Positions 1-64,000 of a stretch of DNA of 64,000 nucleotides are shown here, in pieces; within the stretch, counting starts at the first letter, position 1; every line of letters begins with the position of its first letter. This DNA is from Dehalococcoidia bacterium. Lineage in GTDB: Bacteria; Chloroflexota; Dehalococcoidia; Plut-88900. The notes beneath the pieces were generated by a model that was given only the letters and a program-made list of their open reading frames with translations, was not told the origin of the DNA and made no database searches. The stretch covers positions 1 to 64,000 of the forward strand of contig CBDBLV010000001.1 of assembly GCA_965207225.1 (NCBI GenBank), given 5' to 3'. A program made the position numbers and the translations under genes.

Positions 1-171
1 AATGACGCCTAAAAGGGTTTCCGGGAATTTTGCGGGGCGCAGGGCAAGGGGGAGGAGCCGGTGTTTGATTGTTTTGCGTTTTCAGGTACGACTTTGATTG
101 TTTAAGGGACGGGGAGGGAACCATCACCCCGCATTCCAAACCGGGGAGGGGATACCCCTCGCCCCACAGAA

Positions 172-317
172 GAACCCTCACCCCCTTGATCCCCCTCTCC
201 CCCTCGAGGGACTCGGGGCAGGCTCTTAGGGCCCTTAAGGGATAGGGGGAAGAAAAAACAAAGGCAAGCGCCTGCGCCATGGCGCAGGCGCTTGCCTCTA
301 GTTTGGTACTGGGGGGG
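172..317 (+). repeat. Composite palindromic repeat family A (GAACCCTCACCCCCTTGRTCCCCCTCTCCC...GGGAGAGGGG..GAGGC-hairpin-GCCTCTAGTTYRGTACTGGGG)
   Basis: Related copies at ~2141-2260, 2351-2470, 2613-2670 (partial), 11890-12030, 36712-36832, 38190-38333, 38985-39130/40400-40440 and 54941-55062. Confidence 0.85.
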
Positions 318-344
318 AAGGGAGGAGATGGGGGTGTTCAGTTG

Positions 345-955
345 TGGGGTTTGGGTATTCATTTTGTTCTGTCTGTTGGGGTTTGGGTCGGCGATGGAAG
401 GTCCGGGACTCGGATGCAGGACCTCGATGGCACCTACGCCGACGCTGGTGGCATCGGCGGCTGTCCTGCCTTTCCCTTCACGCATGCCTTGGGAGACTTG
501 CCGCTGTCGAGGGCGTCTCTGCGTGGGGACATCCGTCCACCGCATCAACGCTCGACCGCTGTACGGGACGGCATATCGGCTCGATTACCGCCGTGGGCGG
601 ATGGAGCCGCATAAGGGCGCTAAGGCCCTGCATAACGAGTCAGAAGACTCGCGGAATTCCTCGACGAGGGTAAAGTCGGCGAGGCGTATACGCCCGGGTA
701 AGGGGCGTCGTATCGGCAAGGGCGTCGTTATAGAGAGGCCTGCTGCCGCATAGAGTCGATGGACCATCCATCGCCTGGAAGTTAGGGAAGGGACACGGGA
801 CCCGGGGGATGAGGAGATAACGCCTCCGGCTTGAGCCTCGGGCCTGCGCTAGGGCCGTTGGGATGGGCTGGGGGGTTGAGTCCTCGGTGTCGGGTCTCGG
901 GGGCTTCCCTGGGTTTTTGGTTCCTCCTTGTGTCACGGAATATTAGTTCGAACTG
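345..955 (-). ncRNA. Candidate large structured ncRNA, copy 1 (family unrecognised)
   Basis: Homologous to 38413-38960 in the opposite orientation; long-range closing stem 390-404/761-775; hairpins conserved in position; indels between the copies break every reading frame. Confidence 0.65.
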
Positions 956-961
956 CGAAAC

Positions 962-989
962 AGTTTAGCACGGTTGTAATAGGAGTCAA
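962..989 (-). promoter_or_regulatory. sigma70-type promoter for ncRNA copy 1
   Basis: Minus strand TTGACT-16 nt-TAAACT, with TGn extension, directly upstream of the conserved element. Confidence 0.6.
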
Positions 990-1056
990 GGGGTTTTTGG
1001 CGCGGTTTTTGGGGCATGCGCGGCGGGTTAGCCGGAGTAGGCCGACCGCCGCCCCA

Positions 1057-1080
1057 AGGCGACCCGCCGGTCGCCCCTAC
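1057..1080 (-). repeat. GTAG-type REP-like palindrome (GTAGGGGCGACCGGCGGGTCGCC)
   Basis: Near-identical copies at ~61032-61055 and ~63807-63830; GTAG foot plus hairpin typical of REP elements. Confidence 0.7.
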
Positions 1081-1116
1081 GAGGAGGGGATGCCCTCGGC
1101 CCCGCGGGGTGAGAGG

Positions 1117-1185
1117 CACCCCCTCCTGCCCCCGGGATTTAATCGGTTCCCGCCCACCCGCCCTGTCTTATTGAATTATCAGGAA
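1117..1185. repeat. Dispersed repeat (CCTGATAATTCAATAA.ACAGGGCGGGTGGGCGGGA)
   Basis: Inverted homolog at ~60155-60225; runs into the palindrome GAATTATCAGGAATTTGCC-TC-GGCAAATTCCTGATAATTC (~1173-1212). Confidence 0.6.
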
Positions 1186-1484
1186 TTTGCCTCGGCAAAT
1201 TCCTGATAATTCGTTGCCAAGGGGGAAGCTAGTGAGGGGTCTGAGTGGCAAAGAGCGGGGGGTTGGGGAGAGGCGCGGTAGATTCCTCGCGGAGCCTCGG
1301 AATGACAGGGAAGGGCGTGGGCTGGCCGAAGACTGAGGTGGCGTATTGGTGGGGCGAGGCCCCCCCCGCTCGACCCTTCGAGCGGCTTCGGGATGAGCGG
1401 CCCCGTCCCGGGGATGGATTCCCCTCCGACCCCCGACTTCTCGAGGGCAGGCTGGAGTCGGGAATGGCGGAATGGGAAGGGGGG

Positions 1485-2123
1485 ATGTGCGAAAATGGGG
1501 AGGTGAACGGGTTAGATATAGATATACCGAGGTCGGGGGCGGGGGATGGGGGGCGGAGCTTCTGGCGGTCCAAGAGGATGGTGGCAGTGGCGATAGTGTC
1601 GCTGCTGCTGTTTACCGGGCTGGTGGCGGTACTGGTGTGGGGGGCGTTGAGCAGGGAGTCGGCGACGGGGGGGAGCGGGGCGACACTGCCGGGTCGAGAG
1701 GCCCCTGCCTTCACGCTGGAGTCTTTTGACGGGGGCACGGTGTCGCTGTCCGACTTCGAGGGGCAGCCGGTGATCATCAACTTCTGGGCGTCGTGGTGCG
1801 TGCCCTGTCGACAGGAGGCCCCTGCCCTGGAGGCCGTCTGGCAGAGGTTCCGGGATGACGGGCTGGTGGTGATCGGGATCAACCAGCCGAGAAGCGACCC
1901 GGAGGAGCAGGCCCGGGCTTTTCTGGCAGAGTTCGGCGTGAGCTACCCGAACGTGTTCGATACCCAGGGCTTTTCGGGAATCGACTACGGGGTGTCGGGG
2001 ATACCGGTGACGTTCTTCGTGGACCGGGAGGGGATAGTGGAGCGGAGGTTTGTGGGGACGTTGACGGAGGGGAGCCTGATGGTGTGGGCGGAGGAGCTGG
2101 TGAGGGGTGGGGGGTTACCGTAG
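1485..2123 (+). CDS. TlpA/ResA-family thiol:disulfide interchange protein, membrane-anchored
   Basis: N-terminal TM segment then INFWASWCVPC thioredoxin motif and GIPVTFFVD; start uncertain because the ORF 5' extension is repeat-derived. Confidence 0.9.
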   Translation: MCENGEVNGLDIDIPRSGAGDGGRSFWRSKRMVAVAIVSLLLFTGLVAVLVWGALSRESATGGSGATLPGREAPAFTLESFDGGTVSLSDFEGQPVIINFWASWCVPCRQEAPALEAVWQRFRDDGLVVIGINQPRSDPEEQARAFLAEFGVSYPNVFDTQGFSGIDYGVSGIPVTFFVDREGIVERRFVGTLTEGSLMVWAEELVRGGGLP

Positions 2124-2133
2124 CCCCCACCCG

Positions 2134-2790
2134 CACAGGGGAACCCTCACCCCCTTGGTCCCCCTCTCCCTCAGGGCCATTGAGGGAGAGGAGGAGAGAA
2201 GAACAGAGGCAGAGGTTGGCGCTTCTGCGCCAACCTCTGCTTCTAGTTCAATACTTGGGGAGAAGGGAGGGATGGAATCCGGGTCGGGGGGCGGAATGGC
2301 GGTTATGCATAGGTTTCATCGAGAAGGGCTGGCCCCGCACCCCCACAGGGGAACCCTCACCCCCTTGGTCCCCCTCTCCCTCAGGGCCATTGAGGGAGAG
2401 GGGGAGAGAAGAATAGAGGGAGGCGCATGGGCCTTGCCCATGCGCCTCCCTCTAATTCAGTACTCAGGGGACAGGAACATCCCCGACCCGGATTCCTCGC
2501 GGGGCATCGGAAATAGAGGGGAGTCGGTGACTGGAATCCGGGTCGGGGGGCGGAATGGCGGTTATGCACAGGTTTCATAGAAGGAGATGGCTGGCCCCCC
2601 AGCCCCGCCGAGGAAGCCTCACCCCCTTGGTCCCCCTCTCCCTCAGGGCCTCTAGTTCGTTACTGGGGGGAGAGGAGGAGGTGAAATGCTGAGATTTAGC
2701 GACTATTTCGGGGGGATGGATTCCCCCTGCCTTCGCAGGGTCAGGCTCTGCCTCCGCAGGAATGACGGAAAGTGGGGTGGGAATGATGGA
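2134..2790. repeat. BIME-like mosaic of palindromic repeats with a tandem duplication
   Basis: Two full family-A units plus a partial one; a duplicated ~60-nt spacer (GGAATCCGGGTCGGGGG..CGGAATGGCGGTTATGCA at ~2273 and ~2533); GATTCCTCGCGGGGCATCGGAA and GGATTCC..GGAATGAC hairpins. Confidence 0.8.
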
Positions 2791-2860
2791 AAAGGGGTGA
2801 GTTTGTGTGGGAGTCGGGGGGCGGGATAAAATGGGCGTATCACCGGAGGAGACCACTGTC

Positions 2861-3808
2861 TTGGCGGAACCTTTTGAAATCGCGCGCAAGATCCAGGAAA
2901 ACGTAGAGAAGGTAATAATCGGGAAGACGGAGGCGGTGCGGCTGGCGCTGATTGCGCTGATGTGCGGCGGGCACATACTCATCGACGACGTGCCGGGGGT
3001 GGGGAAGACGATGCTGGCGAGGAGCCTGGCGAAGAGCGTCGGGTGCAGTTTCAAGAGGATCCAGTTCACCCCCGACCTTCTGCCCACCGACATCACGGGG
3101 GTCTCGATATACAACCAGAAGTCGGACGCGTTCGAGTTCAGGCCGGGGCCCCTGATGGCGCAGGTGGTGCTGGCCGACGAGATAAACCGGGCCACACCGA
3201 AGGCGCAGTCGGCGTTGCTGGAAAGCATGGAAGAGGTGCAGATCACGGTGGACGGGGTGTCGTACCAGCTGCCGCGTCCCTTCATCGTGATGGCTACGGA
3301 GAACCCGCTGGAGCACGAGGGCACATTCCCGCTGCCCCAGGGACAGATGGACCGGTTCCTGATGCGCATCAGCCCCGGGTACCCGACCGCGGCCCAGGAG
3401 CTGGAGATCATAGACGGCCAGAGGTTCATTCACCCCATCGAGGCGCTTACGGCCGTGAGCACGCCGGAAGAGATCATTTCGCTGCAGGACGAGGTGCGGA
3501 AGATATACGTGGACAACCACCTGAAGCGCTACATAGTTTCGATTGTGGACTCGACCCGGCACGACCGGGACATATACCTGGGGGTGTCTCCGAGGGGATC
3601 GCTGGGGCTGTTCCGTTCGTCGCAGGCCAGGGCGTTCCTGGAGGGTCGGGACTACGTGCTTCCCGACGACATCAAGGAGCTGTGCAGGCCCGTGCTGGCG
3701 CACAGGATGATCACGAGCCCCGGGGCCCGGTCCAGGGACGTGACGGGAGCATCGTCCGTGGCAAAGATACTGGAAACGGTTCCTGTGCCCGGGGTGAAGG
3801 TGGGGTAG
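2861..3808 (+). CDS. moxR: MoxR-family AAA+ ATPase
   Basis: DDVPGVGKT Walker A, RIQFTPDLLPTD, LADEINRA, EGTFPLP; GGAGGA before TTG 2861. Confidence 0.95.
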   Translation: MAEPFEIARKIQENVEKVIIGKTEAVRLALIALMCGGHILIDDVPGVGKTMLARSLAKSVGCSFKRIQFTPDLLPTDITGVSIYNQKSDAFEFRPGPLMAQVVLADEINRATPKAQSALLESMEEVQITVDGVSYQLPRPFIVMATENPLEHEGTFPLPQGQMDRFLMRISPGYPTAAQELEIIDGQRFIHPIEALTAVSTPEEIISLQDEVRKIYVDNHLKRYIVSIVDSTRHDRDIYLGVSPRGSLGLFRSSQARAFLEGRDYVLPDDIKELCRPVLAHRMITSPGARSRDVTGASSVAKILETVPVPGVKVG

Positions 3809-3851
3809 GGGAGCCGGAGTCCCGGGCGCCAGTGTTGTTGCAGGGTAATCC

Positions 3852-5096
3852 GTGAAGTTCAGGCTGAAACTTCCCGCCATGACCCGGCTGCGGGTCGTAG
3901 TTGCAATGCTGACCATCATCACGCTGATGGCGGTATCGACGAACTACGGCCTGTACTACAAGATGAGTTACATCCTGGCGTTGCTCCTGGCGCTCAGCTA
4001 TGCCTGGACGTGGCTGAACGGGAAGTGGGTCTCGATCCGTGTGAGGCGGAACGTGGTAGCGGCACGGATGGGGGAGTGGCTGGAGGAGACTCTGGCGATA
4101 TCGAACCATAACCGTGTGGCGCCCGTGGTGTGGACGGAGGTGCAGGAGAAGAGCGACATGCCGGAACACGGGGGCGAGATGGTGATCAGCCTGCCCCGGG
4201 CCAGCTACGGGGAGTGGACGCTGAAGACGCTGTGCCTTCAGAGGGGGAAGTACAGCCTCGGGCCCCTGGCTATCGTGAGCAGCGACCCCCTGGGCCTCTT
4301 CCAGAAAACACGGTGGTTTGGGGAGGCGCAGCCGTTCACTGTGTATCCGTCGATAGTCGAGCTGCCCAACTTCGCAGTGCCTTCCAGCGACCTGCCCGGA
4401 GATGCAACGTCCCGGCAGCACACCCAGGTTGTGACGCCGGCGGCGTCGGGCATCCGGGAATATATGCCAGGGGACAGCTACAGCCGGGTGCACTGGCGAA
4501 CGACGGCGCGGATGGGGAGGCTGATGGTAAAGGAGTTCGAGCAGGAGGAGTCGGCGAAGGTGTGGATAGTACTGGACATGGAGAAGGGGGTACACCGGGG
4601 GTCGGGGCCCGAGGGAAGCGAGGAGTACGCAGTGACGGCGGCGGCGTCGATCGCGGACAAGTACCTTCAGCAGGGCCTGCCGGTGGGAATAACGGCAGTG
4701 GGAAACATAGAGCTGAACCTGGAGCCGAAGCCTGGGCTTAACCAGTCGGACCTGATAATGAACGGGCTGGCGGAGATAAAGGCCGAGGGGTCGACGCCCC
4801 TGTCCGACGTGCTGAGGGACAACGAGGTCTTGTTCAACAGGTATTGCACCCTGGTGGTGATCACCCCAAGTCCCGACGGAGAGTGGATGGGGTCTTTGAG
4901 CCACCTGATGCAGAAGCGGGTGCAGGCGGCGGCAGTACTCCTGGACGGGGAGAGCTTTGCGGCGGAGGTGAACGGGAGAGGGCCTAACGGGATGCGGGCC
5001 TCGGGGGTGGGGGGCCCGTTGCCGACGTGTGTGGTTAGTCGGGGGGAGGAGCTGGGGGAAGCGTTGAATATCGAATATGCGGGGAAGGCGGTCTAG
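3852..5096 (+). CDS. DUF58 domain protein (MoxR partner)
   Basis: REYMPGDSYSRVHWRTTARMGRLMVKEFE motif; N-terminal TM; operon position. Confidence 0.9.
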   Translation: MKFRLKLPAMTRLRVVVAMLTIITLMAVSTNYGLYYKMSYILALLLALSYAWTWLNGKWVSIRVRRNVVAARMGEWLEETLAISNHNRVAPVVWTEVQEKSDMPEHGGEMVISLPRASYGEWTLKTLCLQRGKYSLGPLAIVSSDPLGLFQKTRWFGEAQPFTVYPSIVELPNFAVPSSDLPGDATSRQHTQVVTPAASGIREYMPGDSYSRVHWRTTARMGRLMVKEFEQEESAKVWIVLDMEKGVHRGSGPEGSEEYAVTAAASIADKYLQQGLPVGITAVGNIELNLEPKPGLNQSDLIMNGLAEIKAEGSTPLSDVLRDNEVLFNRYCTLVVITPSPDGEWMGSLSHLMQKRVQAAAVLLDGESFAAEVNGRGPNGMRASGVGGPLPTCVVSRGEELGEALNIEYAGKAV

Positions 5097-5105
5097 GGGC
5101 GGAGT

Positions 5106-7589
5106 ATGGCTTTAGCGAGGCCCCAGCTAAAGAGGCACGTACAGGACTTCGAGCCGCTCGGGGGTCTGCCGCGCTCGCAGTACGGGCCGAAGGAGGGGTG
5201 GCTGACCTTCGTCATCGTGCTGCTGCTGGTGCTGTCGGTGGTGTGGTCGGTGGAGACGGCGCACTGGGTGTCGGGGATGCCTTCGTTCAGCATGACTGCA
5301 ATCGTCGCCGTCATTGCGGGGATGGTGCTGGCGAAGGTGAAGAGGCGGGCGATACTGCTGCACGGGGTAAGCGCCCTGATAGCGTACGTGATGCTGGTGT
5401 GGCAGAGCCGGTACCTGACCCAGGATGGATGGTTCATTGCGAAGACCAGCGACATGGTGAGCAGGACGCAGGAGTGGGTAGGTGCGGCGGGGTCGGGGGG
5501 GATAAGCGCGGACCCCCTTCCCTTTGTGATCATCGTCTTCATATTCACGTGGATAGTGACGTACCTGGGGTCGTGGTTCGTGTTCAGGTCGCTGAGGTTC
5601 TGGCCCGCGGTGATACCGGCGGGGCTGGCCCTGTTCCTGAACCTGCTGTACCTGCCGGAGAAGTTCTGGGTCTTCTTCTACCTGTTCATCCTGATGGTGG
5701 TTCTGCTGTCCATGAGGATGTATTTCCTGAGGAAGAGGGCGGCGTGGGACAGGAAGGAAGTGCCCTACGTGAGGGGCATATCTCCGGCGTTCGGGTTTAC
5801 GACCTTGCTGCTGGCAGCGATTATTCTTGCGACCGTGGCCCTGGTGCCCCGCACGGACTTCGGGCCCAGCGTCATGAGACAGGGATGGCAGGTGATGAGC
5901 ATCCCGTGGAAGGCGATGGAGACGGAGCTGGGTCGGGTGCTGTCCTTCCTGCCCGCGCAGATACCGTACACGATCCACAAGTTCGGGGATGCGTTCCCGT
6001 TCAGAGGGGCCAGCAATCTCGGGAATCACGTTGTGATGATGGTGTCGGCGGACCAGCCGGCTTACTGGAGGGCCGAGACCTTTGAAGTCTACACGCCGAA
6101 TGGATGGCTGACGGGGGACAGGACCGACCTGAACGAGGCGTTCCTGCCGGGAGAGGACGAGGAGGTGGCCGTCTATGAGGGGACGGAGCTTATAGAGCAG
6201 ACGATAGAGATGGGGGTGAGCTCGGATGCGATCTTTGCGGGGTCGAACCCCCTGCACAGCAGCCGGGGGTTCGAGGTGGAGATATCGCCGCCGATGACGT
6301 GGGAGATCGATCTGTCGGTCTCGACGGACTTCAACGCGTTCCCGCCGGACCTTCAGGACGTAGCCCGGGCCATAAGGGCCGACGCGGAGACGGGAACGCT
6401 GACCTTCACCAATGCCCTGGCGGCGATGCCGGAAGACACGATAATCCAGGAGATCGAGAGAGAAGGGACACGGGCGAAGAAGGTCGTGCTGTCCCGAAAA
6501 CCGCCCAACCCGCCCGATATCACGGCGCTTAGACCGCTCCGTGACCTGAACCCCGAAGACGTTTATACCGCCGTCTCCTACAGTTCGTCGGCGTCAGAGG
6601 AGGCGCTTCGGGAGGCGGGAATCGACTATCCGTCCTGGGTCACGGACAGGTATCTTCAGCTAACCGACGACCTGCCGCAGAGAGTTCGGGGGCTGGCGGA
6701 AGGGCTGACGGACAACAGGGAAAATCCCTATGACAAGGCCATTGCCATAAGGGACTGGCTAAGGAAAACCCCCTTCTATTCCACGGACATCGAGGCGCCG
6801 CCGGAGGAAGCGGACGGGGTGGACTACTTCCTTTTCGAGACAAAGAGGGGTTACAGCAGCTACTTCTCATCGTCGATGGTGGTGATGTTGAGGTCCATCG
6901 GGATTCCGTCCCGGCTGGCGGTCGGGTACACGACGGGGGACTGGGACGAGGGGCTTGGTCAATACGTGGTGATAAGCGCGCACGCCCATTCCTGGCCCGA
7001 AGCCTATTTCCCGGAGTACGGCTGGATTCCCTTCGAGCCGGTGCCGAACCAGAGCCCGATAGTCAGGGGCGGCTTCATCAAGGGCGATGAGACCGAAGGC
7101 ATAGAGGACGTGGCCCGGCTTATCCAGGGCGGCGACCCTCCGGGGCTAGGCCAGGATGACCCGGGGGCCGTGGGCGCGCTGTCTCTCGGGCCAGTGCCGG
7201 GATGGGTCATAGTGGTAGTGCTGGGGGCAGTCGGGGGGGTTGGGGTGGTAGCGGCAGGCATAGTAGGGTGGGTGAGTTTCGGGCTGAGGAAGGAAGGGTA
7301 TGAGGGTCGGGTCTACAGGAAGATGGCGAGGCTGGCCAGACTGGCGGGGCACGGGCCCAGGCCCACGGAGACGCCCCGGGAGTTTGCCCTGAACCTGGCG
7401 GTGGCGATGGATGCCGTGGAAGGGAACATCGAGCGGATTGGGGATGCGTACGCAGCAGGGAGCTACCGGCCGGGCGATATGTCCGAGAGCGAAAGGGAGT
7501 CGTTGAGCGAGGCGTGGAACGAGCTTCGGAGACCGCTGTTCATCTGGTCCATCAAGCAGAGACTGACAGGTTGGAGAAACAAAGCATGA
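5106..7589 (+). CDS. TgpA-like membrane transglutaminase-fold protein (C-terminal DUF4129-like)
   Basis: Multiple TMs, YWRAETFEVY, DYFLFETKRGY, LRSIGIPSRLAVGY, HAHSWPEAYF..GWIPFEP, ETPREF. Confidence 0.9.
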   Translation: MALARPQLKRHVQDFEPLGGLPRSQYGPKEGWLTFVIVLLLVLSVVWSVETAHWVSGMPSFSMTAIVAVIAGMVLAKVKRRAILLHGVSALIAYVMLVWQSRYLTQDGWFIAKTSDMVSRTQEWVGAAGSGGISADPLPFVIIVFIFTWIVTYLGSWFVFRSLRFWPAVIPAGLALFLNLLYLPEKFWVFFYLFILMVVLLSMRMYFLRKRAAWDRKEVPYVRGISPAFGFTTLLLAAIILATVALVPRTDFGPSVMRQGWQVMSIPWKAMETELGRVLSFLPAQIPYTIHKFGDAFPFRGASNLGNHVVMMVSADQPAYWRAETFEVYTPNGWLTGDRTDLNEAFLPGEDEEVAVYEGTELIEQTIEMGVSSDAIFAGSNPLHSSRGFEVEISPPMTWEIDLSVSTDFNAFPPDLQDVARAIRADAETGTLTFTNALAAMPEDTIIQEIEREGTRAKKVVLSRKPPNPPDITALRPLRDLNPEDVYTAVSYSSSASEEALREAGIDYPSWVTDRYLQLTDDLPQRVRGLAEGLTDNRENPYDKAIAIRDWLRKTPFYSTDIEAPPEEADGVDYFLFETKRGYSSYFSSSMVVMLRSIGIPSRLAVGYTTGDWDEGLGQYVVISAHAHSWPEAYFPEYGWIPFEPVPNQSPIVRGGFIKGDETEGIEDVARLIQGGDPPGLGQDDPGAVGALSLGPVPGWVIVVVLGAVGGVGVVAAGIVGWVSFGLRKEGYEGRVYRKMARLARLAGHGPRPTETPREFALNLAVAMDAVEGNIERIGDAYAAGSYRPGDMSESERESLSEAWNELRRPLFIWSIKQRLTGWRNKA

Positions 7590-8098
7590 AATACGCTGTA
7601 CTGGAGACACCGATAGGGTGGATGGGGGTGGTTGCCTCGGATGAGGGGGTGAGGAGGCTGACTATTCCGCTGCCCACGCCCGACGAGGCCATGCAGGGCA
7701 TTGCCTTTGAGGCCAGCACTGCGGAGCTGGACAACGGTTACTTTGCCGAGTTCGAAGATAAGCTGCAACGGCTCTTCGACGGGTACGAGGTGGCACTGGA
7801 GAACGAAGATCTGGACCTGCCCGACGCCCCGGAGTTCACAAAAGCCGTCTGGAAAGCGACGCGGGAGATACCGCGCGGGGAGACGCGAAGCTACGGCGAC
7901 CTGGCCGCGGCGGTCGGGAGGCCGCGAGGAGCGCGGGCGGTGGGGCAAGTCATGGCGTCGAATCCCGTGGCGGTGCTTATCCCATGTCACCGCGTGATAG
8001 CCAGCGACAGGGGTCTCGGGGGGTACGGGGGACACATCGAGATGAAGAAGCGGCTGTTGAAGCTGGAAGGAGCGGAGGGCGTGAAAGGGGTCTCCTGA
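7586..8098 (+). CDS. ogt: Methylated-DNA-protein-cysteine methyltransferase
   Basis: IPRGETRSYG, ARAVG, IPCHRV active site; ATGA overlap with the upstream stop. Confidence 0.95.
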   Translation: MKYAVLETPIGWMGVVASDEGVRRLTIPLPTPDEAMQGIAFEASTAELDNGYFAEFEDKLQRLFDGYEVALENEDLDLPDAPEFTKAVWKATREIPRGETRSYGDLAAAVGRPRGARAVGQVMASNPVAVLIPCHRVIASDRGLGGYGGHIEMKKRLLKLEGAEGVKGVS

Positions 8099-10052
8099 AC
8101 TCTTTTCTCAGCCCGTGACTCCGAAAATGTCCGCCGAAAGCGCCGGTCATCCACTGTTTGCCCACCTGTTCAGCCCCATAAAGGTTGGCAGCCTGGAGCT
8201 TCGAAACAGAATCGTCAACACCGCTCACGGAACGGGGTTCACCAAGGACCACGTCTTCACCGACCAGCACGTTCACTACTACGCGGAGCGGGCCCGGGGC
8301 GGGGCGGCGATGATCATTACGGAGAGCGCTTCCGTACACCCGACCAGCAACATCGGGATGCAGGACACCCTGTGGGGTTACGACCAGGTGATCGTTCCCG
8401 CGTACCGGAAGGTGGCGGAAGCGGTACACGAGCACGGTGCAAGAGTCATCGTTCAGCTCAGCCACCAGGGACGGCAGGGGGGCACGGTAGAAGGGCTGCC
8501 GAGGTGGGCGCCATCGGGGGTTGCGTCCCGGGAGTCGATCTACGGCAACAACGAGACCCCCCACGAGATGGATGTCGACGAGATTGCGGAGCTAGTCCAG
8601 GCTTTTGCCGATTGTGCGGCGCTGGCAGAAGAGGGCGGATTAGATGGTGTGGAACTTCACGGCGCGCATGGCAATCTGATCCACCAGTTCCTTTCACCAC
8701 TTACGAATCAGAGGACGGACGAATACGGCGGCGGGCTGGACAACAGGCTCCGGTTCGCGATGGAGGTCACGAAGGCGGTGCGGGGACGGGTGGGGCGGGG
8801 GTTCGTAGTCGGGATGCGGATAAGCGGTGACGAGTTCGTGGCCGGGGGCCTGGACCTGGAGCAGATGAAACAGATAGCGCGGCGGCTGTCGGGGGAGGGG
8901 CCGCTGGACTACCTGAACGTGAGCAACAGCACCTATTCAGACCTGGGCAGTATGGCGAACCACATGCCGTCCATGTACTACGAGCCTGCACCCTTCGCCC
9001 GCATCTGGGCAGGGATAAAGGGTGCGGTAAGCGTGCCGGTGCTGGGAATGGGCCGGATCACCACCCCCGAGCTGGCCGAAGACCTTCTGGCAGAGGGCAA
9101 GACCGATCTGATCGGGATGGTCAGGGAGCTAATCTCAGACCCCCGTCTGCCGGAGAAGGCGATGTCGGGAGCGGTGGAAGAGATCAGGCCGTGCATAGGG
9201 TGCATGCAGAGCTGCATAGGGCGCCGGATGAAGGGGCAGTACATCACCTGCATCCACAACCCGGTGACGGGTCGAGAAGGTGAGTGGGGTGAGATTACTC
9301 TTGCCACTAGTGTCAAGTCGGTGCTGGTGGTAGGTGGGGGGCCGGGAGGGCTGGAGGCTGCCAAGGCAGCCGCGCAGCGAGGGCACCGGGTGACGCTGGT
9401 TGAGAAGGAATCGAGGCTTGGGGGGCAGACATTGACCGCCGCCCAAGGCCCGATGCGCAAACAATTCGCCGACATAGCCACCTTCGCAGAAGCCGAGGCT
9501 CGCAGAGCGGGCGTCGATATCAAGCTGAATACCGAGGCGACTGTAGAGTCGGTGCTGGAGTTCGAGGCGGATGCGGTTATCGTAGCGACGGGGGCGGAGG
9601 CGTTCGTGAGCATGGAGGATATGCCCTCGGGGCCGGAGCTTATGACCGCACAGGAAGTGCTGGACGGAAACGTACCGAGCAACTGCAGCGTAGTAGTAGT
9701 CGATACCCGCGGCCTGCACCCCGGGAGCGACGTGTCGGAGGTGTTGCTGGACAACGGAAACCGGGTTGAGATGGCAACGACAGCACCCTATGCGGGGTCG
9801 AACCTGCAACCCCTGGTGTGGCGGAAGATCTACGAGCGCTTGCTGAACAAAGGCCTGATGGTGTCGGCGTTCACGGAGTTGGTGGGGCTGGGGGAGGGGT
9901 CGGTAACGTTGAGGAGCACAGTGACGGGTCGGGAGGAGAGTCGGGAGGGTGTGGACGTGGTGGTGTTTGCAGACAACCGCCGAGCCGCCGACGGGCTGTA
10001 CAGGGAGTTGAAGGGTCGGGTGTCGGAGTTGTATGCGGTCGGGGACTGCCTT

Positions 10053-11785
10053 GAGGCTGTCCCATAAGTGGGAAGTGACGGATAGCGCCCCGGCAGCTGT
10101 TCCGACGCGACATCTACGAAGAGATGAAGATGCCGCTTAGACCAGGGTTCGCTTTTACGACCCCAGCCGGGAAGTGATAGGGGAATGCTGGATTGAAGGG
10201 TGAGAGTTGTGTAGTAGCGGCAGTTGCTGTGAGAGAGTGGGGAGAGGCACTAGGCCGCGGATACTTGAGTGGAGGGGTCGGCTCCGGGTCTCCACGCCTT
10301 CCAGATAGTGCGGAGGTTGAAGGCGATGGCAAGCACCGTCCATTCGGCCTTCACGTTGGCAAGGCCACGCAACAGGAACCTCCGAGCCCTCAGTTGTTCC
10401 TTAAAGATCCCGAAGACCGGTTCGACCAGGTACTTCCTCCGTTTGTAGGCCGTCGTGGCTGCCTCGGTAGACATCCATTCTCTGTGAGCGCGCAGTACAT
10501 GGTCGCGTGCCCCGATTTCTAGCTTGCGTCCCCGTGGGTAATCCTTGGTGCAGACCCCAAATGCGGGGCAACTGCGGCAGGCCGAGGCAGAGGCTGCTCG
10601 GTATACCCGGACCGGCGTTCCGGCGTTTGTGGACGAGCTGGAGAAGCGCAATATCTTTCCATGAGGACAGACGTACCTGTCGTTGCCCTCGTCATAGGTG
10701 AATCGGTCCTTGTGATAGGGATTGTCCAGTGGTCGGGCCATATCCGGCATTGCCACTTGCTGACCTTTACGGTGACTCGCCTCCAGGTTCCGGCCTCCAC
10801 AATAACCGGCGTCTGCCAACGTCAACGGAGTCCTGGTTCCTGTAACACCCTCTGCCTGTTCCATCATCGGGGTCAACTGGAGGGCGTCATTGACTTGGTC
10901 CACAACGTCTACGGCGGTCAGCAGCATGCCGGTCGTCTGTCCGCCTGGTGCCAGCGGTGACACCATAGCTTGGGCGTTGTAGCTGGGCATGAAGCCCTGA
11001 CGGGTCCTCATGAGTTTTGCATCCCGATCGGTGAGGTTGATGCGCTTGCGATTCCGCTCAGAAGCCAACTCGTCCATCGCATGACGAATCTGCTCCCTCA
11101 GCGTTTGCTTGTTGGCTAATTCTTCCGGCAGATGTAATGCGGGGGTATCCTCACCTGCTTCGTTCTGAGCTTCAAGGTCGGAGATCGCCTTCTCCACCCT
11201 GTTCAATAACCGACCCAACTCCCCCGCATCGTAGGTCCTATCTCTTGCCGCATTGGCCCCCACCTTAGTTCCGTCAACCGCCTGCACCGCCAGATCCACC
11301 AGCTTCATCGTCACCGCCGTGCGCACAGTGCGCTCGAACAGCTTCCTCATGGACTGCCTGTGTTCCTTGTAGAACCGCCACAAGGTGTTGTGGTCAGGAT
11401 GCTGCCAGCCGGTCAGCCACAGATACGGTATCTGGTCCCGGCAGGCCGCCTCCAACTTGCGGCAGGAGCGCACCCCGGTCATGAAACCGTACAGCCACAC
11501 GCTCAACAAAGCGCGGGGATGGTAGGCCGGCGCTCCCATCGGGTCGCCGTCTATCTCCACGCCGAGTTCAGCCCAGCCTTCCCTATCCAGTGCGTCCACA
11601 AACTCGGCCACGAATCGGGCTGGATGGTCTAACGGCAACAGATCGTCAAGAGTCGGGGGCAACAGCCACATCTGTTCTCGGTCCATATCTCGAAGCGGCA
11701 TCTCCATCTCTCCTTCGTCGATGTCGCTTCAAAGGTACACCTAACAAGGTTCCATTCACCACTCCCCAACTTCTGAGACAGGCTG
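10053..11785 (-). mobile_element. IS1182-family insertion sequence
   Basis: Imperfect terminal IRs (AGGCTGTCCCATAAGT / ACTTCTGAGACAGGCT); target duplication GCCTT at 10048-10052 and 11786-11790. Confidence 0.9.
10250..11707 (-). CDS. IS1182-family DDE transposase
   Basis: PAYHPRALL, SCRKLE, PDHNTLWRF, VDGTKVGANA, LADAGY, YKRRKYLVEPVFG. Confidence 0.93.
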   Translation of the reverse strand: MEMPLRDMDREQMWLLPPTLDDLLPLDHPARFVAEFVDALDREGWAELGVEIDGDPMGAPAYHPRALLSVWLYGFMTGVRSCRKLEAACRDQIPYLWLTGWQHPDHNTLWRFYKEHRQSMRKLFERTVRTAVTMKLVDLAVQAVDGTKVGANAARDRTYDAGELGRLLNRVEKAISDLEAQNEAGEDTPALHLPEELANKQTLREQIRHAMDELASERNRKRINLTDRDAKLMRTRQGFMPSYNAQAMVSPLAPGGQTTGMLLTAVDVVDQVNDALQLTPMMEQAEGVTGTRTPLTLADAGYCGGRNLEASHRKGQQVAMPDMARPLDNPYHKDRFTYDEGNDRYVCPHGKILRFSSSSTNAGTPVRVYRAASASACRSCPAFGVCTKDYPRGRKLEIGARDHVLRAHREWMSTEAATTAYKRRKYLVEPVFGIFKEQLRARRFLLRGLANVKAEWTVLAIAFNLRTIWKAWRPGADPSTQVSAA

Positions 11786-12097
11786 GCCTTGCGCCCCGCA
11801 CGGTGGAGCAGGCGATGTACGAGGGGCACGGGGTGGGGCGGGGGATTTGATCCCCGCGTGCCCCTTTTGATGGAGACCCCGCCCAACCCCGGGATCCCTC
11901 TCCCCCTTGATCCCCCTCTCACGCCAGAGGCGCATCGCCGACCCTTAGAGCCTTCAAGGGAGAGGGGGAGAGATAAACAGAGGCCGACGCCTGCGCTCTG
12001 CGCAGGCGTCGGCCTCTAGTTTGGTGCTGGTGGAGGGAAACGACCTGACGGCGACAGCGCTATCGCTTGCACACCATTGGTCGGATAGACTTCGGGC

Positions 12098-12973
12098 ATG
12101 ACCTGGCTGGCTTTCGGACTAATCCTCCTGTCCGCCTTTTTTCACGTTACGTGGAACTTTCTGCTGAAGCGAGGCGGTAACCAGGAGGCATTCGCGTGGG
12201 GGATAGTGGTCAGCGGCACCGTGATGTTCGTCCCACTGGCCCTAGTCCTGTTCTGGCTGTACCCGATAGACCCTCCGGGATACCTGTTCGTCCTGGCTTC
12301 CACAGCATTCCAGAGCTTTTATTTCGTAATGCTGGGTCGGGCGTATTCTCGGGGTGACCTTTCGTTGGTCTATCCTGTGGCCCGGGGCATCGCGCCGATG
12401 CTCATACCCGTGCTTGCAGTGCCACTGCTGGGAGAGACCATAGCCCTGCTGGCCGTGCCGGGATTCGTGCTCATAGTGGCAGGGCTCTACGTGGTCTCCT
12501 GGTGGGGCAGATTCCGGCGAATCCTCGCCGGACCAACGAAACTCCTGCTTGACGGAGGAGTTGGCTACGCGGTGCTCGCCGGACTGGCGATTGTCGGGTA
12601 TTCGCTGGTGGACAAACGAGGTGTGGAGTATGCCCAGCCGTTCCTTTACATGTACCTGCAGACCATTGGGGGAGCTCTTTTCCTGGCTCCCTACATAATC
12701 CGCAGGCATGGACTGGCCGCAGTGAGGGAGGAGTGGAGAAGCAACGCCCGGCCCATACTGGCAGCGGGAGCGCTGGTCTTCATCGCTTACGGGCTGGCGT
12801 TGACGGCTTTCTCGCTCGCGCAGGTCAGCTACATGGCGCCCGCGAGGGAGTCGGGGGTGGTGATGGGGGTGCTGCTGGGTGTGCTGGTGCTCAAGGAGCG
12901 GTTCGGAAGGGGTCGTTTGCTGGGGTCCGGGTTTATAGTCGGGGGTCTGGCGTTGATCGCGGTAGCGGCCTAG
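12098..12973 (+). CDS. EamA/DMT-family transporter
   Basis: 10 TM segments, GDLSLVYPVARG, APARES, LKERFG. Confidence 0.9.
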   Translation: MTWLAFGLILLSAFFHVTWNFLLKRGGNQEAFAWGIVVSGTVMFVPLALVLFWLYPIDPPGYLFVLASTAFQSFYFVMLGRAYSRGDLSLVYPVARGIAPMLIPVLAVPLLGETIALLAVPGFVLIVAGLYVVSWWGRFRRILAGPTKLLLDGGVGYAVLAGLAIVGYSLVDKRGVEYAQPFLYMYLQTIGGALFLAPYIIRRHGLAAVREEWRSNARPILAAGALVFIAYGLALTAFSLAQVSYMAPARESGVVMGVLLGVLVLKERFGRGRLLGSGFIVGGLALIAVAA

Positions 12974-13185
12974 GACTCCTCTACCTCTTCACCCTCAAGG
13001 ACGATGCGGGCCTCTTCGAGCATGTCTTCCTGGACGAGGATGCCGCAGGGTCGGAGGGAGAGGCCGAGGAAGGCGCTGGTGTCGCCGGGGCTGAGCCGGA
13101 ATGGTATGCCGCTGTTGGCGAGAAGGCCGCCCCACATCTCTGCCATCAGCTGGTCGGGGGCGGTGGCGGCTAGGACCCATTTCAT
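12970..13185 (-). CDS. Small DUF2007-like protein
   Basis: 71 aa; AEMWGGLLANSGIP...ILVQEDMLEEARIVL pattern; directly downstream of dnaE. Confidence 0.7.
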   Translation of the reverse strand: MKWVLAATAPDQLMAEMWGGLLANSGIPFRLSPGDTSAFLGLSLRPCGILVQEDMLEEARIVLEGEEVEES

Positions 13186-13206
13186 GGGCTGAGGCTTCCT
13201 ATGGCC

Positions 13207-16200
13207 CTAGGATTCGACCAGGGTCACTGCGCCCTCCCCGAGACTTGGCGAGAGCAGCTTCACCAATTTCGGAGAGAACTGCACCCGGACTTCGGGAAGT
13301 TCGAGACGCGTTGTTCGCGAACGTTCCTCGATTTCGAGGAAGAGGGGGCTTGGGCCGGGGAAGCCCCTGGCGAGGGTGATGGCGTCTTTGAGGACCTGGG
13401 CGTCGTGGGCCTCGTCGCCTGTGGCACGGACCTTCAGCCAGACTTGTTCGGCTTTTGCGGGGTCGGGAGGGGGATGGATTCCCCACGACTTCTCGGGGGC
13501 AGGCTCTGCCTCTGCGGGAATGACGGAGGGGGGTGGTGTGGCATCCGCCCCATTCCGCTCGATTGACCCCCTCGAGGGACTCGGGGCAGGCTCTTCGACA
13601 GCCTCAGGGCGAACGGAATCCTCCCTACCTCTTTCGCTGGTCTCAGGGTGAGCGGCACCGTTTACGGGTGAGCTTTCCGTTGAAGTCGGAGCTTGCCCGG
13701 GATGGGCAACGCCGTTGGTAGGAGTTTGTTCGGTCGGCTGGGTGCCCGGGTCAAGAGGGGTGGGTGGGGACGAGGAATGGATTCCCGCCTCTGCGGGAAT
13801 GACGGAAAGGGGTGGGCCGGCGGAATTCTCGGTGGACCCAGGCACATCTTCTTCGGGGGGAATTTCGAATTTTTCTACGTGGTTGCAGTGGACGGAGATG
13901 CGGTCGTTGTTGCGGAGGCGTACCCGACCCTCGACCTTGAGGATCGTGCCCTCGGCCCAGAGGCTTTGGGTCCTTTCGTAGACCTCTCTCCACGCCACTA
14001 TCTCGGTGGTGCCGGTCACGTCTTCCAGGACGGCGGATACAAAGGGGTCGCCCTTCCGCGTCGTGCCGATGCGGAAGGAGGAGATCTGACCGACCAGCGT
14101 GACCTTCCTGCCGTCGAGCTCGGGCTCGATATCGCCGCACAAGTTGGGGGTGAAGTCGCCGAGATTGCGGTGAATCCGGGATATGGGGCTCTCCGAGAGG
14201 CTGGCCCCGAGCAATTCCTTCTCCCAGGCGTCCGGTTCACCGGGCTGGATTCGCATTTCCTCAAGCTCGAGGTCGGGGAGGGGGGTGGCCACGGACTCGC
14301 CCCAGAGGTCGAACATGGTTGACTGGCCCGAGTTCTTGAGGTCCCACTCCCGCTGGGACATCGACAATATGCGGTCTATGCCGCCAAGGAGGGCGCCGCG
14401 CCTTTCGAGGGAGTCCAGGGCCCCGACCTTTATAAGGCTTTCCAAGGCCCGCTTGTTGAGGCTGTGGAGGTCGGCCCGACGGCACATATCCTCGATCGAC
14501 TTGAAGGGGCCGTCGGCCTGCCGGGCCTCGACCAGGGGGCGGACGGCGCCGTCTCCGACGTTCTTGACGGCGGAGAGGCCGAAGCGGATGGCGCTGGAGC
14601 CGTTGTTGCGCTCCATTGTGAAGCCGAGGTCGGAAGCGTTGACGTCGGGGCGGCGGACTTCGATATCCAGCTTGCGGCATTCCTCAACTGCGGCGGCAGT
14701 GTGCTCTGCATTGCCGGAGTGGCAGGAGAGCAGGGCGGTCATGAACTCCACCGGGTAGTTGGCCTTCAGGTAAGCGGTCCAGTAGGAGATCATGGCGTAG
14801 CTGACGCTGTGGGCCTTGTTGAAGGCGTAGCCGGCGAAGGGCTCAATCAGCTCGAAGACGTAGGTGGAAAGACTATCGTCGAAGCCGTTGGTGGTGGCGC
14901 CCTTCATGAAGCGCTCCCGCTCCTCTGCCATCAGGGCGGCTATCTTTTTGCCCATGGCCTTCCGCACGATGTCGGCCTGCCCGAGGCTGTAGCCTGCGAA
15001 GGTGCGGAGTATGAGCAGGACCTGGTCCTGGTAGACGATGACGCCGTAGGTCTCCTTGAGGATGTCGGTGAGGGCGGGGTGTGGGTAGGTGACCTGGGCG
15101 CGCTGGTGCTTGGCGTCTATGAAGCGGGTGATGTGCTCCATCGGCCCGGGCCGGTAGAGGGCGATCATGGCTGCTACGTCGTTGACGGTGGAGGGCTTGA
15201 GCTGCTTGATGTACCGCCGCATCCCCGAGCTTTCCAGCTGGAATATGCCGGTGGTCTCGCCGCTGGAGAGCAGTTCGAAGGTCTTCTGATTGTCGAGGGG
15301 GATGTCGTTGAGGGACATCCTGCCGCCGCCGCTTTCGGCGATGATTTCCAGGGCCTTGCCCAGGATGGTGAGGTTGATAAGCCCGAGAAAGTCCATCTTC
15401 AACAGGCCCAGCTTGGCGATTGGGTCCATGGAGAACTGGGTTACGGCTATCTCCTCGCCCTCGCCCCGGGTCGACCTCTGTAGCGGGACGTAGTTGGTAA
15501 GCGGCTCCTGGGAGATGACGATGCCCGCGGCATGGGTGCTGGCGTGCCGGGCGACGCCCTCCAGCTTCTGCGCAGAGTCGACGAGCTTGCGGACGGCGTG
15601 GTCCTGCTCATAAGTACTGTTGAGCTCCGGGCTGGCCTTCATGGCATCGTCGATGGACTTCGCCCCGAAGGGGACCTGCTTGGCCACGTTGTCGACCATG
15701 GAGTAGGGGAGGCCCAGGGCCCGACCCACGTCCCTTAGTGCAGCCCGAGCCCCGAGAGTTCCAAACGTGATGATCTGGGCCACGTGCTCGGCGCCGTACT
15801 TGCGGGTGACGTAGGAGATCAGCTCGTCGCGGCGGTCGTCCTGGAAGTCCAGGTCGATATCGGGCATTTCGTTGCGCTCGATATTCAGGAAACGCTCGAA
15901 GACGAGGCCGTATTCCAGGGGGTCGATGTCGGTGATTCCGAGGCAGTAGAGGACCACGCTCCCGGCCGCGCTGCCCCGCACCCCGAAAAGTACGCCGTGC
16001 TCCCGGGCGTAGGAGCAGATATCCATCACGACCAGGAAGTAGTTGGCGAACTGGGTCTTCTTGATGACGTCCAACTCATCTTCAAGGCGGCGGCGGGCGG
16101 CTTCTCCGGCGTCGGGGTAGAGGCGGCGGAAGCCCTCCTCGCAGAGCTGGCCCAAGTAGGCGTCGGCATCTTCGCCGTTGGGGGTGGGGAAGTGGGGGAG

Positions 16201-17030
16201 GCGGAGCTTATCGAACTCTATGGAGAGGTCGCAGGCATCGGCGATGCGCATGGTGTTTTCGAGGGCCTCGGGCATGTCGGAGAAGAGGTTGCGCATCTCC
16301 TCTGGGGTCTTGAGGTAGAGGGAGTCGTCGGACATTTTGAGCCGCTTCTCGTCCTGGACTGTGGCGTTGGTCTGGATGCAGAGGAGGATGTCCTGGACGG
16401 CGGCCTCGTCGCGGTGGATGTAGTGGACGTCGTTGGTGGCGACCAATGGGATTTCGAGGTCGCGGCTCATGCGGACCAGGCCCTCGTTGATGGGTTTGAG
16501 CATGTCGAGTCGTGGCGCTGGATTTCGAGGTAGTAGTCCTGGAAGACCTCGCGGTACCAGCGGGCGGCGGCATAGGCGTCGTCCATCCGGCCTTCCAGGA
16601 TAGCCCGGGGCACCTCGGCCGTAGGGCAGCCGGATAGGACGACGAGGCCCTCATGGTGCTGCTCGAAAAGCGAGCGGTCCATGCGGGGCTTGTAGTAGAA
16701 GCCGTCCATATTGGCCTTGGTGACCAGCTGGATCAGGTTTTGGTAGCCGGTCTCGTTCTTGGACAGTAGGGTGAGGTGGTAGGGAGACTTCTCCTGGGGC
16801 ACCTTGGCCCGACGGCTCCCGTGGGCAACGTAGACTTCGCAGCCGATGATGGGCTTGACGCCGCTCTTCCTGGCTGAGGAGTAGAAGTCTATGGCGCCGT
16901 AGAGGTTGCCGTGGTCGGTGAGGGCCATGCTCTCCATGCCGAGGTCTCGGGCCTGTTCCATGAGGAGAGGGATGCGGCACAGGCCGTCAAGGAGGCTGTA
17001 CTCGGTATGGAGATGAAGGTGTGTATACAA
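13207..17030 (-). CDS. dnaE: DNA polymerase III alpha subunit, split by a 1-nt frameshift near 16510
   Basis: HLHLHTEYSLLDG PHP domain (16467-17030); RGSAAGS, PDIDLDF, FAGYAFNKAHS and OB fold (13207-16503); adding one C gives ...QRHDLDMLKP... Confidence 0.95.
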
Positions 17031-17253
17031 AGATTATTGCCCCGCCCGGCACCCGAAATTATACACCGCCAACCCCCTATGTCGGCCCCAAATTTGGTCC
17101 TTTTTGAGCAATTGCGGAGTGGGAAAAAGGGGTCCGTTTCTTGCCGGCATCCCCGGGAGGAATCAATGGACGATACGAGCAAAATATGCTAGTTTCACTG
17201 CCAAATCGAAAGGCGCGGCAACAGGCCCGCCGACCTCAAGGGGAATCCGTCAA

Positions 17254-18012
17254 TTGAAGTATTTCTTAAGAAAATTCGTCGGCATTATGGCCATTGCCGC
17301 CCTGGTGGGGGCGATGGCCTTTATTCTGGCCTGCGGAGGTGAGGAGACGGCCGAACCCGAACCGGAGCCCACGGCTACGGCCTTGCCTCAGGCAACGGCC
17401 ACATCCCAACCCACCCCCGCTCCCCGGCCTACGGATACGGCCGTACCTGAGCCTCAGGCCACGTCCACGCCGCAACCCACCCCAATACCCCAGCCCACCC
17501 CGATACCCCAACCCACGGCCACTCCCAGACCGGAGCCGACGCCCACCCCGAAACCTGAACCGACACCCACTCCCGAACCTATCCCCGAACCCGCCCATGC
17601 CCTGGCAGGCCTGGTACTCAATGCGGAAACCCTCGGGCAGCAGGTCATGGATGGAGTATCCCCAGAAGAAGCAGCCTGCGTAGAGGATTCCCTAGGTGGA
17701 CTGCTCTACCAGTTCTTCCTGGAGGCGCCTTTCACAGAGCTCATAACTTCCGGCCAGACCCAGGCGGCCGGACAATTCTTCGGCTGCCTCACGCCGGAGA
17801 GCGTGGTCCACCTGGGAAATGCGATGGAGGAGTTCCAGGCCGGTGGATACAGTCCCCAGGAAAAGTCTTGCATGGTAGATATCTACCTGGAAAACCCCGA
17901 TGCCATGTACAGGTGGCTGGGTATGGAGCCGCCGGCAGACCTGGTCACTACTGGAGATGACGCCGACTCGGTGGCTATGGAGATTGCCGAGTGCCGGGAA
18001 TCCGCGGGGTAG
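17254..18012 (+). CDS. Putative lipoprotein with Pro/Thr-rich linker and Cys-containing C-terminal domain
   Basis: Signal peptide with FILAC lipobox; repeated PTPTP(E/Q) units. Confidence 0.75.
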   Translation: MKYFLRKFVGIMAIAALVGAMAFILACGGEETAEPEPEPTATALPQATATSQPTPAPRPTDTAVPEPQATSTPQPTPIPQPTPIPQPTATPRPEPTPTPKPEPTPTPEPIPEPAHALAGLVLNAETLGQQVMDGVSPEEAACVEDSLGGLLYQFFLEAPFTELITSGQTQAAGQFFGCLTPESVVHLGNAMEEFQAGGYSPQEKSCMVDIYLENPDAMYRWLGMEPPADLVTTGDDADSVAMEIAECRESAG

Positions 18013-18202
18013 ACCGAGGCGCTGAGTTGTTCTCAGACTCGCTCTGCAGTCCCTACGGGCCCACGGGCGGGCAGATCGGGGACGCCCCGCGCGGTCCGGG
18101 GAGGAGATGCATGACTGGCGGCCGTCTGCTTGCCCCGATAATTGACACCCCAAAAATCGCTTGGCTAACCTCGGCACGCTTTTGCCGCAGAAGGGCAGGA
18201 CC

Positions 18203-19156
18203 TTGATATTGGTCACGGGGGCCACGGGATTCGTTGGGAGGCGGATAGTGGCGCGGCTGGTGGAGCGGGGGGAGGAGGTGAGACGGCTGGTCAGGCCCGG
18301 GCCGAACAGCCAACCCTCGGGGCTGCCCGCCGTCCATTTCGTCACGGGAGACGTGTCCGATATCGACTCCCTGAAAGCCGCGTGCGACGGCGTGGATATG
18401 GTGGTGCACACCGTGGCCGTCATAAGGGAAAAGGGCCCCGCGACTTTCCAGAGCATCAACGTGCAGGGGACACGGAACGTGGTGGAGGCGGCTGAGGAGT
18501 CGGGGGTGCGGAAGATAGTCCACCTGAGCGCGATAGGCGTCGGCCCCGACCCCAAATACCCATACCTGCGGTCCAAGTGGGAGGGTGAAGAGGCGGTGGT
18601 CAATTCGAAGTTGCGGCACGTCGTGCTGCGGCCTTCCCTGGTTTTCGGGCCGGGGGACGAGTTCATCAACGCCCTAGCTGCTACGATCAGGGTCGGGCCG
18701 GTGGTCCCGTTCATTGGCTCAGGGAAGGCGAGATTCCAGCCGATCCACGTGGAAGACGTTGCACAGTGCGTGGACAGGGTGCTGGTGGACAGGTCCTACG
18801 ATGGAGAGACCATCGAGATCGGTGGCCCGGACATCCTGAGCTACCGGCAAATCACGGACATGATTATCCGGGCCTTCGGGAGTTGGAAGGTGAAAGTGCG
18901 GGTGCCCGAGTCCCTGATGCGCCCTGCCCTGCCGTTCCTGAAGCTGGTCGCGCCACACCCGCCGATAACCAAGGTCCAGCTGGACATGCTATCCCTGGAT
19001 AACATCACGGCGAAGGACTCCGTAGAGGCCAATTTCGACTTCAAGCCCCGACCCCTGGAAGGCAATATGGACTACATCCTGGACATGGGGTGGGGGGAGG
19101 CGCTGGCGATTGCGACGGGTCGGAGGCCGGCTAGAAGATGGCCGACCGAGGCATAG
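18203..19156 (+). CDS. NDUFA9-like NAD(P)-dependent atypical SDR/epimerase
   Basis: LVTGATGFVG, YLRSKWEGE, FQPIHVEDVA. Confidence 0.9.
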   Translation: MILVTGATGFVGRRIVARLVERGEEVRRLVRPGPNSQPSGLPAVHFVTGDVSDIDSLKAACDGVDMVVHTVAVIREKGPATFQSINVQGTRNVVEAAEESGVRKIVHLSAIGVGPDPKYPYLRSKWEGEEAVVNSKLRHVVLRPSLVFGPGDEFINALAATIRVGPVVPFIGSGKARFQPIHVEDVAQCVDRVLVDRSYDGETIEIGGPDILSYRQITDMIIRAFGSWKVKVRVPESLMRPALPFLKLVAPHPPITKVQLDMLSLDNITAKDSVEANFDFKPRPLEGNMDYILDMGWGEALAIATGRRPARRWPTEA

Positions 19157-19213
19157 GCCCTTCCTCCAGCGTTACAATATAGGGAAGACGCCAGCCGATG
19201 CGAAGGGGACCCC

Positions 19214-20548
19214 TTGGACTACCGCTCCGCGCTTAAATACATACTCGGGCTCACCAACTACGAAAAGTCGTTGAAGGAGCTGTACTCGCCGGGCAACGTC
19301 GACCTGGAGCGGGTGAGGGTGCTGCTGAGAAGGCTTGGTTCGCCCGAGAGCGGGCTGAAGATAGTCCACATCGCCGGGACGAAGGGGAAAGGAAGCACGG
19401 CGGCGATGATATCGTCGGTGCTGAGGAAGGCCGGGTACCGGGTCGGCTTGTTCACCTCCCCCCACCTCCACACCTTCCGGGAAAGAGTACAAGTGGACGG
19501 TGAGCTTATATCGGGGGAGGACTTTGCGGCGGCCATCGAGAGGGTGAAACCCCACGTTGAAGAGCTGAACGCAGCCGGAGAGCACGGTTATATCACCACA
19601 TTCGAAGCCCTCACCGCTATGGCCCTTCTCTACTTCGCTGAGCAAGGAGTGGAAGCCCTGGTCTTCGAGGTCGGGGTTGGGGGCAGGCTGGATGCTACCA
19701 ACGTGGTCACGCCGGAGGTGAGTGTTATCACGTCCGTAAGCCGGGACCACACCGAGCTCCTGGGCGAGACCCTGGCGGAGATAGCCGGTGAGAAGGCCGG
19801 AATCATCAAGCCGGGAATACCCGTGGTGGTCGCCCCCCAGCGGCCGGAGGCTGAAGAGGCAATCGAGAGAATCGCCAGGGAGCGGGGTTCGGAGATGGTG
19901 AACGTGGGTCGGGAAGTGGTGTGGAGATCTTTGGAACATGGGGGGTGGGGACAGAAGCTGCTGGTGAGGGACTTCGAGAATGAGTACCGGGTGTCGATGC
20001 CCTTGATCGGAGACCATCAGCAGGAGAACGCTGCCACGGCGATAACAGCGTTAAGCGTACTGCGGAGTAAAGGGTGGCGGATCTCGGACGGCGACATCGT
20101 GGACGGGTTCGGGGATATCCGGTGGCCGGGCCGGATGGAGGAGCTGGGGCGTCGGCCGCTGGTGATAGCGGACGGCGCGCACAACGGCGACTCGGCACGG
20201 AGGCTGCGGGAGGCGCTGCAGAAATACTACGAATTCAGAAAGGCGGTGCTGGTGGTCGGGGTGTCCGCGGACAAGAACGTGGAGGACATAGCGTCGGAGC
20301 TCGTGCCCCTGGCCCCGACCGTCATACTCACCAAGTCCCGACACGCAAGGGCCGCAGAGCCCGACTCCATAGCCGATGCCTTCAGGCGACCTGATATAAT
20401 CGTCGGGACCACGGGGAGCGTGAAAGAGGCGCTGCAAAGGGCCCGGGAGCTGGCCTCCGAGGAGGACCTGGTCTGCGTCACGGGGTCGCTGTTCGTGGTG
20501 GGAGAGGCAATCGAGGCGGTGAAACGGGTGCCGGTGGAGATCTACTAG
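19214..20548 (+). CDS. folC: Folylpolyglutamate synthase/dihydrofolate synthase
   Basis: HIAGTKGKGST, FTSPHL, EVGVGGRLDATN, WPGRME, DGAHN, TGSLFVVGE. Confidence 0.95.
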   Translation: MDYRSALKYILGLTNYEKSLKELYSPGNVDLERVRVLLRRLGSPESGLKIVHIAGTKGKGSTAAMISSVLRKAGYRVGLFTSPHLHTFRERVQVDGELISGEDFAAAIERVKPHVEELNAAGEHGYITTFEALTAMALLYFAEQGVEALVFEVGVGGRLDATNVVTPEVSVITSVSRDHTELLGETLAEIAGEKAGIIKPGIPVVVAPQRPEAEEAIERIARERGSEMVNVGREVVWRSLEHGGWGQKLLVRDFENEYRVSMPLIGDHQQENAATAITALSVLRSKGWRISDGDIVDGFGDIRWPGRMEELGRRPLVIADGAHNGDSARRLREALQKYYEFRKAVLVVGVSADKNVEDIASELVPLAPTVILTKSRHARAAEPDSIADAFRRPDIIVGTTGSVKEALQRARELASEEDLVCVTGSLFVVGEAIEAVKRVPVEIY

Positions 20549-20588
20549 CCCGACCCCCGATTTGGCAACAAAGCAGATCGCAAAGAGC

Positions 20589-21875
20589 ATGACCGCATCG
20601 GAATCAACCCCTCAACTGACCGACTACAAGGGACGCCCGCGGGTGGTGGTGACGGGTATCGGGGCGGTGACACCGTTGGGCACTACGGCCCGGGAGTTCT
20701 GGAAAAACCTGGTGGATGGGGTGTCGGGGATCGGGCCGATGACGCTGTGCGACACCACCAACTACCCGACCAAAATCGCCGGCGAAATCCCGGACTTCAA
20801 CCCCCGCGAAAAACTCGACGCCCGGGACGCCAGGCGCATGTCCAGGTTCAGCCAGATTGCGGTGACGGCAGCGCTGGCGGCTATCGAGGAGTCGGGGCTG
20901 GACATGGAGTCGGAGGACCCGGCGAGGCTCGGTATTGTGCTGGGCAACGGGTGCGGCGGCTTCCCGGATATCGAAGTCGGGGGCCGGACGGTCGAGACCA
21001 AGGGCGGGATGCGCCTCAGCCCCTTCTTCTTCCCGATGATCCTTCCCAACATGGCCACCTCGCAGGTGAGCCGGATACTGGGGCTCAAGGGATTCACCAA
21101 TACCGTTACGACGTCGTGTGCGGCGGGGACGCAGGGGGTGGGTGATGCGCTGGAGGTGCTGAGGAGGGGGTCGGCGGACGTCATGGTGTCGGGGGGGACG
21201 GAGGCGGGGATCAGCCAGCTTGGCCTCGGGGGGTTCAGCGTGATGAAGGCGCTGTCCACGGTCAGCAACGACGATCCGACAAAGGCCAGCAGGCCCTTCG
21301 ATGCAAAGCGGGACGGGTTCGTGCCGGCAGAGGGCACGGGGATTTTGATCCTGGAGACTCTGGAGCACGCCCTGAGCAGGGGCGCGAACATCCTGTGCGA
21401 GGTCACGGGCTACGGGGTCTCCTCCGACGCCTTCCACATGGTCCATCCCGACGACGAGGGCGCCGGCGCAGCCCGGGCCATGACATGGGCCCTTGAGGAC
21501 GCCAACGCGAAGCCCGACGAAATCGACTACATCAACGCCCACGGCACGTCGACACCCCTCAACGACTCCATCGAGACCCGGGCCATCAAGAGCGTGTTCG
21601 GGGAGGCGGCGTACAAGGTGGGAATAAGCTCGACGAAGTCGATGATCGGGCATGCGCTGGGAGGGGCGGGTGGCATGGAGTCGGTGGCCTGCGTGATGTC
21701 GATAGTGGACGGGGCCATGCACCCGACTATCAACTACGAGTACCCGGACCCCGACTGCGACCTGGACTACGTCCCCAACGAGGCCCGACGCCAGCCGGTC
21801 AATAAGGTCCTCTCCAACAGCTTCGGGTTCGGCGGGCAGAACGCGTGCCTCGTGTTCGAGGCGTACGTCGGATAG
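20589..21875 (+). CDS. fabF: Beta-ketoacyl-ACP synthase II
   Basis: RVVVTGIGAVTPLG, TSCAAG, INAHGTSTPLND, KSMIGHALG, SNSFGFGGQN. Confidence 0.95.
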   Translation: MTASESTPQLTDYKGRPRVVVTGIGAVTPLGTTAREFWKNLVDGVSGIGPMTLCDTTNYPTKIAGEIPDFNPREKLDARDARRMSRFSQIAVTAALAAIEESGLDMESEDPARLGIVLGNGCGGFPDIEVGGRTVETKGGMRLSPFFFPMILPNMATSQVSRILGLKGFTNTVTTSCAAGTQGVGDALEVLRRGSADVMVSGGTEAGISQLGLGGFSVMKALSTVSNDDPTKASRPFDAKRDGFVPAEGTGILILETLEHALSRGANILCEVTGYGVSSDAFHMVHPDDEGAGAARAMTWALEDANAKPDEIDYINAHGTSTPLNDSIETRAIKSVFGEAAYKVGISSTKSMIGHALGGAGGMESVACVMSIVDGAMHPTINYEYPDPDCDLDYVPNEARRQPVNKVLSNSFGFGGQNACLVFEAYVG

Positions 21876-22012
21876 CGCTCCGACCTTCCCCGCTCATACT
21901 TCGAGGGTCTCAGCACGAGTGGCCCCACGACCCTAAGGCAACAACAGAAGCAATGGCCTGAACGCGTCGCACTCAGGGAATGTGTCTTCCTGAAAGAATG
22001 ACGGTACTGCCG

Positions 22013-22261
22013 TCAGTTGCTGATGTATTCGACGCGGGGGAGCATCACATCGAACATGCGCTCAAGGGCCATGGTGTGGCTGCACATGTTCCAGGAAGTG
22101 AAGAAGCTGCAGTTGCACCGCAGGACGCCGTCGTCATAGGTAACGTTGTGGCGCTTGTGGGCGCCTCGGAAGCTGAGGCTGAAGTTGTTGAACTGGACCC
22201 TGTCGGGCTCTTCAGCGTAGGCCTTGGCCTTCTGTATCTTACCTATGAGGCTCGACTGCAT
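22013..22261 (-). CDS. Small SWIM-like zinc-finger protein
   Basis: MQSSLIGKIQKAKAYAEEPDRV...CNC...CSH motif; GGAG RBS upstream. Confidence 0.75.
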   Translation of the reverse strand: MQSSLIGKIQKAKAYAEEPDRVQFNNFSLSFRGAHKRHNVTYDDGVLRCNCSFFTSWNMCSHTMALERMFDVMLPRVEYISN

Positions 22262-22496
22262 TTGCGCTCCTTCCGGCGTGGCTAGAAAAACGGCTCCCAA
22301 GACTTCTTGCGCCGGGCCCCGGGTGCCTATTTGATTTTAACTATACCGGGTCTCGGGGGTCAACGAGGGGGGGTGGGGAGGTGACACTTTGCTACAATGG
22401 TCTATCGGAGAAAGTCACCACAGATCATGGTCGTAGCTCTATTAGATATGCCACAAGAATGAACCGTTCAGGAACAAATTAGTAGTTGAGACTTTC

Positions 22497-23402
22497 ATGA
22501 ATTTGCTTGTTGAAATTAGTTCAGATTTAGTAAACGAGTCTACAGACTTATCCAACATATTGAGAAAGGCAAAGGTGCTCGCGAGGGCACTAGGATTGCC
22601 TGAATTCCGAGAGTGGGTCGATTTCGAACTCAATGGGTACTTGGACAGGGACGCTGTTCCAAGCTATAGGAAGGTCCGCGCCACTAACTTTGGGACATTT
22701 GCCGGTCCGTTCCAGAGTCAGATCAAGAACTTAGTTCTACCTACCTACAATTTGCCCCCAGAAGTCAAACAATTCGCCGAGAACATTATTTTCTTTGAAG
22801 GTATTGGCGAACTAGAGGCTCTTGTGGCCCAGGGTGCAAAATCACATCAAATCAAGTGGCAACAAGAAATGATCCTATTAGCACAACAATCGCTCCAATT
22901 GGCAAATGGCATGGTTCTAGTCGATGCGCACCAGCCAGTACCCTCGCATTTAATCCTAGGGATACTTGACCAAGTTAAGAACAAACTCTTGGACTTTGTG
23001 CTTGATCTACAAGAGAGCGACATAACTTCAGAAGACATAAGCAATCACACAGTTAAGCCTGAAATAGCTCGAAATGTCTTTAACAATATCAACATATATG
23101 GGGACCGCAATGTTGTGGCTAGTGGCGCTCATGTAAACCAGAACGCAAATACGGTCGAGAGTGGTGATCTTGATTCCCTACTGAGCTTCCTCCGCGAATA
23201 CAACATCCACGATAATGACATTTGTGATTTGAAAGAGGCTATAACCTCAGAACCCACCGCCCACAACGGGCATTACGGGCCCAAAGTGCGGGCATGGCTA
23301 GGAGGCATGATTGCAAAGGCAGCATCTAAAGCATGGAACGTTGGTCTCGATACCGCATCTAGAATACTGACAGAAGCCCTCCGGGCCTATTATGGATCCT
23401 AG
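22497..23402 (+). CDS. AbiTii-domain protein (abortive-infection-like)
   Basis: LSNILRKAKVLA..L...EWVDFELNGY..VPSYR N-terminal signature; visibly lower GC than its flanks. Confidence 0.75.
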   Translation: MNLLVEISSDLVNESTDLSNILRKAKVLARALGLPEFREWVDFELNGYLDRDAVPSYRKVRATNFGTFAGPFQSQIKNLVLPTYNLPPEVKQFAENIIFFEGIGELEALVAQGAKSHQIKWQQEMILLAQQSLQLANGMVLVDAHQPVPSHLILGILDQVKNKLLDFVLDLQESDITSEDISNHTVKPEIARNVFNNINIYGDRNVVASGAHVNQNANTVESGDLDSLLSFLREYNIHDNDICDLKEAITSEPTAHNGHYGPKVRAWLGGMIAKAASKAWNVGLDTASRILTEALRAYYGS

Positions 23403-23550
23403 TGAGTATTCTTCCTTGACAGCCCATGGCCGAGGCCTGAGGGTGAATTAGTGCTCCCGAAGCGCGATTCAACTCCGCCCGGAAGTTTACGCGATTTGGG
23501 CTGCCACATTTGATTTGCAAAATATTCAGAGCGCAATCAAAGGGTGCGTG

Positions 23551-23772
23551 ATGGTTCAGATAACAACTCGAGTATCGGACTCAGTAGCCAGAGCTTTGAG
23601 TGACGCGGCATCGCGTGAAGGGATGAGTCGGGCTGAACTGGTGCGCGGGATAATTAAGCAGTACGTGGAAGATTTCGATGACCTCTCGACGGCGTTGCGG
23701 AGGCTGCAGAACCCGCTAGATCCTGTTGAGGACTGGGACGAGGTCAGGCGTGTTCTTATCGATAAGGGCTAG
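23551..23772 (+). CDS. Ribbon-helix-helix (CopG-type) protein, antitoxin-like
   Basis: VQITTRVSDSVARALSDAASREGMSRAELVRGIIKQY with acidic EDWDEVRR tail. Confidence 0.7.
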   Translation: MVQITTRVSDSVARALSDAASREGMSRAELVRGIIKQYVEDFDDLSTALRRLQNPLDPVEDWDEVRRVLIDKG

Positions 23773-25244
23773 GGGTAAAACAGCCCCTCCGCCTCCCGAG
23801 TCAGCTCTTCCCGGAAGTCAGGGTGGGCTATGGAGATGAGCTCCCGGGCCCTCTCCCGGTTGGACTTGCCGAGGAGTTGCGCGACGCCGTATTCGGTGAT
23901 TATGGTGTCGGCGAAGGTGCGGGGGACGCTGATGATGGTCCCTTCCTCGTGCTGGGCCACGATCCTCGAGGCTATCCCCCCGAGGGCCGTCGACCTGAGC
24001 AGCGTTATCCCCCGACCCCCTTTTGACATGATGGCGCCCATCTGGAAGTCGAACTGACCGCCAGTGCCGCTCATCAGCCGGCCCCCGAACACTGTCTCGG
24101 CGTTTATCTGCCCCGTGAGGTCGACGGAGAGGGCGTTGTTGATGGAGACCATGTTGTCGTGCTGGGCGACGGTCGTGGCCCGGGCCACGTACTCGACGTC
24201 CAGCTGCTCGATGAGCGGGTTCTCGTGGGCGTAGTCCAGCTCCCGGTAGAAGGCCCCGAGAAGCGCCCCGAAGATGGCCTTGTCCTTGTGCAGGTTTTTC
24301 TTCGCCCCGGTTATCACGCCCCGCTCTATCAGGTCGATGATGCCGGGAATGCCCATCTCCGAGTGCCAGCCCAGGTCCTTCTTGTCGTCAAATGCTCCGA
24401 CCGTGGCGAGGAAGCGGGTCGGGGTGCCGGTGCCGATCTGCAGCGTGCTGCCGTCCTTCACCAGCTCCGACACGTAGCCCGCGATAGTCTTCGCATCGTC
24501 GTCGGGTTCAATCCAGCACTGGTACCGGGCAAAGCGCTGGATCTGCTTTGCCTCTCTTTCCACCAGGTGCGGCAGGTGCTCGGCGAGGTCTCGGGGGTCG
24601 AGGTTGGGGACGAAGTCGTCGAGGAGGGACCGGACTTCCGGGTCTTTCACAGAGTCCATCAGGTCGTTCGCCTGCTCATCGGAAAGCTGGGTCGGGGTGT
24701 ACTCCACGAACTTGTCGATCTCCGAGACATGCACGAAGTTGTGCCCGTAGGTCCTGATCTGGCTCTCGTCGACCTGGGCAATGACCCTCTTCGACCGCCT
24801 GACGAAGCCCCGCTTGTTCCACAGGTGCCCGCCGAAGCTTACGTATCCGTTGGAGTCGGGTGGGGAGGTGACCACCATGAACACGTCCATGGGCGCCACG
24901 TCACCGTAGTCCGTCGTATAGCGCTGGAACTGGGTGGAGAAAATCATTGGGATGTAGTCGACGATGCGCCGGTCCAGCGCCGACCGGCCCATCTCCCCGA
25001 GAATCTGCTCTATAGTCACCGTGAAGGAGTCCTGCCAGTCGGGGTTGAACCAGCCCGGGTCCTCGATCGGCGCGTCGCAGGTAATCTTGATGTCCTTGAG
25101 CTCGTCGCGGCGCGCCGCCAGGGCGTGGATCAGGGTGTCAGGGTGAGGGTAGATGGGGATGTAGACCCTGTCCCCCGACTTAACGAGTTTGACGGCCTCC
25201 CCCGGCGAAACGAGGTTGCGCTTATAGTAGTCCTGCCAGCTCAC
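23769..25244 (-). CDS. Acetyl-CoA hydrolase/4-hydroxybutyrate CoA-transferase family
   Basis: AVKLVKSGD, DGSTLQIGTG, HSEM, INNALSVDLTGQI, SGTGGQFDF, TEYGVAQLLGKS, IAHPDFR. Confidence 0.92.
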   Translation of the reverse strand: MSWQDYYKRNLVSPGEAVKLVKSGDRVYIPIYPHPDTLIHALAARRDELKDIKITCDAPIEDPGWFNPDWQDSFTVTIEQILGEMGRSALDRRIVDYIPMIFSTQFQRYTTDYGDVAPMDVFMVVTSPPDSNGYVSFGGHLWNKRGFVRRSKRVIAQVDESQIRTYGHNFVHVSEIDKFVEYTPTQLSDEQANDLMDSVKDPEVRSLLDDFVPNLDPRDLAEHLPHLVEREAKQIQRFARYQCWIEPDDDAKTIAGYVSELVKDGSTLQIGTGTPTRFLATVGAFDDKKDLGWHSEMGIPGIIDLIERGVITGAKKNLHKDKAIFGALLGAFYRELDYAHENPLIEQLDVEYVARATTVAQHDNMVSINNALSVDLTGQINAETVFGGRLMSGTGGQFDFQMGAIMSKGGRGITLLRSTALGGIASRIVAQHEEGTIISVPRTFADTIITEYGVAQLLGKSNRERARELISIAHPDFREELTREAEGLFYP

Positions 25245-25271
25245 GGGCGGCCTGCGACGTAAGGCCCGAGC

Positions 25272-25910
25272 TTAGTACCGCACCCGACCCGGGAACGTCA
25301 GGTCCCAGTAGGTGGCCGTGGGCTTGATCTCGAAGAGGTGCCAGAAGTTCTTGATGTTGTCTGGGTACACCTCTCGCTCGAACCGCTCCCAGTCCTCCCT
25401 CGAGTTCCACCCCGTGACCTGTGACCCGACCCTCTCCTCGTCCCTCGAAATCAGAACGCAGACAAACCGGTTCCCCTGCGCCTCGACCAGCGGCGGCATC
25501 ACCTCTTCCTGATAGTGCACGGGCAGAGTATCAATGACGCCTTCGTGGAGCTTGAAATGGCTGGTCCTTACAAACATCGCAGACGGATTGGCCAGAGACT
25601 CCACGTTGACCTGCAGTGTCCCGGGCCACAGCACGTCCCAGTAATGGACCTCGAACGGCCCGTCGAAGCCGCCTTTCCACCGCTCGTACAGGGCGGGCCG
25701 TACGTTGTTTTCGAAGTTGTCGCAGTCCTCCTTGGACTCCCAGGCGCTGATAAACAGCCCATTCTGCTCGTCGTCGGGGGAGGTCATCACGGCGAAGAGC
25801 CGGTTGCCGGGGGCGGCCGTAATCGGCCCCATCATTTGCTCCCGGATCCCGTCCTTGAGGTCGGCCAGGCCCTCGGGGGTGAGGCGGTACCTGCTGGTGC
25901 GTACGTACAT
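25272..25910 (-). CDS. Tandem ABM-like (dimeric alpha-beta barrel) protein
   Basis: Two internal repeats YVRTSRY/FVRTSHF ... WESKED/WNSRED. Confidence 0.7.
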   Translation of the reverse strand: MYVRTSRYRLTPEGLADLKDGIREQMMGPITAAPGNRLFAVMTSPDDEQNGLFISAWESKEDCDNFENNVRPALYERWKGGFDGPFEVHYWDVLWPGTLQVNVESLANPSAMFVRTSHFKLHEGVIDTLPVHYQEEVMPPLVEAQGNRFVCVLISRDEERVGSQVTGWNSREDWERFEREVYPDNIKNFWHLFEIKPTATYWDLTFPGRVRY

Positions 25911-25932
25911 GGCAGTCTTTCCAGTCTTTCGT

Positions 25933-26568
25933 TTAGAAATTCGCTATCACGGGAAACTTGATGTTCCAGAAGGTGGCCACGGGCGGCTCTTCAAAAACGT
26001 GCTGCACCTTGCCGAAGACCTCAGGGAAGACGTTGTTCAGGTAGTTGTCGCAGTCTTCCTTGGAGTCCCACCCCGACACCTGGGACCCGACCCTCTCTTC
26101 CTCCGCCGAGTGAAACACGAACAGGAACCGGCACCCGGGCTGGGTCACTACCGGCTGCACCACTTCCTCGTCGAAGTTGTTGTAGACGTGCTTGACGCCC
26201 TCCGGCGTGAACTTGAAGCGGCTGGTGCGCACGTAACAGTTCGGGCCTGCCGCCGCCAGCGGGTTGAACTTTAACCTGCCCGGCCAGTTGACCTCCCAGA
26301 ACCTCGGTACCGGGGGCTCGTCGAAGACCCAGTTCCACTCCTCCCACACCGCGGGGTAGACCTCGCTCAGGTATCGGTCGCAGTCCTCCCGGGAGTCCCA
26401 GCCCGACACCTGCCTGACCTCCAGTGGGTTGTCGGCGTTCATGAGTACGGCGCAGAACCGGCCTCCGGGACTGTCGAGTATCGGCCCGGCCACGTTGGTC
26501 TGATAGCCCTTTTCGACCGAGGGAACGGACTCCGCCTTGAGCAAGGCCCTTCGATCCATAACGAACAT
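25933..26568 (-). CDS. Tandem ABM-like protein, paralog of 25272-25910
   Basis: QVSGWDSREDCD/QVSGWDSKEDCD repeats; YVRTSRFK. Confidence 0.7.
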   Translation of the reverse strand: MFVMDRRALLKAESVPSVEKGYQTNVAGPILDSPGGRFCAVLMNADNPLEVRQVSGWDSREDCDRYLSEVYPAVWEEWNWVFDEPPVPRFWEVNWPGRLKFNPLAAAGPNCYVRTSRFKFTPEGVKHVYNNFDEEVVQPVVTQPGCRFLFVFHSAEEERVGSQVSGWDSKEDCDNYLNNVFPEVFGKVQHVFEEPPVATFWNIKFPVIANF

Positions 26569-26631
26569 GCGAATCTCCCTGGCTAATGTGTCGGGTATTG
26601 AACAGCCGGGCCATTGTAGCACGGGCCCCGA

Positions 26632-28299
26632 CTACCCGGCCCCCGACTCCGCGACTGCGTCTTTCGAGACCTGGTGCCGCTTTCGGAGAGGGATCTCTTT
26701 CAGCCCGACCAGCACCACCGCCCCAACTATCGCAAACGCCGACGCCACGATGAACACCTCCTGGATGGAGGCAGCAAGGCTCTCCTTCATCGCGTCAACC
26801 ACAGTTTCAAGCGCTGCTCCCTCTCCCGTTTCGTGCAGGCGCTCCTCCAGAAGAATACGGGCCTCGGGGTTGATGAGGGCGTTGGGGTCCCTTAATTCTT
26901 CGGAAAGCTCGGCGCCCATCAGCTGCCGGGTCTCGGGTGAGAGGTTGTTGGTGAGGTGGGTTGTGAGTCTGGACGCAAGCAGCGACCCCAGCACAGCAAC
27001 GCCCAATGACCCGCCGATGCTCCTGAAGAACTGGACGAAGGCCGTGACCAGCCCCATCAGGCCGTAAGGAAAGGCGTTTTGCACGACGATGGTGAAGAGG
27101 GGAAAGGTTATCCCCAACCCTGCACCCACTATAACCATGTTCCGGGCCATCTCGGCGTTGGTGGTGTCTGTGTTCATGGTGGCCAGAAGGACCACGCCGG
27201 CTGACATGATGCCCATGCCGGCCAGGGCCAGGTATCTGTAGCGGCTCCAGCGCGAGAGGAGTTGCCCTGCCAGCGTGCTGCTTACCACCGCGCCCAGCAT
27301 CATCGGCGTGAGCACCAGCCCCGAGTTGGTCGCCGAATCCCCGAGCACCCCCTGCCCGAACAGCGGTATGAACATGATGATCCCGAACATGGCCATGCCG
27401 CTGAAGAAGGTGGAGAACGAGACCACGGCGAATATGCGGTTGCGAAACAAAGATAGGGGGAGGAGGGGTTCGGGGGCGTGGGTCTCGATAAACAAGAAGA
27501 GCAGGAGCATGGCGATCCCGAATACCATGGGCGCGATGACCTGCCCCGACACCCACGGGTATTCCTGCCCGGCTAGGGATATACCCAGCATGACCGGTAT
27601 GAGCCCGCCGATGAGGGCGATGGTGCCCCAGTAGTCGACCTTCTGACCGATCCCGGGCCTGGACATCGAAGGCATTGCAGCCATGAGCGCAACAAGCGCC
27701 ACGCCGCCGACGGGCAGGTTGATGTAGAAAATCCATCGCCAGCTGAGGGTGTCGGTGAGGTAACCGCCCACCAGGGGCCCGACAATGCTCGCTATCCCGA
27801 ACACCGCCCCTATCAGCCCCTGCCACTTGCCCCGCTCGGCGGGAGGGAAGAAGTCGCCGATAACGGTGAAGGTGTTGGACATGAGGACGGCCGCGCCCGC
27901 GCCCTGCACGCCCCTGAAGATGATGAGCTGGAGCATGTTCTGGGACACGCCAGCCAGCGCAGACCCGAGCAGGAACACCCCGATCCCGATTATGAACAGC
28001 AGCTTCCGCCCGTATATGTCCGACATCCGGCCCACGACCGGCACCAGGGATGTCGACATTACGAGATACGCGGCAACAACCCAGGATATCTGGCTGAGCC
28101 CTCCCAGGTCCGTGACGATGCGCGGCAGTGCGGTGGCGACGATGGTCATGTCCAGCGCCGCAAGGAAGAGGCTTAGCATCGTGCCCAGGAGGATGAAGGC
28201 GATGCGGGCCCTGTTCAGCCCGCCGCCCGAGGCTAAAGCCGGTGCAATGTCCTCGTCGGCCGTGGTGGAGGGTGGGGATGTCTGGTCGGGGTTTTCCAA
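26632..28299 (-). CDS. DHA2 (EmrB/QacA) MFS drug:H+ antiporter
   Basis: [33 protein letters not shown]; 14-TM layout. Confidence 0.93.
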
Positions 28300-28430
28300 G
28301 TCGTCGCTGCTCTCGGTTATGGGGCTGTGCGCACCCGGTCGATGCTACGCCGTAAGCATGGGCGAGTCAAAAGGGGGTCGGGTGGGTGCTATGATTCAGC
28401 CATCATTCGCTCAATCCGGAGCACCGTGAT

Positions 28431-29978
28431 TTGAACGGCACTGGAAACCTCGTACTTCACAACGCCAACGTGATAACCCTGGACCCGACCAGGCCTCGGG
28501 CCTCGGGGGTGGTGTGCGAGGGGGGCCTTATCCCCTCACTCGCTCTAGGGGACGTGGCCCGTGCCCTCGCTTCGGGAGAGTACGAAGAAGTCGATTGCGA
28601 GGGACGCACGGTGCTCCCTGGTTTCATCGACGCCCACGTCCATTTCCTCGCCTACGCTTCCTCCCTCACTGCCGTGGACTGCTCCCCCAATGCCATTTCG
28701 TCCATACAGGAGCTCGCCGCCGCCCTCCAGGCCCGTGCTCAAGCGACCCCCGAGGGAGAATGGGTCCGAGGCGCGGGCTACGACGAGTTCCGACTAACCG
28801 AGAATCGGCACCCGACCCGCCATGACCTCGACCCTCTGATCCCCAACCACCCCGTGAAGCTGGGGCACAGGTCGGGGCACGGGACGGTGCTCAACAGCCG
28901 GGCGATGGCCCTGGCCGACATCACCATCGAGACCCCCGAGCCCCTGGGCGGATATATCGAACGTGACCTCACAAAGGGAGAGCCGACGGGCCTCTTCATA
29001 GACCTGGACGACTGGCTCGACGAACGGCTTGGGCCCCAGCCCCGGGGCGACGAGATGGCACCCGCCGCCCGGCAGGCCGCACGAGTCTTCCTGTCCAGGG
29101 GCATCACCTCCTTCCACGACGCCTCGCCCTGCAACTCCCTGAAGCGCTGGGAGTTCTTTCAAACGCTGACCACTGGGCCGGAGCCCTTTCCCCGGGCCGT
29201 GATAATGCCGGGCTTCCATCACCTGCGAGAATTCGCAGAGTCGGGGCTGGGGTCTGGGGCGGGGGATGACCGACTGAGGGTCGGGCATTGCAAGATTATT
29301 CTGTCCCAGGCTACTGGGACGCTTCAGCCCTCGCACAAAGAGCTGGGAGAGATGGTGAGAGAGTCCGTGGAGCTAGGATTTCCGGTGGCGATTCACGCGG
29401 TGGAAGAGGCGGAGGTGGAGGCAGCAGTCGGAGCATTGGAGGCGGTGGAGGTGTCGGGGCTGAGCCACCGGATTGAACATGCCTCGATTTGCCCGCCGTC
29501 CTTGATAGCCAGGATGAAGGGGGCGAACATTATGGTCGTGACCCAACCCGGCTTTATCTACCACAGCGGGGACAGATACCGGGAACAGCTAGACGAGAAG
29601 GAGATCACAAACCTGTACCCGCTAAAGGCGTGGCTGGAAGCGGGCTTGCAGGTGGCAGCGTCTTCGGATGCACCAGTGGTCCCACCCGACCCGCTCCTCG
29701 GGATCCAGGCTTCTGTGCTGAGGCTGGCGAGGACCGGGCAAGAGGTTTCTCCTGAGCAGGGGATATCTATAGGAGAGGCGTTGAGCCTTAATGGGTCGGT
29801 GGAGGGAGGGGTGGGAGTCATCAGGCAGGGCGCTTTGGCGGACTTCGCCGTCCTGGACCGGGACCCGACCCAGGTGCCCCCGGAGGAAATCGACGAGATC
29901 GGGGTGTGGAAGACGGTGGTCGGGGGTGGGGCCGTTCATTCTCTCGTCGCGAATGTCCCCTATAATTCCCCAGGATAA
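28431..29978 (+). CDS. Amidohydrolase-3 (YtcJ-like) metal-dependent hydrolase
   Basis: VLPGFIDAHVH, VAIHAV, HRIEHAS, SSDAPV, ADFAVLDRD. Confidence 0.9.
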   Translation: MNGTGNLVLHNANVITLDPTRPRASGVVCEGGLIPSLALGDVARALASGEYEEVDCEGRTVLPGFIDAHVHFLAYASSLTAVDCSPNAISSIQELAAALQARAQATPEGEWVRGAGYDEFRLTENRHPTRHDLDPLIPNHPVKLGHRSGHGTVLNSRAMALADITIETPEPLGGYIERDLTKGEPTGLFIDLDDWLDERLGPQPRGDEMAPAARQAARVFLSRGITSFHDASPCNSLKRWEFFQTLTTGPEPFPRAVIMPGFHHLREFAESGLGSGAGDDRLRVGHCKIILSQATGTLQPSHKELGEMVRESVELGFPVAIHAVEEAEVEAAVGALEAVEVSGLSHRIEHASICPPSLIARMKGANIMVVTQPGFIYHSGDRYREQLDEKEITNLYPLKAWLEAGLQVAASSDAPVVPPDPLLGIQASVLRLARTGQEVSPEQGISIGEALSLNGSVEGGVGVIRQGALADFAVLDRDPTQVPPEEIDEIGVWKTVVGGGAVHSLVANVPYNSPG

Positions 29979-30007
29979 CCTACCCAAACGAAATCAAGGA
30001 GATCGTC

Positions 30008-30406
30008 ATGCCCATCGCCCGTGGCCCCATGGAGGTCAATATCGACGCCGAACCCCCCTTCCTCGAACAGGATGGCCTGAAATTGAACCGCAACACCGTG
30101 CGCAAAGAGTTCTCCGGCGACATGGTCGGCACGTCGGAGGCGCAGATGATCGCGGCCTTCACAGACACACCGGGTTCGGCCGGCTACGTGGCCATCGAGT
30201 ATTTCACGGGGTCGGTGGATGGGAAGTCGGGCTCCTTCGTGCTCCAGCACATCGGGCTGATGAACAGGGGCGACGCCCAGCTCGCGGTTACCATCGTTCC
30301 TGACTCGGGTGCCGGAGAGCTGACCGGAATCTCAGGCACGCTGGAGATCGACAACGATGATGGCCAGCACTCCTACGTCCTCAACTATGAGCAGGCTGGC
30401 AGCTGA
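30008..30406 (+). CDS. DUF3224 family protein
   Basis: SAGYVAIEYFTGSVDGKSGSFVLQH...VPDSGAGELTGISG. Confidence 0.88.
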   Translation: MPIARGPMEVNIDAEPPFLEQDGLKLNRNTVRKEFSGDMVGTSEAQMIAAFTDTPGSAGYVAIEYFTGSVDGKSGSFVLQHIGLMNRGDAQLAVTIVPDSGAGELTGISGTLEIDNDDGQHSYVLNYEQAGS

Positions 30407-30716
30407 CCCCATAAAGCGCTAAGTCCGACGCCTTCATCCCAACCGTTCCGAGGCCCGCGAAGGGTCTGCTCTGCTTGCTTACCCCTCATCCCCACCCTGA
30501 GACCGCTCTACTTCCACCCGGCCTAGGAACCGCCTCACCCCCCTCCCCCGACCGCGCCCAGCCCAGGGGCGATCACGTAATATCCGTCGGGTTTGGGTGT
30601 CTTCATAGCGCCACGAGCCGGCATCCGTCCCTCGGTGTGGGCCCGCTCATCCCGAGCTCAGTCGAAGAGCCTGCCCCGAGTCCCTCAAGGGATCGAGCGG
30701 AGGGGTGACCCCACCC

Positions 30717-32462
30717 CTACCTCGGTCCGTCCACCTGCACCGTCACAATGTCCGCCCCGTGGTACTTCTGATGATGTACCGACGACGCGTAGTGACGCAG
30801 CAGCCTGAAGGAGATCTCCCGGCTGTCCGTTATCTCGGGCTTGTTGCCCATGAACGCCAGGTGGTCCTCCAGGTTCACCTCCCCGGCCACCGACAGGAAC
30901 TCCAGCTCTGCCCCTCCCCCCGCCGACCGCGCGCTCACCACCAGCCTCCGAGGCGAGTTCTTGTCCAGTTCGTCCCCGGCCTCGCTGATCAGGCTGGTCA
31001 AGGTCTCCTCTCCCACCAGCACCAGCCGCTTCGTAGACGCATCATCCCATTTGGCATTACTTGCAAATCCTCTCAGGAAGTCCATCAGCTTGGGCAGTGT
31101 TTCCATGTCCAGCACGGCCCGCAGCCGCTTGCGTCGGGGGCCCGTAAGCTCCAGGAATGCAGTCATCCCAACGGCAACCATCGCCCCCGACGTCATACCG
31201 TTGCCCAGCAGGACGCTCAGGAAGCCGTCTCCCAGCAGGTCCGGGAATATCCACCCGTTTTGGAACCCCGTGCCCAGCCAGAACGACACCCCCGCCACCG
31301 CAGCCTTTCGGTGGTCTATCCCATCCTGGATCACTATCTTCATCCCCTGCACGAAAAGCAGGGCTATAAGAACGGTGATGTAAGCCGCGGCCACGGGCGC
31401 CGGTATGCCAACCAGTAGCGCAGTGAACTTGGGAAAGAAGGCCACAACTACGAATATCACCCCTATAATCACCCCCACCCGACGCGCCGATATACCCGTA
31501 ACCTCGGCCAGGGCGATGCTCGACGAATACGTCGTGTTAGGCAGCGTCCCCCCCAGCCCCGACAGCAGGTTCCCCATTCCATCCGCGTTCAGGGCGCCTT
31601 GCACCACCCGGAAGTCCGTCGCCCGCGGCCTGCGCTGCGATACCCGTTGGATGGCCACCCCGTCCCCTACTGTCTCGATCGCCCCGACCAGGGTCACAAC
31701 TACGAACGCCGGGAGCAGCGCCCAGAACTCGCCCCCCGGCGTAACGTCGATTCCCGGCCACGAGCCCACCGGAGCGCCGACCCACGATGCATCCAGTATC
31801 TGGCCGACATCGTAAAGCCCGTAGGGTGCTCCCACTATGGACCCCACAGCTATCCCGATGATGGGCGACCACAGCCGCCAGGCCGGAGGAGCCTTTAGCA
31901 CCATTCCCGCTACTACCAGGATGGTGACCCCAGCAGAGAGCGGAGCGGCCGCTCTGGACGTGCCCTCCGGGACCTCGTGCAGGGTGTCGAATACCACCGG
32001 CATGACCGTGGCGGCAATCAGCATGATCACCGTACCCGACACCACCGGCGTGAATATCCGCCGCAGCAGCGACAATCGGGAGGCCAGCAAAAACTGAAAC
32101 AGCGACGAGATGACGATGAGGCTCGCCATCGTAGAGGGCCCGGCCTCCGTGAGCGCCGCAACGCACACCGCTATGAACGCCCCAGACGTGCCCATTATCA
32201 GCACGTGTCCCGACCCAACCCGCCCCACCCTGACCGCCTGGAGGGTCGTGGTGATGCCGCTCACCAGCAGGGCGGCGAATACGCCCCACGTGATGTAGCT
32301 GTCGGGCTGGTCGGCGATCCGGGCCACGATGACCACCGTCAGCACCACCGGCGCCACGATGATCGCCGCCGCCTGCACCCCCGCCCCGAGGGCTACCGGA
32401 AGCGGAGGCTTCTCATCCGGTTCGTAGCGTACGTTCTCGTTTTCGCTAACTACACTAGCCAA
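30717..32462 (-). CDS. NCS2 (xanthine/uracil) permease with C-terminal soluble domain
   Basis: YEPDEKPP, SGITTTLQ, GAIETVGD, PNTTYSSS; ~140-aa extra C-terminus. Confidence 0.85.
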   Translation of the reverse strand: MASVVSENENVRYEPDEKPPLPVALGAGVQAAAIIVAPVVLTVVIVARIADQPDSYITWGVFAALLVSGITTTLQAVRVGRVGSGHVLIMGTSGAFIAVCVAALTEAGPSTMASLIVISSLFQFLLASRLSLLRRIFTPVVSGTVIMLIAATVMPVVFDTLHEVPEGTSRAAAPLSAGVTILVVAGMVLKAPPAWRLWSPIIGIAVGSIVGAPYGLYDVGQILDASWVGAPVGSWPGIDVTPGGEFWALLPAFVVVTLVGAIETVGDGVAIQRVSQRRPRATDFRVVQGALNADGMGNLLSGLGGTLPNTTYSSSIALAEVTGISARRVGVIIGVIFVVVAFFPKFTALLVGIPAPVAAAYITVLIALLFVQGMKIVIQDGIDHRKAAVAGVSFWLGTGFQNGWIFPDLLGDGFLSVLLGNGMTSGAMVAVGMTAFLELTGPRRKRLRAVLDMETLPKLMDFLRGFASNAKWDDASTKRLVLVGEETLTSLISEAGDELDKNSPRRLVVSARSAGGGAELEFLSVAGEVNLEDHLAFMGNKPEITDSREISFRLLRHYASSVHHQKYHGADIVTVQVDGPR

Positions 32463-32611
32463 AAGCTATCTGTTTTCCTATTCTTCTGGCGTCGCCATTT
32501 ATATTCCCTGTGCAGGCTATTCCGTCGTGGGCGCATCTCTCCATGTCATCCCGAGGCCCCGCGAGGGACCTAGGACTTGCCCACTCACGCACTTCCTCTC
32601 CCGACACCCTC

Positions 32612-34486
32612 CTACTGCGCGGGCTCGTACCACCCCGACCCGAATAACAGCCCATCGTGGAGCACGGCCCACGTGTGCTTCTGCTCTTCCTCCCCCGACT
32701 CCGGGTTCCGGATGACGTATTCCACCCATTTCCCGGCATCTGTAGCCGACCGTAGATCATCGCCGTAGAAATATCCCGTGGCGTCGAATCGGAGGTTTGG
32801 GTCTCGGAACCTGAGGGCCGGATTGTAGTGAGATATCGTGTAACCTTCATCGTTGATAATGAACACGTACCACTGGTCGTCTATGCTCTCCTCAGTATTG
32901 TAGTACTCGACCGTCCGCTCAAGCCCGACCGCGTTGTACAGGTTTATCGCCGACTGCACGAAGGCCTGCGTGTAGGCCGTATTGTCCGACTTCATGGGCC
33001 CGGGCTCGTACCACCCCGACCCGAATATGAGTCCATCGTGCTCTACGAGCCATGAATGCTTGGTTTCCACCACCCCGGACTCGGGATTCGCGAAAGTGTA
33101 ATCGAACCATGCGCCGGTCTCCGAGGCGGAGGCGAGGATCGAGGCCCCAACAGGGTAACCGTTGGCCCCCACCACCTCCGATTCGTGCATGCCCACCAGC
33201 CCGGGATTGGCGGCAATCGCCACTTTGTAGCCGTTCTCGTCGATAATGAACACGTACCACTGACCGTCTATGCTCTCAGGCGTGTTGTAGTACGCAACGG
33301 TGTCTTTGAAGCCGATGGCGTCGTATAGATTTATCGCCGACTGCACGAAAGCCTGCGTGTAGGCCGCATTGTCGGACTTGCTGGGCCCCGGCTCGTACCA
33401 CCCCGACCCGAAAGTAAGCCCGTCATGCCTTACCATCCACGAATGCTTTGCCTGGATACCGCCCGTGGCCGGGTTGGGGAACGTGTAGCTGAACCACTCG
33501 CCATCCTCGTGGGCCACCGCTGCTACGGCGTCTCCGGCTGGGAAGTTGTTGGGCCCGACAGCCGCGGAGACCGGCCCGCCGACCAGGCTCGGGTCTGGGG
33601 CATAGGCGATGAAGTTGTCGTCCCCGTCCAGGATGAACGTGTACCACTGCCCGTCAATGCTGTCCTGCGTGTTGTAGTAGGCGACGGTGTCTTCTAGCCC
33701 GACTGCATCGTACAGGCCGATAGCCTGCTGCACGAATGCCTGGGTATAGGCGGGCTGGTCCGACTTGCTGGGCCCGGGCTCGTACCACCCCGAGGCAAAC
33801 AGAAGTCCATCGTACTCAACGGCCCAGGTGTGTTTTCGCTCCACGGCCCCTGTGCTTGGATTTCGGAAGCCGTAGGAATACCAGGTCCCATCTTCGTCTG
33901 CTACCGCCGCCACTGCTTTGCCCGCCGGGAAATTATTGTTCGGCCCTGGTATTTCATCCACCCTCTGGCCCACTAGTGCTGGATTGGCCGCCTGCGCAAT
34001 CATCAAGCCGTCCCTGTCGGCGATGAACACATACCACTGTCCATCGACGCTCTCCGGCCTGTTGTAGTAATCAACAATCGCGTCCAGCCCCTCGGCCTTG
34101 TACATATCGATGGCCTGCTTCACGTAGTACTGGGTGTACTCCTCGACCTCGTACCTGGCGGGCGCGGGTTCCGGCGCACCGTCCCCTATGGCTGCGCCCA
34201 ACCCGGCTCCAAACAGCTCCAGGAACCCCGAGACAAGTTCCTCGTCCACCTCCGTCATTTCCCCCGACGAACCTTGTGGCCCTGCCGGCCCCTGTGGCCC
34301 TTGCTCTCCGGCTGGCCCTTGTTCTCCCTGTGGGCCTTGCGCGCCCCGGGGCCCCTGCTGACCCGCCGGGCCCCGAGCCCCGGGTGGCCCCTGCTCCCCC
34401 GCAGGCCCCGCATCCCCCGCGCAAGCCACCGCCGCCAGGACCAGCGCAATTACCAGAGTAGCTGCGATAAGAATACGCATTATCAA
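32612..34486 (-). CDS. Lipoprotein with collagen-like Gly-X-Y repeat and four single-Cache-like domains
   Basis: LAAVAC lipobox; [16 protein letters not shown]...; four repeats of YYN..ES(I/V)DGQWYVFI...KH(S/T)W...[11 protein letters not shown]. Confidence 0.85.
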
Positions 34487-34723
34487 TTCATCCTATTCAA
34501 TGTCGTGCAAAACCTAATTTTTCGACGATATCTTGTATCGATTTGAACTCAGCCCAATAAACCACGCAGTAGACTATCACAAAACCGATTGTTGGTGATT
34601 GCCCATCCATCACCTACTTCCCCAAGGAATTCCCCCATTTGACACCCCCCTCCCCCGACTATAATGTTCCCTCTATCTCCCCTTCTGTCGGAACTCGCAC
34701 AAGCAAAGCACCAGGAGCCCCCC

Positions 34724-36520
34724 ATGCCCGACAACCAACCCCTCCCCCCGACCCCCGTATACAAGGTCGCCGCCATCCAGTACGCCCCGACCCTCTTTGA
34801 AAAAGAGAAGAACCTGCTGGACCAGCTCGAAATGGTCGAAGAGGCCGCGAAGAACGACGCCAAACTTATAGTCATGGTCGAAATGGCCACCACCGCCTAC
34901 TGCTTCTTCGATCGCGCTGAGATCGCACCCTACGTCGAACCGATCCCCGGCCCGACCACCGACAGGTTTGGCGAAATCGCCGCCCGTTACGGCTGCTACA
35001 TAGTCGTCGGGATGCCCGAGGTCGACCCCGAGACCGACATCTACTACAACTCCCTGGCCCTGGTCGGCCCCGAGGGCGTGGTCGGCAAGTACCGCAAGAC
35101 CCACTCCTTCATCTCCGAAAACACCTGGGCCAAGGACGGCGACCTCGGCCTCCCTATATTCCGTACCGAGTTGGGAAACCTTGGCGGCCTTATCTGCATG
35201 GACGCCTCCTTCCCCGAGACCGCTCGGGTCCTCGCCCTCGAAGGTGCCGACGTCATCTGCTTCCCCACCAACTGGCTTCTCGAAAAGGCCCCCGCCCCAG
35301 CCTGGATAACCCGCGCCTTCGAAAATGGCGTCTTCCTGATTGCAGCCGACCGCTGGGGCAACGAACGCACCGTCGAGTTCTCCGGCGGCAGCGCCGTAAT
35401 CGACCCCGACGGCGCCGTCCAGTCATACCTCGACACCGGCAACGGCATCGTCTACGGCACCGTAGACATCTCCAGGGCCCGGGACAAGCGCTTCACCGAA
35501 GAAGAGACCGGCGACAAGCTCCTGGAACGCCGCCCGACCCTCTACCACGACTCCCTCCTGAACAGCTACCTCTTCAACCCCGACGACTATTTCAAGCTCT
35601 ACGGCCAGGAAGGACTCCCCGAAGGCAAGGAGTCCACAGTCGCAGTGTGCCAGCTTCAGGCCCGGGCCGCGACCGGTGAAGACGCCCTCTCTTCCGTACA
35701 AAAGATGATCGAGGGCCTCGACTCCCCAGCCGACATCGTCGTCCTCCCCGAGTTGGCCCTGTCGGCCCCCGTGACCACCGATTCTGAAGCCAATTCCCAC
35801 GCGGAAGACCTCCGCGACAGCAAATCCCTCCGCCTGTTGGCCGACCTCGCGCAGAAACATAACGCCCACGTCGTCACCACCATCATCGAAAAGGACCTGG
35901 GCAGGCTCTACAACACCGCCGTCCTCGTCGGCCCCGAGGGCTTCGTCGGCGCCTACCGTAAGGTCCACCTCTCCGAGGACGACCGCCCGTGGGAAACCCC
36001 CGGAGACGGCGGCTTCCCCGTCTTCGACATCCCCGCCGGACGAGTCGGCCTCATGGTCGGCCACGACGCCATGTTCCCCGAGGCCGCACGGGCCTTCGGC
36101 GTCAAGGGCGCCGACCTCGTGTGTGTGCCCGGCGCCCTCAGGTATCCCCGCATCATGCCCCTTGGCCCGACCGCCGTCCCCTTCGAAGACCCCATCATCA
36201 AGGACGCCGACGAAGTCCACTGGCACCTCCTCCGCTCCCGCAGCGAGGAAAACCACCTCTTCCTCGCCTTCGCCAACCTCTGCGGCGACGACTACATGGG
36301 CCGCAGCGGCATCTTCGACAAGCAGGGAGACGGCTCCCTCCGCCATGAAGTCGTAGCCTCCGAAGATAAGCCAGAGGCCGTGACCCTTACCCTATCCACC
36401 CTCCAGGCCCCCGGCCTCGAAAGACCAACCACCCCCGGCAGGCTCAAAGACATGGTAAGAATGCGCCAGACCTACTGGTACGGCCCCCTCGTCCGCCCCC
36501 AACCAACCCAAACCCCTTAA
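34724..36520 (+). CDS. Two-domain carbon-nitrogen hydrolase (nitrilase superfamily)
   Basis: Domain 1 E (VEM), K (YRKTH), C (ICMD); domain 2 LPEL, YRKVH, VGHD. Confidence 0.9.
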   Translation: MPDNQPLPPTPVYKVAAIQYAPTLFEKEKNLLDQLEMVEEAAKNDAKLIVMVEMATTAYCFFDRAEIAPYVEPIPGPTTDRFGEIAARYGCYIVVGMPEVDPETDIYYNSLALVGPEGVVGKYRKTHSFISENTWAKDGDLGLPIFRTELGNLGGLICMDASFPETARVLALEGADVICFPTNWLLEKAPAPAWITRAFENGVFLIAADRWGNERTVEFSGGSAVIDPDGAVQSYLDTGNGIVYGTVDISRARDKRFTEEETGDKLLERRPTLYHDSLLNSYLFNPDDYFKLYGQEGLPEGKESTVAVCQLQARAATGEDALSSVQKMIEGLDSPADIVVLPELALSAPVTTDSEANSHAEDLRDSKSLRLLADLAQKHNAHVVTTIIEKDLGRLYNTAVLVGPEGFVGAYRKVHLSEDDRPWETPGDGGFPVFDIPAGRVGLMVGHDAMFPEAARAFGVKGADLVCVPGALRYPRIMPLGPTAVPFEDPIIKDADEVHWHLLRSRSEENHLFLAFANLCGDDYMGRSGIFDKQGDGSLRHEVVASEDKPEAVTLTLSTLQAPGLERPTTPGRLKDMVRMRQTYWYGPLVRPQPTQTP

Positions 36521-36667
36521 CCCTCCATTTCCGACTCCGATCGGGAGTCCACCCCCCGGGGCGGCGGGCCCGCTCACCCTGAGGCCACTCGAAGGGTCGA
36601 GCGGGGGGGTGGTCCACGCAGTGTTTATCCGTCACACCCTTCGACAACTGACCACACCTGCTCCACT

Positions 36668-36698
36668 GTCATTCCGACGCCCCGCGAGGAATCTGGGG
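36668..36698 (+). repeat. Palindromic repeat family B (GTCATTCCGATGCCCCGCGAGGAATCTGGGG)
   Basis: Related copies near 1281-1306 (rc), 2490-2512 (rc), 32545, 37625, 57317, 60089, 60969; mostly at gene 3' ends. Confidence 0.8.
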
Positions 36699-36872
36699 TG
36701 GGGATGTTACTGCCCCCAGTACTGAACTAGAGGCCCACGTGGGTGCCTTGCACCCACGTGGGCCTCTGTTCTTCTCTCCCCCTCTCCCTCAATGGCCCTG
36801 AGGGAGAGGGGGACCAAGGGGGAGAGGGTTCCCCTCCCGGGCAGCGGAGGGAGGCGGGGGTGCCACCCCCCA

Positions 36873-37544
36873 TCACACCGGCCACCTCTCCAGGCTGTAG
36901 CACATCTCCCAGAACAGGTACTCGTACCGGCTGCTCGTCAGGAACGCCTCCTCCATCAACCCCCTCGTCGCCGCCGATCCCTCCCTCCCCAGCCTGTCCA
37001 CCAGCTCCCGACACTTCCGCACCTCCTCCCCGTACTCAGGGTCCGTGTACTGCTTTATCCACCTCACGTACAGCTCGTCCTCGGGCATCCCCCTCTCCTC
37101 CAGCGACTTCCCCATCTCGTAGTAGCCCCAGAAGCACGGGAGAAGGGCCGCAATAATCGCCTCGAAAGGCTCCGTCGACGCAGTCCGCATCAGGAAGTCC
37201 GTGTACGCCTGGCACGTCGGCGCCTTCTTCTCCGCCACCAGCTCCTCCACCCCGATCCCGAAGTCCCGGGCATAGGACCTGTGCAGCGCCATCTCCTTGT
37301 TCAGTGTGTAGTCAGCGTGGAACGTCAACCATGCAGAAAGCTCGGGCCCCGGGGCCTTCGCCGCCGCCAGGTTGTACACCCGAGCGTAGTCGATCAGGTA
37401 CAGGTAGTCCTGCCTCACCCAGAACTTCAACCTCTCCACCTCTAAAGTCCCGTCCCCCACCCCCCTCACAAACGGATGATTGCGCTGCGCCTCCCATATC
37501 GAGTCCCCCAGCGCCCTTAAATGATCGCTGAATCTTTCCTGCAA
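36873..37544 (-). CDS. tenA: Thiaminase II / TenA family
   Basis: HPFV..GTL..FWVRQDYLYL, LLPCFWGY, YVRWIKQY, SRYEYLFWEM. Confidence 0.92.
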   Translation of the reverse strand: MQERFSDHLRALGDSIWEAQRNHPFVRGVGDGTLEVERLKFWVRQDYLYLIDYARVYNLAAAKAPGPELSAWLTFHADYTLNKEMALHRSYARDFGIGVEELVAEKKAPTCQAYTDFLMRTASTEPFEAIIAALLPCFWGYYEMGKSLEERGMPEDELYVRWIKQYTDPEYGEEVRKCRELVDRLGREGSAATRGLMEEAFLTSSRYEYLFWEMCYSLERWPV

Positions 37545-37735
37545 CTTGCTTCCTCCGGTCGAATTCTTCGTCAGTGTTCTGTTCAAGTAAATTCTAACCC
37601 GCTTTTCCCCCGCCCCGGACCCCTGTCATTCCGATGCCCCGCGATGTCGTGGATGGGCCCAGTGCGTGAATCGGGGGCTGGGCCTCCCATTCCTCACTCC
37701 TTCACTCTCTACTACAACCATGCTATTATTGCCTC

Positions 37736-38122
37736 ATGACAATCACATCAGCCGACCCCACCCCCATCTTCGCCGACGCGCTCCAAATGCAGGAAGCCGC
37801 CCTCCGGCGCATGGCTGCCGGAGACATACGTGATGCCTCCGACAAAGCCTGGTGCGCCGCCAAGCGCGCCACCGATGCCCTCATCCTAGCCCGCACTGGT
37901 CAATTACCCCCCAAGTCCCCCGACACCACCCGCTCCCTCCTCAGGCTTGCTGAGGACAATGCCGAATTACGCGGACTACTGGGAGACTACACCACAAGGC
38001 GTGACGTTCTCCACGGAGACTGCTTCTACACTGGCCTCTGTGAGCCCGCAGACGCAATTGAACGACTCATCCGGGAAACAGCGGACTTCATCCAAGACGC
38101 CCAAACCCTCGCCCACGCTTAA
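37736..38122 (+). CDS. PaREP1/HEPN-like helical protein
   Basis: GDIRDASDKAWCAA...LHGDCFY motif. Confidence 0.65.
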   Translation: MTITSADPTPIFADALQMQEAALRRMAAGDIRDASDKAWCAAKRATDALILARTGQLPPKSPDTTRSLLRLAEDNAELRGLLGDYTTRRDVLHGDCFYTGLCEPADAIERLIRETADFIQDAQTLAHA

Positions 38123-38377
38123 CCCCCAACTCGTCATTCCGGCCCCCGGGCCGGCTGAAAGTGCGCCTCTGGCGTGAATCCACCCCCTTCCCCCAGTACC
38201 GAACTAGAGGCCGACGTGGGTGTAGCGCACCCACGTCGGCCTCTGTTCTTCTCTTCCCCTCTCCCTTATAGGCCCTAAGAGCCTGCCCCGAGTCCCTCGA
38301 GGGGGAGAGGGGGATCAAGGGGGTGAGGGTTCCCCTATGGGGTCGAGGGGCATCCCCCCAAAGCCGCACATTTGCTC

Positions 38378-38406
38378 TTGACACACCTGTCCGACCGTAC
38401 TATCAT
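38378..38406 (+). promoter_or_regulatory. sigma70-type promoter for ncRNA copy 2
   Basis: TTGACA-17 nt-TATCAT. Confidence 0.75.
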
Positions 38407-38412
38407 GTTCTG

Positions 38413-38960
38413 CGTTCGGTCGAATACAAACTCACGTCATCAAAGGAGGAACCAAAAACCTAGGGAAGCCCACCCGACCCCACGGGTCCCGTGCCCCTTC
38501 CCCATCCATCCAGGCGATGGAAGGTCCATCTACTCTACGCGGTACACCCCTTTCCAGGGGCCTCTACCGAATCGGTGCTCCCTATCTTGGGACGCCTATG
38601 TCGCTGGCAATGGCTTGCCGGCGAAATTCTAACGGCCCGGCGTTACCGGGATTAGGGCCTCAGAGCCCCTACGCGGCTCCACTGCCGTCACCGTCCGCGG
38701 ACTCCGTTCCGCCCATGACGGTATCGAGCCGAATGCTGTCCCGCTCAGCGGTCGAGCGCTGATACGGAGAACAGAAGTCCCCGCGCAGAGACACCCTCGA
38801 CAACGGCAAGTCTCCCAAGGCATGCGTGAAGGGAAAGGCAGGACAACCGCCGATGCCACCAGCGTCGGCGTAGGTGCCATCGAGGTCCTGCATCCGAGTC
38901 CCGGACCTTCCATCGCCGACCCAAAACCCAACAGGCAGAACAAAATGCAAACCCAAACCC
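38413..38960 (+). ncRNA. Candidate large structured ncRNA, copy 2 (family unrecognised)
   Basis: Perfect 15-bp closing stem 38513-38527/38903-38917; many internal hairpins; homology and covariation with copy 1. Confidence 0.65.
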
Positions 38961-39130
38961 CACAACACAACATCCCCTCCCTTCCCCCCAGTACTGAACT
39001 AGAGGCAGAGGTCGGCGCTGTTCTTCTCTCCCCCTCTCCCTTCCCCCCAGTACCAAACTAGAGGCAAGCGCCTGCGCCATGGCGCAGGCGCTTGCCTCTG
39101 TTTTTTCTTCCCCCTCTCCCTCAGGGCCAT

Positions 39131-40399
39131 TGTATAGACCGGGGACATAGGTTACACATGTTCGGAGACATAGGTTACACCATTAGGCATAGCGATTCTG
39201 TAAGAGGAGGGTTTCTATGCCATGGAAGGTTGGAACGGTCATGTCTCAACGGGAAGAGTTTGTGGTCCTGGCCCAGTCCGAGGGTGTGAACATGAGTGAG
39301 CTGTGTCTGCGCAGCGGGATCAGCCGTAAGACCGGCTACAAGTGGCTGAGACGATACCTGGAAGGGGGTAAGGGGAGTCTGGAAGACCTTTCCAAGTGTC
39401 CCCATCACTCGCCGAACCGCACCAGCGCCGATATGGAGCAACTGGTAATAGACCTTCGAAGGGAGTTCCCCACCAAGGGGGGTCATGTGCTGGCCAAGAT
39501 GCTCAAGGACAGAGGGTACGGCGGTGTACCGGCCAAGAGCACCGTCACAGCCATCCTCAGTCGACATGGACTTATAGAGCCGGCCCAGAGCCTCAAGCAC
39601 AAGCCCTACCGCCGCTTTGAGCACCCCCGGCCCAACGACCTTTGGCAGATGGACTTCAAGGGACATATACCCATGTCCAGTGGTGGAAGATGTCACCCTC
39701 TGACGATCCTCGATGATCACTCCAGGTTCTCCCTGGCTGTAAGGGCTTGCCCAGATGAGAAGACTCCCACGGTCCGTGGCCACCTCACCTCTGTATTCCG
39801 CCGTTACGGCATGCCCGTCACTATGCTGGTAGACAACGGCGCCCCCTGGGGCCACGACCTCTACCATCCCTTCACGCCCTTGACCGTCTGGTTGCTGCAA
39901 CTGGGAGTCAGGGTGATCCACAGCAGACCCCACCACCCCCAGACTCTCGGCAAGCTTGAACGCTTCCACAAGTCCCTCAAGAGCGAACTGCTCCAGGGAA
40001 GCATCTACACAGACCTGCACCACTGCCAGGGCAGCTTCGACACCTGGAGAGACTTCTACAACCTCCAGCGTCCTCACCATGCCCTGGACCTCAATACCCC
40101 CTCCAGCCGATACACCCCCAGCCCCCGGCCCTTCCCCGAGGTCCTGCCTGCCATCGAGTACGACACCAATGACCAGGTGCGCAAGGTCGACGTCAACGGC
40201 CGCATATGGTTCAAGGGCAGAACCTTTAAGGTGGGGAAAGCCTTCCGAAGAAAGTGTGTCGCCCTTAGACCCGGGTCCAAAGACGGCACGTGGAAAGTCT
40301 TCTTCTCCGTACAACCCATTGCTACCATAGATCTAAGTAAGTAGGAAATGTGTTACCTATCTCCCCGAACAACTGTTACCCTTCTCCCCGGTCTATACA
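39131..40399 (+). mobile_element. IS481-family insertion sequence
   Basis: TGT...ACA ends; IR TGTATAGACCGGGGA/TCCCCGGTCTATACA; subterminal GACATAGGTTACAC repeats. Confidence 0.92.
39217..40344 (+). CDS. IS481-family transposase
   Basis: MPWK..., GISRKTGYKW HTH, LWQMDFKG, ILDDHSRF, DNG, PQTLGKLERFH. Confidence 0.95.
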   Translation: MPWKVGTVMSQREEFVVLAQSEGVNMSELCLRSGISRKTGYKWLRRYLEGGKGSLEDLSKCPHHSPNRTSADMEQLVIDLRREFPTKGGHVLAKMLKDRGYGGVPAKSTVTAILSRHGLIEPAQSLKHKPYRRFEHPRPNDLWQMDFKGHIPMSSGGRCHPLTILDDHSRFSLAVRACPDEKTPTVRGHLTSVFRRYGMPVTMLVDNGAPWGHDLYHPFTPLTVWLLQLGVRVIHSRPHHPQTLGKLERFHKSLKSELLQGSIYTDLHHCQGSFDTWRDFYNLQRPHHALDLNTPSSRYTPSPRPFPEVLPAIEYDTNDQVRKVDVNGRIWFKGRTFKVGKAFRRKCVALRPGSKDGTWKVFFSVQPIATIDLSK

Positions 40400-40454
40400 A
40401 TGGCCCTGAGGGAGAGGGGGATCAAGGGGGTGAGGGTTCCCCCCCGCACCAGGC

Positions 40455-40525
40455 GAAATTCCCAGAAACCCCTCTAGGCGTCATTCAATCAAACCAGCTA
40501 CGAGTTCAATCAATGTTCAATCAAT
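40455..40525 (-). repeat. TTGATTGA phased-repeat element
   Basis: TCAATCAA at 40485, 40506, 40517 next to TAGGCGTCAT; homologous to 52449-52550 and to window positions 1-35. Confidence 0.7.
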
Positions 40526-40654
40526 CCCCCGACCCCGAATCTTGACACTAAAATGCCTCTAATGTACACTTCGCGCCGGTTTGCGCCCTCCTCCCGAAGC
40601 CATTGGAGGATTCCATTAACGTCGGTTGTCGGGGATGGGCGGGCGTGAAAGCTC

Positions 40655-41089
40655 TTGGGGGTGCACGTGACTGACAAAACCGTAATCTCTGAGGCGATGA
40701 AGAACGCCATCGGCGTATCCTCCGCGCCAGCTTCCTATGATGTTGAAAAGGGCCACGTCAAGCGCTTCACCGAGGCCATCGGTGACCCGAGCCCCCGCTG
40801 GAGCGGCAATGACGGCGTCATACCCCCAACCTTCCTCCGAATGTGCATCCCTAACGACCTCGAGGAGCTGGAGATGCCCTTCTCCCGTGGCCTCGACGGC
40901 GGCAGCGAGTGGGACTACTTCGTCCCTGTCCGCGCAGGAGACACGATAACTGTCACCCAGTCGATTATCGACTTCACCGAAAAGCACGGCAGGCTCGGCA
41001 CCATGCTCATCGAGACCCGCCAGAACTCCTTCGTAAATCAGCGCGGCGAACTCGTCGCCACCGAAAAGACCGTCAATATCAGCTACTAA
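40655..41089 (+). CDS. MaoC/FAS1-like hot-dog dehydratase subunit
   Basis: YDVEKGHVKRFTEAIGD, PPTF, LDGGSEWDYF, NQRGELVA. Confidence 0.85.
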   Translation: MGVHVTDKTVISEAMKNAIGVSSAPASYDVEKGHVKRFTEAIGDPSPRWSGNDGVIPPTFLRMCIPNDLEELEMPFSRGLDGGSEWDYFVPVRAGDTITVTQSIIDFTEKHGRLGTMLIETRQNSFVNQRGELVATEKTVNISY

Positions 41090-41104
41090 CAATTCTTCGA
41101 GAGG

Positions 41105-41527
41105 TTGCCAATGAGCGAAGCCATTTACCAGATGATGAGCAAGGACCTCGGCAAGTCCACAACACCCGTCACCTATGACGTCGAAAAAGGCCACGTCAAG
41201 CGTTTCGCCGAGGCCATCGGCGACGAAAACCGCCTGTGGAGGGGCGTCACCGTACCCCCAACCTTCACCCGGGCCTTCATCCCCAGCGATGAGGATGAAA
41301 GCCAGCCCCGTCCCGCCGGCATCCGCGTCCTCGACGGCGGGAGCGAGTACGAGTATTTCAAGGCCATCCACCCCGGCGACCAGATCACCGTCGTCTCCAA
41401 GATCGCCGAAGTATTCAAGAAGGAAGGCCGGCTCGGCACCATGACCTTCCAGGTCAAGGAGGTCTCTTTCACCAATCAGGACGGCGAACTCGTCGCCACC
41501 CGCCGCGACACCGGCATCTACTACTAG
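41105..41527 (+). CDS. MaoC/FAS1-like hot-dog dehydratase subunit (paralog)
   Basis: YDVEKGHVKRFAEAIGD, LDGGSEYEYF, NQDGELVA. Confidence 0.85.
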   Translation: MPMSEAIYQMMSKDLGKSTTPVTYDVEKGHVKRFAEAIGDENRLWRGVTVPPTFTRAFIPSDEDESQPRPAGIRVLDGGSEYEYFKAIHPGDQITVVSKIAEVFKKEGRLGTMTFQVKEVSFTNQDGELVATRRDTGIYY

Positions 41528-41575
41528 GACCCCAAGGGAATATCCCAGACAAAGCTGAAGGCAGGAGGATAGAGA

Positions 41576-42004
41576 ATGGGACAGGTCTATTTTGAAGACG
41601 TATCCGAGGGCATGGACATCCCCACCCTCGAAAAGAACCCCACCACCCGACAGCTGGTCCAGTACGCCGGCGCATCGGGCGACTTCTACGAGATCCACTA
41701 CGACAAGGACTACGCCATAGGCAACGAGCTACCCGGCCCCATCATCCACGGCGCTCTCAAGAACGCCTGGCTCGGCCAGGTCGTCACCGACTGGATGGGC
41801 GAAGAAGGTGTACTCAAGAAGCTCAGCTGCCAGTACCGCGGCATGGACGTCCCCGGCGTGCCCATGTACATCAAGGGCAAGGTCGTCGGTAAGTCCTCCG
41901 ACGGCGGAGAGAACCTCGTCGAGTGCGAGATCTGGGGCGAGAACAACGAAGGAAAGGTCACCACGCCCGGCAAGGCCACCGTGGCCCTTCCCTCCAGAGG
42001 CTAG
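41576..42004 (+). CDS. MaoC-family (R)-specific hydratase
   Basis: YAGASGDFYEIHYD...IIHGAL hydratase-2 motif. Confidence 0.9.
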   Translation: MGQVYFEDVSEGMDIPTLEKNPTTRQLVQYAGASGDFYEIHYDKDYAIGNELPGPIIHGALKNAWLGQVVTDWMGEEGVLKKLSCQYRGMDVPGVPMYIKGKVVGKSSDGGENLVECEIWGENNEGKVTTPGKATVALPSRG

Positions 42005-42085
42005 AAGAAAGTCCGCTTTAACTCAGGAACCTAGACCCAAATCGGCCGCACAAGGCCGCCCCGCAAGGGGGAGCAGGAGGAAAAT

Positions 42086-43000
42086 ATGGCCCAACCTTTA
42101 GAAGGAAAAGCAGCGGTCGTTACCGGCGCCGGCAGGGGCATCGGTCGGGGCATCGCCAAGGCCCTCGCCGCCCATGGCGCTAGCGTCGTCGTCGCCGACC
42201 TCGGAGCAGCCCTCGATGGCTCCGGCGGTGACCAGGGCCCTGCTGACGAAGTAGTTAGCGAGATTAAGGCAGCCGGCGGCAACGCCGTCGCCTGCTATAA
42301 CTCCGTCGCCACCATGGAAGGTGGCGAGAACATCATCCAGACCTGCGTCGACAACTTTGGCAAGATCGACATCCTGGTCTGCGTCGCCGGTATCTTGAGA
42401 GACCGCATGGTCTTCAACATGACCGAGCAGGAATGGGACGACGTCATTGCCGTCCACCTGAAGGGCACCTTCACCTGCGTGAAGCACGCCTCCATCCTGA
42501 TGCGGCAGCAGCGCGGCGGAAGGATTATCACCTTCTCCTCCAGCAGCGGCGTCATGGGCACCACCGGCCAGACCAACTATGGCGCTGCCAAGTCCGGCAT
42601 CGCCGGTCTCACCAAGGTCGTCGCCCGGGACCTCGGCAAGTACGGCGTCACTGCCAACTCCATTCTCCCCTCCGCCGACACCCGCATGACCATGACCGAA
42701 GAGGTGCGCAAGGCCCGGGAGATCCGGCAGGCCGCAGGTCTCCCCGAGGAGTTCTCTGACGAGCCCCAGGACCCCGAGGACATCGCCCCCTTCATCTGCT
42801 ACCTCGCCAGCGACAAGGCCGCCAACGTCAACGGCCAGACCTTCTCCGTCAGGGGCAGGCTCATCTCCCTGGTCAACCAGCCGAGAATCATCGGCGCGGT
42901 CACTAAGGATGGCCTCTGGACCGTCGACGAGCTCCTGGAGGCCATCCCCAACTCCTTCGGCAAGAAGGTTAAGAACCAGTACGTGGGCAAAGCCTCTTAG
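42086..43000 (+). CDS. SDR (3-hydroxyacyl-CoA dehydrogenase/MFE-2-like)
   Basis: TGAGRGIG, AGILRDRM, NYGAAK. Confidence 0.92.
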   Translation: MAQPLEGKAAVVTGAGRGIGRGIAKALAAHGASVVVADLGAALDGSGGDQGPADEVVSEIKAAGGNAVACYNSVATMEGGENIIQTCVDNFGKIDILVCVAGILRDRMVFNMTEQEWDDVIAVHLKGTFTCVKHASILMRQQRGGRIITFSSSSGVMGTTGQTNYGAAKSGIAGLTKVVARDLGKYGVTANSILPSADTRMTMTEEVRKAREIRQAAGLPEEFSDEPQDPEDIAPFICYLASDKAANVNGQTFSVRGRLISLVNQPRIIGAVTKDGLWTVDELLEAIPNSFGKKVKNQYVGKAS

Positions 43001-43038
43001 GACGGACGCTTAATTCTTAGAACATCAGGGAGAACGGA

Positions 43039-43962
43039 ATGACAGATACACTTAAAGGGAAAGCGGCCGTCGTAACCGGCGCCGGCCGGGGCATCGGCCG
43101 GGGCATTGCTCTCCTCCTCGCCCAGGAAGGCGCCAGCGTCGTAGTCAACGACCTCGGTGGCGCAGTGGACGGCAGTGGGGCCTCGCAGAGCCCCGCCGAC
43201 GAAGTGGTCGCCGAGATCAAGGCAGCCGGCGGTGAGGCCGTAGCCAACTACGAGTCCGTCGCCACCATGGAAGGCGGCGAGCGCATCATCCAGTCCTGCG
43301 TCGACAACTACGGCAAGATTGATATCCTCGTCTGCGTTGCCGGTATCCTCCGGGACCGCATGGTCTTCAACATGACCGAGGAAGAATGGGACGATGTGAT
43401 TGCCGTCCACCTGAAGGGCACCTTCACCTGCGTCAAGCATGCCGCCATCCTCATGCGACAGCAGAGGGGCGGACGGATTGTCTGTTTCAGCTCCACCTCG
43501 GGGCTGTTCGGCAACTCCGGCCAGGCCAACTACGGCGCAGCCAAGGACGGCATCGCCGGGATAGTGCGCTGCGTATCCCAGGACCTGGGCAAGTACGGCG
43601 TAACCTGCAACGGAATCTCCCCCTCCGCCGCCACCCGCATGACCCTCACCGAGGAGGTCCGCAAGGCCCGGGAGATCCGCGCCGCCGCCGGACAGGCCGC
43701 CACCGAAGAGGAGAGGCTCGACCCGCCCGAGGGCATCGCCCCGGCCGTCGCCTTCCTCTGCACCGACCAGGCCCAGAACTTCAACGGCGAGATCCTCCAC
43801 GTCGCCGGCGGTTTCGTCGGCCTCATGAGCCATCCCGACGAGGTCAACGACCTCTACAAGCAGAGTGGACGCTGGACCTTCGATGAGATCGCGCGGGAGT
43901 TCCCGGTGGCCATCGGCGAGGACCTCGTCAACCCCGCCCCGCCCCAGCCCCCCAGGCAGTAA
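43039..43962 (+). CDS. SDR paralog
   Basis: TGAGRGIG, AGILRDRM, NYGAAK; N-terminal half highly similar to the upstream gene. Confidence 0.92.
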   Translation: MTDTLKGKAAVVTGAGRGIGRGIALLLAQEGASVVVNDLGGAVDGSGASQSPADEVVAEIKAAGGEAVANYESVATMEGGERIIQSCVDNYGKIDILVCVAGILRDRMVFNMTEEEWDDVIAVHLKGTFTCVKHAAILMRQQRGGRIVCFSSTSGLFGNSGQANYGAAKDGIAGIVRCVSQDLGKYGVTCNGISPSAATRMTLTEEVRKAREIRAAAGQAATEEERLDPPEGIAPAVAFLCTDQAQNFNGEILHVAGGFVGLMSHPDEVNDLYKQSGRWTFDEIAREFPVAIGEDLVNPAPPQPPRQ

Positions 43963-43984
43963 CCCTTTCCCAAAGGCAAATACA

Positions 43985-44015
43985 AAGGGCCGCCGACCTT
44001 GGGTCGGCGGCCCTT
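43985..44015. terminator. Hairpin between convergent genes (probable terminator)
   Basis: AAGGGCCGCCGACC-TTG-GGTCGGCGGCCCTT, 14-bp stem. Confidence 0.65.
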
Positions 44016-44044
44016 CGCCGCTTCAATATCCTTGGCGGCTTGCC

Positions 44045-44626
44045 CTAACCCCTGGTCTCCCCCACCCCCGACCGCTGCCCACCCTCCACCTGCCCGTTCA
44101 CCGCAACCGGGAACCTCTCCCACCTCGCCCGGGACAGCTCCATCAGCACGAACGTCTTCCCTTCTCTCCTCACCCTGTCCCTGGCCATGAACCCGCACTT
44201 CTCAAAGGACCGCTGTGCCCTGCGGTTCCACTCCAGTGTGTGCAGGTACACCGTCCGCAGCCCCTCTACGTTGAACAGGTGCCGCACCAGCAGCCTCACC
44301 GCCTCCGCCCCGTAGCCCTGCCCCCAGTACTCCTTGTCCCCTATCATGATCCCCACCTCGGCCTGACCCCTGTACGGGTCCAGGTCGTAGTACATGCAAT
44401 TGCCTATGTGCCTGCCCTGCAGGTCGTCTATGGCGAACTTGTACTTGTGAGGCTGCGGGAACTGCAGCTCGTCTGCGTAGAAGGCTTTGTAGCTGGCAAA
44501 CCTCGTTGTGAGCGGCTGAGTAGCGTCCAGCCGGGCCAGCTCCTCGTCCGTGCGCCACAGGTAGTCCTGGTAGGCGTCATCCAGCCTCTTCTCCCGCAAC
44601 ACCACCTTCTTCCCCCGAAGTATCAC
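44045..44626 (-). CDS. RimJ/RimL-type GNAT acetyltransferase
   Basis: AEVGIMIGDKEYWGQGYG, NRRAQRSFEKCGF. Confidence 0.9.
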   Translation of the reverse strand: MILRGKKVVLREKRLDDAYQDYLWRTDEELARLDATQPLTTRFASYKAFYADELQFPQPHKYKFAIDDLQGRHIGNCMYYDLDPYRGQAEVGIMIGDKEYWGQGYGAEAVRLLVRHLFNVEGLRTVYLHTLEWNRRAQRSFEKCGFMARDRVRREGKTFVLMELSRARWERFPVAVNGQVEGGQRSGVGETRG

Positions 44627-45111
44627 TCCCGACCCCTCAGCCGCTCTATCGCCTCGGCCACTATCCGCTCTTCGTTCTTGTAGGTCAGCGTCTTCCTCGC
44701 TTCCTCCGCTTCGAACCACTTCACAACGTCAAACTCGGGGTCGTGCTGCTCCATGGAGCCCCCCGTGGCCCGCATCAGGTAGAAATACACAGTCTTGTGG
44801 TTCCTCACCCCCGACGCCACGAACCAGTAGCTTATGCTCCCCAGGTCCTCCTCGATAACCGCCTCCAGCCCCGTCTCCTCCCGGGTCTCCCGCAGCGCCG
44901 TCTCCTCCCGGGTCTCCCCCGGGTCCGGAGTGCCTTTCGGCAGGCGCCAGCTCTTCGGGCGAAGGTGACCACACAGGGCGATCTCCACCCCTCCCCCGTT
45001 CTCTCGGTAGACCACGCCCCCCGCCGATACAGGGTGCGCTATCTTTAATGCTTGATTGCTCGTGGGTCTCCTCCCCGCCGAGATTTTAGGCGTGAGGCCA
45101 ATGCCGGTCAA
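44623..45111 (-). CDS. NUDIX hydrolase
   Basis: SAGGVV, LPKG...GETREETALRETREETGL Nudix box; start uncertain. Confidence 0.9.
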   Translation of the reverse strand: MTGIGLTPKISAGRRPTSNQALKIAHPVSAGGVVYRENGGGVEIALCGHLRPKSWRLPKGTPDPGETREETALRETREETGLEAVIEEDLGSISYWFVASGVRNHKTVYFYLMRATGGSMEQHDPEFDVVKWFEAEEARKTLTYKNEERIVAEAIERLRGRE

Positions 45112-45134
45112 ATTGCGCCGGCTGCTCCCCCGGC

Positions 45135-46448
45135 CTAACCCTCCCCTTCCGTCCTCGCCACCGACACGTCGGTGCAATAAAGCGGCGGAGTCCTCAGCGA
45201 TCCCCCTCGCCACTTCGCCTCGCTTCCAATGGCTATCAGGTTGTTCAATGTCTCGTAGACGTTCCCGGACAACATGCTGTTCTTCACCCGACCCACTATC
45301 TGCCCGTTTTCCACCTTGTAGCCCAGCAGCACGTTCCCGCTGTAGTCGCCGGCCAGGATGTTGGTCTGCCCCGCCCCCAGGAACCTCTCCACCACCAGCC
45401 CCTCCTTCATGTCCGCAATCATCGCGTCGAAGGTCATGTCCCCCTCGGCAATGGAGATCACGCTCGTCGACGGTGATGGCAGAGACCCCGACCCCCTCGC
45501 CGCGTTGCCTGTGGTCTCCGCCCCGGCCTGTGCCGCCGTCTTCAGATCGTAGATGAAATTGCTGGCGACACCCTTGTCGATGAGCGGTGTGACCCTGGTG
45601 GGCACCCCCTCGTCGTCCCAGGGTCGGCTCCCAGGCCGGTAGGCAATCGTCCCGTCGTCATACAGGCTGAACCGCTCGTCCACTACCTTTTCTCCCAACC
45701 TCCCCACCAGCGGCGAAGACCCCTGCACAACGGTCTTGCCATTGAATCCCACCAGCAGCGGCGAAAGAAGCAGACCGGCCACCGCGTCGGGCGTGAAGAC
45801 CACCGGAAACTTCCCAGTGGTGACCTCCGCCTCTCGTTGTGCCATCTCCAGCTGCCCCCTCACCCGGGCCACGATCTCCGACGCATCCTCAATCGGCCTG
45901 CACGAGCTCTCCCCTTCCCCGACGAACAACATGTCCGTGCCCCGTACCAGCGTCCCGCTCAGCCCCAGGGAGAACACCGTCTTTTCGTAAGAGGCGTCCA
46001 CCCCCTCGCTGTTCATTATCCTCACCTTCACCACCGACTGCGACGCTCCCGCATCGCACAACACCTCCGGGTGCCCCTCCAGGATCCCCTCCACCATCTC
46101 CTGCGACAGCTCGACCATCTTCTCGATTGGCACCTGCGGTACTGCGGGGTCGAAGGTCGGGACCTCCGGGTGCTCCGCCGCCGAGGGTAGCCCGAACTCC
46201 GCCTTCGCCCCGTAGGGCGCCACCTCCACCGCCCGACTCACAATCCCTTCCACGTCTTCCACCTTGTTCGTGGCCGAAAAGCCTATCCGACCGTCCTTGA
46301 TTATCCTCAGCCCCACCCCCCGCGCCTCCTTGGTCTGCATATGCTTCAGCCTGTTAGTCTCAAAGGCCACGGGTATGGACCGGCTCTCGACCCAGAACAG
46401 GTCCGCTGCGTCTGCGACCTTGCGGGCGGCGTCCAGTATCTCTTCCAA
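45135..46448 (-). CDS. pmbA: TldE/PmbA-family protein
   Basis: GLRIIKDGRIGFS, WDDEGVPT, TTGNA, GDYSG; no HExxH. Confidence 0.88.
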   Translation of the reverse strand: MEEILDAARKVADAADLFWVESRSIPVAFETNRLKHMQTKEARGVGLRIIKDGRIGFSATNKVEDVEGIVSRAVEVAPYGAKAEFGLPSAAEHPEVPTFDPAVPQVPIEKMVELSQEMVEGILEGHPEVLCDAGASQSVVKVRIMNSEGVDASYEKTVFSLGLSGTLVRGTDMLFVGEGESSCRPIEDASEIVARVRGQLEMAQREAEVTTGKFPVVFTPDAVAGLLLSPLLVGFNGKTVVQGSSPLVGRLGEKVVDERFSLYDDGTIAYRPGSRPWDDEGVPTRVTPLIDKGVASNFIYDLKTAAQAGAETTGNAARGSGSLPSPSTSVISIAEGDMTFDAMIADMKEGLVVERFLGAGQTNILAGDYSGNVLLGYKVENGQIVGRVKNSMLSGNVYETLNNLIAIGSEAKWRGGSLRTPPLYCTDVSVARTEGEG

Positions 46449-47816
46449 CTAGGCCCCTCCCACCAGGCATTTGGCTATTCTGATATGCGGGCTTCCGTTG
46501 GACACCGGCAGCGGCGACTGACCGCCCTTCCCGCACCCTCCGCCCTGGTTCATGTCCAGGTCGTTGCCCACTGCGTCCAGGTTCTTCAAAGTCTCGAACA
46601 CGTTGCCCGACAGGGTCACGGGCCGCAGTAGTTCGGCGACCTTCCCGTCCCGGATCATGTACGCCTCCCGAGCGGAGAACGTGAACATCTCCATGCTCGT
46701 CATCCCGCCGTACCAGTCGCAGGCATACACCCCCTCCTTCACGTCGGCGATCATCTCCTCGAAGGTCGTGGCCCCGGGCTCTATGAATGTGTTGGTCATG
46801 CGCACGATCGGTTCGTAACGGAAGTCGATGGCCCGGGCATTCCCCGAAGGCGCCTCACCCATCTTCGCCGCAGTCTCCCGAGAGTGCAGCCTCCCCACCA
46901 GATCCCCTTCCTTTATCAGGTACGACCGAGTGGATGGTACTCCCTCATCGTCGTATTTGTAGCTGCCCCTCAGGCCCGGCACCGCTGCCCCGTCCACGAT
47001 ATTTAGGTGTTCACCCCCGAACTTCCGACCCAGCACCATCACCTCTTTGAGCCGGTCGTTCTCGTATACGTGGTCCGACTCCGATAGGTGCCCGAAGGCC
47101 TCATGGGTGAACACCCCGGCCAGCACTGGGTCCAGGATCACAGTGTATTCGCCACCCTGCACCCTGGGCGCTGCCAGCAAACTCGCAGCCTTCTCCGCTA
47201 TCTCCCTCGAATCCTGGTGCAGCCCCTCTACCACCGAGAAATCACCGCTGCTCCCGAGGCTTACACCCGCCTGCTGCACCTCCGACCCGTCCCTCGCCGT
47301 CGCCGACAACCTCAGGCTCACGTCCACCCTCTGCTGCTCGATATAGCTACCATCCGAGTTGGCGAAGACTACTTTCTTGTGACCGTCCCCATAGGCGATC
47401 AGCGTGGTTTGGATGCCCCCTACCCCCCACATCACCTCGTTGTACTCATCCATCAGCCCTTTTTTCTCTGCCAGGGTCAGGGTCCTGGGGTCCTTCCCAA
47501 GCTGGGGCTCAACGATGTCCACTATAGGGTCGACACCCGCCAGCTCGCTGGTCTCCTGCCCCACAATCCGCGCCTGACGCACCGCATCTTCCACCCGTGC
47601 CCCGAGCCCCTCGATGGTGTTGAAGCTCACGAACCCCCACCCCCCGTTCACCAGCGCCCGGACGTTCCCGCCCAGGCTCGTCGTCATCCCCACGTCCTCC
47701 AGCTCCCGACCCCGGTAAAGCAGCCTCGTCGACTCCCCCTCCTCGATCCGCACTTCCACGTAGTCCGCCCCGTGACCCTTCAGGGCTTGGGATATCTGGT
47801 CGCGTAGGTCGGGCAT
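46449..47816 (-). CDS. tldD: TldD-family metalloprotease
   Basis: HEAFGHLSESD, YDDEGV, RMTNT, GGCGKGGQ. Confidence 0.92.
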   Translation of the reverse strand: MPDLRDQISQALKGHGADYVEVRIEEGESTRLLYRGRELEDVGMTTSLGGNVRALVNGGWGFVSFNTIEGLGARVEDAVRQARIVGQETSELAGVDPIVDIVEPQLGKDPRTLTLAEKKGLMDEYNEVMWGVGGIQTTLIAYGDGHKKVVFANSDGSYIEQQRVDVSLRLSATARDGSEVQQAGVSLGSSGDFSVVEGLHQDSREIAEKAASLLAAPRVQGGEYTVILDPVLAGVFTHEAFGHLSESDHVYENDRLKEVMVLGRKFGGEHLNIVDGAAVPGLRGSYKYDDEGVPSTRSYLIKEGDLVGRLHSRETAAKMGEAPSGNARAIDFRYEPIVRMTNTFIEPGATTFEEMIADVKEGVYACDWYGGMTSMEMFTFSAREAYMIRDGKVAELLRPVTLSGNVFETLKNLDAVGNDLDMNQGGGCGKGGQSPLPVSNGSPHIRIAKCLVGGA

Positions 47817-47938
47817 AGGGCTTCCTCCGAGTCGGGCCAAATCGGGCCGGAAGGGCAGTTTAACAGGCTCCCGCCTTATTGCGAAAGGGGCCGGACTTTT
47901 CGGTGACTTGTGAAATATTGTTTGATAGGATAATTCTG

Positions 47939-47960
47939 ATGATATAATAAAACATATCAT
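47939..47960 (+). promoter_or_regulatory. Inverted-repeat operator overlapping TATAAT upstream of the Fic gene
   Basis: ATGATAT-AATAAAAC-ATATCAT containing TATAAT (47943-47948) in an AT-rich patch. Confidence 0.5.
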
Positions 47961-47964
47961 ATTA

Positions 47965-49059
47965 GTGATGAATGATACTATCTTCGCTCCTCAATTTAAC
48001 ACTACCACGCTGTTGCGGCAGCGCCTCGAGGCCCTTGACCGTAACCACTGGCTCGTCGAGAACATGCTCCTTATGCCCAAGCACGAAGCCTGGCTCAAAC
48101 GCGATGTAACCGTCAGCCGCGCCTCAGGCACCACCAGGATCGAGGGTGCGGGTCTCGACGAAAGAGCCGTTGGCAGGTTACTCCGGGACGGCCGGCGCTC
48201 CCGGGACCAGGATGAGCAGGACAACGTCAACGCCTCCCGGGCTTACGAATTCGTCGACTATCTCAGCGATGAGACCGACATTCCTCTGGATGAGTTCGTC
48301 ATCCGACAGCTTAACCGGGAGTTCATGTACGCCGCCCCCGAGACTCTGACCCCGGGCATATACCGCAAGGGCCAGAACACCGTCGGTAGCTATACCCCGC
48401 CAAACCAGGGTGACGTGCCCGGCCTGATGAGGGCCTTCGGCCTATGGCTCAGGTCGGAGGATGGGACAGACCGTGTCCTTAAGTCGGGGATAGCCCATAT
48501 CCACCTTGTAGCCATTCATCCCTTCTGGGACGGGAACGGCCGCACGGCAAGGGCCCTGTCGACCCTTGTGCTCCAGAGGTCGCCCTACCACTTCAGGAGG
48601 CTCCTCTCCCTGGAGGCTGACCTATACCACGCCCGAGACCTCTATTTCTCCACCCTCGAGCGCACCCTCGGCCCAGCCTTCTCTGAGCCATACGACGTGA
48701 CCGGTTGGCTAGAGTTCTACACCGGCCTCATGCTGGAAAGCTCCCAGAAGCTGATTAACTGCCTGACCGACTGGCACAGGCTCACCGCCCCCGTCCTCAA
48801 CACCCTGGAGTGCCACGGCCTTAAGCCCAGGCAGGCCGATGGCTTATTGTACGCCGTTCGTGCGGGCAGCATTACTAGGGCAGAATACATAGAGGTGACC
48901 GGCGTCCTCCCCATTACCGCCTCCCGAGACCTGGCCCAGCTGACTGAGTTGGGCCTTCTGGCGGCCGTGGGTCGAGGCAGGGCAAGATACTACTTGCCTG
49001 TAAAGCAGCAACCGGGCGATCCTGACCCGCAACAGGAGCCTCTTCCTGGGTTAAGATAA
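47965..49059 (+). CDS. Fic-domain protein with C-terminal winged HTH
   Basis: HPFWDGNGRTAR; TTRIEG inhibitory-like motif; TASRDLAQLTELGLL..GRGR. Confidence 0.92.
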   Translation: MMNDTIFAPQFNTTTLLRQRLEALDRNHWLVENMLLMPKHEAWLKRDVTVSRASGTTRIEGAGLDERAVGRLLRDGRRSRDQDEQDNVNASRAYEFVDYLSDETDIPLDEFVIRQLNREFMYAAPETLTPGIYRKGQNTVGSYTPPNQGDVPGLMRAFGLWLRSEDGTDRVLKSGIAHIHLVAIHPFWDGNGRTARALSTLVLQRSPYHFRRLLSLEADLYHARDLYFSTLERTLGPAFSEPYDVTGWLEFYTGLMLESSQKLINCLTDWHRLTAPVLNTLECHGLKPRQADGLLYAVRAGSITRAEYIEVTGVLPITASRDLAQLTELGLLAAVGRGRARYYLPVKQQPGDPDPQQEPLPGLR

Positions 49060-49091
49060 TATGCAGACCAGCACCATCACCGGAGACTCCC

Positions 49092-49844
49092 ATGCCCACC
49101 CCCCACCCCAAAACCCCCACCCGACGCCGCAAGCCCTCCCCCCTCTGCGGCCGCACCACAAAGCACATTCCCATCTCCGACCTCATAGCCCGTCTCGAGC
49201 CGCTCTACGGCCCCCCAGCCGCTCCCCGCCCCTACGACCCACTCTCCGAGCTTATCTTCACCGTCCTATCCCAGCACACCTCTGACATCAACTCCTACCG
49301 CGCCTTCGCCAAGCTCAGGGAGACTTTTCCTACCTGGGAAGAGGTCCTTGACGCCGATGTAGAAGCCCTCGCAGAGTCCATAAAGATGGGCGGTCTTTCG
49401 AAGGTCAAGGCCCCCAGGCTTCAGGAAATACTAACCGACGTCCTGGAGCGGAACGGTTCCTGGGACCTCTCCTTCCTCGGCGAAATGCCCATGCCGGAAG
49501 CCAAGAAATGGCTCCTGGAACTCCCGGGCGTCGGGCCCAAGACCGTGGGCTGCGTTCTCCTCTTCTCCCTCGGCATGCCCGCCATGATCGTCGACACCCA
49601 CGTCCACCGAGTCGCCAAACGCCTCAACCTAATAGGCCCCAAGGTCTCCGCCGACGATGCCCATGACATCCTCGAGGCCAAGGTCCCCCCCGACGACGTG
49701 CTCGGTGCCCATATCTATATCATCGCCCACGGCCGCCAGGTCTGTAAGGCCCAACGCCCCCTCTGCGACATCTGCGTCCTCGAAGACCAATGCCCCTCCA
49801 GCGAACTCCGCCGCAAGCCCAGGTCCCGCAAAGCCAAGACGTGA
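49092..49844 (+). CDS. nth: Endonuclease III (HhH-GPD glycosylase)
   Basis: LSQHTSD, LPGVGPKT, VDTHVHR, C-x6-C-x2-C-x5-C cluster. Confidence 0.93.
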   Translation: MPTPHPKTPTRRRKPSPLCGRTTKHIPISDLIARLEPLYGPPAAPRPYDPLSELIFTVLSQHTSDINSYRAFAKLRETFPTWEEVLDADVEALAESIKMGGLSKVKAPRLQEILTDVLERNGSWDLSFLGEMPMPEAKKWLLELPGVGPKTVGCVLLFSLGMPAMIVDTHVHRVAKRLNLIGPKVSADDAHDILEAKVPPDDVLGAHIYIIAHGRQVCKAQRPLCDICVLEDQCPSSELRRKPRSRKAKT

Positions 49845-49914
49845 GCCTCCTCCTTGAATTCCCACCCGGATATTGGCAGACTATAGCCTCTTTCCAGGCT
49901 AGGGAGATTCCGAT

Positions 49915-50946
49915 ATGAAGACCGCCATCCTCAACGTTACCGGCTACGCAGGCGCCGAGCTCGCCCGACTCCTCCACAACCACCCCGAGATCGAGCTCAC
50001 CTCCGTCACAGGCCGCAGCGCCCAGGGCCAGATGCTCGGCGAGGTCTTCCCCCATCTGTCCGATATCGATCTGGTAATCGAAGCGGAGCCGGACGGGGAA
50101 GAGATGGTCTTCTCCGCCCTCCCCCACAAGTCCAGCGGCGAGAGGGTCGTGCCCCTCGTCGAGGACCGCTCCCGCGTCGTAGACCTCAGCGCCGACTTCC
50201 GTCTCCGCTCTCCCGCCGAATACGAGGAGTGGTACAACACCCCTCATGCCAGCGCCGCCCTCCAGGAAGAGGCTGTCTACGGCCTCACCGAGCTATACCG
50301 CTCCGAGATCGGCACGGCCCGGTTGGTGGCCAACCCCGGCTGCTATCCCACCTCAGCCATCCTGGCCCTTGCCCCCCTGGTCAAGGAGAAGCTCATCGAG
50401 CCGACCATCATCGTGGACAGCAAGTCCGGCGTGTCGGGGGCGGGCCGGGGCCTGAGCCTGAACACCCACTTCTCAGAGGTCAACGAAAACGTCAAAGCCT
50501 ATGGTATAGACGGCCACCGGCACCTCCCCGAAATCGTCCAGGAGGTCGCCCTCCTTGACCCGACCCTCGACGCCCGGATCACCTTCCTACCCCACCTCAT
50601 CCCCATGACCCGAGGCATCCTCAGCTCCTGCTACGCCACCCTCTCCGGCACATCCATCTCAATAGACGCCAGTGGCCGCCGGCAGCTGACCGACCTCTAC
50701 CGTGAATTCTACGCCGACGAGCCCTTCGTCCGTGTCGTCGACGTGCCACCCCAGACCAAGCAGACCTGGGGCAACAACTACTGCCTCGTCTACCCGACTC
50801 TCGACCTCCGCACCGGCCGCGTGATGGTCGTGAGTTGCATCGACAACCTCGTCAAGGGTGCCGCGGGCCAGGCCATCCAGAACATGAACGTCATGGCCGG
50901 CTACCCGGAAGAAACGGGCCTCGAGTCCCTCGCCCTCTTTCCCTAA
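49915..50946 (+). CDS. argC: N-acetyl-gamma-glutamyl-phosphate reductase
   Basis: TGYAGAEL, DLSADFR, ANPGCYPT, SGVSGAGR, DNLVKGAAGQA. Confidence 0.96.
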   Translation: MKTAILNVTGYAGAELARLLHNHPEIELTSVTGRSAQGQMLGEVFPHLSDIDLVIEAEPDGEEMVFSALPHKSSGERVVPLVEDRSRVVDLSADFRLRSPAEYEEWYNTPHASAALQEEAVYGLTELYRSEIGTARLVANPGCYPTSAILALAPLVKEKLIEPTIIVDSKSGVSGAGRGLSLNTHFSEVNENVKAYGIDGHRHLPEIVQEVALLDPTLDARITFLPHLIPMTRGILSSCYATLSGTSISIDASGRRQLTDLYREFYADEPFVRVVDVPPQTKQTWGNNYCLVYPTLDLRTGRVMVVSCIDNLVKGAAGQAIQNMNVMAGYPEETGLESLALFP

Positions 50947-51014
50947 GCCTGTTGCATCTCCCACCTCCCTGCGGTTTAATACCTCGGGCGTTTTTTCGCC
51001 CGACACCACCGCCA

Positions 51015-51091
51015 GCCCCTATCGTCTAGCGGCCTAGGACACCGCCCTTTCAAGGCGGAGATCACGGGTTCGAATCCCGTTGGGGGCACCA
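51015..51091 (+). tRNA. tRNA-Glu (TTC)
   Basis: Cloverleaf GCCCCTA/TGGGGGC, anticodon arm CCGCC-CTTTCAA-GGCGG, TTCGAAT T-loop, encoded CCA. Confidence 0.97.
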
Positions 51092-51136
51092 GCTTTTTCG
51101 ACAGGGTCTAGTGCGTCTATTCAAAGGAGACCCACA

Positions 51137-52435
51137 TTGTCCGCCAATGACACCAAAGCCGACGTCGTAATCATCGGTGCAGGCATCGTCGGGTGCTGCA
51201 TCGCCTACTACCTCGCCAAGCGCGGCGTTAACGTCGTCCTCGTCGAAAAGGGCGAGGTCGCCGGCGAGCAGTCCTCCCGAGCCTGGGGCTGGGTCCGACA
51301 GCAGGGCCGGAACCCGAGGGAGATCCCCCTCGTCATGTTCGCCAAGCAGCTCTGGACCGGCCTGTCCGACGAAATAGGCGCCGACGTCGAGTGGATCGAG
51401 GGCGGCTCCCTCAAGCTCGCCTACACCGACGATGAACTCTCCGAGTTCGAAGCCTGGGCCCGGGAAGCCCGCGACCTCGGCCTCGATACCACCGTTCTCT
51501 CCAGGGAAGGTGTAAAACGTGAAGTCCCCGGCCTCAGCGGCCCCTTCCTCGGCGGCATATTCACCCCCGACGACGGCCAGACCGAGCCCCGTCGCGCCAC
51601 CGAGGCCATCGCCAATGCCGCCAGGGAAAACGGCGTCTCCCTTCGCACCGGCCACGCCGTCGAGAGCCTTGAAGTCGAGAACGGCGCCATCAAGGCCGTC
51701 GTCACCGAGAACGGCCGCATCGAGACCGACAAGGTCGTCTGCGCGGCCGGGGCCTGGACCGCCAAGGTCGCCCGGATGATCGGCGTCAACGTCCCCCAGC
51801 GGGTCGTCAAGGGCACAGTGGCCTGCACCGAGCCCGCCCCCTTCGTCTCCCACTGTACCGTCATGACCCCCGAGGTCACCTTCCGCCAGAAGCGCGACGG
51901 CACCTTCTACATCTCCAACGGCACCCATTCCGACTACTACATCGACCTGGAGGCCCTCCGGGACGTGGGCCTTTTCATGCGCAACTTCCTCCGCATCCGC
52001 AAGAGGACCAACGTACACCTGGGCAAGGACCTCCTGGACGACATCATGCGCACTCTTCCCGGCTCCCCCGCCCGCTCCCGACCCTTCGCCCACACCATCG
52101 GCGTCGAGCCCAAGCCCAACAACGACTTCGTAGACCGCTCCATCCGACACCTCCGCAGGCTCCTGCCCTCCGTCGGTCGATTGGAAGTCCAGCGCACCTG
52201 GGCAGGCCGCATAGACGCCAGCCCCGACGCCACCCCCATCCTCGGAGAGGCTCCCGGCGTGAAGGGCTTCTACGTCGCCACCGGCATGAGCGGCCACGGC
52301 ATCGCCATGGGCCCGGGTGTCGGCCTAGTCATGTCCCAGCTAATCATGGGCGAAACTCCCAGCGTCGACCTCCACCCCTTCCGTCTCTCTCGCTTCAAGG
52401 AGCGGGACGCCGCAGACTGGCGCAAGACCCTCTAG
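51137..52435 (+). CDS. DAO-family FAD-dependent oxidoreductase
   Basis: IIGAGIVG, EQSSRAWGWVRQQGR, WAGRIDASPD, GMSGHG. Confidence 0.92.
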   Translation: MSANDTKADVVIIGAGIVGCCIAYYLAKRGVNVVLVEKGEVAGEQSSRAWGWVRQQGRNPREIPLVMFAKQLWTGLSDEIGADVEWIEGGSLKLAYTDDELSEFEAWAREARDLGLDTTVLSREGVKREVPGLSGPFLGGIFTPDDGQTEPRRATEAIANAARENGVSLRTGHAVESLEVENGAIKAVVTENGRIETDKVVCAAGAWTAKVARMIGVNVPQRVVKGTVACTEPAPFVSHCTVMTPEVTFRQKRDGTFYISNGTHSDYYIDLEALRDVGLFMRNFLRIRKRTNVHLGKDLLDDIMRTLPGSPARSRPFAHTIGVEPKPNNDFVDRSIRHLRRLLPSVGRLEVQRTWAGRIDASPDATPILGEAPGVKGFYVATGMSGHGIAMGPGVGLVMSQLIMGETPSVDLHPFRLSRFKERDAADWRKTL

Positions 52436-52448
52436 CCGACCTGCCCCG

Positions 52449-52550
52449 TTGATTGATCTCGATTGAATTTGATTGAGGTTGATTGAAGAATGAATGAACT
52501 TGATTGAACGTTGATTGAACTCATAGCTGTTTTGATTGAATGACGCCTAA
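52449..52550 (+). repeat. Helically phased TTGATTGA array
   Basis: Units at 52449, 52459, 52469, 52479, 52490, 52500, 52511, 52532, then ATGACGCCTA. Confidence 0.75.
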
Positions 52551-52779
52551 AGTGCTGAGCAAAAGTTTTCGCGGCCCGGAGGGGCGGGGCGGCGGTTGTT
52601 TGGATGTGGTTGGGCATGGGTGGGATTATAGCATACAAGTTCGTATGATGGCAAAAGGGAGAGGTCACGGTTGGGGGGGAGGATGGGGTAGAAGTAGCTC
52701 CTATTAGCAACGATAGACTCTCCCAAACGATGGCTTAAAAGGGTAAAACTCATTGGGTAAGAAAAAAGAGTCCGACAAT

Positions 52780-53487
52780 ATGCCGAAGGAATTAAAGGCA
52801 AATAAGGTTGATTATGGAGTAGCTCTAGTGCGCGGGAGTACAAGCCTTATCCCTTTGGCGGGGTCCGTTGTTTCCGAATTTATCGGAACGGTGGTGCCAA
52901 ACCAAAGGTTAGACAGACTTGCGAAATATATTGCCGAGCTTGAACGCAAGCTAAATCGCTTGGAAATAACACTCGAAGACGCTCCATATCACGATGAAGT
53001 ATTTTCGGATCTCTTTGAAGAGGCGTGTCGACAGGCGGCTCATTCAGTTAGCGAAGAAAGAAGATCCTACATTGCTACGCTGATTGCAAGTGGCATGAGC
53101 CCCGAAGGAATTGAGCTTGCCGAGTCGCGACATCTCTTGAGGATTTTGGGCGAACTGAGCGATGTAGAGGTGATATGGCTGCGATATTACAGACAGCCCA
53201 CAATAGGCGGAGATGAGGAATTCAGGGAAACGCATAAAACAACTTTGCATCCCGCCCCGCCAGGCATAAATTCTTCTCCGGAAGCCCATGCAAAGTACGC
53301 CTTGCAGCAGAGCTACAAGAAACACCTTGCCCAGGAGGGTTTGCTCGACCCTCGATACGAAACGGAGCATCAAACGGACATCCCAAAATTTGACACAATG
53401 ACCGGAGCAATGAAAATCCAAGGCTACCAACTATCTCCACTAGGTCGACTCCTATTGAAGGAAATTGGTCTTGGTGAGGATGAGTAG
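52780..53487 (+). CDS. Hypothetical protein (lower GC)
   Basis: Long ORF; helical N-terminus (IPLAGSVVSEF..QRLDRL) and wHTH-like end (YQLSPLGRLLL). Confidence 0.7.
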   Translation: MPKELKANKVDYGVALVRGSTSLIPLAGSVVSEFIGTVVPNQRLDRLAKYIAELERKLNRLEITLEDAPYHDEVFSDLFEEACRQAAHSVSEERRSYIATLIASGMSPEGIELAESRHLLRILGELSDVEVIWLRYYRQPTIGGDEEFRETHKTTLHPAPPGINSSPEAHAKYALQQSYKKHLAQEGLLDPRYETEHQTDIPKFDTMTGAMKIQGYQLSPLGRLLLKEIGLGEDE

Positions 53488-53560
53488 TTGGCAGTCTTTA
53501 ACAATACTCTTCACTCCCAGGCCCCAACATAAGGTAGCGACCCGAGACGATTAGAGCAGA

Positions 53561-53959
53561 GTGATTGAATTCTTAAATGGAGTCGCTGACGACGTAGTTG
53601 CTACGGTTGTCTCGTTTCTGATATTAGCTCTAATTGGGCTGTTAGCAGCGAAATTCCGACGCCCCCTCTGGCAACTTGTCCTCGCAAGCAAATGTCGTTT
53701 AGGCCATGCGGCCATTTGGTCTCATTGTGCAGTATTCACAAGGCATCGAATGGAAAGACATGTAAAAAAGTACGATTCTGTCTTCCTTGTTGGATGGGAC
53801 TCTCCGGATAGGCCAAAAGGCCGCTGGAGATGCAAATGCGGTATGCGCCGCAAGGTGGAAGACTTGCCGAACGACGATGCCGAAGTAATCGCATGGAGGC
53901 GTCAGACCATGCATCTCTGGTACAGTCAACAAAGGCACGGGAATTTGCAGTTAGATTAG
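53561..53959 (+). CDS. Hypothetical membrane-anchored protein (lower GC)
   Basis: N-terminal TM; Cys/His-containing tail. Confidence 0.5.
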   Translation: MIEFLNGVADDVVATVVSFLILALIGLLAAKFRRPLWQLVLASKCRLGHAAIWSHCAVFTRHRMERHVKKYDSVFLVGWDSPDRPKGRWRCKCGMRRKVEDLPNDDAEVIAWRRQTMHLWYSQQRHGNLQLD

Positions 53960-54128
53960 ATTCGGGAGGCTGGAAGCTACTGAATCCTCAAGCAACCGAT
54001 AAATACCGCAAGTGATAACTAACTGGACACATTGCGCGTATTATGCCTGCATATAGAAGACTCTGGTGCCCCTAGGTACCCGGGGATATCCCCACCCCCA
54101 GTGCCACCACCCCCTAGCCATCGACCCT

Positions 54129-54524
54129 CTACCGGATAGATGGATCGCCGGCGACCGTCGCCAATACCTGGTCGAAGGTCTTGATCTCCCGGACGCCGCG
54201 TCTGCGGCAACTGGCCAGGTGGCAAAGGCCCCGGGCTTGCAGTGCGGGGTGCCGCTCATGGAGACGCCTCGCAAGGGCCACGTCCGCCTCTTCCAGTGGC
54301 CAAACCTCAACCGCGGCGTTTGCTATCAGCCCCAGTGCCGCATCGAAGGTTTGCAGCCTTTCGCTGGGCAGGTACGCATGGGTCAGCTCCTGCATGACCT
54401 CTGCCGAGGTGCATAGCGGGGTGCTGCGCCGGTTGGCTTCGACGAAGAACTCCTGGGCATTTTTTCGAAGCGCGTGGGGGCGTCCCACCGCGTACATGAA
54501 AACGTTGGTGTCGACGAAGATCAC
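54129..54524 (-). CDS. vapC: VapC-family PIN toxin
   Basis: IFVDTNVFMY, SAEVMQE, TFD; the third acidic position reads ARG rather than ARD. Confidence 0.88.
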   Translation of the reverse strand: MIFVDTNVFMYAVGRPHALRKNAQEFFVEANRRSTPLCTSAEVMQELTHAYLPSERLQTFDAALGLIANAAVEVWPLEEADVALARRLHERHPALQARGLCHLASCRRRGVREIKTFDQVLATVAGDPSIR

Positions 54525-54796
54525 GTTCCCGCAACTCCCCTTCCACGCGACTGGTTGATGACCTCCAGGTGCTCATCCCAGTCCGGCTCCTTACCCGGCC
54601 CTTCCAGAGAGGCACATGATCGGAAGAACTCCTCAACGTCTTCAGGGGTCTCGAATAGCTTCACGCGCCGGCGCATAGCAAGGCGCTCGCGGGCGGCGGC
54701 TCGCAGCCACGCACTCAGGGACATTCCCTCACGCCTCGCCTGCTCAACGAAACGTTCCCTATCTTCGTCTGCCATCACCAGCTGTACTCTGGCCAT
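54521..54796 (-). CDS. RHH antitoxin
   Basis: ARREGMSLSAWLR; 4-nt overlap with vapC. Confidence 0.8.
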   Translation of the reverse strand: MARVQLVMADEDRERFVEQARREGMSLSAWLRAAARERLAMRRRVKLFETPEDVEEFFRSCASLEGPGKEPDWDEHLEVINQSRGRGVAGT

Positions 54797-54823
54797 ATCG
54801 CTCTCCCGCAAATCTAAATAAAG

Positions 54824-54861
54824 TGTGTAACAAAATTACACATACTTTCGGCGCAGGTCAA
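54824..54861 (-). promoter_or_regulatory. TA promoter with palindromic operator
   Basis: TTGACC-17-TAATTT on the minus strand; TGTGTAA-CAAAA-TTACACA inverted repeat over the -10. Confidence 0.6.
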
Positions 54862-55230
54862 GGGACCCTGCAGCTTGGCGCCACATGCAAGATGCTGACA
54901 CCCCACCCCTGCCATCCCCGAAAAGTCGGAAATCAATCTCTCCCCGAGTACTGAACTAGAGGGAGCCGCATGGGCGCAGCCCATGCGGCTCCCTCTGTTT
55001 TTCTCTCCCCCTCTCCCTTACAGGCCCTAAGGGAGAGGGGGATCAAGGGGGTGAGGGTTCCCCCGGGGAAGCGGGGATCTCCCCGCCCCAATGTGCCATC
55101 TCCCCCTTGCCCCCACCCTACCCCTCCCGCTATTGTAACCACCATCAAATCCCACCCCTCCCTTCACCCCCGAACCAACTAAAAGGCCTTTCCTCAAACA
55201 ATCAAAATCCCCGCCCGTAAGGAGACACCG

Positions 55231-56427
55231 ATGACTGACCTCCCCAACGAAAGGACCTTCGGCGCCGTCTTCCCCAACGAAGAATATGACACCCGACGCG
55301 CCAAGGTCCGCCAGCGCATGGCCGACCGAGGCATCGACGTCCTCTACGTCAGCTCCCCCCGCAACATCACCTACCTCACCGGCTTCGACATCATCTGGTT
55401 CTACCACGCCTCCCCCACCGGCCTCGTCATCCGCGCCGACGACCCGAAAGTCCTCTTCTTCGACTCCTACCATGAGCGCATGGTCAACGACTTCTGCTAC
55501 ATCGACGAGGCCGTCTTCTACGCCACCTTCCCCTTCCACCCCATGGGCCCCCAGCTCGACACCGTAATCGACACCATGAAAGACCGGGGCCTCCTCAAGG
55601 GCTGCGTCGGCATCGAGAAGTGGGCCTACGCCCCGTCACCCGCCATGATGCAGGCCATGGAAGAGAAGATGTCGGGCGCCGGGGCCCGGGTCGTTGACGG
55701 ATCCTGGATTGTCGACACCGTCGGCCTTACCAAGTCTCCCCTGGAGGTCGCCTGCGTACGTAAAGCCGCCGAGATCGCTGACACCGGCATTATGGCAGGT
55801 GTGGAAGCCGCCGCCCCCGGCATCACCGAGCTCGAGGTCAACGGCGCTATGCAGTACGCCATGGCCAGGGCCGGGGGCGAGGAGACCGCCATCCGGTGCG
55901 TAGTCAGCAAGGAGGGCTTCCGCATGCCTCACAAGCCCACCACCCGACTCCGCCTCGAGGCAGGCGAGATCATCTTCGCCGACGTGTGCGGCGTCTACAA
56001 CCGCTACCATGCCGATCTCTGCCGCTTCCTTTGCCTTGGCCAACCCGAGCAGAAGACCGTAGACCGCATGAAAGCCCTAGCCGAGAGCATCCCCTACGTC
56101 CAGGACAAGGTGAAGGTGGGAGATCCCCCCACCGCCATCGGCCGGGCCATCGACGAATATCTCGCCTCCATAGGCCTCACCGGCGAGGTCGACCGCGGCG
56201 GCTACGACGTCGGCCTCTCCCTCCCCCCCGACTGGGTCGGCCACACAAGAGTCGTGGGAGGCGGCTTCGTCGACGAGCCCATGCAGCCCGGTTTCGTCAC
56301 CAACTACGAAATCTTCTCCCGGGGCAAAGACCCCCGCTCCGCCGGCCTCATAGACACCTTCGTCATGACCGAAACCGGCCTCGAACTCCTCTCCAAGCTT
56401 CCCCTGGAGATACTGACCAAAAGCTGA
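55231..56427 (+). CDS. M24-family hydrolase, DoeA/EutD (ectoine hydrolase)-like
   Basis: FPNEEYDTRRAKVRQRMADRGIDVL, YLTGFD..WFY, KSPLE, RYHADLCR, GYDVGLSLPPDW. Confidence 0.8.
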   Translation: MTDLPNERTFGAVFPNEEYDTRRAKVRQRMADRGIDVLYVSSPRNITYLTGFDIIWFYHASPTGLVIRADDPKVLFFDSYHERMVNDFCYIDEAVFYATFPFHPMGPQLDTVIDTMKDRGLLKGCVGIEKWAYAPSPAMMQAMEEKMSGAGARVVDGSWIVDTVGLTKSPLEVACVRKAAEIADTGIMAGVEAAAPGITELEVNGAMQYAMARAGGEETAIRCVVSKEGFRMPHKPTTRLRLEAGEIIFADVCGVYNRYHADLCRFLCLGQPEQKTVDRMKALAESIPYVQDKVKVGDPPTAIGRAIDEYLASIGLTGEVDRGGYDVGLSLPPDWVGHTRVVGGGFVDEPMQPGFVTNYEIFSRGKDPRSAGLIDTFVMTETGLELLSKLPLEILTKS

Positions 56428-56471
56428 CATCTGAAATAGACTGTATCCACCAAGAGACAGGAGATGGTGAC

Positions 56472-57305
56472 ATGTTCGTAAGAGCCGTAGACCAGCTCGC
56501 AGGTACCGACAAGGAAGTCAATTGGCAGGACGGAGACCTCTGGCTCCGAGCCGCCCGACTCGTTACCAAGGCCGACCTCGTAGGCTTCTCCCTCGCCGAC
56601 GTACGGCTCTCCGCAGGATGGGAGATCGACTGTCACTACAAGCACCACATAGAAGCCAGCTTCGTCATCTCCGGCAGCGCAACGGTTACGGAGTACGCCA
56701 CCGGCAACAGCTGGGACGTTGGCCCCGGCGACCTGTACGTCGTGGGGCCGAAGGACAAGCACCACGTCTCGACCAGGACCGAGTTGCACGGCGTCACCGT
56801 CTTCAACCCTGCCCTGGTTGGCAACGAAAAGCCCGACGAGGACGGCGCATACCCGCCTTCCGGCGAAGTACCCCCGGCCTGGGCTGGTGAGTCGGGCCGG
56901 ACGATGTTCCTGAAGCGGGTCGCCGACACCCGCGTGGTCGGCGTCAGCTACGGCGCCGCCAGGGCCTACCGATACCTCACCCAGGCCGACGAGTGCGGCT
57001 TCACCATCTCCACCCCCCGCTCCCCCGCCGGCGACGGCATCGTCCTCCACTACAAGAACCACGTGGAAGCCAACTACGTGATCGAGGGAGAGGGCACCGC
57101 CGAAGACCTGACTACCGGCGAGAAATGGGACCTCTACCCGGGCTCCATGTACTTCGTCGGCCCGAAGGACAGGCACCAGGTCAACACCCACACCGGCTTC
57201 TACCTTCTCAGCGTCTTCAACCCGCCCCTCGTCGGCGACGAGACCCACGACTCCGAGGGCGGCTACCCCTACACCGGCCCCCTCCCCGAAGCCTGGAGAC
57301 CCTAA
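56472..57305 (+). CDS. Tandem double EctC (ectoine synthase-type cupin) protein, paralog 1
   Basis: MFVR..; HYKHHIEA, GDLYVVGPKDKH, VFNPALVGNE..DEDGAYP motif set present twice; 277 aa. Confidence 0.88.
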   Translation: MFVRAVDQLAGTDKEVNWQDGDLWLRAARLVTKADLVGFSLADVRLSAGWEIDCHYKHHIEASFVISGSATVTEYATGNSWDVGPGDLYVVGPKDKHHVSTRTELHGVTVFNPALVGNEKPDEDGAYPPSGEVPPAWAGESGRTMFLKRVADTRVVGVSYGAARAYRYLTQADECGFTISTPRSPAGDGIVLHYKNHVEANYVIEGEGTAEDLTTGEKWDLYPGSMYFVGPKDRHQVNTHTGFYLLSVFNPPLVGDETHDSEGGYPYTGPLPEAWRP

Positions 57306-57466
57306 GTGTTCCCACTGTCATTCCGATGCCCCGCGAGGAATCTGGGGTGGTGTCCAATCCCCTCTCCCTCGACGGGAGAGGGCCAGAGCCTGTCCCGAGT
57401 CCCCGAGGGAGTGAGGGTGATCCCGAGGCGCGGTTACGAAAACCATATAACCGGAGGTGACACGAT

Positions 57467-58300
57467 ATGTTCGTAAGGACCATTGACCAGCTCGCAGGTT
57501 CCGACAAAGAAGTGAACTGGAGGGACGGAGACCTGTGGCTCAAGGCCGTACGTCTGGTCACAAAGACCGACGGCGCAGGCTTCTCCCTCGCCGACGTCCG
57601 GCTCTCCGCAGGCTGGGAGATCGACTGCCACTACAAGCACCACATTGAAGTCAGCATCGTCCTCTCCGGCAGCGCAACGGTTACGGAGTACGCCACCGGC
57701 AAAAGCTGGGAGGTCGGGCCGGGCGACGTGTACGTGGTCGGCCCGAAGGACAAGCACCACGTATCGACGAAAACCGAGCTTCACGGTGTCACAGTCTTCA
57801 ACCCCGCCCTCGTCGGCACCGAGACCCCTGACGAGGACGGCGCATACCCGCCTTCCGGCGAGGTCCCCCCGGCCTGGGCAGGCGAGTCTGGACGGACCAT
57901 GATGGTAAAGAGGCCCGAGGACGCCCAGTCAGTCGGCGTCCGGGGCACGGGCGCCACCGCCTCCCGGTATCTCACCCAGGCCGACCAGTGCGGCGTCACC
58001 GTATCCATGCCCCGCTCTTCCGAGGGCCACGGCAAGGAGCTCTGGTACCAGAACCACGTCGAGGCTAACTACGTTGTCGAAGGCCAGGGATCCGTCGAGG
58101 ACCTGAACACCGGCGAAAAGTGGGCCTTGGCCCCCGGTTCCATGTACTTCGTCGGGCCGAAGGACAGGCACCTCATGAGCTTCGACACCGCATTCTCCCT
58201 CATCAGCGTCTTCAACCCGCCCCTCGTCGGCAACGAGACCCACGATGACCTCGGCGGCTATCCCCCCACCGGCCCCCTCCCCGAAGCCTGGAGACCGTAG
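57467..58300 (+). CDS. Tandem double EctC protein, paralog 2
   Basis: Same motifs twice; 277 aa. Confidence 0.88.
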   Translation: MFVRTIDQLAGSDKEVNWRDGDLWLKAVRLVTKTDGAGFSLADVRLSAGWEIDCHYKHHIEVSIVLSGSATVTEYATGKSWEVGPGDVYVVGPKDKHHVSTKTELHGVTVFNPALVGTETPDEDGAYPPSGEVPPAWAGESGRTMMVKRPEDAQSVGVRGTGATASRYLTQADQCGVTVSMPRSSEGHGKELWYQNHVEANYVVEGQGSVEDLNTGEKWALAPGSMYFVGPKDRHLMSFDTAFSLISVFNPPLVGNETHDDLGGYPPTGPLPEAWRP

Positions 58301-58371
58301 CAAGAAAATAGAGAGTCGGGGTCGAATAGGTCCGCACGCCAGTAATAGACAAATAACCTGGAGGTAAGAGG

Positions 58372-59205
58372 ATGTTCGTAAGAAGGCTGGAAGAGCTCAA
58401 CGGTACCCCAAATGAAATGATCAGGATGGCCGGCGAAGGACAACTCCATTCCCGACGCATCCTGACCAAAGCCGACGGTTGCGGCTTCTCCCTTTCCGAT
58501 GTGCTCGCTGCCACCGGCATGTCCATCGACCTCTGGTACAAGCACCAGGTCGAGGCAAACCTGATTGTCACGGGGGAACTGGAGGTCACCGACCTGTCCA
58601 ACAACGCGAAGTGGCTGCTTGGCGCCGGGGACGCATACATGGTCGGGCCTAAGGACAGGCACCGCATCACGGCAAAGAGCGACGTCCATCTCGTCAGCGT
58701 CTTCTGTCCGCCGGTGCTCGGCAACGAGAGGCACGACGAAGACGGCTCCTTCCCCCCGACCGGCGACATCCCGCCTGCCTGGCAAGGAGAATCGGGGCGG
58801 ACCATGTTCATCAAACGGCTGGCCGACACCCGTGTCGTGCGCATCGGCCATGACAGGGCAAACGCGTACAGGTACCTGACCCAGGAAGACGGATGTGGAT
58901 TCACCGTATCCACGCCCCGGGGCGAGGGAGGCAAGAGCATAGTTCTCTGGTACCAGAACCACGTGGAGGCCAACTATATCCTGGAGGGTGAAGGCACGGT
59001 GGAGGACAAGTCGACCGGGGAGACGTGGGACCTGGCCCCCGGCACGGTGTATGTAGTAGGCCCCAAGGACCGGCACCAGCTTTACTCCGAGAAGGGTTTC
59101 TACTTGCTCAGCATCTTCAACCCGCCCCTCGTCGGCGATGAAACCCACGACGAGCTCGGCGGCTATCCCCCAAACGGCCCCATCCCCGAGGCCTGGAGAC
59201 CGTAA
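58372..59205 (+). CDS. Tandem double EctC protein, paralog 3
   Basis: WYKHQVEAN / WYQNHVEANY; 277 aa. Confidence 0.88.
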   Translation: MFVRRLEELNGTPNEMIRMAGEGQLHSRRILTKADGCGFSLSDVLAATGMSIDLWYKHQVEANLIVTGELEVTDLSNNAKWLLGAGDAYMVGPKDRHRITAKSDVHLVSVFCPPVLGNERHDEDGSFPPTGDIPPAWQGESGRTMFIKRLADTRVVRIGHDRANAYRYLTQEDGCGFTVSTPRGEGGKSIVLWYQNHVEANYILEGEGTVEDKSTGETWDLAPGTVYVVGPKDRHQLYSEKGFYLLSIFNPPLVGDETHDELGGYPPNGPIPEAWRP

Positions 59206-59229
59206 ACTACAGATTCCGGAGGCAACCCC

Positions 59230-60063
59230 ATGTTCGTAAGAAGAGTCGAAGACCTGGCAGGCACCGACAAACAGATGGTCCGAACTGAAGGGGCCACGAG
59301 GTTACAGTCCACCCGACTCCTCACCCAGTCCGACGGCTGCGGCTTCTCCGTCTCTGACGTCCAGGTCTCCGCAGGTTCCACCGCCGACCTCTGGTACAAG
59401 AACCACGTCGAAGGCAACCTCATTATCTCGGGAGAAATGGAACTGACCGACCTTACCAGCGGCCAGAGCTGGGAACTGGGCGCCGGAGACCTCTACGTCG
59501 TCGGTCCCTGGGACCGGCACCGCATCACCACCACTACCGACCTGCATGCGGTCAGCGTTTTCAACCCCGCCACCCTCGGCGGCGAGCGCCACGACGCGGA
59601 CGGCTCCTACCCTCCCACCGGCGACATTCCACCTGCCTGGCAGGGTGAATCGGGCCGCACAATGATCGTAAAGCGACTCTCGGACACCAGGGTCGTCCCC
59701 ATAGGGCATGGCCGCACCAACGCCTACCGCTACCTACTCCATGATGACGAATGTGGCTTCACCATCTCCACCCCCCGGGCCCCGGGAGGCAAAAGCATCG
59801 TTCTCTGGTACCAGAACCACGTCGAGGCCAACTACATCCTGGATGGCGAGGGTGCCGTCGAAGACGTAACCACCGGCGAAAGATGGGACCTCGCTCCCGG
59901 CACCCTATACGTCGTAGGCCCCAAGGACCGCCACTTCATCGAGTCCGAAAACGGCCTGTACGTCATGAGCATCTTCAACCCCCCAATCTACGGCCACGAG
60001 ACCCACGACGAACAGGGCACCTACACACCGTCGGGCCCCATCCCCGAAGCGTGGGAACCCTAA
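59230..60063 (+). CDS. Tandem double EctC protein, paralog 4
   Basis: WYKNHVEGN / WYQNHVEANY; 277 aa. Confidence 0.88.
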   Translation: MFVRRVEDLAGTDKQMVRTEGATRLQSTRLLTQSDGCGFSVSDVQVSAGSTADLWYKNHVEGNLIISGEMELTDLTSGQSWELGAGDLYVVGPWDRHRITTTTDLHAVSVFNPATLGGERHDADGSYPPTGDIPPAWQGESGRTMIVKRLSDTRVVPIGHGRTNAYRYLLHDDECGFTISTPRAPGGKSIVLWYQNHVEANYILDGEGAVEDVTTGERWDLAPGTLYVVGPKDRHFIESENGLYVMSIFNPPIYGHETHDEQGTYTPSGPIPEAWEP

Positions 60064-60308
60064 CCGCAATCCGCTCCCGCCGCCCACTGTCATCCCGATG
60101 CCCCGCGAGGGATCTGGGGTGAGGGTGCTCCCCTTCTCTTTTCTCCCCCTCCCCCCTGATAATTCAATAAAACAGGGCGGGTGGGCGGGACTGCAATTAC
60201 TCCTTAGGGGTTGGGAGGGGCACCCCCTCCCCACATTGCAACCCCACCCCCCATTTGCTAAGCTTTCACCCACTATTTCCCCAAGCCCACCACCCTTGGA
60301 GGGACGCC

Positions 60309-60947
60309 ATGCCCGTATTGCATAAAGACGAAAACATCGAAATCAGGAAGATCGTCACCGGCGACTACGTCAACAACGCCTACCTCGTCGTCTGCCCCAG
60401 GACCAACCAGAGCGTCATGATCGACGCCCCCGCCGAGCCCGAGCGCGTCCTTGAGCAGGCCAAGGACACCAACGTCCAGGCCGTCCTCTTCACCCACACC
60501 CACTTCGACCACATCGACGGCGCCCAGGCCATCAAGGACGCCCTCGGCGTGCCGTTCATTGTCCACCCCGACGACGAGGGTGAGCTTCCCTTCAAAGCTG
60601 ACCAGCACCTCGGAGATGACGGCAGCTACTCCTTCGGCAACATCACCTTCAGGACCATCCACAACCCTGGCCACACGCCCGGGGCAACTTCCCTCGTCTG
60701 GGGCAAGCACCTCTTCAGCGGCGACACCCTGTTCCCCGGCGGCCCCGGCTACACCGAGTCCCCCGAGAACTTCCAGCAGCTCCTCCACCACGTCGACAAT
60801 AAGCTCATCAACCTGGGCGACGATGTCAACATCTACCCGGGCCACGGCGACGAAGGCGTCCTCGGCGAGACCAGGCGCCTCCACGCCGGCTTCAAGTCCC
60901 GCTCCCACCCCGACGACATCCACGGCCACGTCTCCTGGGAAGATTGA
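60309..60947 (+). CDS. MBL-fold metallo-hydrolase (glyoxalase II-like)
   Basis: THTHFDH, PGHTPG, SGDTLF, YPGHG. Confidence 0.92.
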   Translation: MPVLHKDENIEIRKIVTGDYVNNAYLVVCPRTNQSVMIDAPAEPERVLEQAKDTNVQAVLFTHTHFDHIDGAQAIKDALGVPFIVHPDDEGELPFKADQHLGDDGSYSFGNITFRTIHNPGHTPGATSLVWGKHLFSGDTLFPGGPGYTESPENFQQLLHHVDNKLINLGDDVNIYPGHGDEGVLGETRRLHAGFKSRSHPDDIHGHVSWED

Positions 60948-61152
60948 TCTCCTCCTGCTGTCTCCCCTGTCATCCCGATGCCCCGCGAGGGATCTGGGGC
61001 GGGATCCCATCCCCTCTCCCTCCTTCCTCCCGTAGGGGCGACCGGCTGGTCGCCCTCCCCGCAGTGGTCCCGCTCATCGTGAGCGGAGTCGAAGGGTCGA
61101 GCGGAGGGGTGGCCCACGTACACAACCTACCGAGATCCCCGGAGGCCCCTGA

Positions 61153-62460
61153 ATGTCCCTGACTGAAACCCAAACCGTCCCATCCATCGCCGACCAGACC
61201 TACCAAAAGACCACCCTGGACTCCGGCCTGCGGGTCATCACCTGCAACATGCCCCACACCCGATCCGCCACCATGGCCATCCTCGTCGGCACCGGCTCCC
61301 GATACGAGGACGAAGCCCAGGCCGGCATCTCCCACTTCATCGAGCACATCTGCTTCAAGGGCACCGAGAAGCGGCCCCTCCCCCAACAGATCTCCGAGAC
61401 CGTCGAGGGTGTCGGAGGCGCACTCAACGGCTCCACCGACCAGGAGATCACGACCTACTGGGCCAGGGTCGCCCTCCCCCACTTCCCCCAGGCCCTCGAC
61501 CTCCTCGTCGACATGCTCCGCAATTCCCGCTTCGACCCCGAGGACATCGAAAAAGAGCGCCGCGTCATCCTCGAAGAGCTCAACATGGTCAAGGACGCCC
61601 CCAACCAGTGGATCGAAGTCCTCCTTGACCAGCTCGTCTGGCCCGACCACCCCCTCGGCCGCGACATCGGCGGCACCCGGGACTCCATCAACGCCATCAC
61701 CCGCAACCAGCTCCTCGACTACTTCCACGCCCACTACTCCCCCGGCAACACCGTCGTATCCGTCGCCGGTGCAATAGACCACGACGAAGTCGTCGACGCC
61801 CTCGCCTCCCGCCTCGACGACTGGCTCCCGACCGAACCTCGCACCTTCGCCCCCGCACCCGGGCCCCAGGACTCGGCCCGTATGGACCTTGAGTACCGCA
61901 AGATAGAACAGGTCCACCTCAACCTCGCCGTCCGGGGCCTCCCCGTCACCCACCCCGACCGCTACGCCCTCGACCTCCTCAACGTCGTCCTCGGCGATGG
62001 CATGAGCAGCCGACTCTTCGTGGAGCTGCGGGAAAACCGGGGCCTCGCCTACAGCGTCTTCAGCTACAACAACCACTACATCGACTGCGGCGCCCTCTGC
62101 GTAGCCGCCGGCACCGACCCCTCCCGCACCTCCGAAACCCTCGGCGGCATTATGAATGAGCTTCAGAAAATCAAGGACGGCATCACCGAGGCCGAGCTCG
62201 AAAAGTCCAAGGAGCTGGTCAAGGGCCGGCTCCTTCTCCGCACCGAGGACACCCGCAGCGTCGCCGGCTGGTACGGCGCCCAGGAGATCATCACCGGCCA
62301 GGTCCTCATGGTCGACGACGTAGTCCAGCGAGTAGACGCCGTCACCCTCGAAGACACCCGACGCGTAGCCCAGACCCTCCTCACCACAGACAACCTCAAC
62401 CTCGCCGTAGTCGGTCCCACCAGAGCCCGCAAGGGCCTCCAGTCCCTTCTGAAGCTCTAG
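61153..62460 (+). CDS. M16 (pitrilysin-family) peptidase
   Basis: GSRYE, HFIEH inverted zinc motif, SSRLFVELRENRGLAY. Confidence 0.93.
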   Translation: MSLTETQTVPSIADQTYQKTTLDSGLRVITCNMPHTRSATMAILVGTGSRYEDEAQAGISHFIEHICFKGTEKRPLPQQISETVEGVGGALNGSTDQEITTYWARVALPHFPQALDLLVDMLRNSRFDPEDIEKERRVILEELNMVKDAPNQWIEVLLDQLVWPDHPLGRDIGGTRDSINAITRNQLLDYFHAHYSPGNTVVSVAGAIDHDEVVDALASRLDDWLPTEPRTFAPAPGPQDSARMDLEYRKIEQVHLNLAVRGLPVTHPDRYALDLLNVVLGDGMSSRLFVELRENRGLAYSVFSYNNHYIDCGALCVAAGTDPSRTSETLGGIMNELQKIKDGITEAELEKSKELVKGRLLLRTEDTRSVAGWYGAQEIITGQVLMVDDVVQRVDAVTLEDTRRVAQTLLTTDNLNLAVVGPTRARKGLQSLLKL

Positions 62461-63612
62461 CTACAACCCATAAAACCCCATCGGGTTGTCCCACAGCACC
62501 TTCCTCTTCGTCTCCTCGGATATCGACTCCAGCGCCAGGAACTCCTCCGTCGCGTGCGGGTACCCGGCGTCCGGGTGCGGGTAGTCCGACGCCCATAGTA
62601 GCCGGTCGTTCCCGTACATCTCCACGTAGTACTTCACCCCCGGCTCATCCCCCTCCATCGACACGTAGCACTGCTCCATGAAGTACTCGCTGGGCTTCTT
62701 CTTCAGCCACGGCACCTCGTGCCAGCCCCACGCCTCCAGCTCCTCGTCCAGCCTCCACAGCCAGTAGACCAGCCAGCTGCACCCGCACTCCAGGAACGCC
62801 ACCCTCAGCTTCGGATGCCGCTCCAGCACACCCCCGACCACTATGCTCTCGCTCCCCAGCATCTGCTCCAGCGGGTGCGCCGCCATGTGCATCATCACCC
62901 AGTTCCCCAGGAACCGCTGGTCGGCCCCCGGCGGCCCGCCCGCCGTCCCCTCGTGTACCACCAGCGGGATGTCCAGCTCCTCCAGTGTCGAGTACAGCGG
63001 CTCATAGTAGGCGTCGTGCAGGTTCCGACCGTTTATCACGTTCGGCCGGATATACGCCGCTATCATCGAGTTCTCCTTCACCGCCCGACTGATCTCCACC
63101 ACCGACTCCTCAACCCCGTGTATCGGCGTAGCCGCGACTCCCTTCATCCGAGAGCTGTCAGCCGAGCAGAAGTCCGTCAGCCAGTCGTTGTACCCTTTGC
63201 ATATCGCTGCCGACAGCTTCGGGTCCAGCCCGCTGGTCTTCGGCGTCGGAAAGCTCAGTATCGTCGACGAAGGGTACATCGCCGCGATGTCTATCCCCTC
63301 AGTCTCCAGGGCCAGCATCTGCGACTTCGGCCCGAACCCGTCCGCCCGACCCTCGTCATACTTCGCCATCCCCTCGGCGAAGGACTTCCGGGACAACGCC
63401 GCGTTCGGTCGCATCTCGGGCGTGGGATAAATCCGCCCCGGCCCCGACAGCTGTGCTCCCTCCAGCGTCGACCCCGTGAAGTCCGGGAAACTCTCATCGG
63501 GAGGAATCGCCTTCGGCCCCCGGTCCCGGTACTCCGCCGGTATATATTCCACGAACTTCAGGTCCTCCATGATGTGCATATCCGCATCAAAAATCCTGTA
63601 CCCGTTCTTCAT
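62461..63612 (-). CDS. Amidohydrolase-2 family protein
   Basis: DADMHIME, YNDWL, GVLERHPKLRVAFLE, WASDYPHPD. Confidence 0.92.
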   Translation of the reverse strand: MKNGYRIFDADMHIMEDLKFVEYIPAEYRDRGPKAIPPDESFPDFTGSTLEGAQLSGPGRIYPTPEMRPNAALSRKSFAEGMAKYDEGRADGFGPKSQMLALETEGIDIAAMYPSSTILSFPTPKTSGLDPKLSAAICKGYNDWLTDFCSADSSRMKGVAATPIHGVEESVVEISRAVKENSMIAAYIRPNVINGRNLHDAYYEPLYSTLEELDIPLVVHEGTAGGPPGADQRFLGNWVMMHMAAHPLEQMLGSESIVVGGVLERHPKLRVAFLECGCSWLVYWLWRLDEELEAWGWHEVPWLKKKPSEYFMEQCYVSMEGDEPGVKYYVEMYGNDRLLWASDYPHPDAGYPHATEEFLALESISEETKRKVLWDNPMGFYGL

Positions 63613-63889
63613 ACCTGCCCCCTGTTATTTCCTGGTATCTGCACCTGTGCCACCAGCCCCTCCCCCGTCCCCCTATAATATCCCACCTCCCATCATTGTC
63701 ATTCCGGCCTGCGAAGCGGAATCCACCCCTTCTAATTCGTCATTCCCGACCCCGATCGGGAATCCATCCCGAGGGACGGGGCCGGGTGTCCGGCTCCCTT
63801 TCCCCTGTAGGGGCGACCGGCGGGTCGCCCAGGGGCGGGGTTCTCACCACTGTACGCACACCAACAACAAGTGCTAATATAGGCACTTA

Positions 63890-64000
63890 ATGGAAGTCAG
63901 CAGGCGTAAGATCTTGCAAAGGTTGGAGCGCGAGGGCTGGTATTTGGCCCGACACGGCGGGAACCACGATATTTACAAGCACCCTGATCGCAAGGGCAGA
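63890..64000 (+). CDS. hicA: HicA-family toxin (truncated by the window end)
   Basis: MEVSRRKILQRLEREGWYLARHGGNHDIYKHPDRKGR; palindromic operator AAGTGC-N8-GCACTT at 63869-63888. Confidence 0.8.
   Translation, partial: MEVSRRKILQRLEREGWYLARHGGNHDIYKHPDRKGR

Follow-up and report, generated by a model that had tools for sequence, protein, structure and literature searches.

A genus-restricted, high-copy family of modular non-coding intergenic cassettes in Dehalococcoidia

Two related loci in the window

The window, meaning the whole 64,000-nucleotide stretch analysed here (Dehalococcoidia bacterium GCA_965207225.1, contig CBDBLV010000001.1, positions 1 to 64,000), carries two related intergenic units, copy 1 on the minus strand and copy 2 on the plus strand (Table 1). 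An initial annotation had listed for each a promoter, a leader, a first hairpin (P1) that is larger in copy 1 because of an insert, a long-range stem of 15 bp (P2) and an A/C-rich tail, and all of these were found at both loci. The extent then given was too short, as each unit continues to an intrinsic terminator; the terminator module of copy 1 matches in sequence the module after copy 2, and a degenerate second copy of the latter lies at about 38983-39040. Within 38100-39250 the copy 2 promoter is the sole promoter-like site, against a mean of 0.3 in shuffled sequence.

Over 761 aligned columns the two copies have a mean column identity of 81%. Identical positions number 31/59 in the promoter region, 53/61 in the leader and P1 outside the copy 1 insert, 14/15 in the P2 5' arm, 86/157 in the 5' half of the middle, 186/201 in the 3' part of the middle, and 62/69 in the 3' arm and tail, and thus the near-identity reported earlier for the 3' ~200 nt is borne out. 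P1, P2 and the hairpins that had been named in the middle do appear in the minimum-energy folds, except that CCCGG/CCGGG of copy 2 is drawn in another register.

Table 1. Features of the two units in the window
Feature	Position	Strand	Remark
Copy 2 promoter TTGACA-17-TATCAT	38378..38406	+	11/12 consensus matches
Copy 2 leader AAGGAGGAACCAAAAACC	38443..38460	+	Shine-Dalgarno-like, without start codon
Copy 2 P1 hairpin, short form	38462..38503	+	GGGAAG/CTTCCC around GACCC-CAC-GGGTC
Copy 2 P2 long-range stem, 5' arm GGCGATGGAAGGTCC	38513..38527	+	
Copy 2 interior cassette, subfamily C	38528..38902	+	Multi-hairpin domain
Copy 2 P2 3' arm GGACCTTCCATCGCC	38903..38917	+	
Copy 2 A/C-rich, G-poor tail	38918..38982	+	Unpaired in copy 2 fold
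Intrinsic terminator module closing copy 2 unit	39045..39110	+	19-pair stem 39059-39100, then TTTTTTCTT
Copy 1 promoter TTGACT-16-TAAACT	962..989	-	Read from sequence
Copy 1 leader AAGGAGGAACCAAAAACC	912..929	-	
Copy 1 P1 hairpin, long form	784..910	-	85-nt hairpin inserted (85 gap columns in copy 2)
Copy 1 P2 5' arm GGCGATGGATGGTCC	761..775	-	One U-U mismatch to partner arm
Copy 1 interior cassette, subfamily B	405..760	-	
Copy 1 P2 3' arm	390..404	-	
Copy 1 A/C-rich tail	325..389	-	
Intrinsic terminator module closing copy 1 unit	250..305	-	Perfect hairpin 261-298, minus-strand T-run

Copy number and distribution

Both loci are members of a genus-restricted, high-copy, modular family of non-coding intergenic cassettes with a unit length of 0.5-0.75 kb. 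The description of two copies is valid for the window only: the host genome (4.03 Mb, 92.3% complete) holds about 49 copies, counted as 38 leader and tail pairs, seven copies of a variant family that has the arms in common, and four further copies. Each of the eight other species of the genus has many copies as well; outside the genus the family was found neither in 145 further genomes of the class nor anywhere else among 185,579 species. In metagenome contigs an exact-pattern search with the leader 26-mer gave no match, and the arm 19-mer gave seven, which were taken as chance because none had a convincing two-hairpin module (best E 0.051). In the article full texts that were searched, no such element was described for Chloroflexi, Dehalococcoidia or SAR202. 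With about 50 promoter-bearing copies standing before unrelated genes in a single genus, the family represents a dispersed element of an unusual sort, as opposed to one new RNA gene; the earlier picture of a two-copy RNA gene comparable with OLE, ROOL or GOLLD accordingly gives way to a dispersed modular repeat.

Conserved ends and exchangeable interiors

The unit consists, in order, of a near-consensus sigma70-type promoter, an invariant leader, P1, P2 closing the interior, and the tail. A strict promoter lies upstream of 65/82 copies, its -10 box separated from the leader by a fixed 29-36 nt; the class seen before copy 2 (TTGACA-17-TATCAT) precedes 30 of the 82 family copies and that seen before copy 1 (TTGACT-16-TAAACT) precedes 11. 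The leader motif AAGGAGG is followed 4-16 nt later by ATG, GTG or TTG in none of the 82 main-family copies, and GGAGG-type sites are used by downstream genes, such that the leader has the make-up of a STAB-SD, i.e., a Shine-Dalgarno-like site near the 5' end without a start codon at initiation distance. Leader and arm are 68-243 nt apart, depending on the copy, as hairpin modules have been inserted between them. P2 is 15-20 bp long across the family, and its arm types agree on both sides in 83/89 copies (type 1 in 61, type 2 in 22), the two types differing by three compensatory pairs. Over 82 copies the 65-nt tail is composed of A 0.40, C 0.39, G 0.13 and T 0.08, and by composition it would qualify as a candidate rut site (unstructured, C-rich, G-poor, about 60-80 nt long, with Rho in the host). 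A terminator motif follows within 200 nt of the tail in 14/82 copies, copies 1 and 2 among them. Rho, RNase J and RNase III are all encoded in the genome.

Between these conserved ends the interiors are mosaics of common segments that fall into at least 15 sequence types, which are interchangeable, in place of one conserved core. Interiors of one type are 90-95% alike between species, and one type is present as fourteen near-identical copies in one genome; tandem modules recur at 111- and 162-nt spacing, and interior length is 277-281 nt inside one subfamily. The last 204 nt of the copy 2 interior, which belongs to subfamily C, have 92% identity to subfamily B, and the hairpins that had been described as changing sequence in place were found to reflect largely a module swap between subfamilies B and C, not slow compensatory drift.

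Folding, covariation and strand

Both copies are structured beyond what composition predicts, as had been proposed: the sense fold of copy 2 gave z -6.40 against dinucleotide shuffles (0/100 as good) and that of copy 1 gave z -4.26 (0/20 as good), with z -1.23 for the antisense fold of copy 2. Stems also covary. In the two-hairpin module paired cells amounted to 94.5%, as compared with 38-50% for slid partners; both sides had changed at 8/26 pairs; and the covariation score was 0.152 versus 0.082, a value of 0.152 being reached by none of 500 shuffles. The loops closed by these covarying stems are invariant, and two of them, UCGGAG and CUCCGA, are complementary to each other over 6 nt. Inside subfamilies covariation is sparse (4/73 pairs and 7/89 pairs).

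The pair-level tests showed no preference for either strand, the counts of variant pair positions in stems folded without G-U being symmetric (106 with G-U, 112 with A-C). Consensus folding gave no preference either, the antisense folds being at least as good as the sense folds (-106.6 vs -95.8 and -111.7 vs -103.6 kcal/mol). The antisense minimum energy lay below the sense value in 83/89 copies, a test that is uninformative on strand given the C-rich sense and G/U-rich antisense sequence. As the pair-level tests do not favour sense, the strand is assigned solely from promoters, terminators and gene orientation. Of the proposed selection on RNA structure, then, the structure and the covarying stems stand, whereas the pair-level tests do not separate constraint on RNA from constraint on DNA. 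Nothing in the elements points to ribozyme activity.

Coding potential

The non-coding character of the main family was upheld. No frame is stop-free in more than 3/37 copies, interior lengths differ by 1-2 nt, i.e., by indels that are not multiples of three, and variable sites fall by codon phase as 33/23/28 and 41/50/52, without codon periodicity. None of four ORFs tested had a Pfam match. Together with the start-less leader, these findings led to rejection of protein coding for the main family. The term ORF-less, as applied earlier to the two loci, needs qualification, since antisense ORFs of 153 aa (copy 1) and 114 aa (copy 2) are present; neither of them matches Pfam or is conserved among family members. 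The variant family is an oddity in this respect: AAGGAG is followed by ATG, and the frame is open for 206-246 codons in 7/7 copies, which happens in only 2.3-4.0% of dinucleotide shuffles. Those seven frames and the antisense ORFs are what favours reading the family as protein-coding genes or pseudogenes, for a small or disordered protein on either strand; set against the stops, the non-triplet indels, the flat codon phases, the missing Pfam matches and the 0/82 copies with a start codon past the leader motif, such a reading is very improbable.

Comparison with known RNA families and dispersed repeats

A covariance-model scan of the whole window with Rfam 15 recovered only a tRNA at 51015-51088. 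At E values up to 10, hits at both loci were confined to flanking terminator or palindrome repeats or were far below threshold, the best score inside an element being 14.4 bits for sX9 against a threshold of 44. The loci of subfamilies A and H likewise had no match, in a run that did pick up a group II intron, at an RT locus unrelated to the elements. With no element scoring at an Rfam gathering threshold, a known RNA family was rejected (RNase P, tmRNA, SRP, group II intron, OLE, ROOL, GOLLD, raiA and 6S included), in agreement with the lack of RNase P, tmRNA, SRP and group II domain V signatures noted at the outset. A group II intron remnant was rejected on the further grounds that no domain V match occurs in the tested loci while a real intron in the genome was detected, and a CsrA sponge was rejected as CsrA is missing from 9/9 genomes of the genus.

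Each of OLE, ROOL, GOLLD and raiA is a gene present once or in few copies, built on one conserved core and spread over many genera. The family resembles them in size (about 500-800 nt), in having many helices that radiate from junctions and in a function that cannot be read from sequence; it differs in having at least 15 interior types and about 49 copies per genome, and in its restriction to one genus.

Correia elements are about 100-150 bp long. Those of Neisseria have promoter activity that alters the expression of neighbours, and their transcribed form is an RNase III target, as described in PMC2649163; according to the account in PMC3049150 they are bounded by 26-bp terminal inverted repeats. 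Common to both are a core set between inverted repeats, and presence or absence (for Correia between strains, as stated in PMC2649163). Correia promoters are made at the ends; in the family the repeats are internal and preceded, some 130-300 nt upstream, by a complete promoter, and they enclose an exchangeable domain of 200-500 nt.

A close parallel in architecture is with the BOX elements of Streptococcus pneumoniae (boxA-boxBn-boxC), which are portrayed in PMC3049150 as multi-copy, modular and intergenic, and thought to affect co-transcribed genes. As in BOX, conserved end modules of the family pair with each other, with internal modules between them that fold independently and vary in number, and extensive RNA structure is predicted for the family as it is for BOX (PMC3049150). 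There is no sequence relation between the two. As far as that source describes them, BOX elements are much shorter and without their own promoter, leader or tail, unlike the family with its near-consensus promoter. Pneumococcal repeats and IS elements, BOX included, are over-represented between convergent genes in the account of PMC3049150, in contrast to only 3/43 copies of the family. For the leader, the relevant precedent is the STAB-SD of Bacillus thuringiensis cry3A mRNA, where binding of 30S blocks the 5'-3' exonuclease RNase J1, as set out in PMC4113751. The predicted transcript of the family similarly has a Shine-Dalgarno-like site near its 5' end with no translation start, in a genome that encodes RNase J; unlike in the cry3A case, stabilisation is here inferred from the motif and the enzyme, in an unrelated organism.

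Genomic context

In the host genome the downstream neighbour is co-directional with the element in 37/43 copies (p 1.6e-6), the upstream neighbour being on the same strand in 19/43, and in other MAGs the downstream gene is co-directional in 37/41 copies. A Pfam scan of 18 downstream ORFs gave matches for 16; the one after copy 2 is an IS481-like transposase, and the other 15 are housekeeping or metabolic genes with no relation to one another. LeuRS, NusA, KatG, peptide deformylase, MoaA, RibF and PrpD are among the products, as are a CoA-transferase, amidohydrolases and radical SAM enzymes, and a riboswitch or gene-specific cis-regulatory leader was rejected because the downstream genes belong to no single functional class. 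At nusA and moaA the gene has its own promoter after the tail, with no terminator in between.

Persistence, exchange and mobility

An element is present at 13/20 orthologous sites in five congeners. Compared with the closest species, the copy before leuS is 0.92-1.00 identical per 50 nt, against 0.875 for codon third positions; at katG and moaA the interior has been replaced (about 0.4 identity), with ends and gene kept. In one congener the element at the position of copy 2 is only 79% identical to it, as against 91% for the flank; the conservation at leuS may therefore reflect gene conversion, not selection. Three species have an element at the copy 2 site and two do not, and an empty site of 155 bp was seen in one congener. 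Copies cluster partly by genome, and synteny breaks at element edges.

Comparison of filled and empty sites (copy 2 and moaA) showed intergenic DNA that was wholly different or synteny that was broken, and no target-site duplication was readable at these two sites, the edges being obscured by divergence and synteny breaks. The 15-bp arms are not the terminal repeats of a MITE: they are internal, with promoter, leader and P1 on the 5' side and the 65-nt tail on the 3' side, and conserved sequence reaches about 100-250 nt past the 5' arm and 65 nt past the 3' arm. Allowing up to three mismatches, the arm motif has 73 matches in the genome, all inside elements except five lone three-mismatch hits, and no match anywhere in the genome flanks a transposase gene as an autonomous IS with the same repeats would require. 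The 92.3% complete genome has no match to Y1 transposase PF01797 or TnpB PF07282, on which basis an IS200/IS605 derivative (PATE) or a TnpB guide RNA was rejected. An inverton was rejected as well, since none of the 89 interiors examined gave a minus-strand match and the promoter lies outside the repeats. The genome does have active IS elements, e.g., the IS481-like copy beside copy 2.

Interpretation of the family

A transcribed intergenic cassette, spread by recombination and acting in cis, is the explanation we favour, with about even confidence. The unit's own promoter would drive synthesis of a compact RNA with a single-stranded leader about 25 nt into the transcript, where bound 30S subunits could shield the 5' end from RNase J, as in STAB-SD. 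P2 would close the domain and, by analogy, could be a target of RNase III; the C-rich tail may serve as a Rho entry site or as an unstructured spacer, and with either role the unit would tune or insulate the transcription entering the downstream gene. It would stop at the intrinsic terminator module or continue towards the head-to-tail next gene. Spread and homogenisation would proceed mainly by recombination between the conserved ends. Restriction to one genus, presence/absence polymorphism and partial clustering by genome would also fit a selfish repeat without host function.

Nearest to the idea of the initial annotation is a scaffold that expresses trans-acting large non-coding RNAs of 200-500 nt and at least 15 kinds, perhaps excised, which would act elsewhere, e.g., as ribozymes, protein sponges or guides. 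The 14/82 copies that form closed transcription units (copies 1 and 2 included), the likeness of same-type interiors across species, the well-defined fold of the sense strand, and the stems covarying around invariant loops with 6 nt of mutual complementarity are all in keeping with it, as is a 15-20-bp closing stem in a genome that encodes RNase III. The processing stems of rRNA precursors resemble such a stem. Fourteen near-identical interiors, tandem modules and swaps at fixed sites are, however, unexpected of dedicated RNA genes, and the strong orientation bias towards the downstream gene, the absence of the family outside one genus, the lack of a partner gene linked to the copies and the absence of CsrA from 9/9 genomes of the genus weigh in the same direction, leaving this a possible reading that we think unlikely. 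Its boldest form, a natural RNA expression scaffold in which structured RNAs of at least 15 kinds, interchangeable and 200-500 nt long, are shuffled by recombination among about 50 genomic sockets, some of the cassettes being new large functional RNAs or ribozymes freed by cleavage at the long stem, is quite doubtful; were it true, promoter, ribosome-binding 5' cap-like leader, processing stem and tail would together display a library of RNAs.

It is also rather unlikely that the family is a selfish, non-autonomous MITE-like DNA element, whose arms and hairpins would be sites for a transposase or recombinase or single-strand hairpins, whose promoter would be incidental and whose orientation would result only from purging of harmful insertions. 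High copy number in one genus, presence or absence between species with an empty 155-bp site, extreme conservation of arms that change together, a structural signal equal on both strands, copies that group in part by genome, loss of synteny at the edges of elements and active IS elements in the genome (one beside copy 2) are what such an element could leave. Against this, the inverted repeats are internal with conserved sequence beyond both arms, no target-site duplication was readable at the sites compared, the arm motif occurs only in elements bar the five lone hits and flanks no transposase, and neither Y1 transposase nor TnpB is found in the 92%-complete genome. A conserved promoter, a conserved leader spacing and a start-less Shine-Dalgarno motif would be superfluous for an element of DNA only, and the low count between convergent genes is at odds with the over-representation there of pneumococcal repeats and IS elements in the account of PMC3049150.

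If the RNA is made, about 50 strong promoters per 4-Mb genome would drive it, and it would account for a major share of the transcriptome of an uncultured lineage; the family could then serve as a portable promoter-leader module, as a set of insulators or as a reservoir of large RNAs. The dispersed structured repeats BOX, Correia and ERIC are short and alter the expression of neighbouring genes; to our knowledge none has a complete transcription unit of its own, apart from the promoters at Correia ends. By comparison, the family is five times larger, brings a near-consensus promoter in full together with a ribosome-binding motif that lacks a start codon, exchanges its interior in the manner of a cassette while site and ends stay fixed, and lies on the promoter side of housekeeping genes, e.g., leuS, nusA, def and katG. 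In practical terms, contigs of four runs were seen to break and pile up at the repeat modules; repeats of the family disrupt short-read assemblies and will be miscalled as ORFs.

Copy number and plan of the element

The two homologous loci of the window, copy 1 and copy 2, had been taken in the initial annotation for a two-copy RNA gene, but the genome holds about 49 units of a dispersed modular repeat. BLAST of copy 2 against its own genome (4.03 Mb, 5 contigs) gave 95 matches; profile searches with the leader and the 3' tail paired into 38 full units, 7 further units have the same arms with a different promoter and leader (the variant family), and 4 additional units were detected through their interiors. 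All copies follow one order, namely a promoter, a gap of about 30 nt, the invariant motif AAGGAGGAACCAAAAACC, a hairpin of variable length (P1), a long-range stem (P2) enclosing an interior of about 200-540 nt, and an A/C-rich tail, with the leader-to-arm distance ranging from 68 to 243 nt through variation in P1 length. A strict TTGAC[AT]-N16-18-TAnnnT promoter precedes 65 of the 82 main-family copies (leader plus tail) taken from nine genomes, with 29-36 nt separating the end of its -10 box from the leader; a start codon 4-16 nt downstream of AAGGAGG is present in none of the 82. The 65-nt tail of these copies is composed of A 0.40, C 0.39, G 0.13 and T 0.08, and a terminator motif lies within 200 nt of it in 14 copies, both window copies among them.

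With promoters, segments and shared terminator modules located, all features of the initial annotation were found at both loci, and the unit proved slightly longer than annotated, since both copies run on to the same intrinsic terminator module. The copies align over 761 columns with a mean column identity of 81%, distributed unevenly: 31/59 positions are identical in the promoter region, 53/61 in leader plus P1 (with 85 gap columns where a hairpin is inserted in copy 1), 14/15 in the 5' arm, 86/157 in the 5' half of the interior, 186/201 in its 3' part, and 62/69 in 3' arm plus tail. The copy 2 promoter is the sole promoter-like site within 38100-39250.

Coordinates of features in the window and of variant-family units in the source genome (G000)
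Feature	Position	Strand	Remarks
Copy 1	about 250-989	minus	interior type B
Copy 1 promoter	989-962	minus	TTGACT-16-TAAACT; read from sequence and alignment
Copy 1 terminator module	about 305-250	minus	
Copy 2	38378-39110	plus	interior type C
Copy 2 promoter	38378-38406	plus	TTGACA-17-TATCAT; 11/12 consensus matches
Copy 2 terminator module	39059-39100	plus	
Intrinsic-terminator family	250-310, 38190-38260, 39045-39110		
GC-rich palindromic repeat	170-250, 38262-38335, 40400-40440		CCCTCTCCC...GGGAGAGGGGGATCAAGGGGGTGAGGG
IS481-like insertion sequence	39125-40405		inverted ends 39125-39142 and 40388-40405
IS481-like transposase	39217-40344		Pfam rve, HTH_32, LZ_Tnp_IS481
Promoter-like site	40540-40575		TTGACACTAAAATGCCTCTAATGTACACT; near-consensus
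Variant family (L177-L183)	C5:1004780, C5:1736820, C3:167150, C3:255630, C5:1189710, C5:1330540, C2:179230		contigs of G000

Interiors are mosaics of exchangeable segments. Those of 89 copies sort into 15 sequence types (sizes 33, 8, 8, 7, 7, 7, 4 and 3, five pairs and two single copies), and tandem modules occur with spacings of 111 and 162 nt. Types B and C have only their last 204 nt in common (92% identity), while different segments are common to other types; thus, of the hairpins annotated as keeping position while changing sequence, much of the apparent drift in place is module replacement.

Structure and coding potential

The sense RNA of copy 2 folds at -223.7 kcal/mol, against -185.0 +/- 6.05 in shuffles (z -6.40, 0/100 as good), and its antisense at z -1.23 (12/100 as good); copy 1 sense gives z -4.26 (0/20). 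P2 exists in two forms, three compensatory pairs apart, and the arm types agree in 83/89 copies. Changes on both sides of a pair are sparse inside types (4/73 predicted pairs in type A, 7/89 in B plus C). The best covariation test came from a two-hairpin module common to types A, H and I (40 distinct sequences), whose cells are 94.5% paired, a share that falls to 38-50% when partners are slid. Both sides change in 8 of its 26 pairs, a number reached by 21/500 shuffles, and in 44 cells (0/500 shuffles), and its covariation score is 0.152 against 0.082 (0/500). Its loops, UCGGAG and CUCCGA, are complementary over 6 nt; since neither ever varies, a contact between them is only a possibility.

The helices are equally good on either strand. 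When stems were called with G-U pairs disallowed, 106 pair positions carried G-U variants and 112 carried A-C variants. Consensus folding rated the antisense strand equal to sense or better, and minimum energies are lower for antisense in 83/89 copies, owing to its richness in G and U. What the difference in z-score demonstrates is a scarcity of competing folds in the C/A-rich sense strand, which falls short of proving selection on RNA. Transcription of the elements and its direction are therefore predicted from conserved promoters, terminators and gene orientation.

The window copies contain antisense ORFs of 153 and 114 aa; that the elements are coding sequence is nevertheless highly improbable, as each frame, whichever the strand, is free of stops in at most 3 of 37 main-family copies, interiors inside one subfamily vary by single nucleotides (277-281 nt), and the ORFs of the elements have no Pfam match. 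At gathering thresholds, tRNA was the sole Rfam match in the whole window; in permissive mode, matches at the element loci were confined to flanking terminator or palindrome repeats or fell far below threshold. Loci of two further subfamilies had no Rfam match in a run that detected a group II intron elsewhere in the genome. The annotated elements are thus structured, in that both sense folds beat shuffles and the two-hairpin module covaries, as well as non-coding and absent from Rfam, as initially proposed.

The seven variant-family copies have P2 arms and the two-hairpin module in common with the main family. AAGGAG is followed by ATG in 6/7, and a frame is open for 206-246 codons in 7/7, kept across a compensated frameshift; it stays open in 2.3-4.0% of shuffle trials, and neither codon periodicity in substitutions nor a Pfam match was found.

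Distribution and turnover

BLAST found many copies in 8/8 other species of the genus; three further genera from the same family and 29 further families from the same class gave none. A search of 185,579 species' genomes for the exact leader 26-mer found it in 91 stretches; the 80 matches listed all belong to MAGs titled Dehalococcoidia bacterium, in 8 assemblies, and a metagenome contig collection held no exact leader match. A covariance model of the two-hairpin module, the most conserved module, matched the source genome and 5/5 sampled congeners, and 0/145 other genomes of the class, where filters were stricter.

At four genes surveyed in five congeners, chosen because the source genome has an element there, 13/20 orthologous sites hold one with unchanged position and orientation (leuS 4/5, katG 4/5, nusA 3/5, moaA 2/5). 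The copy 2 site is filled in the source genome and two congeners and empty in two others, once as a 155-bp unrelated spacer; another congener has a counterpart in that position with 79% identity, compared with 91% in the flank. In the comparison with the closest species, identity is 0.875-0.897 at codon third positions and 0.92-1.00 per 50 nt across the leuS element; a different interior (identity about 0.4) occupies the katG and moaA sites, where ends, spacer and gene are retained. In a tree of 29 type-A interiors, copies of distant species group by genome, and those of the source genome interleave with copies of two other assemblies. Together these results indicate long-lived sites, copy-to-copy exchange through conserved ends, and occasional gain or loss. 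Synteny with congeners also breaks at element edges or a few tens of nucleotides away (loci L039 vs L057 at leuS; L027 vs L172-L176 at moaA), so copies may be recombination breakpoints in genome rearrangement.

Neighbouring genes and possible function

With ORFs from a simple caller, filtered by their GC content at third positions, the downstream gene is co-directional with the element in 37/43 copies (two-sided binomial p 1.6e-6) and the upstream neighbour in 19/43, and convergent-gene intervals hold only 3/43; the corresponding downstream count in other MAGs, 37/41, is not independent because the sites are partly orthologous. A scan of 18 downstream ORFs assigned Pfam families to 16. One of these is the IS481-like transposase that follows copy 2; the other fifteen, including LeuRS, NusA, KatG, deformylase, MoaA, RibF and PrpD, are housekeeping or metabolic genes without relation to one another. 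The tail is directly followed by a second promoter-like site at nusA and moaA, with no terminator between.

There is about an even chance that the unit is a transcribed intergenic cassette acting in cis. Its leader matches, over 7 nt and without mismatch, the type of ribosome-binding site used by downstream genes and lacks a start codon, resembling the STAB-SD stabiliser, for which a bound 30S subunit is described as blocking RNase J1 (PMC4113751); RNase J is encoded in this genome, and by analogy a bound 30S subunit would block it at the leader. The 15-20 bp P2 duplex closing the interior may be a target of RNase III, also encoded here, as Correia elements are reported to have their inverted repeats cut by RNase III once transcribed (PMC2649163; PMC3049150). 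The tail, whose composition fits a Rho entry site in a genome encoding Rho, could end the unit where the terminator module is absent, or act as unstructured spacer. It is unlikely that the elements instead serve as a scaffold for trans-acting RNAs, and rather improbable that they are a mobile element working at the DNA level. There is also a small chance that the cassettes form a library, in which case they would be new large RNAs.

Several known classes were set aside: an inverton (0 inverted interiors among 89 copies), an IS200/IS605- or TnpB-linked RNA (neither protein found in the genome), a CsrA sponge (CsrA in 0/9 genomes), a riboswitch (downstream genes unrelated) and a classical MITE (repeats internal; arm motif never flanking a transposase). 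In way of working, the closest known counterparts are BOX elements, in which end modules pair with each other and the modules between them vary in number, and Correia elements, with inverted repeats, promoter activity and RNase III. Neither has sequence in common with the present family, which is several times larger, carries a complete promoter and leader of its own, lies preferentially on the promoter side of genes and exchanges entire interiors. Full-text literature searches covering main articles found no description of it.

Other repeats and intergenic features

Four reverse-transcriptase genes (L159, L160, L161; G000 C2:158087, C5:1548409, C5:1671488, C5:1553608) showed no link to the elements in this genome; two are 586-codon frames of equal Pfam score, one inside an Rfam-recognised group II intron. 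The IS481-like element sits inside the palindromic repeat after copy 2 and is missing at that site in five congeners compared, two of which hold many copies elsewhere (about 82% identical). The promoter-like site just downstream of the copy 2 block is kept at the same position in 5/5 congeners compared.

The intrinsic-terminator family has conserved flanks (CCCCAGTAC..CTAGAGGC ahead of the stem, GCCTCTGTT..CTTC behind) around stems differing in sequence per copy; a loose pattern finds 105 members in the genome, placed both before and after elements. The palindromic repeat follows the terminator module, and its 3' half has 128 genome matches and lies within 260 nt upstream of 25/82 element copies. 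A short hairpin repeat, GTCATTCC..CGCGAGGAATC..GGGG, turns up repeatedly between genes (e.g., locus L155 about 1390-1420, and H-family 3' flanks), including an 'empty' site of a congener. The intergenic DNA of the genus appears to be built from a small set of repeated modules.

Follow-up and report, generated by a model that had tools for sequence, protein, structure and literature searches.

The original prediction placed a large, structured non-coding RNA at positions 38378-38960 of a stretch of DNA from a Dehalococcoidia bacterium (contig CBDBLV010000001.1, positions 1-64,000, forward strand; this stretch of 64,000 nucleotides is called the window hereafter) and regarded it as the compact one of two copies. 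What is this unit, here called copy 2, made of, where does it come from and what may its RNA do?

Anatomy and fold of copy 2

Copy 2 is headed by a sigma-70-type promoter, TTGACA-17-TATCAT (38378..38406, + strand), which belongs to class A of the family described below. In a consensus scan the predicted promoter was recovered as the sole sigma-70-like site in 38150-39200, with 11/12 matches versus 0.3 ± 0.6 in shuffles, and the transcript probably starts near 38413. About 30 nt past this start lies AAGGAGG, with no ATG, GTG or TTG at initiation distance. The leader motif, AAGGAGGAACCAAAAACCTAGGGAAGCC (38443..38470, + strand), is the organism's consensus ribosome-binding sequence and no start codon comes after it. 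Real genes read AAGGAGGAACCATG, and AAGGAGGAACCA, the form of the consensus found in the leaders, is followed by ATG in real genes; the leaders have no start codon. A helix, GGGAAG/CTTCCC around the hairpin ACGGG-TC-CCGT, is present at 38463..38502 (+ strand) in both the minimum-energy and the centroid fold. At this position other copies in an 18-copy alignment carry an insert of 0-200 nt. The closing stem P1 is made of GGCGATGGAAGGTCC (38513..38527, + strand) and GGACCTTCCATCGCC (38903..38917, + strand), which are complementary at 15/15 positions, as expected for the perfect 15-bp stem originally proposed. The multibranch core between the two strands (38528..38902, + strand) is colinear with terL codons ~272-412 and is non-coding in copy 2. 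All six hairpin elements that had been listed were found in place, and the hairpins form in the minimum-energy fold. The unit closes with a conserved A/C-rich tail (38918..38975, + strand; ...CCAAAACCCAACAG...CCCCACAAC), which is predicted to be single-stranded and is kept across core classes in the 18-copy alignment.

Two strong + strand intrinsic terminators bracket the unit in a scan of 38150-39200, promoter and terminator scans alike reporting consensus matches only. The upstream one is a REP-like 19-bp hairpin with a T-run (38205..38245, + strand) and is probably an insulator. A hairpin of the same kind, a member of a dispersed repeat family, was also seen upstream of the gyrB-associated unit. 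Downstream of copy 2 we found half a repeat, the second terminator (~39059..39110, + strand; a 19-bp REP-like hairpin with TTTTTTCTTC), which is predicted to end the transcript, and then an IS481-family element (39128-40402). The gene downstream of copy 2 is an IS481-family transposase. The element is missing at the orthologous site in genome G005, and the unit there faces a convergent gene. Copy 2 is an atypical family copy, cleanly terminated and stand-alone, and would give a terminated, gene-less RNA of ~0.7 kb.

Copy 1 was located at ~347..980 (- strand). It has a promoter of class C, the other 5'-core subclass and a leader insert of ~85 nt. The description of copy 2 as the compact version without this insert was correct, the alignment having 85 more columns for copy 1 behind the leader; in their 3' halves (the last 255 nt) the two copies are 91.8% identical. 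The stretch 36800-37600 was also considered as copy 1 and was rejected as a chance alignment only; it holds a minus-strand ORF.

The region had been said to hold no credible ORF. Indeed, none of the frames stays open throughout the 18 full copies, and the 6 local ORFs matched 0 Pfam families and gave one PHROG match at E = 0.4. The RNA fold is strong. The copy 2 RNA (38405-38960) folds at -230.8 kcal/mol compared to -186.3 ± 5.7 kcal/mol in 100 dinucleotide shuffles (z = -7.84), and none of the 100 shuffled sequences folds as well. At gathering thresholds, the sole match of Rfam 15 in the whole window is a tRNA at 51015-51088. When matches at E up to 10 were admitted for 38000-39300, 40 were obtained, all below the gathering score and none overlapping 38367-38986; they are confined to the flanking repeat hairpins (38055-38366 and 38987-39152).

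One of about 40 cassette copies, confined to one genus

The genome (4.03 Mb, 5 contigs) contains 95 family matches. Single-sequence nhmmer searches with three modules gave 28, 36 and 21 hits, which were merged into 42 loci; both end modules are present in 18 of these. A large, promoter-driven structured RNA without an Rfam match thus stood as predicted, but not the idea of an RNA with two copies, since there are at least 42 loci in the genome. The RNA unit is one of about 40 cassette copies per genome and is confined to one genus. Within the genus the RNA family was present in 8/8 sister genomes; among genomes of other genera that were searched, it was present in 0/32 (0/3 for other genera of the same taxonomic family, 0/29 for other families of the class). 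With one genome per species, the exact leader motif occurred in 93 stretches, and among the stretches listed 80/80 are in Dehalococcoidia MAG records (seven assemblies and one short contig). A literature search of limited scope found no description of the RNA family.

The 18 copies share one plan: promoter class, leader motif, insert, small hairpin, stem, core, second stem strand and tail. In the 18-copy alignment the leader motif of the family reads AAGGAGGAACCAAAAACC(Y)(R)GGGAAGCC and is followed by the insert of 0-200 nt. Three promoter classes are common to ~38 units, and the recA and gyrB units are headed by a promoter identical to that of copy 2. The RNA domain comprises ~400 nt in multiple helices closed by a long stem, and the A/C-rich tail is open. 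The cores fall into a few classes and the copies are mosaics of modules. One locus, where 2.7 kb separate leader and stem, looked like an autonomous version and turned out to be an IS21-type (istA/istB) insertion into a copy. The variable 5'-middle part had been likened to a scaffold with an exchangeable specificity region. This view was not supported: where copy 1 and copy 2 differ, the same helices exist in two distinct subclasses. Each of these subclasses runs colinear with the coding sequence of terL, maintains its pairing by compensatory changes and is common to several species. The differences are no copy-specific guide-like loops, and the single-stranded leader and tail have no complementary target outside the family (only family copies, on the other strand).

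To analyze the fold across copies, 38 element cores from nine genomes and two terL segments were aligned (alignment A3). The RNAalifold consensus has 74 pairs, 19 of them with double changes. In this alignment 97.5% of 2952 cells are paired compared to 34-42% with partners slid, and the closing stem (helix 1) is 99.1% paired. The 19 double-change pairs compare to 8.0 ± 1.7 in shuffles (0/500 reach 19) and to 5-6 in the slid controls. Because the rows of A3 are paralogues and orthologues of common descent, the shuffle control overstates significance, and part of the covariation among paralogues is due to shared descent; the slid controls and the strand asymmetry are free of this problem. G-U cells (279) far outnumber A-C cells (28), and this excess identifies the + strand as the folded strand. 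Selection acts on the RNA fold of the + strand.

Both stem strands were found in 79/80 further leader loci. The distal half of the closing stem co-varies (GGAAGGTCC/GGACCTTCC versus GGAAAGACGCC/GGCGTCTTCC). The inner closing stem of 10 bp (GGCGATGGAA/TTCCATCGCC) is invariant in 79/80 leader loci and nearly identical in terL. Compared with the G005 orthologue, copy 2 differs in 48/254 unpaired columns (18.9%) and in only 8/148 paired columns (5.4%), and 5/6 changed pairs still pair. The fold is therefore kept at this locus even without a gene to lead.

Descent of the RNA domain from an internal piece of terL

The core of the unit was traced to a phage-type DNA-packaging gene, terL, which encodes a protein like the terminase large subunit (TerL). 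The profile phrog_5909 matches two ORFs of ~500 aa, one of which has ~70% nucleotide identity to element cores; the terL-like genes of the genome lie at C1:233552-235072 and C5:241272-242744. An nhmmer search with the copy 2 core found both terL genes (E 2e-24 and 9e-21), and this core is colinear with terL throughout at 56-57.5% nucleotide identity. In the two most divergent species (G002 and G004) copies have a Shine-Dalgarno sequence (SD), an ATG and an open frame. These frames align to residues 272-412 of the 507-aa TerL protein (E 1e-18 and 3e-27; 37-45% identity over 141 aa), and this segment spans exactly stem strand to stem strand.

The assignment as TerL is based on four TerL PHROG matches, which are weak (E 7.5e-5 to 1.2e-3), and on a portal gene adjoining terL (phrog_64, E 2.6e-30). 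A search with PF17289 (Terminase_6C) across the genome gave 0 matches, Pfam gave nothing significant on the two TerL proteins and a PDB sequence search with TerL gave 0 hits. Among 8000 candidates scored, 2871 are TerL homologues at E <= 1e-5; PF17289 is carried by 4 of the 120 listed homologues. TerL was present in 32/41 genomes searched and in 24/33 genera. Genomes of the genus have 1-5 TerL matches at E <= 1e-40, a count that includes copies of the TerL segment besides full-length terL. An in-frame insertion of the element into TerL was considered and rejected, homologues in other orders having the same length and aligning over their full length. As other Dehalococcoidia have full-length homologues (457-466 aa, 56-59% identity), the segment is an original part of TerL, from which the element has evolved. 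Codons ~272-412, an internal stretch of a gene found widely among Dehalococcoidia, gave rise to the RNA domain.

The terL gene and copy 2 share the colinear core, the closing-stem sequence and several inner hairpins. The closing stem is carried by terL as GACGATGGAAGGTTCC / GGAACC-TCCATCGTC. In folds of the terL segment the stem is formed, but at z -2.64 the fold is far weaker than that of copy 2 (z -7.84). Copy 2 also differs from terL in its broken frame, and its leader, tail and promoter are new. The long duplex of the stem (-21 to -31 kcal/mol) was found in terL of 8/8 genus genomes and in none of 18 terL genes of other genera at homologous positions, where the amino-acid motifs differ.

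The route from gene to non-coding RNA is represented within one genome, which holds 2 intact terL genes, 2 proto-copies, 5 drifted ORF-type copies and about 38 leader-type copies. A tblastn search with the TerL segment gave 13 matches, comprising the two terL genes, the two proto-copies at 62% identity and, with 33-46% identity, five loci. The ~38 leader-type copies, copy 2 included, all went undetected in this search. The proto-copies (C4:456474-456962 and C5:1617234-1617716) have no stops. They carry the same upstream repeat, a promoter, an SD with ATG and the same 'MSRISL.RPR' start as in G002 and G004. They still evolve in the manner of proteins, with a dN/dS of 0.28, similar to the 0.26 between the terL paralogues; the counts are small (13.0 changes at 126 synonymous sites, 11.0 at 357 non-synonymous sites), and gene conversion with terL could imitate such constraint. 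In the leader-type copies the start codon and the frame are lost, and the fold is kept and strengthened. In the terL register, 30/38 aligned cores are broken by 1-6 stops and by frame offsets, among them copy 2 (with frame offsets and its stop at codon 38) and 9/9 cores from the source genome. The terL frame is open in 8/38 cores, namely three G002/G004 copies and a tight G003/G006 subfamily. Copy 2 is no protein-coding member of the TerL family: it has one stop and frame offsets, and tblastn, Pfam and PHROG assign it to no family.

Possible roles of the units

Most units lack a terminator and precede, by 38-580 nt, an unrelated and often essential gene of the same orientation. A terminator-like site within 330 nt after the stem follows 6/18 full copies (copies 1 and 2 included) and 5/77 units in relatives, compared to 11/300 random windows. 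The first downstream gene-like ORF (at least 120 aa, GC3 at least 0.70) is co-oriented in 31 and opposite in 5 of 36 units, one further unit being uncalled; random points gave 171 co-oriented versus 99 opposite ORFs. The upstream neighbour shows no orientation bias (18 versus 17). A same-strand ORF starts 38-580 nt past the tail in 32/36 units, and 32/32 of these ORFs have clear Pfam families and are real, unrelated genes. They include genes for RpoB, GyrB, RecA, NusA, LeuS, a Glu/Gln-tRNA synthetase, an MnmA-type tRNA methyltransferase, peptide deformylase (Def), Lgt, RibF, MoaA, FBPase class 3, spermidine synthase and a KatG-like peroxidase; 17 more encode various hydrolases, oxidoreductases, transporters and further enzymes, and the one behind copy 2 is the IS481-family transposase. 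For recA and gyrB, the unit promoter is the only consensus promoter at the locus, and no same-strand terminator stands between unit and gene. Unit and gene are paired in synteny at gyrB in G000, G004, G007 and G008, at leuS in G006 and at the Glu/Gln-tRNA synthetase gene in G007.

On balance we lean, if only slightly, towards a function in cis, in which a cassette of strong promoter, SD-bearing leader without a start codon, multi-helix domain and open tail acts as promoter and 5' leader. The unit promoter would drive a transcript that reads through the tail into the downstream gene, and the cassette would thus serve as a portable promoter with a long structured 5' leader. The 5'-proximal helices and the closed domain probably protect or control the transcript, by stability against 5'->3' decay, by processing or by regulated read-through, and the open tail is probably a spacer before the gene's own ribosome site. 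RNase J is encoded in the genome (TIGR00649, 561.7 bits, cut-off 400; C5:573723-575351).

Parts of this picture have precedents. According to PMC3575422, promoter reuse by putative mobile promoters is an established concept, RNA motifs can travel with such promoters, and Correia, ERIC and REPIN are given as promoter-bearing dispersed repeats. As described there, putative mobile promoters resemble the cassette in that, in one genome and clade, near-identical promoters stand before many unrelated genes, face the gene and vary in presence between relatives (PMC3575422). Here, three promoter classes in ~38 units were found upstream of 32 unrelated genes, and in 8 sister genomes. The cassette differs from mobile promoters in its leader of 0.5-0.7 kb, its covariation-supported fold and its terminase origin, and no transposase or matching TIRs were found with it.

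A second precedent is STAB-SD, a 5' mRNA stabiliser of Bacillus thuringiensis cry3A (PMC4113751). Its long untranslated leader, like that of the units, bears close to the 5' end an SD-like sequence that no start codon follows (PMC4113751). Unlike STAB-SD, the units have a large conserved domain, and their GGAGG is predicted to be base-paired and not free for 30S. Its predicted P(unpaired) has a median of 0.125 in 18 copies and is 0.05 in copy 2; the A/C-rich tail has a median of 0.80 versus 0.45 for whole molecules. A paired GGAGG would fit a simple 30S-binding stabiliser poorly. With GGAGG predicted to be paired and the tail open, a 5'-proximal helix seems a likelier device than a bound 30S subunit.

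Several observations speak against a cis leader. Copy 2 is followed by a strong terminator, its G005 orthologue faces a convergent gene, and 5/36 units face a convergent gene. Nor does the cis role account for the need for a 400-nt fold in a leader. A purely cis role leaves the conservation of the copy 2 fold unexplained; with its fold conserved in the orthologue, the RNA domain of copy 2 may also hold a role of its own.

Such a role is central to a different reading, which we regard as unlikely yet deserving attention. In it, the units are trans-acting structured RNAs (decoy, sponge or scaffold): the RNA domain, abundant and either released from the transcript or produced alone as at copy 2, would bind a protein also recognising the stem in terL mRNA. 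TerL, a regulator or an RNase would be candidate partners, and the gene-facing arrangement would be secondary. The inner 10 bp, invariant in 79/80 loci and nearly the same in terL, suggest sequence-specific recognition. The stem in terL and the family co-occur (8/8 genus genomes versus 0/18 terL genes from outside the genus), conservation of the fold extends to the stand-alone locus of copy 2, and there are about 40 strong promoters. RNA libraries point in the same direction in that their cover does not go beyond the unit: about 38442-38934 is covered by contigs of three metatranscriptome libraries (two studies), which miss the flanks, and the best-matching DNA dataset does cover these flanks. 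The contigs are 85-99% alike and come from other copies or strains, so that the missing flank cover proves nothing about transcript ends. Family RNA or DNA occurs in the RNA libraries, and the contigs are silent on strand, ends and read-through; contig depth is no measure of abundance. The datasets with matching sequence are labelled as sponge, coral and marine metagenomes, with small shares, and are no evidence for a habitat. A trans role is further weakened by the finding of no complementary targets outside the family, and it does not predict the bias for co-oriented genes and the missing terminators.

Evidence for mobility underlies yet another explanation, to which we give somewhat less credence than to the trans-acting RNA. 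The units would be selfish, non-autonomous mobile elements whose insertions survive upstream of essential genes when the promoter points outward, and the fold would be kept for propagating master copies or would represent DNA hairpins used in mobilisation. Sites filled in a relative and empty in the source genome were found at L013, L035/L039 and L016, and a unit adjoins the orthologue of C2:69287-69618 in G005 and G007, with no family locus in G000. The L013 junction shows the direct repeat GTACATGCTTTT; those of L016 and L035/L039 are too diverged to be read for target duplication. Unit ends are identical at three independent G003/G006 loci, syntenic sites can carry different core classes, and copies are mosaic. 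Several results speak against it. A probe of the IS481 TIR with up to 6 mismatches found only 5 genomic sites, of which a single one, that of the IS beside copy 2, lies no more than 400 nt from an RNA locus; this lends no support to IS481-type mobilisation. No transposase-bearing version of the unit was found, the long 2.7-kb copy being the IS21 insertion. Moreover, the G-U/A-C asymmetry indicates selection on a one-strand RNA and not on duplex DNA, and several unit-gene pairs are old and stable. The filled sites also bear on the cis leader. At L013 the downstream gene's own promoter persists after the unit, and at L035/L039 at least a TATAAT box does; the unit is therefore not necessarily the only promoter.

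The invariant inner stem, present in terL and in the family within the same genus, allows for a trans or sensor role tied to the TerL/portal module. Improbable in our view, but of wide consequence, is a specific form of it, in which the terL-derived domain is a portable cis sensor tying some 30 host genes (rpoB, gyrB, recA, nusA and leuS among them) to the state of the conserved TerL/portal packaging module. TerL, a partner protein or an RNase would then recognise the inner closing stem in terL mRNA and in the leaders. Induction of the particle genes would re-programme core host expression, and RNAs of the copy 2 type would buffer it as decoys.

Packaging sites are typically located within or close to small-terminase genes. 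That the units mimic such sites at the DNA level, as initiation sites for a prophage- or gene-transfer-agent-like TerL/portal machine, is very doubtful. The segment does come from a packaging gene, its inner stem is invariant like a protein-binding inverted repeat and TerL is conserved across the class in 32/41 genomes searched, but a DNA site needs no promoter, leader or gene-facing orientation, and both the strand asymmetry of the G-U pairs and the compensatory changes speak for RNA. Hardly credible at all is that copy 2 encodes a protein, whether a shortened piece of the TerL nuclease domain or some other small protein: the family root looks translated (proto-copies with SD and ATG, dN/dS 0.28) and the terL frame is open in 8/38 cores, but copy 2 lacks a start codon after the SD-like element, meets a stop at codon 38, shows frame offsets and gave no Pfam, PHROG or tblastn match, and 9/9 aligned cores from the source genome are broken.

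OLE, ROOL, GOLLD, raiA and HEARO/omega-RNA are orphan large structured bacterial RNAs. The units resemble them in their length of several hundred nt and their multi-branched, covariation-supported fold, and are multicopy like HEARO. They differ in being confined to one genus, in their protein-coding origin and in their position, mostly as the 5' leader of ordinary genes, and they matched no Rfam model, whether of OLE, ROOL, GOLLD, raiA, HEARO, group I/II introns, riboswitches or T-box. Unlike HEARO/omega-RNA, they have no guide-like variable end but three conserved 5' classes and a conserved 3' tail, and no nuclease gene of the IscB/IsrB/TnpB kind is among the 32 genes downstream of units. The large, terL-derived promoter-leader cassette is a new RNA family, well supported by 74 consensus pairs, 19 of them compensatory. 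The intermediates in one genome document a route from a phage protein-coding piece to a large structured non-coding RNA and on to a dispersed promoter-leader cassette. Should the fold govern the stability of the transcript, its processing or its read-through, one mobile RNA element would control a whole group of housekeeping genes in these uncultured Dehalococcoidia. Copy 2 is a compact, self-contained construct and is suited to structure work.

TerL-like genes and truncated terL copies

The genome under study encodes two paralogous TerL-like genes, L020 and L021, located outside the window (C1:233552-235072 and C5:241272-242744). A clear portal gene adjoins one of the two paralogues. Among the 33 genera of the class searched, 24 carry the TerL-like family, usually as a single copy. 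Identity among them is 40-59%, mostly 48-59%, and the length is constant. Prophage genes do not normally show such conservation, constant length and single-copy occurrence; the pattern agrees with a domesticated module of the gene-transfer-agent type.

Two proto-copies, in which the terL segment lies in an open frame headed by a Shine-Dalgarno sequence and an ATG, were likewise located outside the window (C4:456243-457418 and C5:1617003-1618472). In these ORFs an N-terminus reading MSRISL.RPR… is joined to TerL residues ~263-418 (62% amino acid identity). Comparison of the two proto-copies with each other yielded a dN/dS of 0.28, a ratio suggesting that they may be translated as truncated TerL genes. 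Counterparts are present in the sister genomes G007 and G008.

Insertion sequences at RNA units

An IS481-family insertion sequence (window 39128-40402) lies beside copy 2, the RNA unit at 38378-39110. It encodes a 375-aa transposase in which rve, HTH and LZ_Tnp_IS481 domains are present, and its long terminal inverted repeats (TIRs) begin with TATAGACCGGGGACATAGGTTACAC. The element is inserted in a REP-like palindrome directly past the terminator of copy 2, and the orthologous site in sister genome G005 lacks it. Its end sequence occurs at just five genomic sites.

Another family copy, just past the window end (C1:66973-70051), is interrupted by a 2.7 kb IS21-type element encoding istA (530 aa) and istB (304 aa). 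This element sits where the leader usually holds its variable insert.

Repeats in the window

REP-like modular repeats form a dense family (window 2124-2684, 36710-36840, 38187-38340, 38974-39125, 40398-40445, 54939-55066 and other places). In each, a 19-bp GC hairpin with a T-run after it (a terminator) precedes CCCCTCTCCC…GGGAGAGGGGGAYCAAGGGGGTGAGGGTTCCCC palindromes. The repeats may be insulators or themselves miniature mobile elements. RNA units are often bordered by them.

A second short dispersed repeat (…CTGTCATTCCGATGCCCCGCGAGGAATCTGGGG…) is present at 36658-36721, 37606-37644, 57307-57370, 60079-60142 and 60959-61022; in sister genomes G003 and G006 it also adjoins RNA units. Long direct repeats, tandem or dispersed, lie within apparent coding regions at 56469-60013 (units of ~414-995 nt) and 32617-33889 (units of 387 nt), and probably represent repeat-domain proteins.
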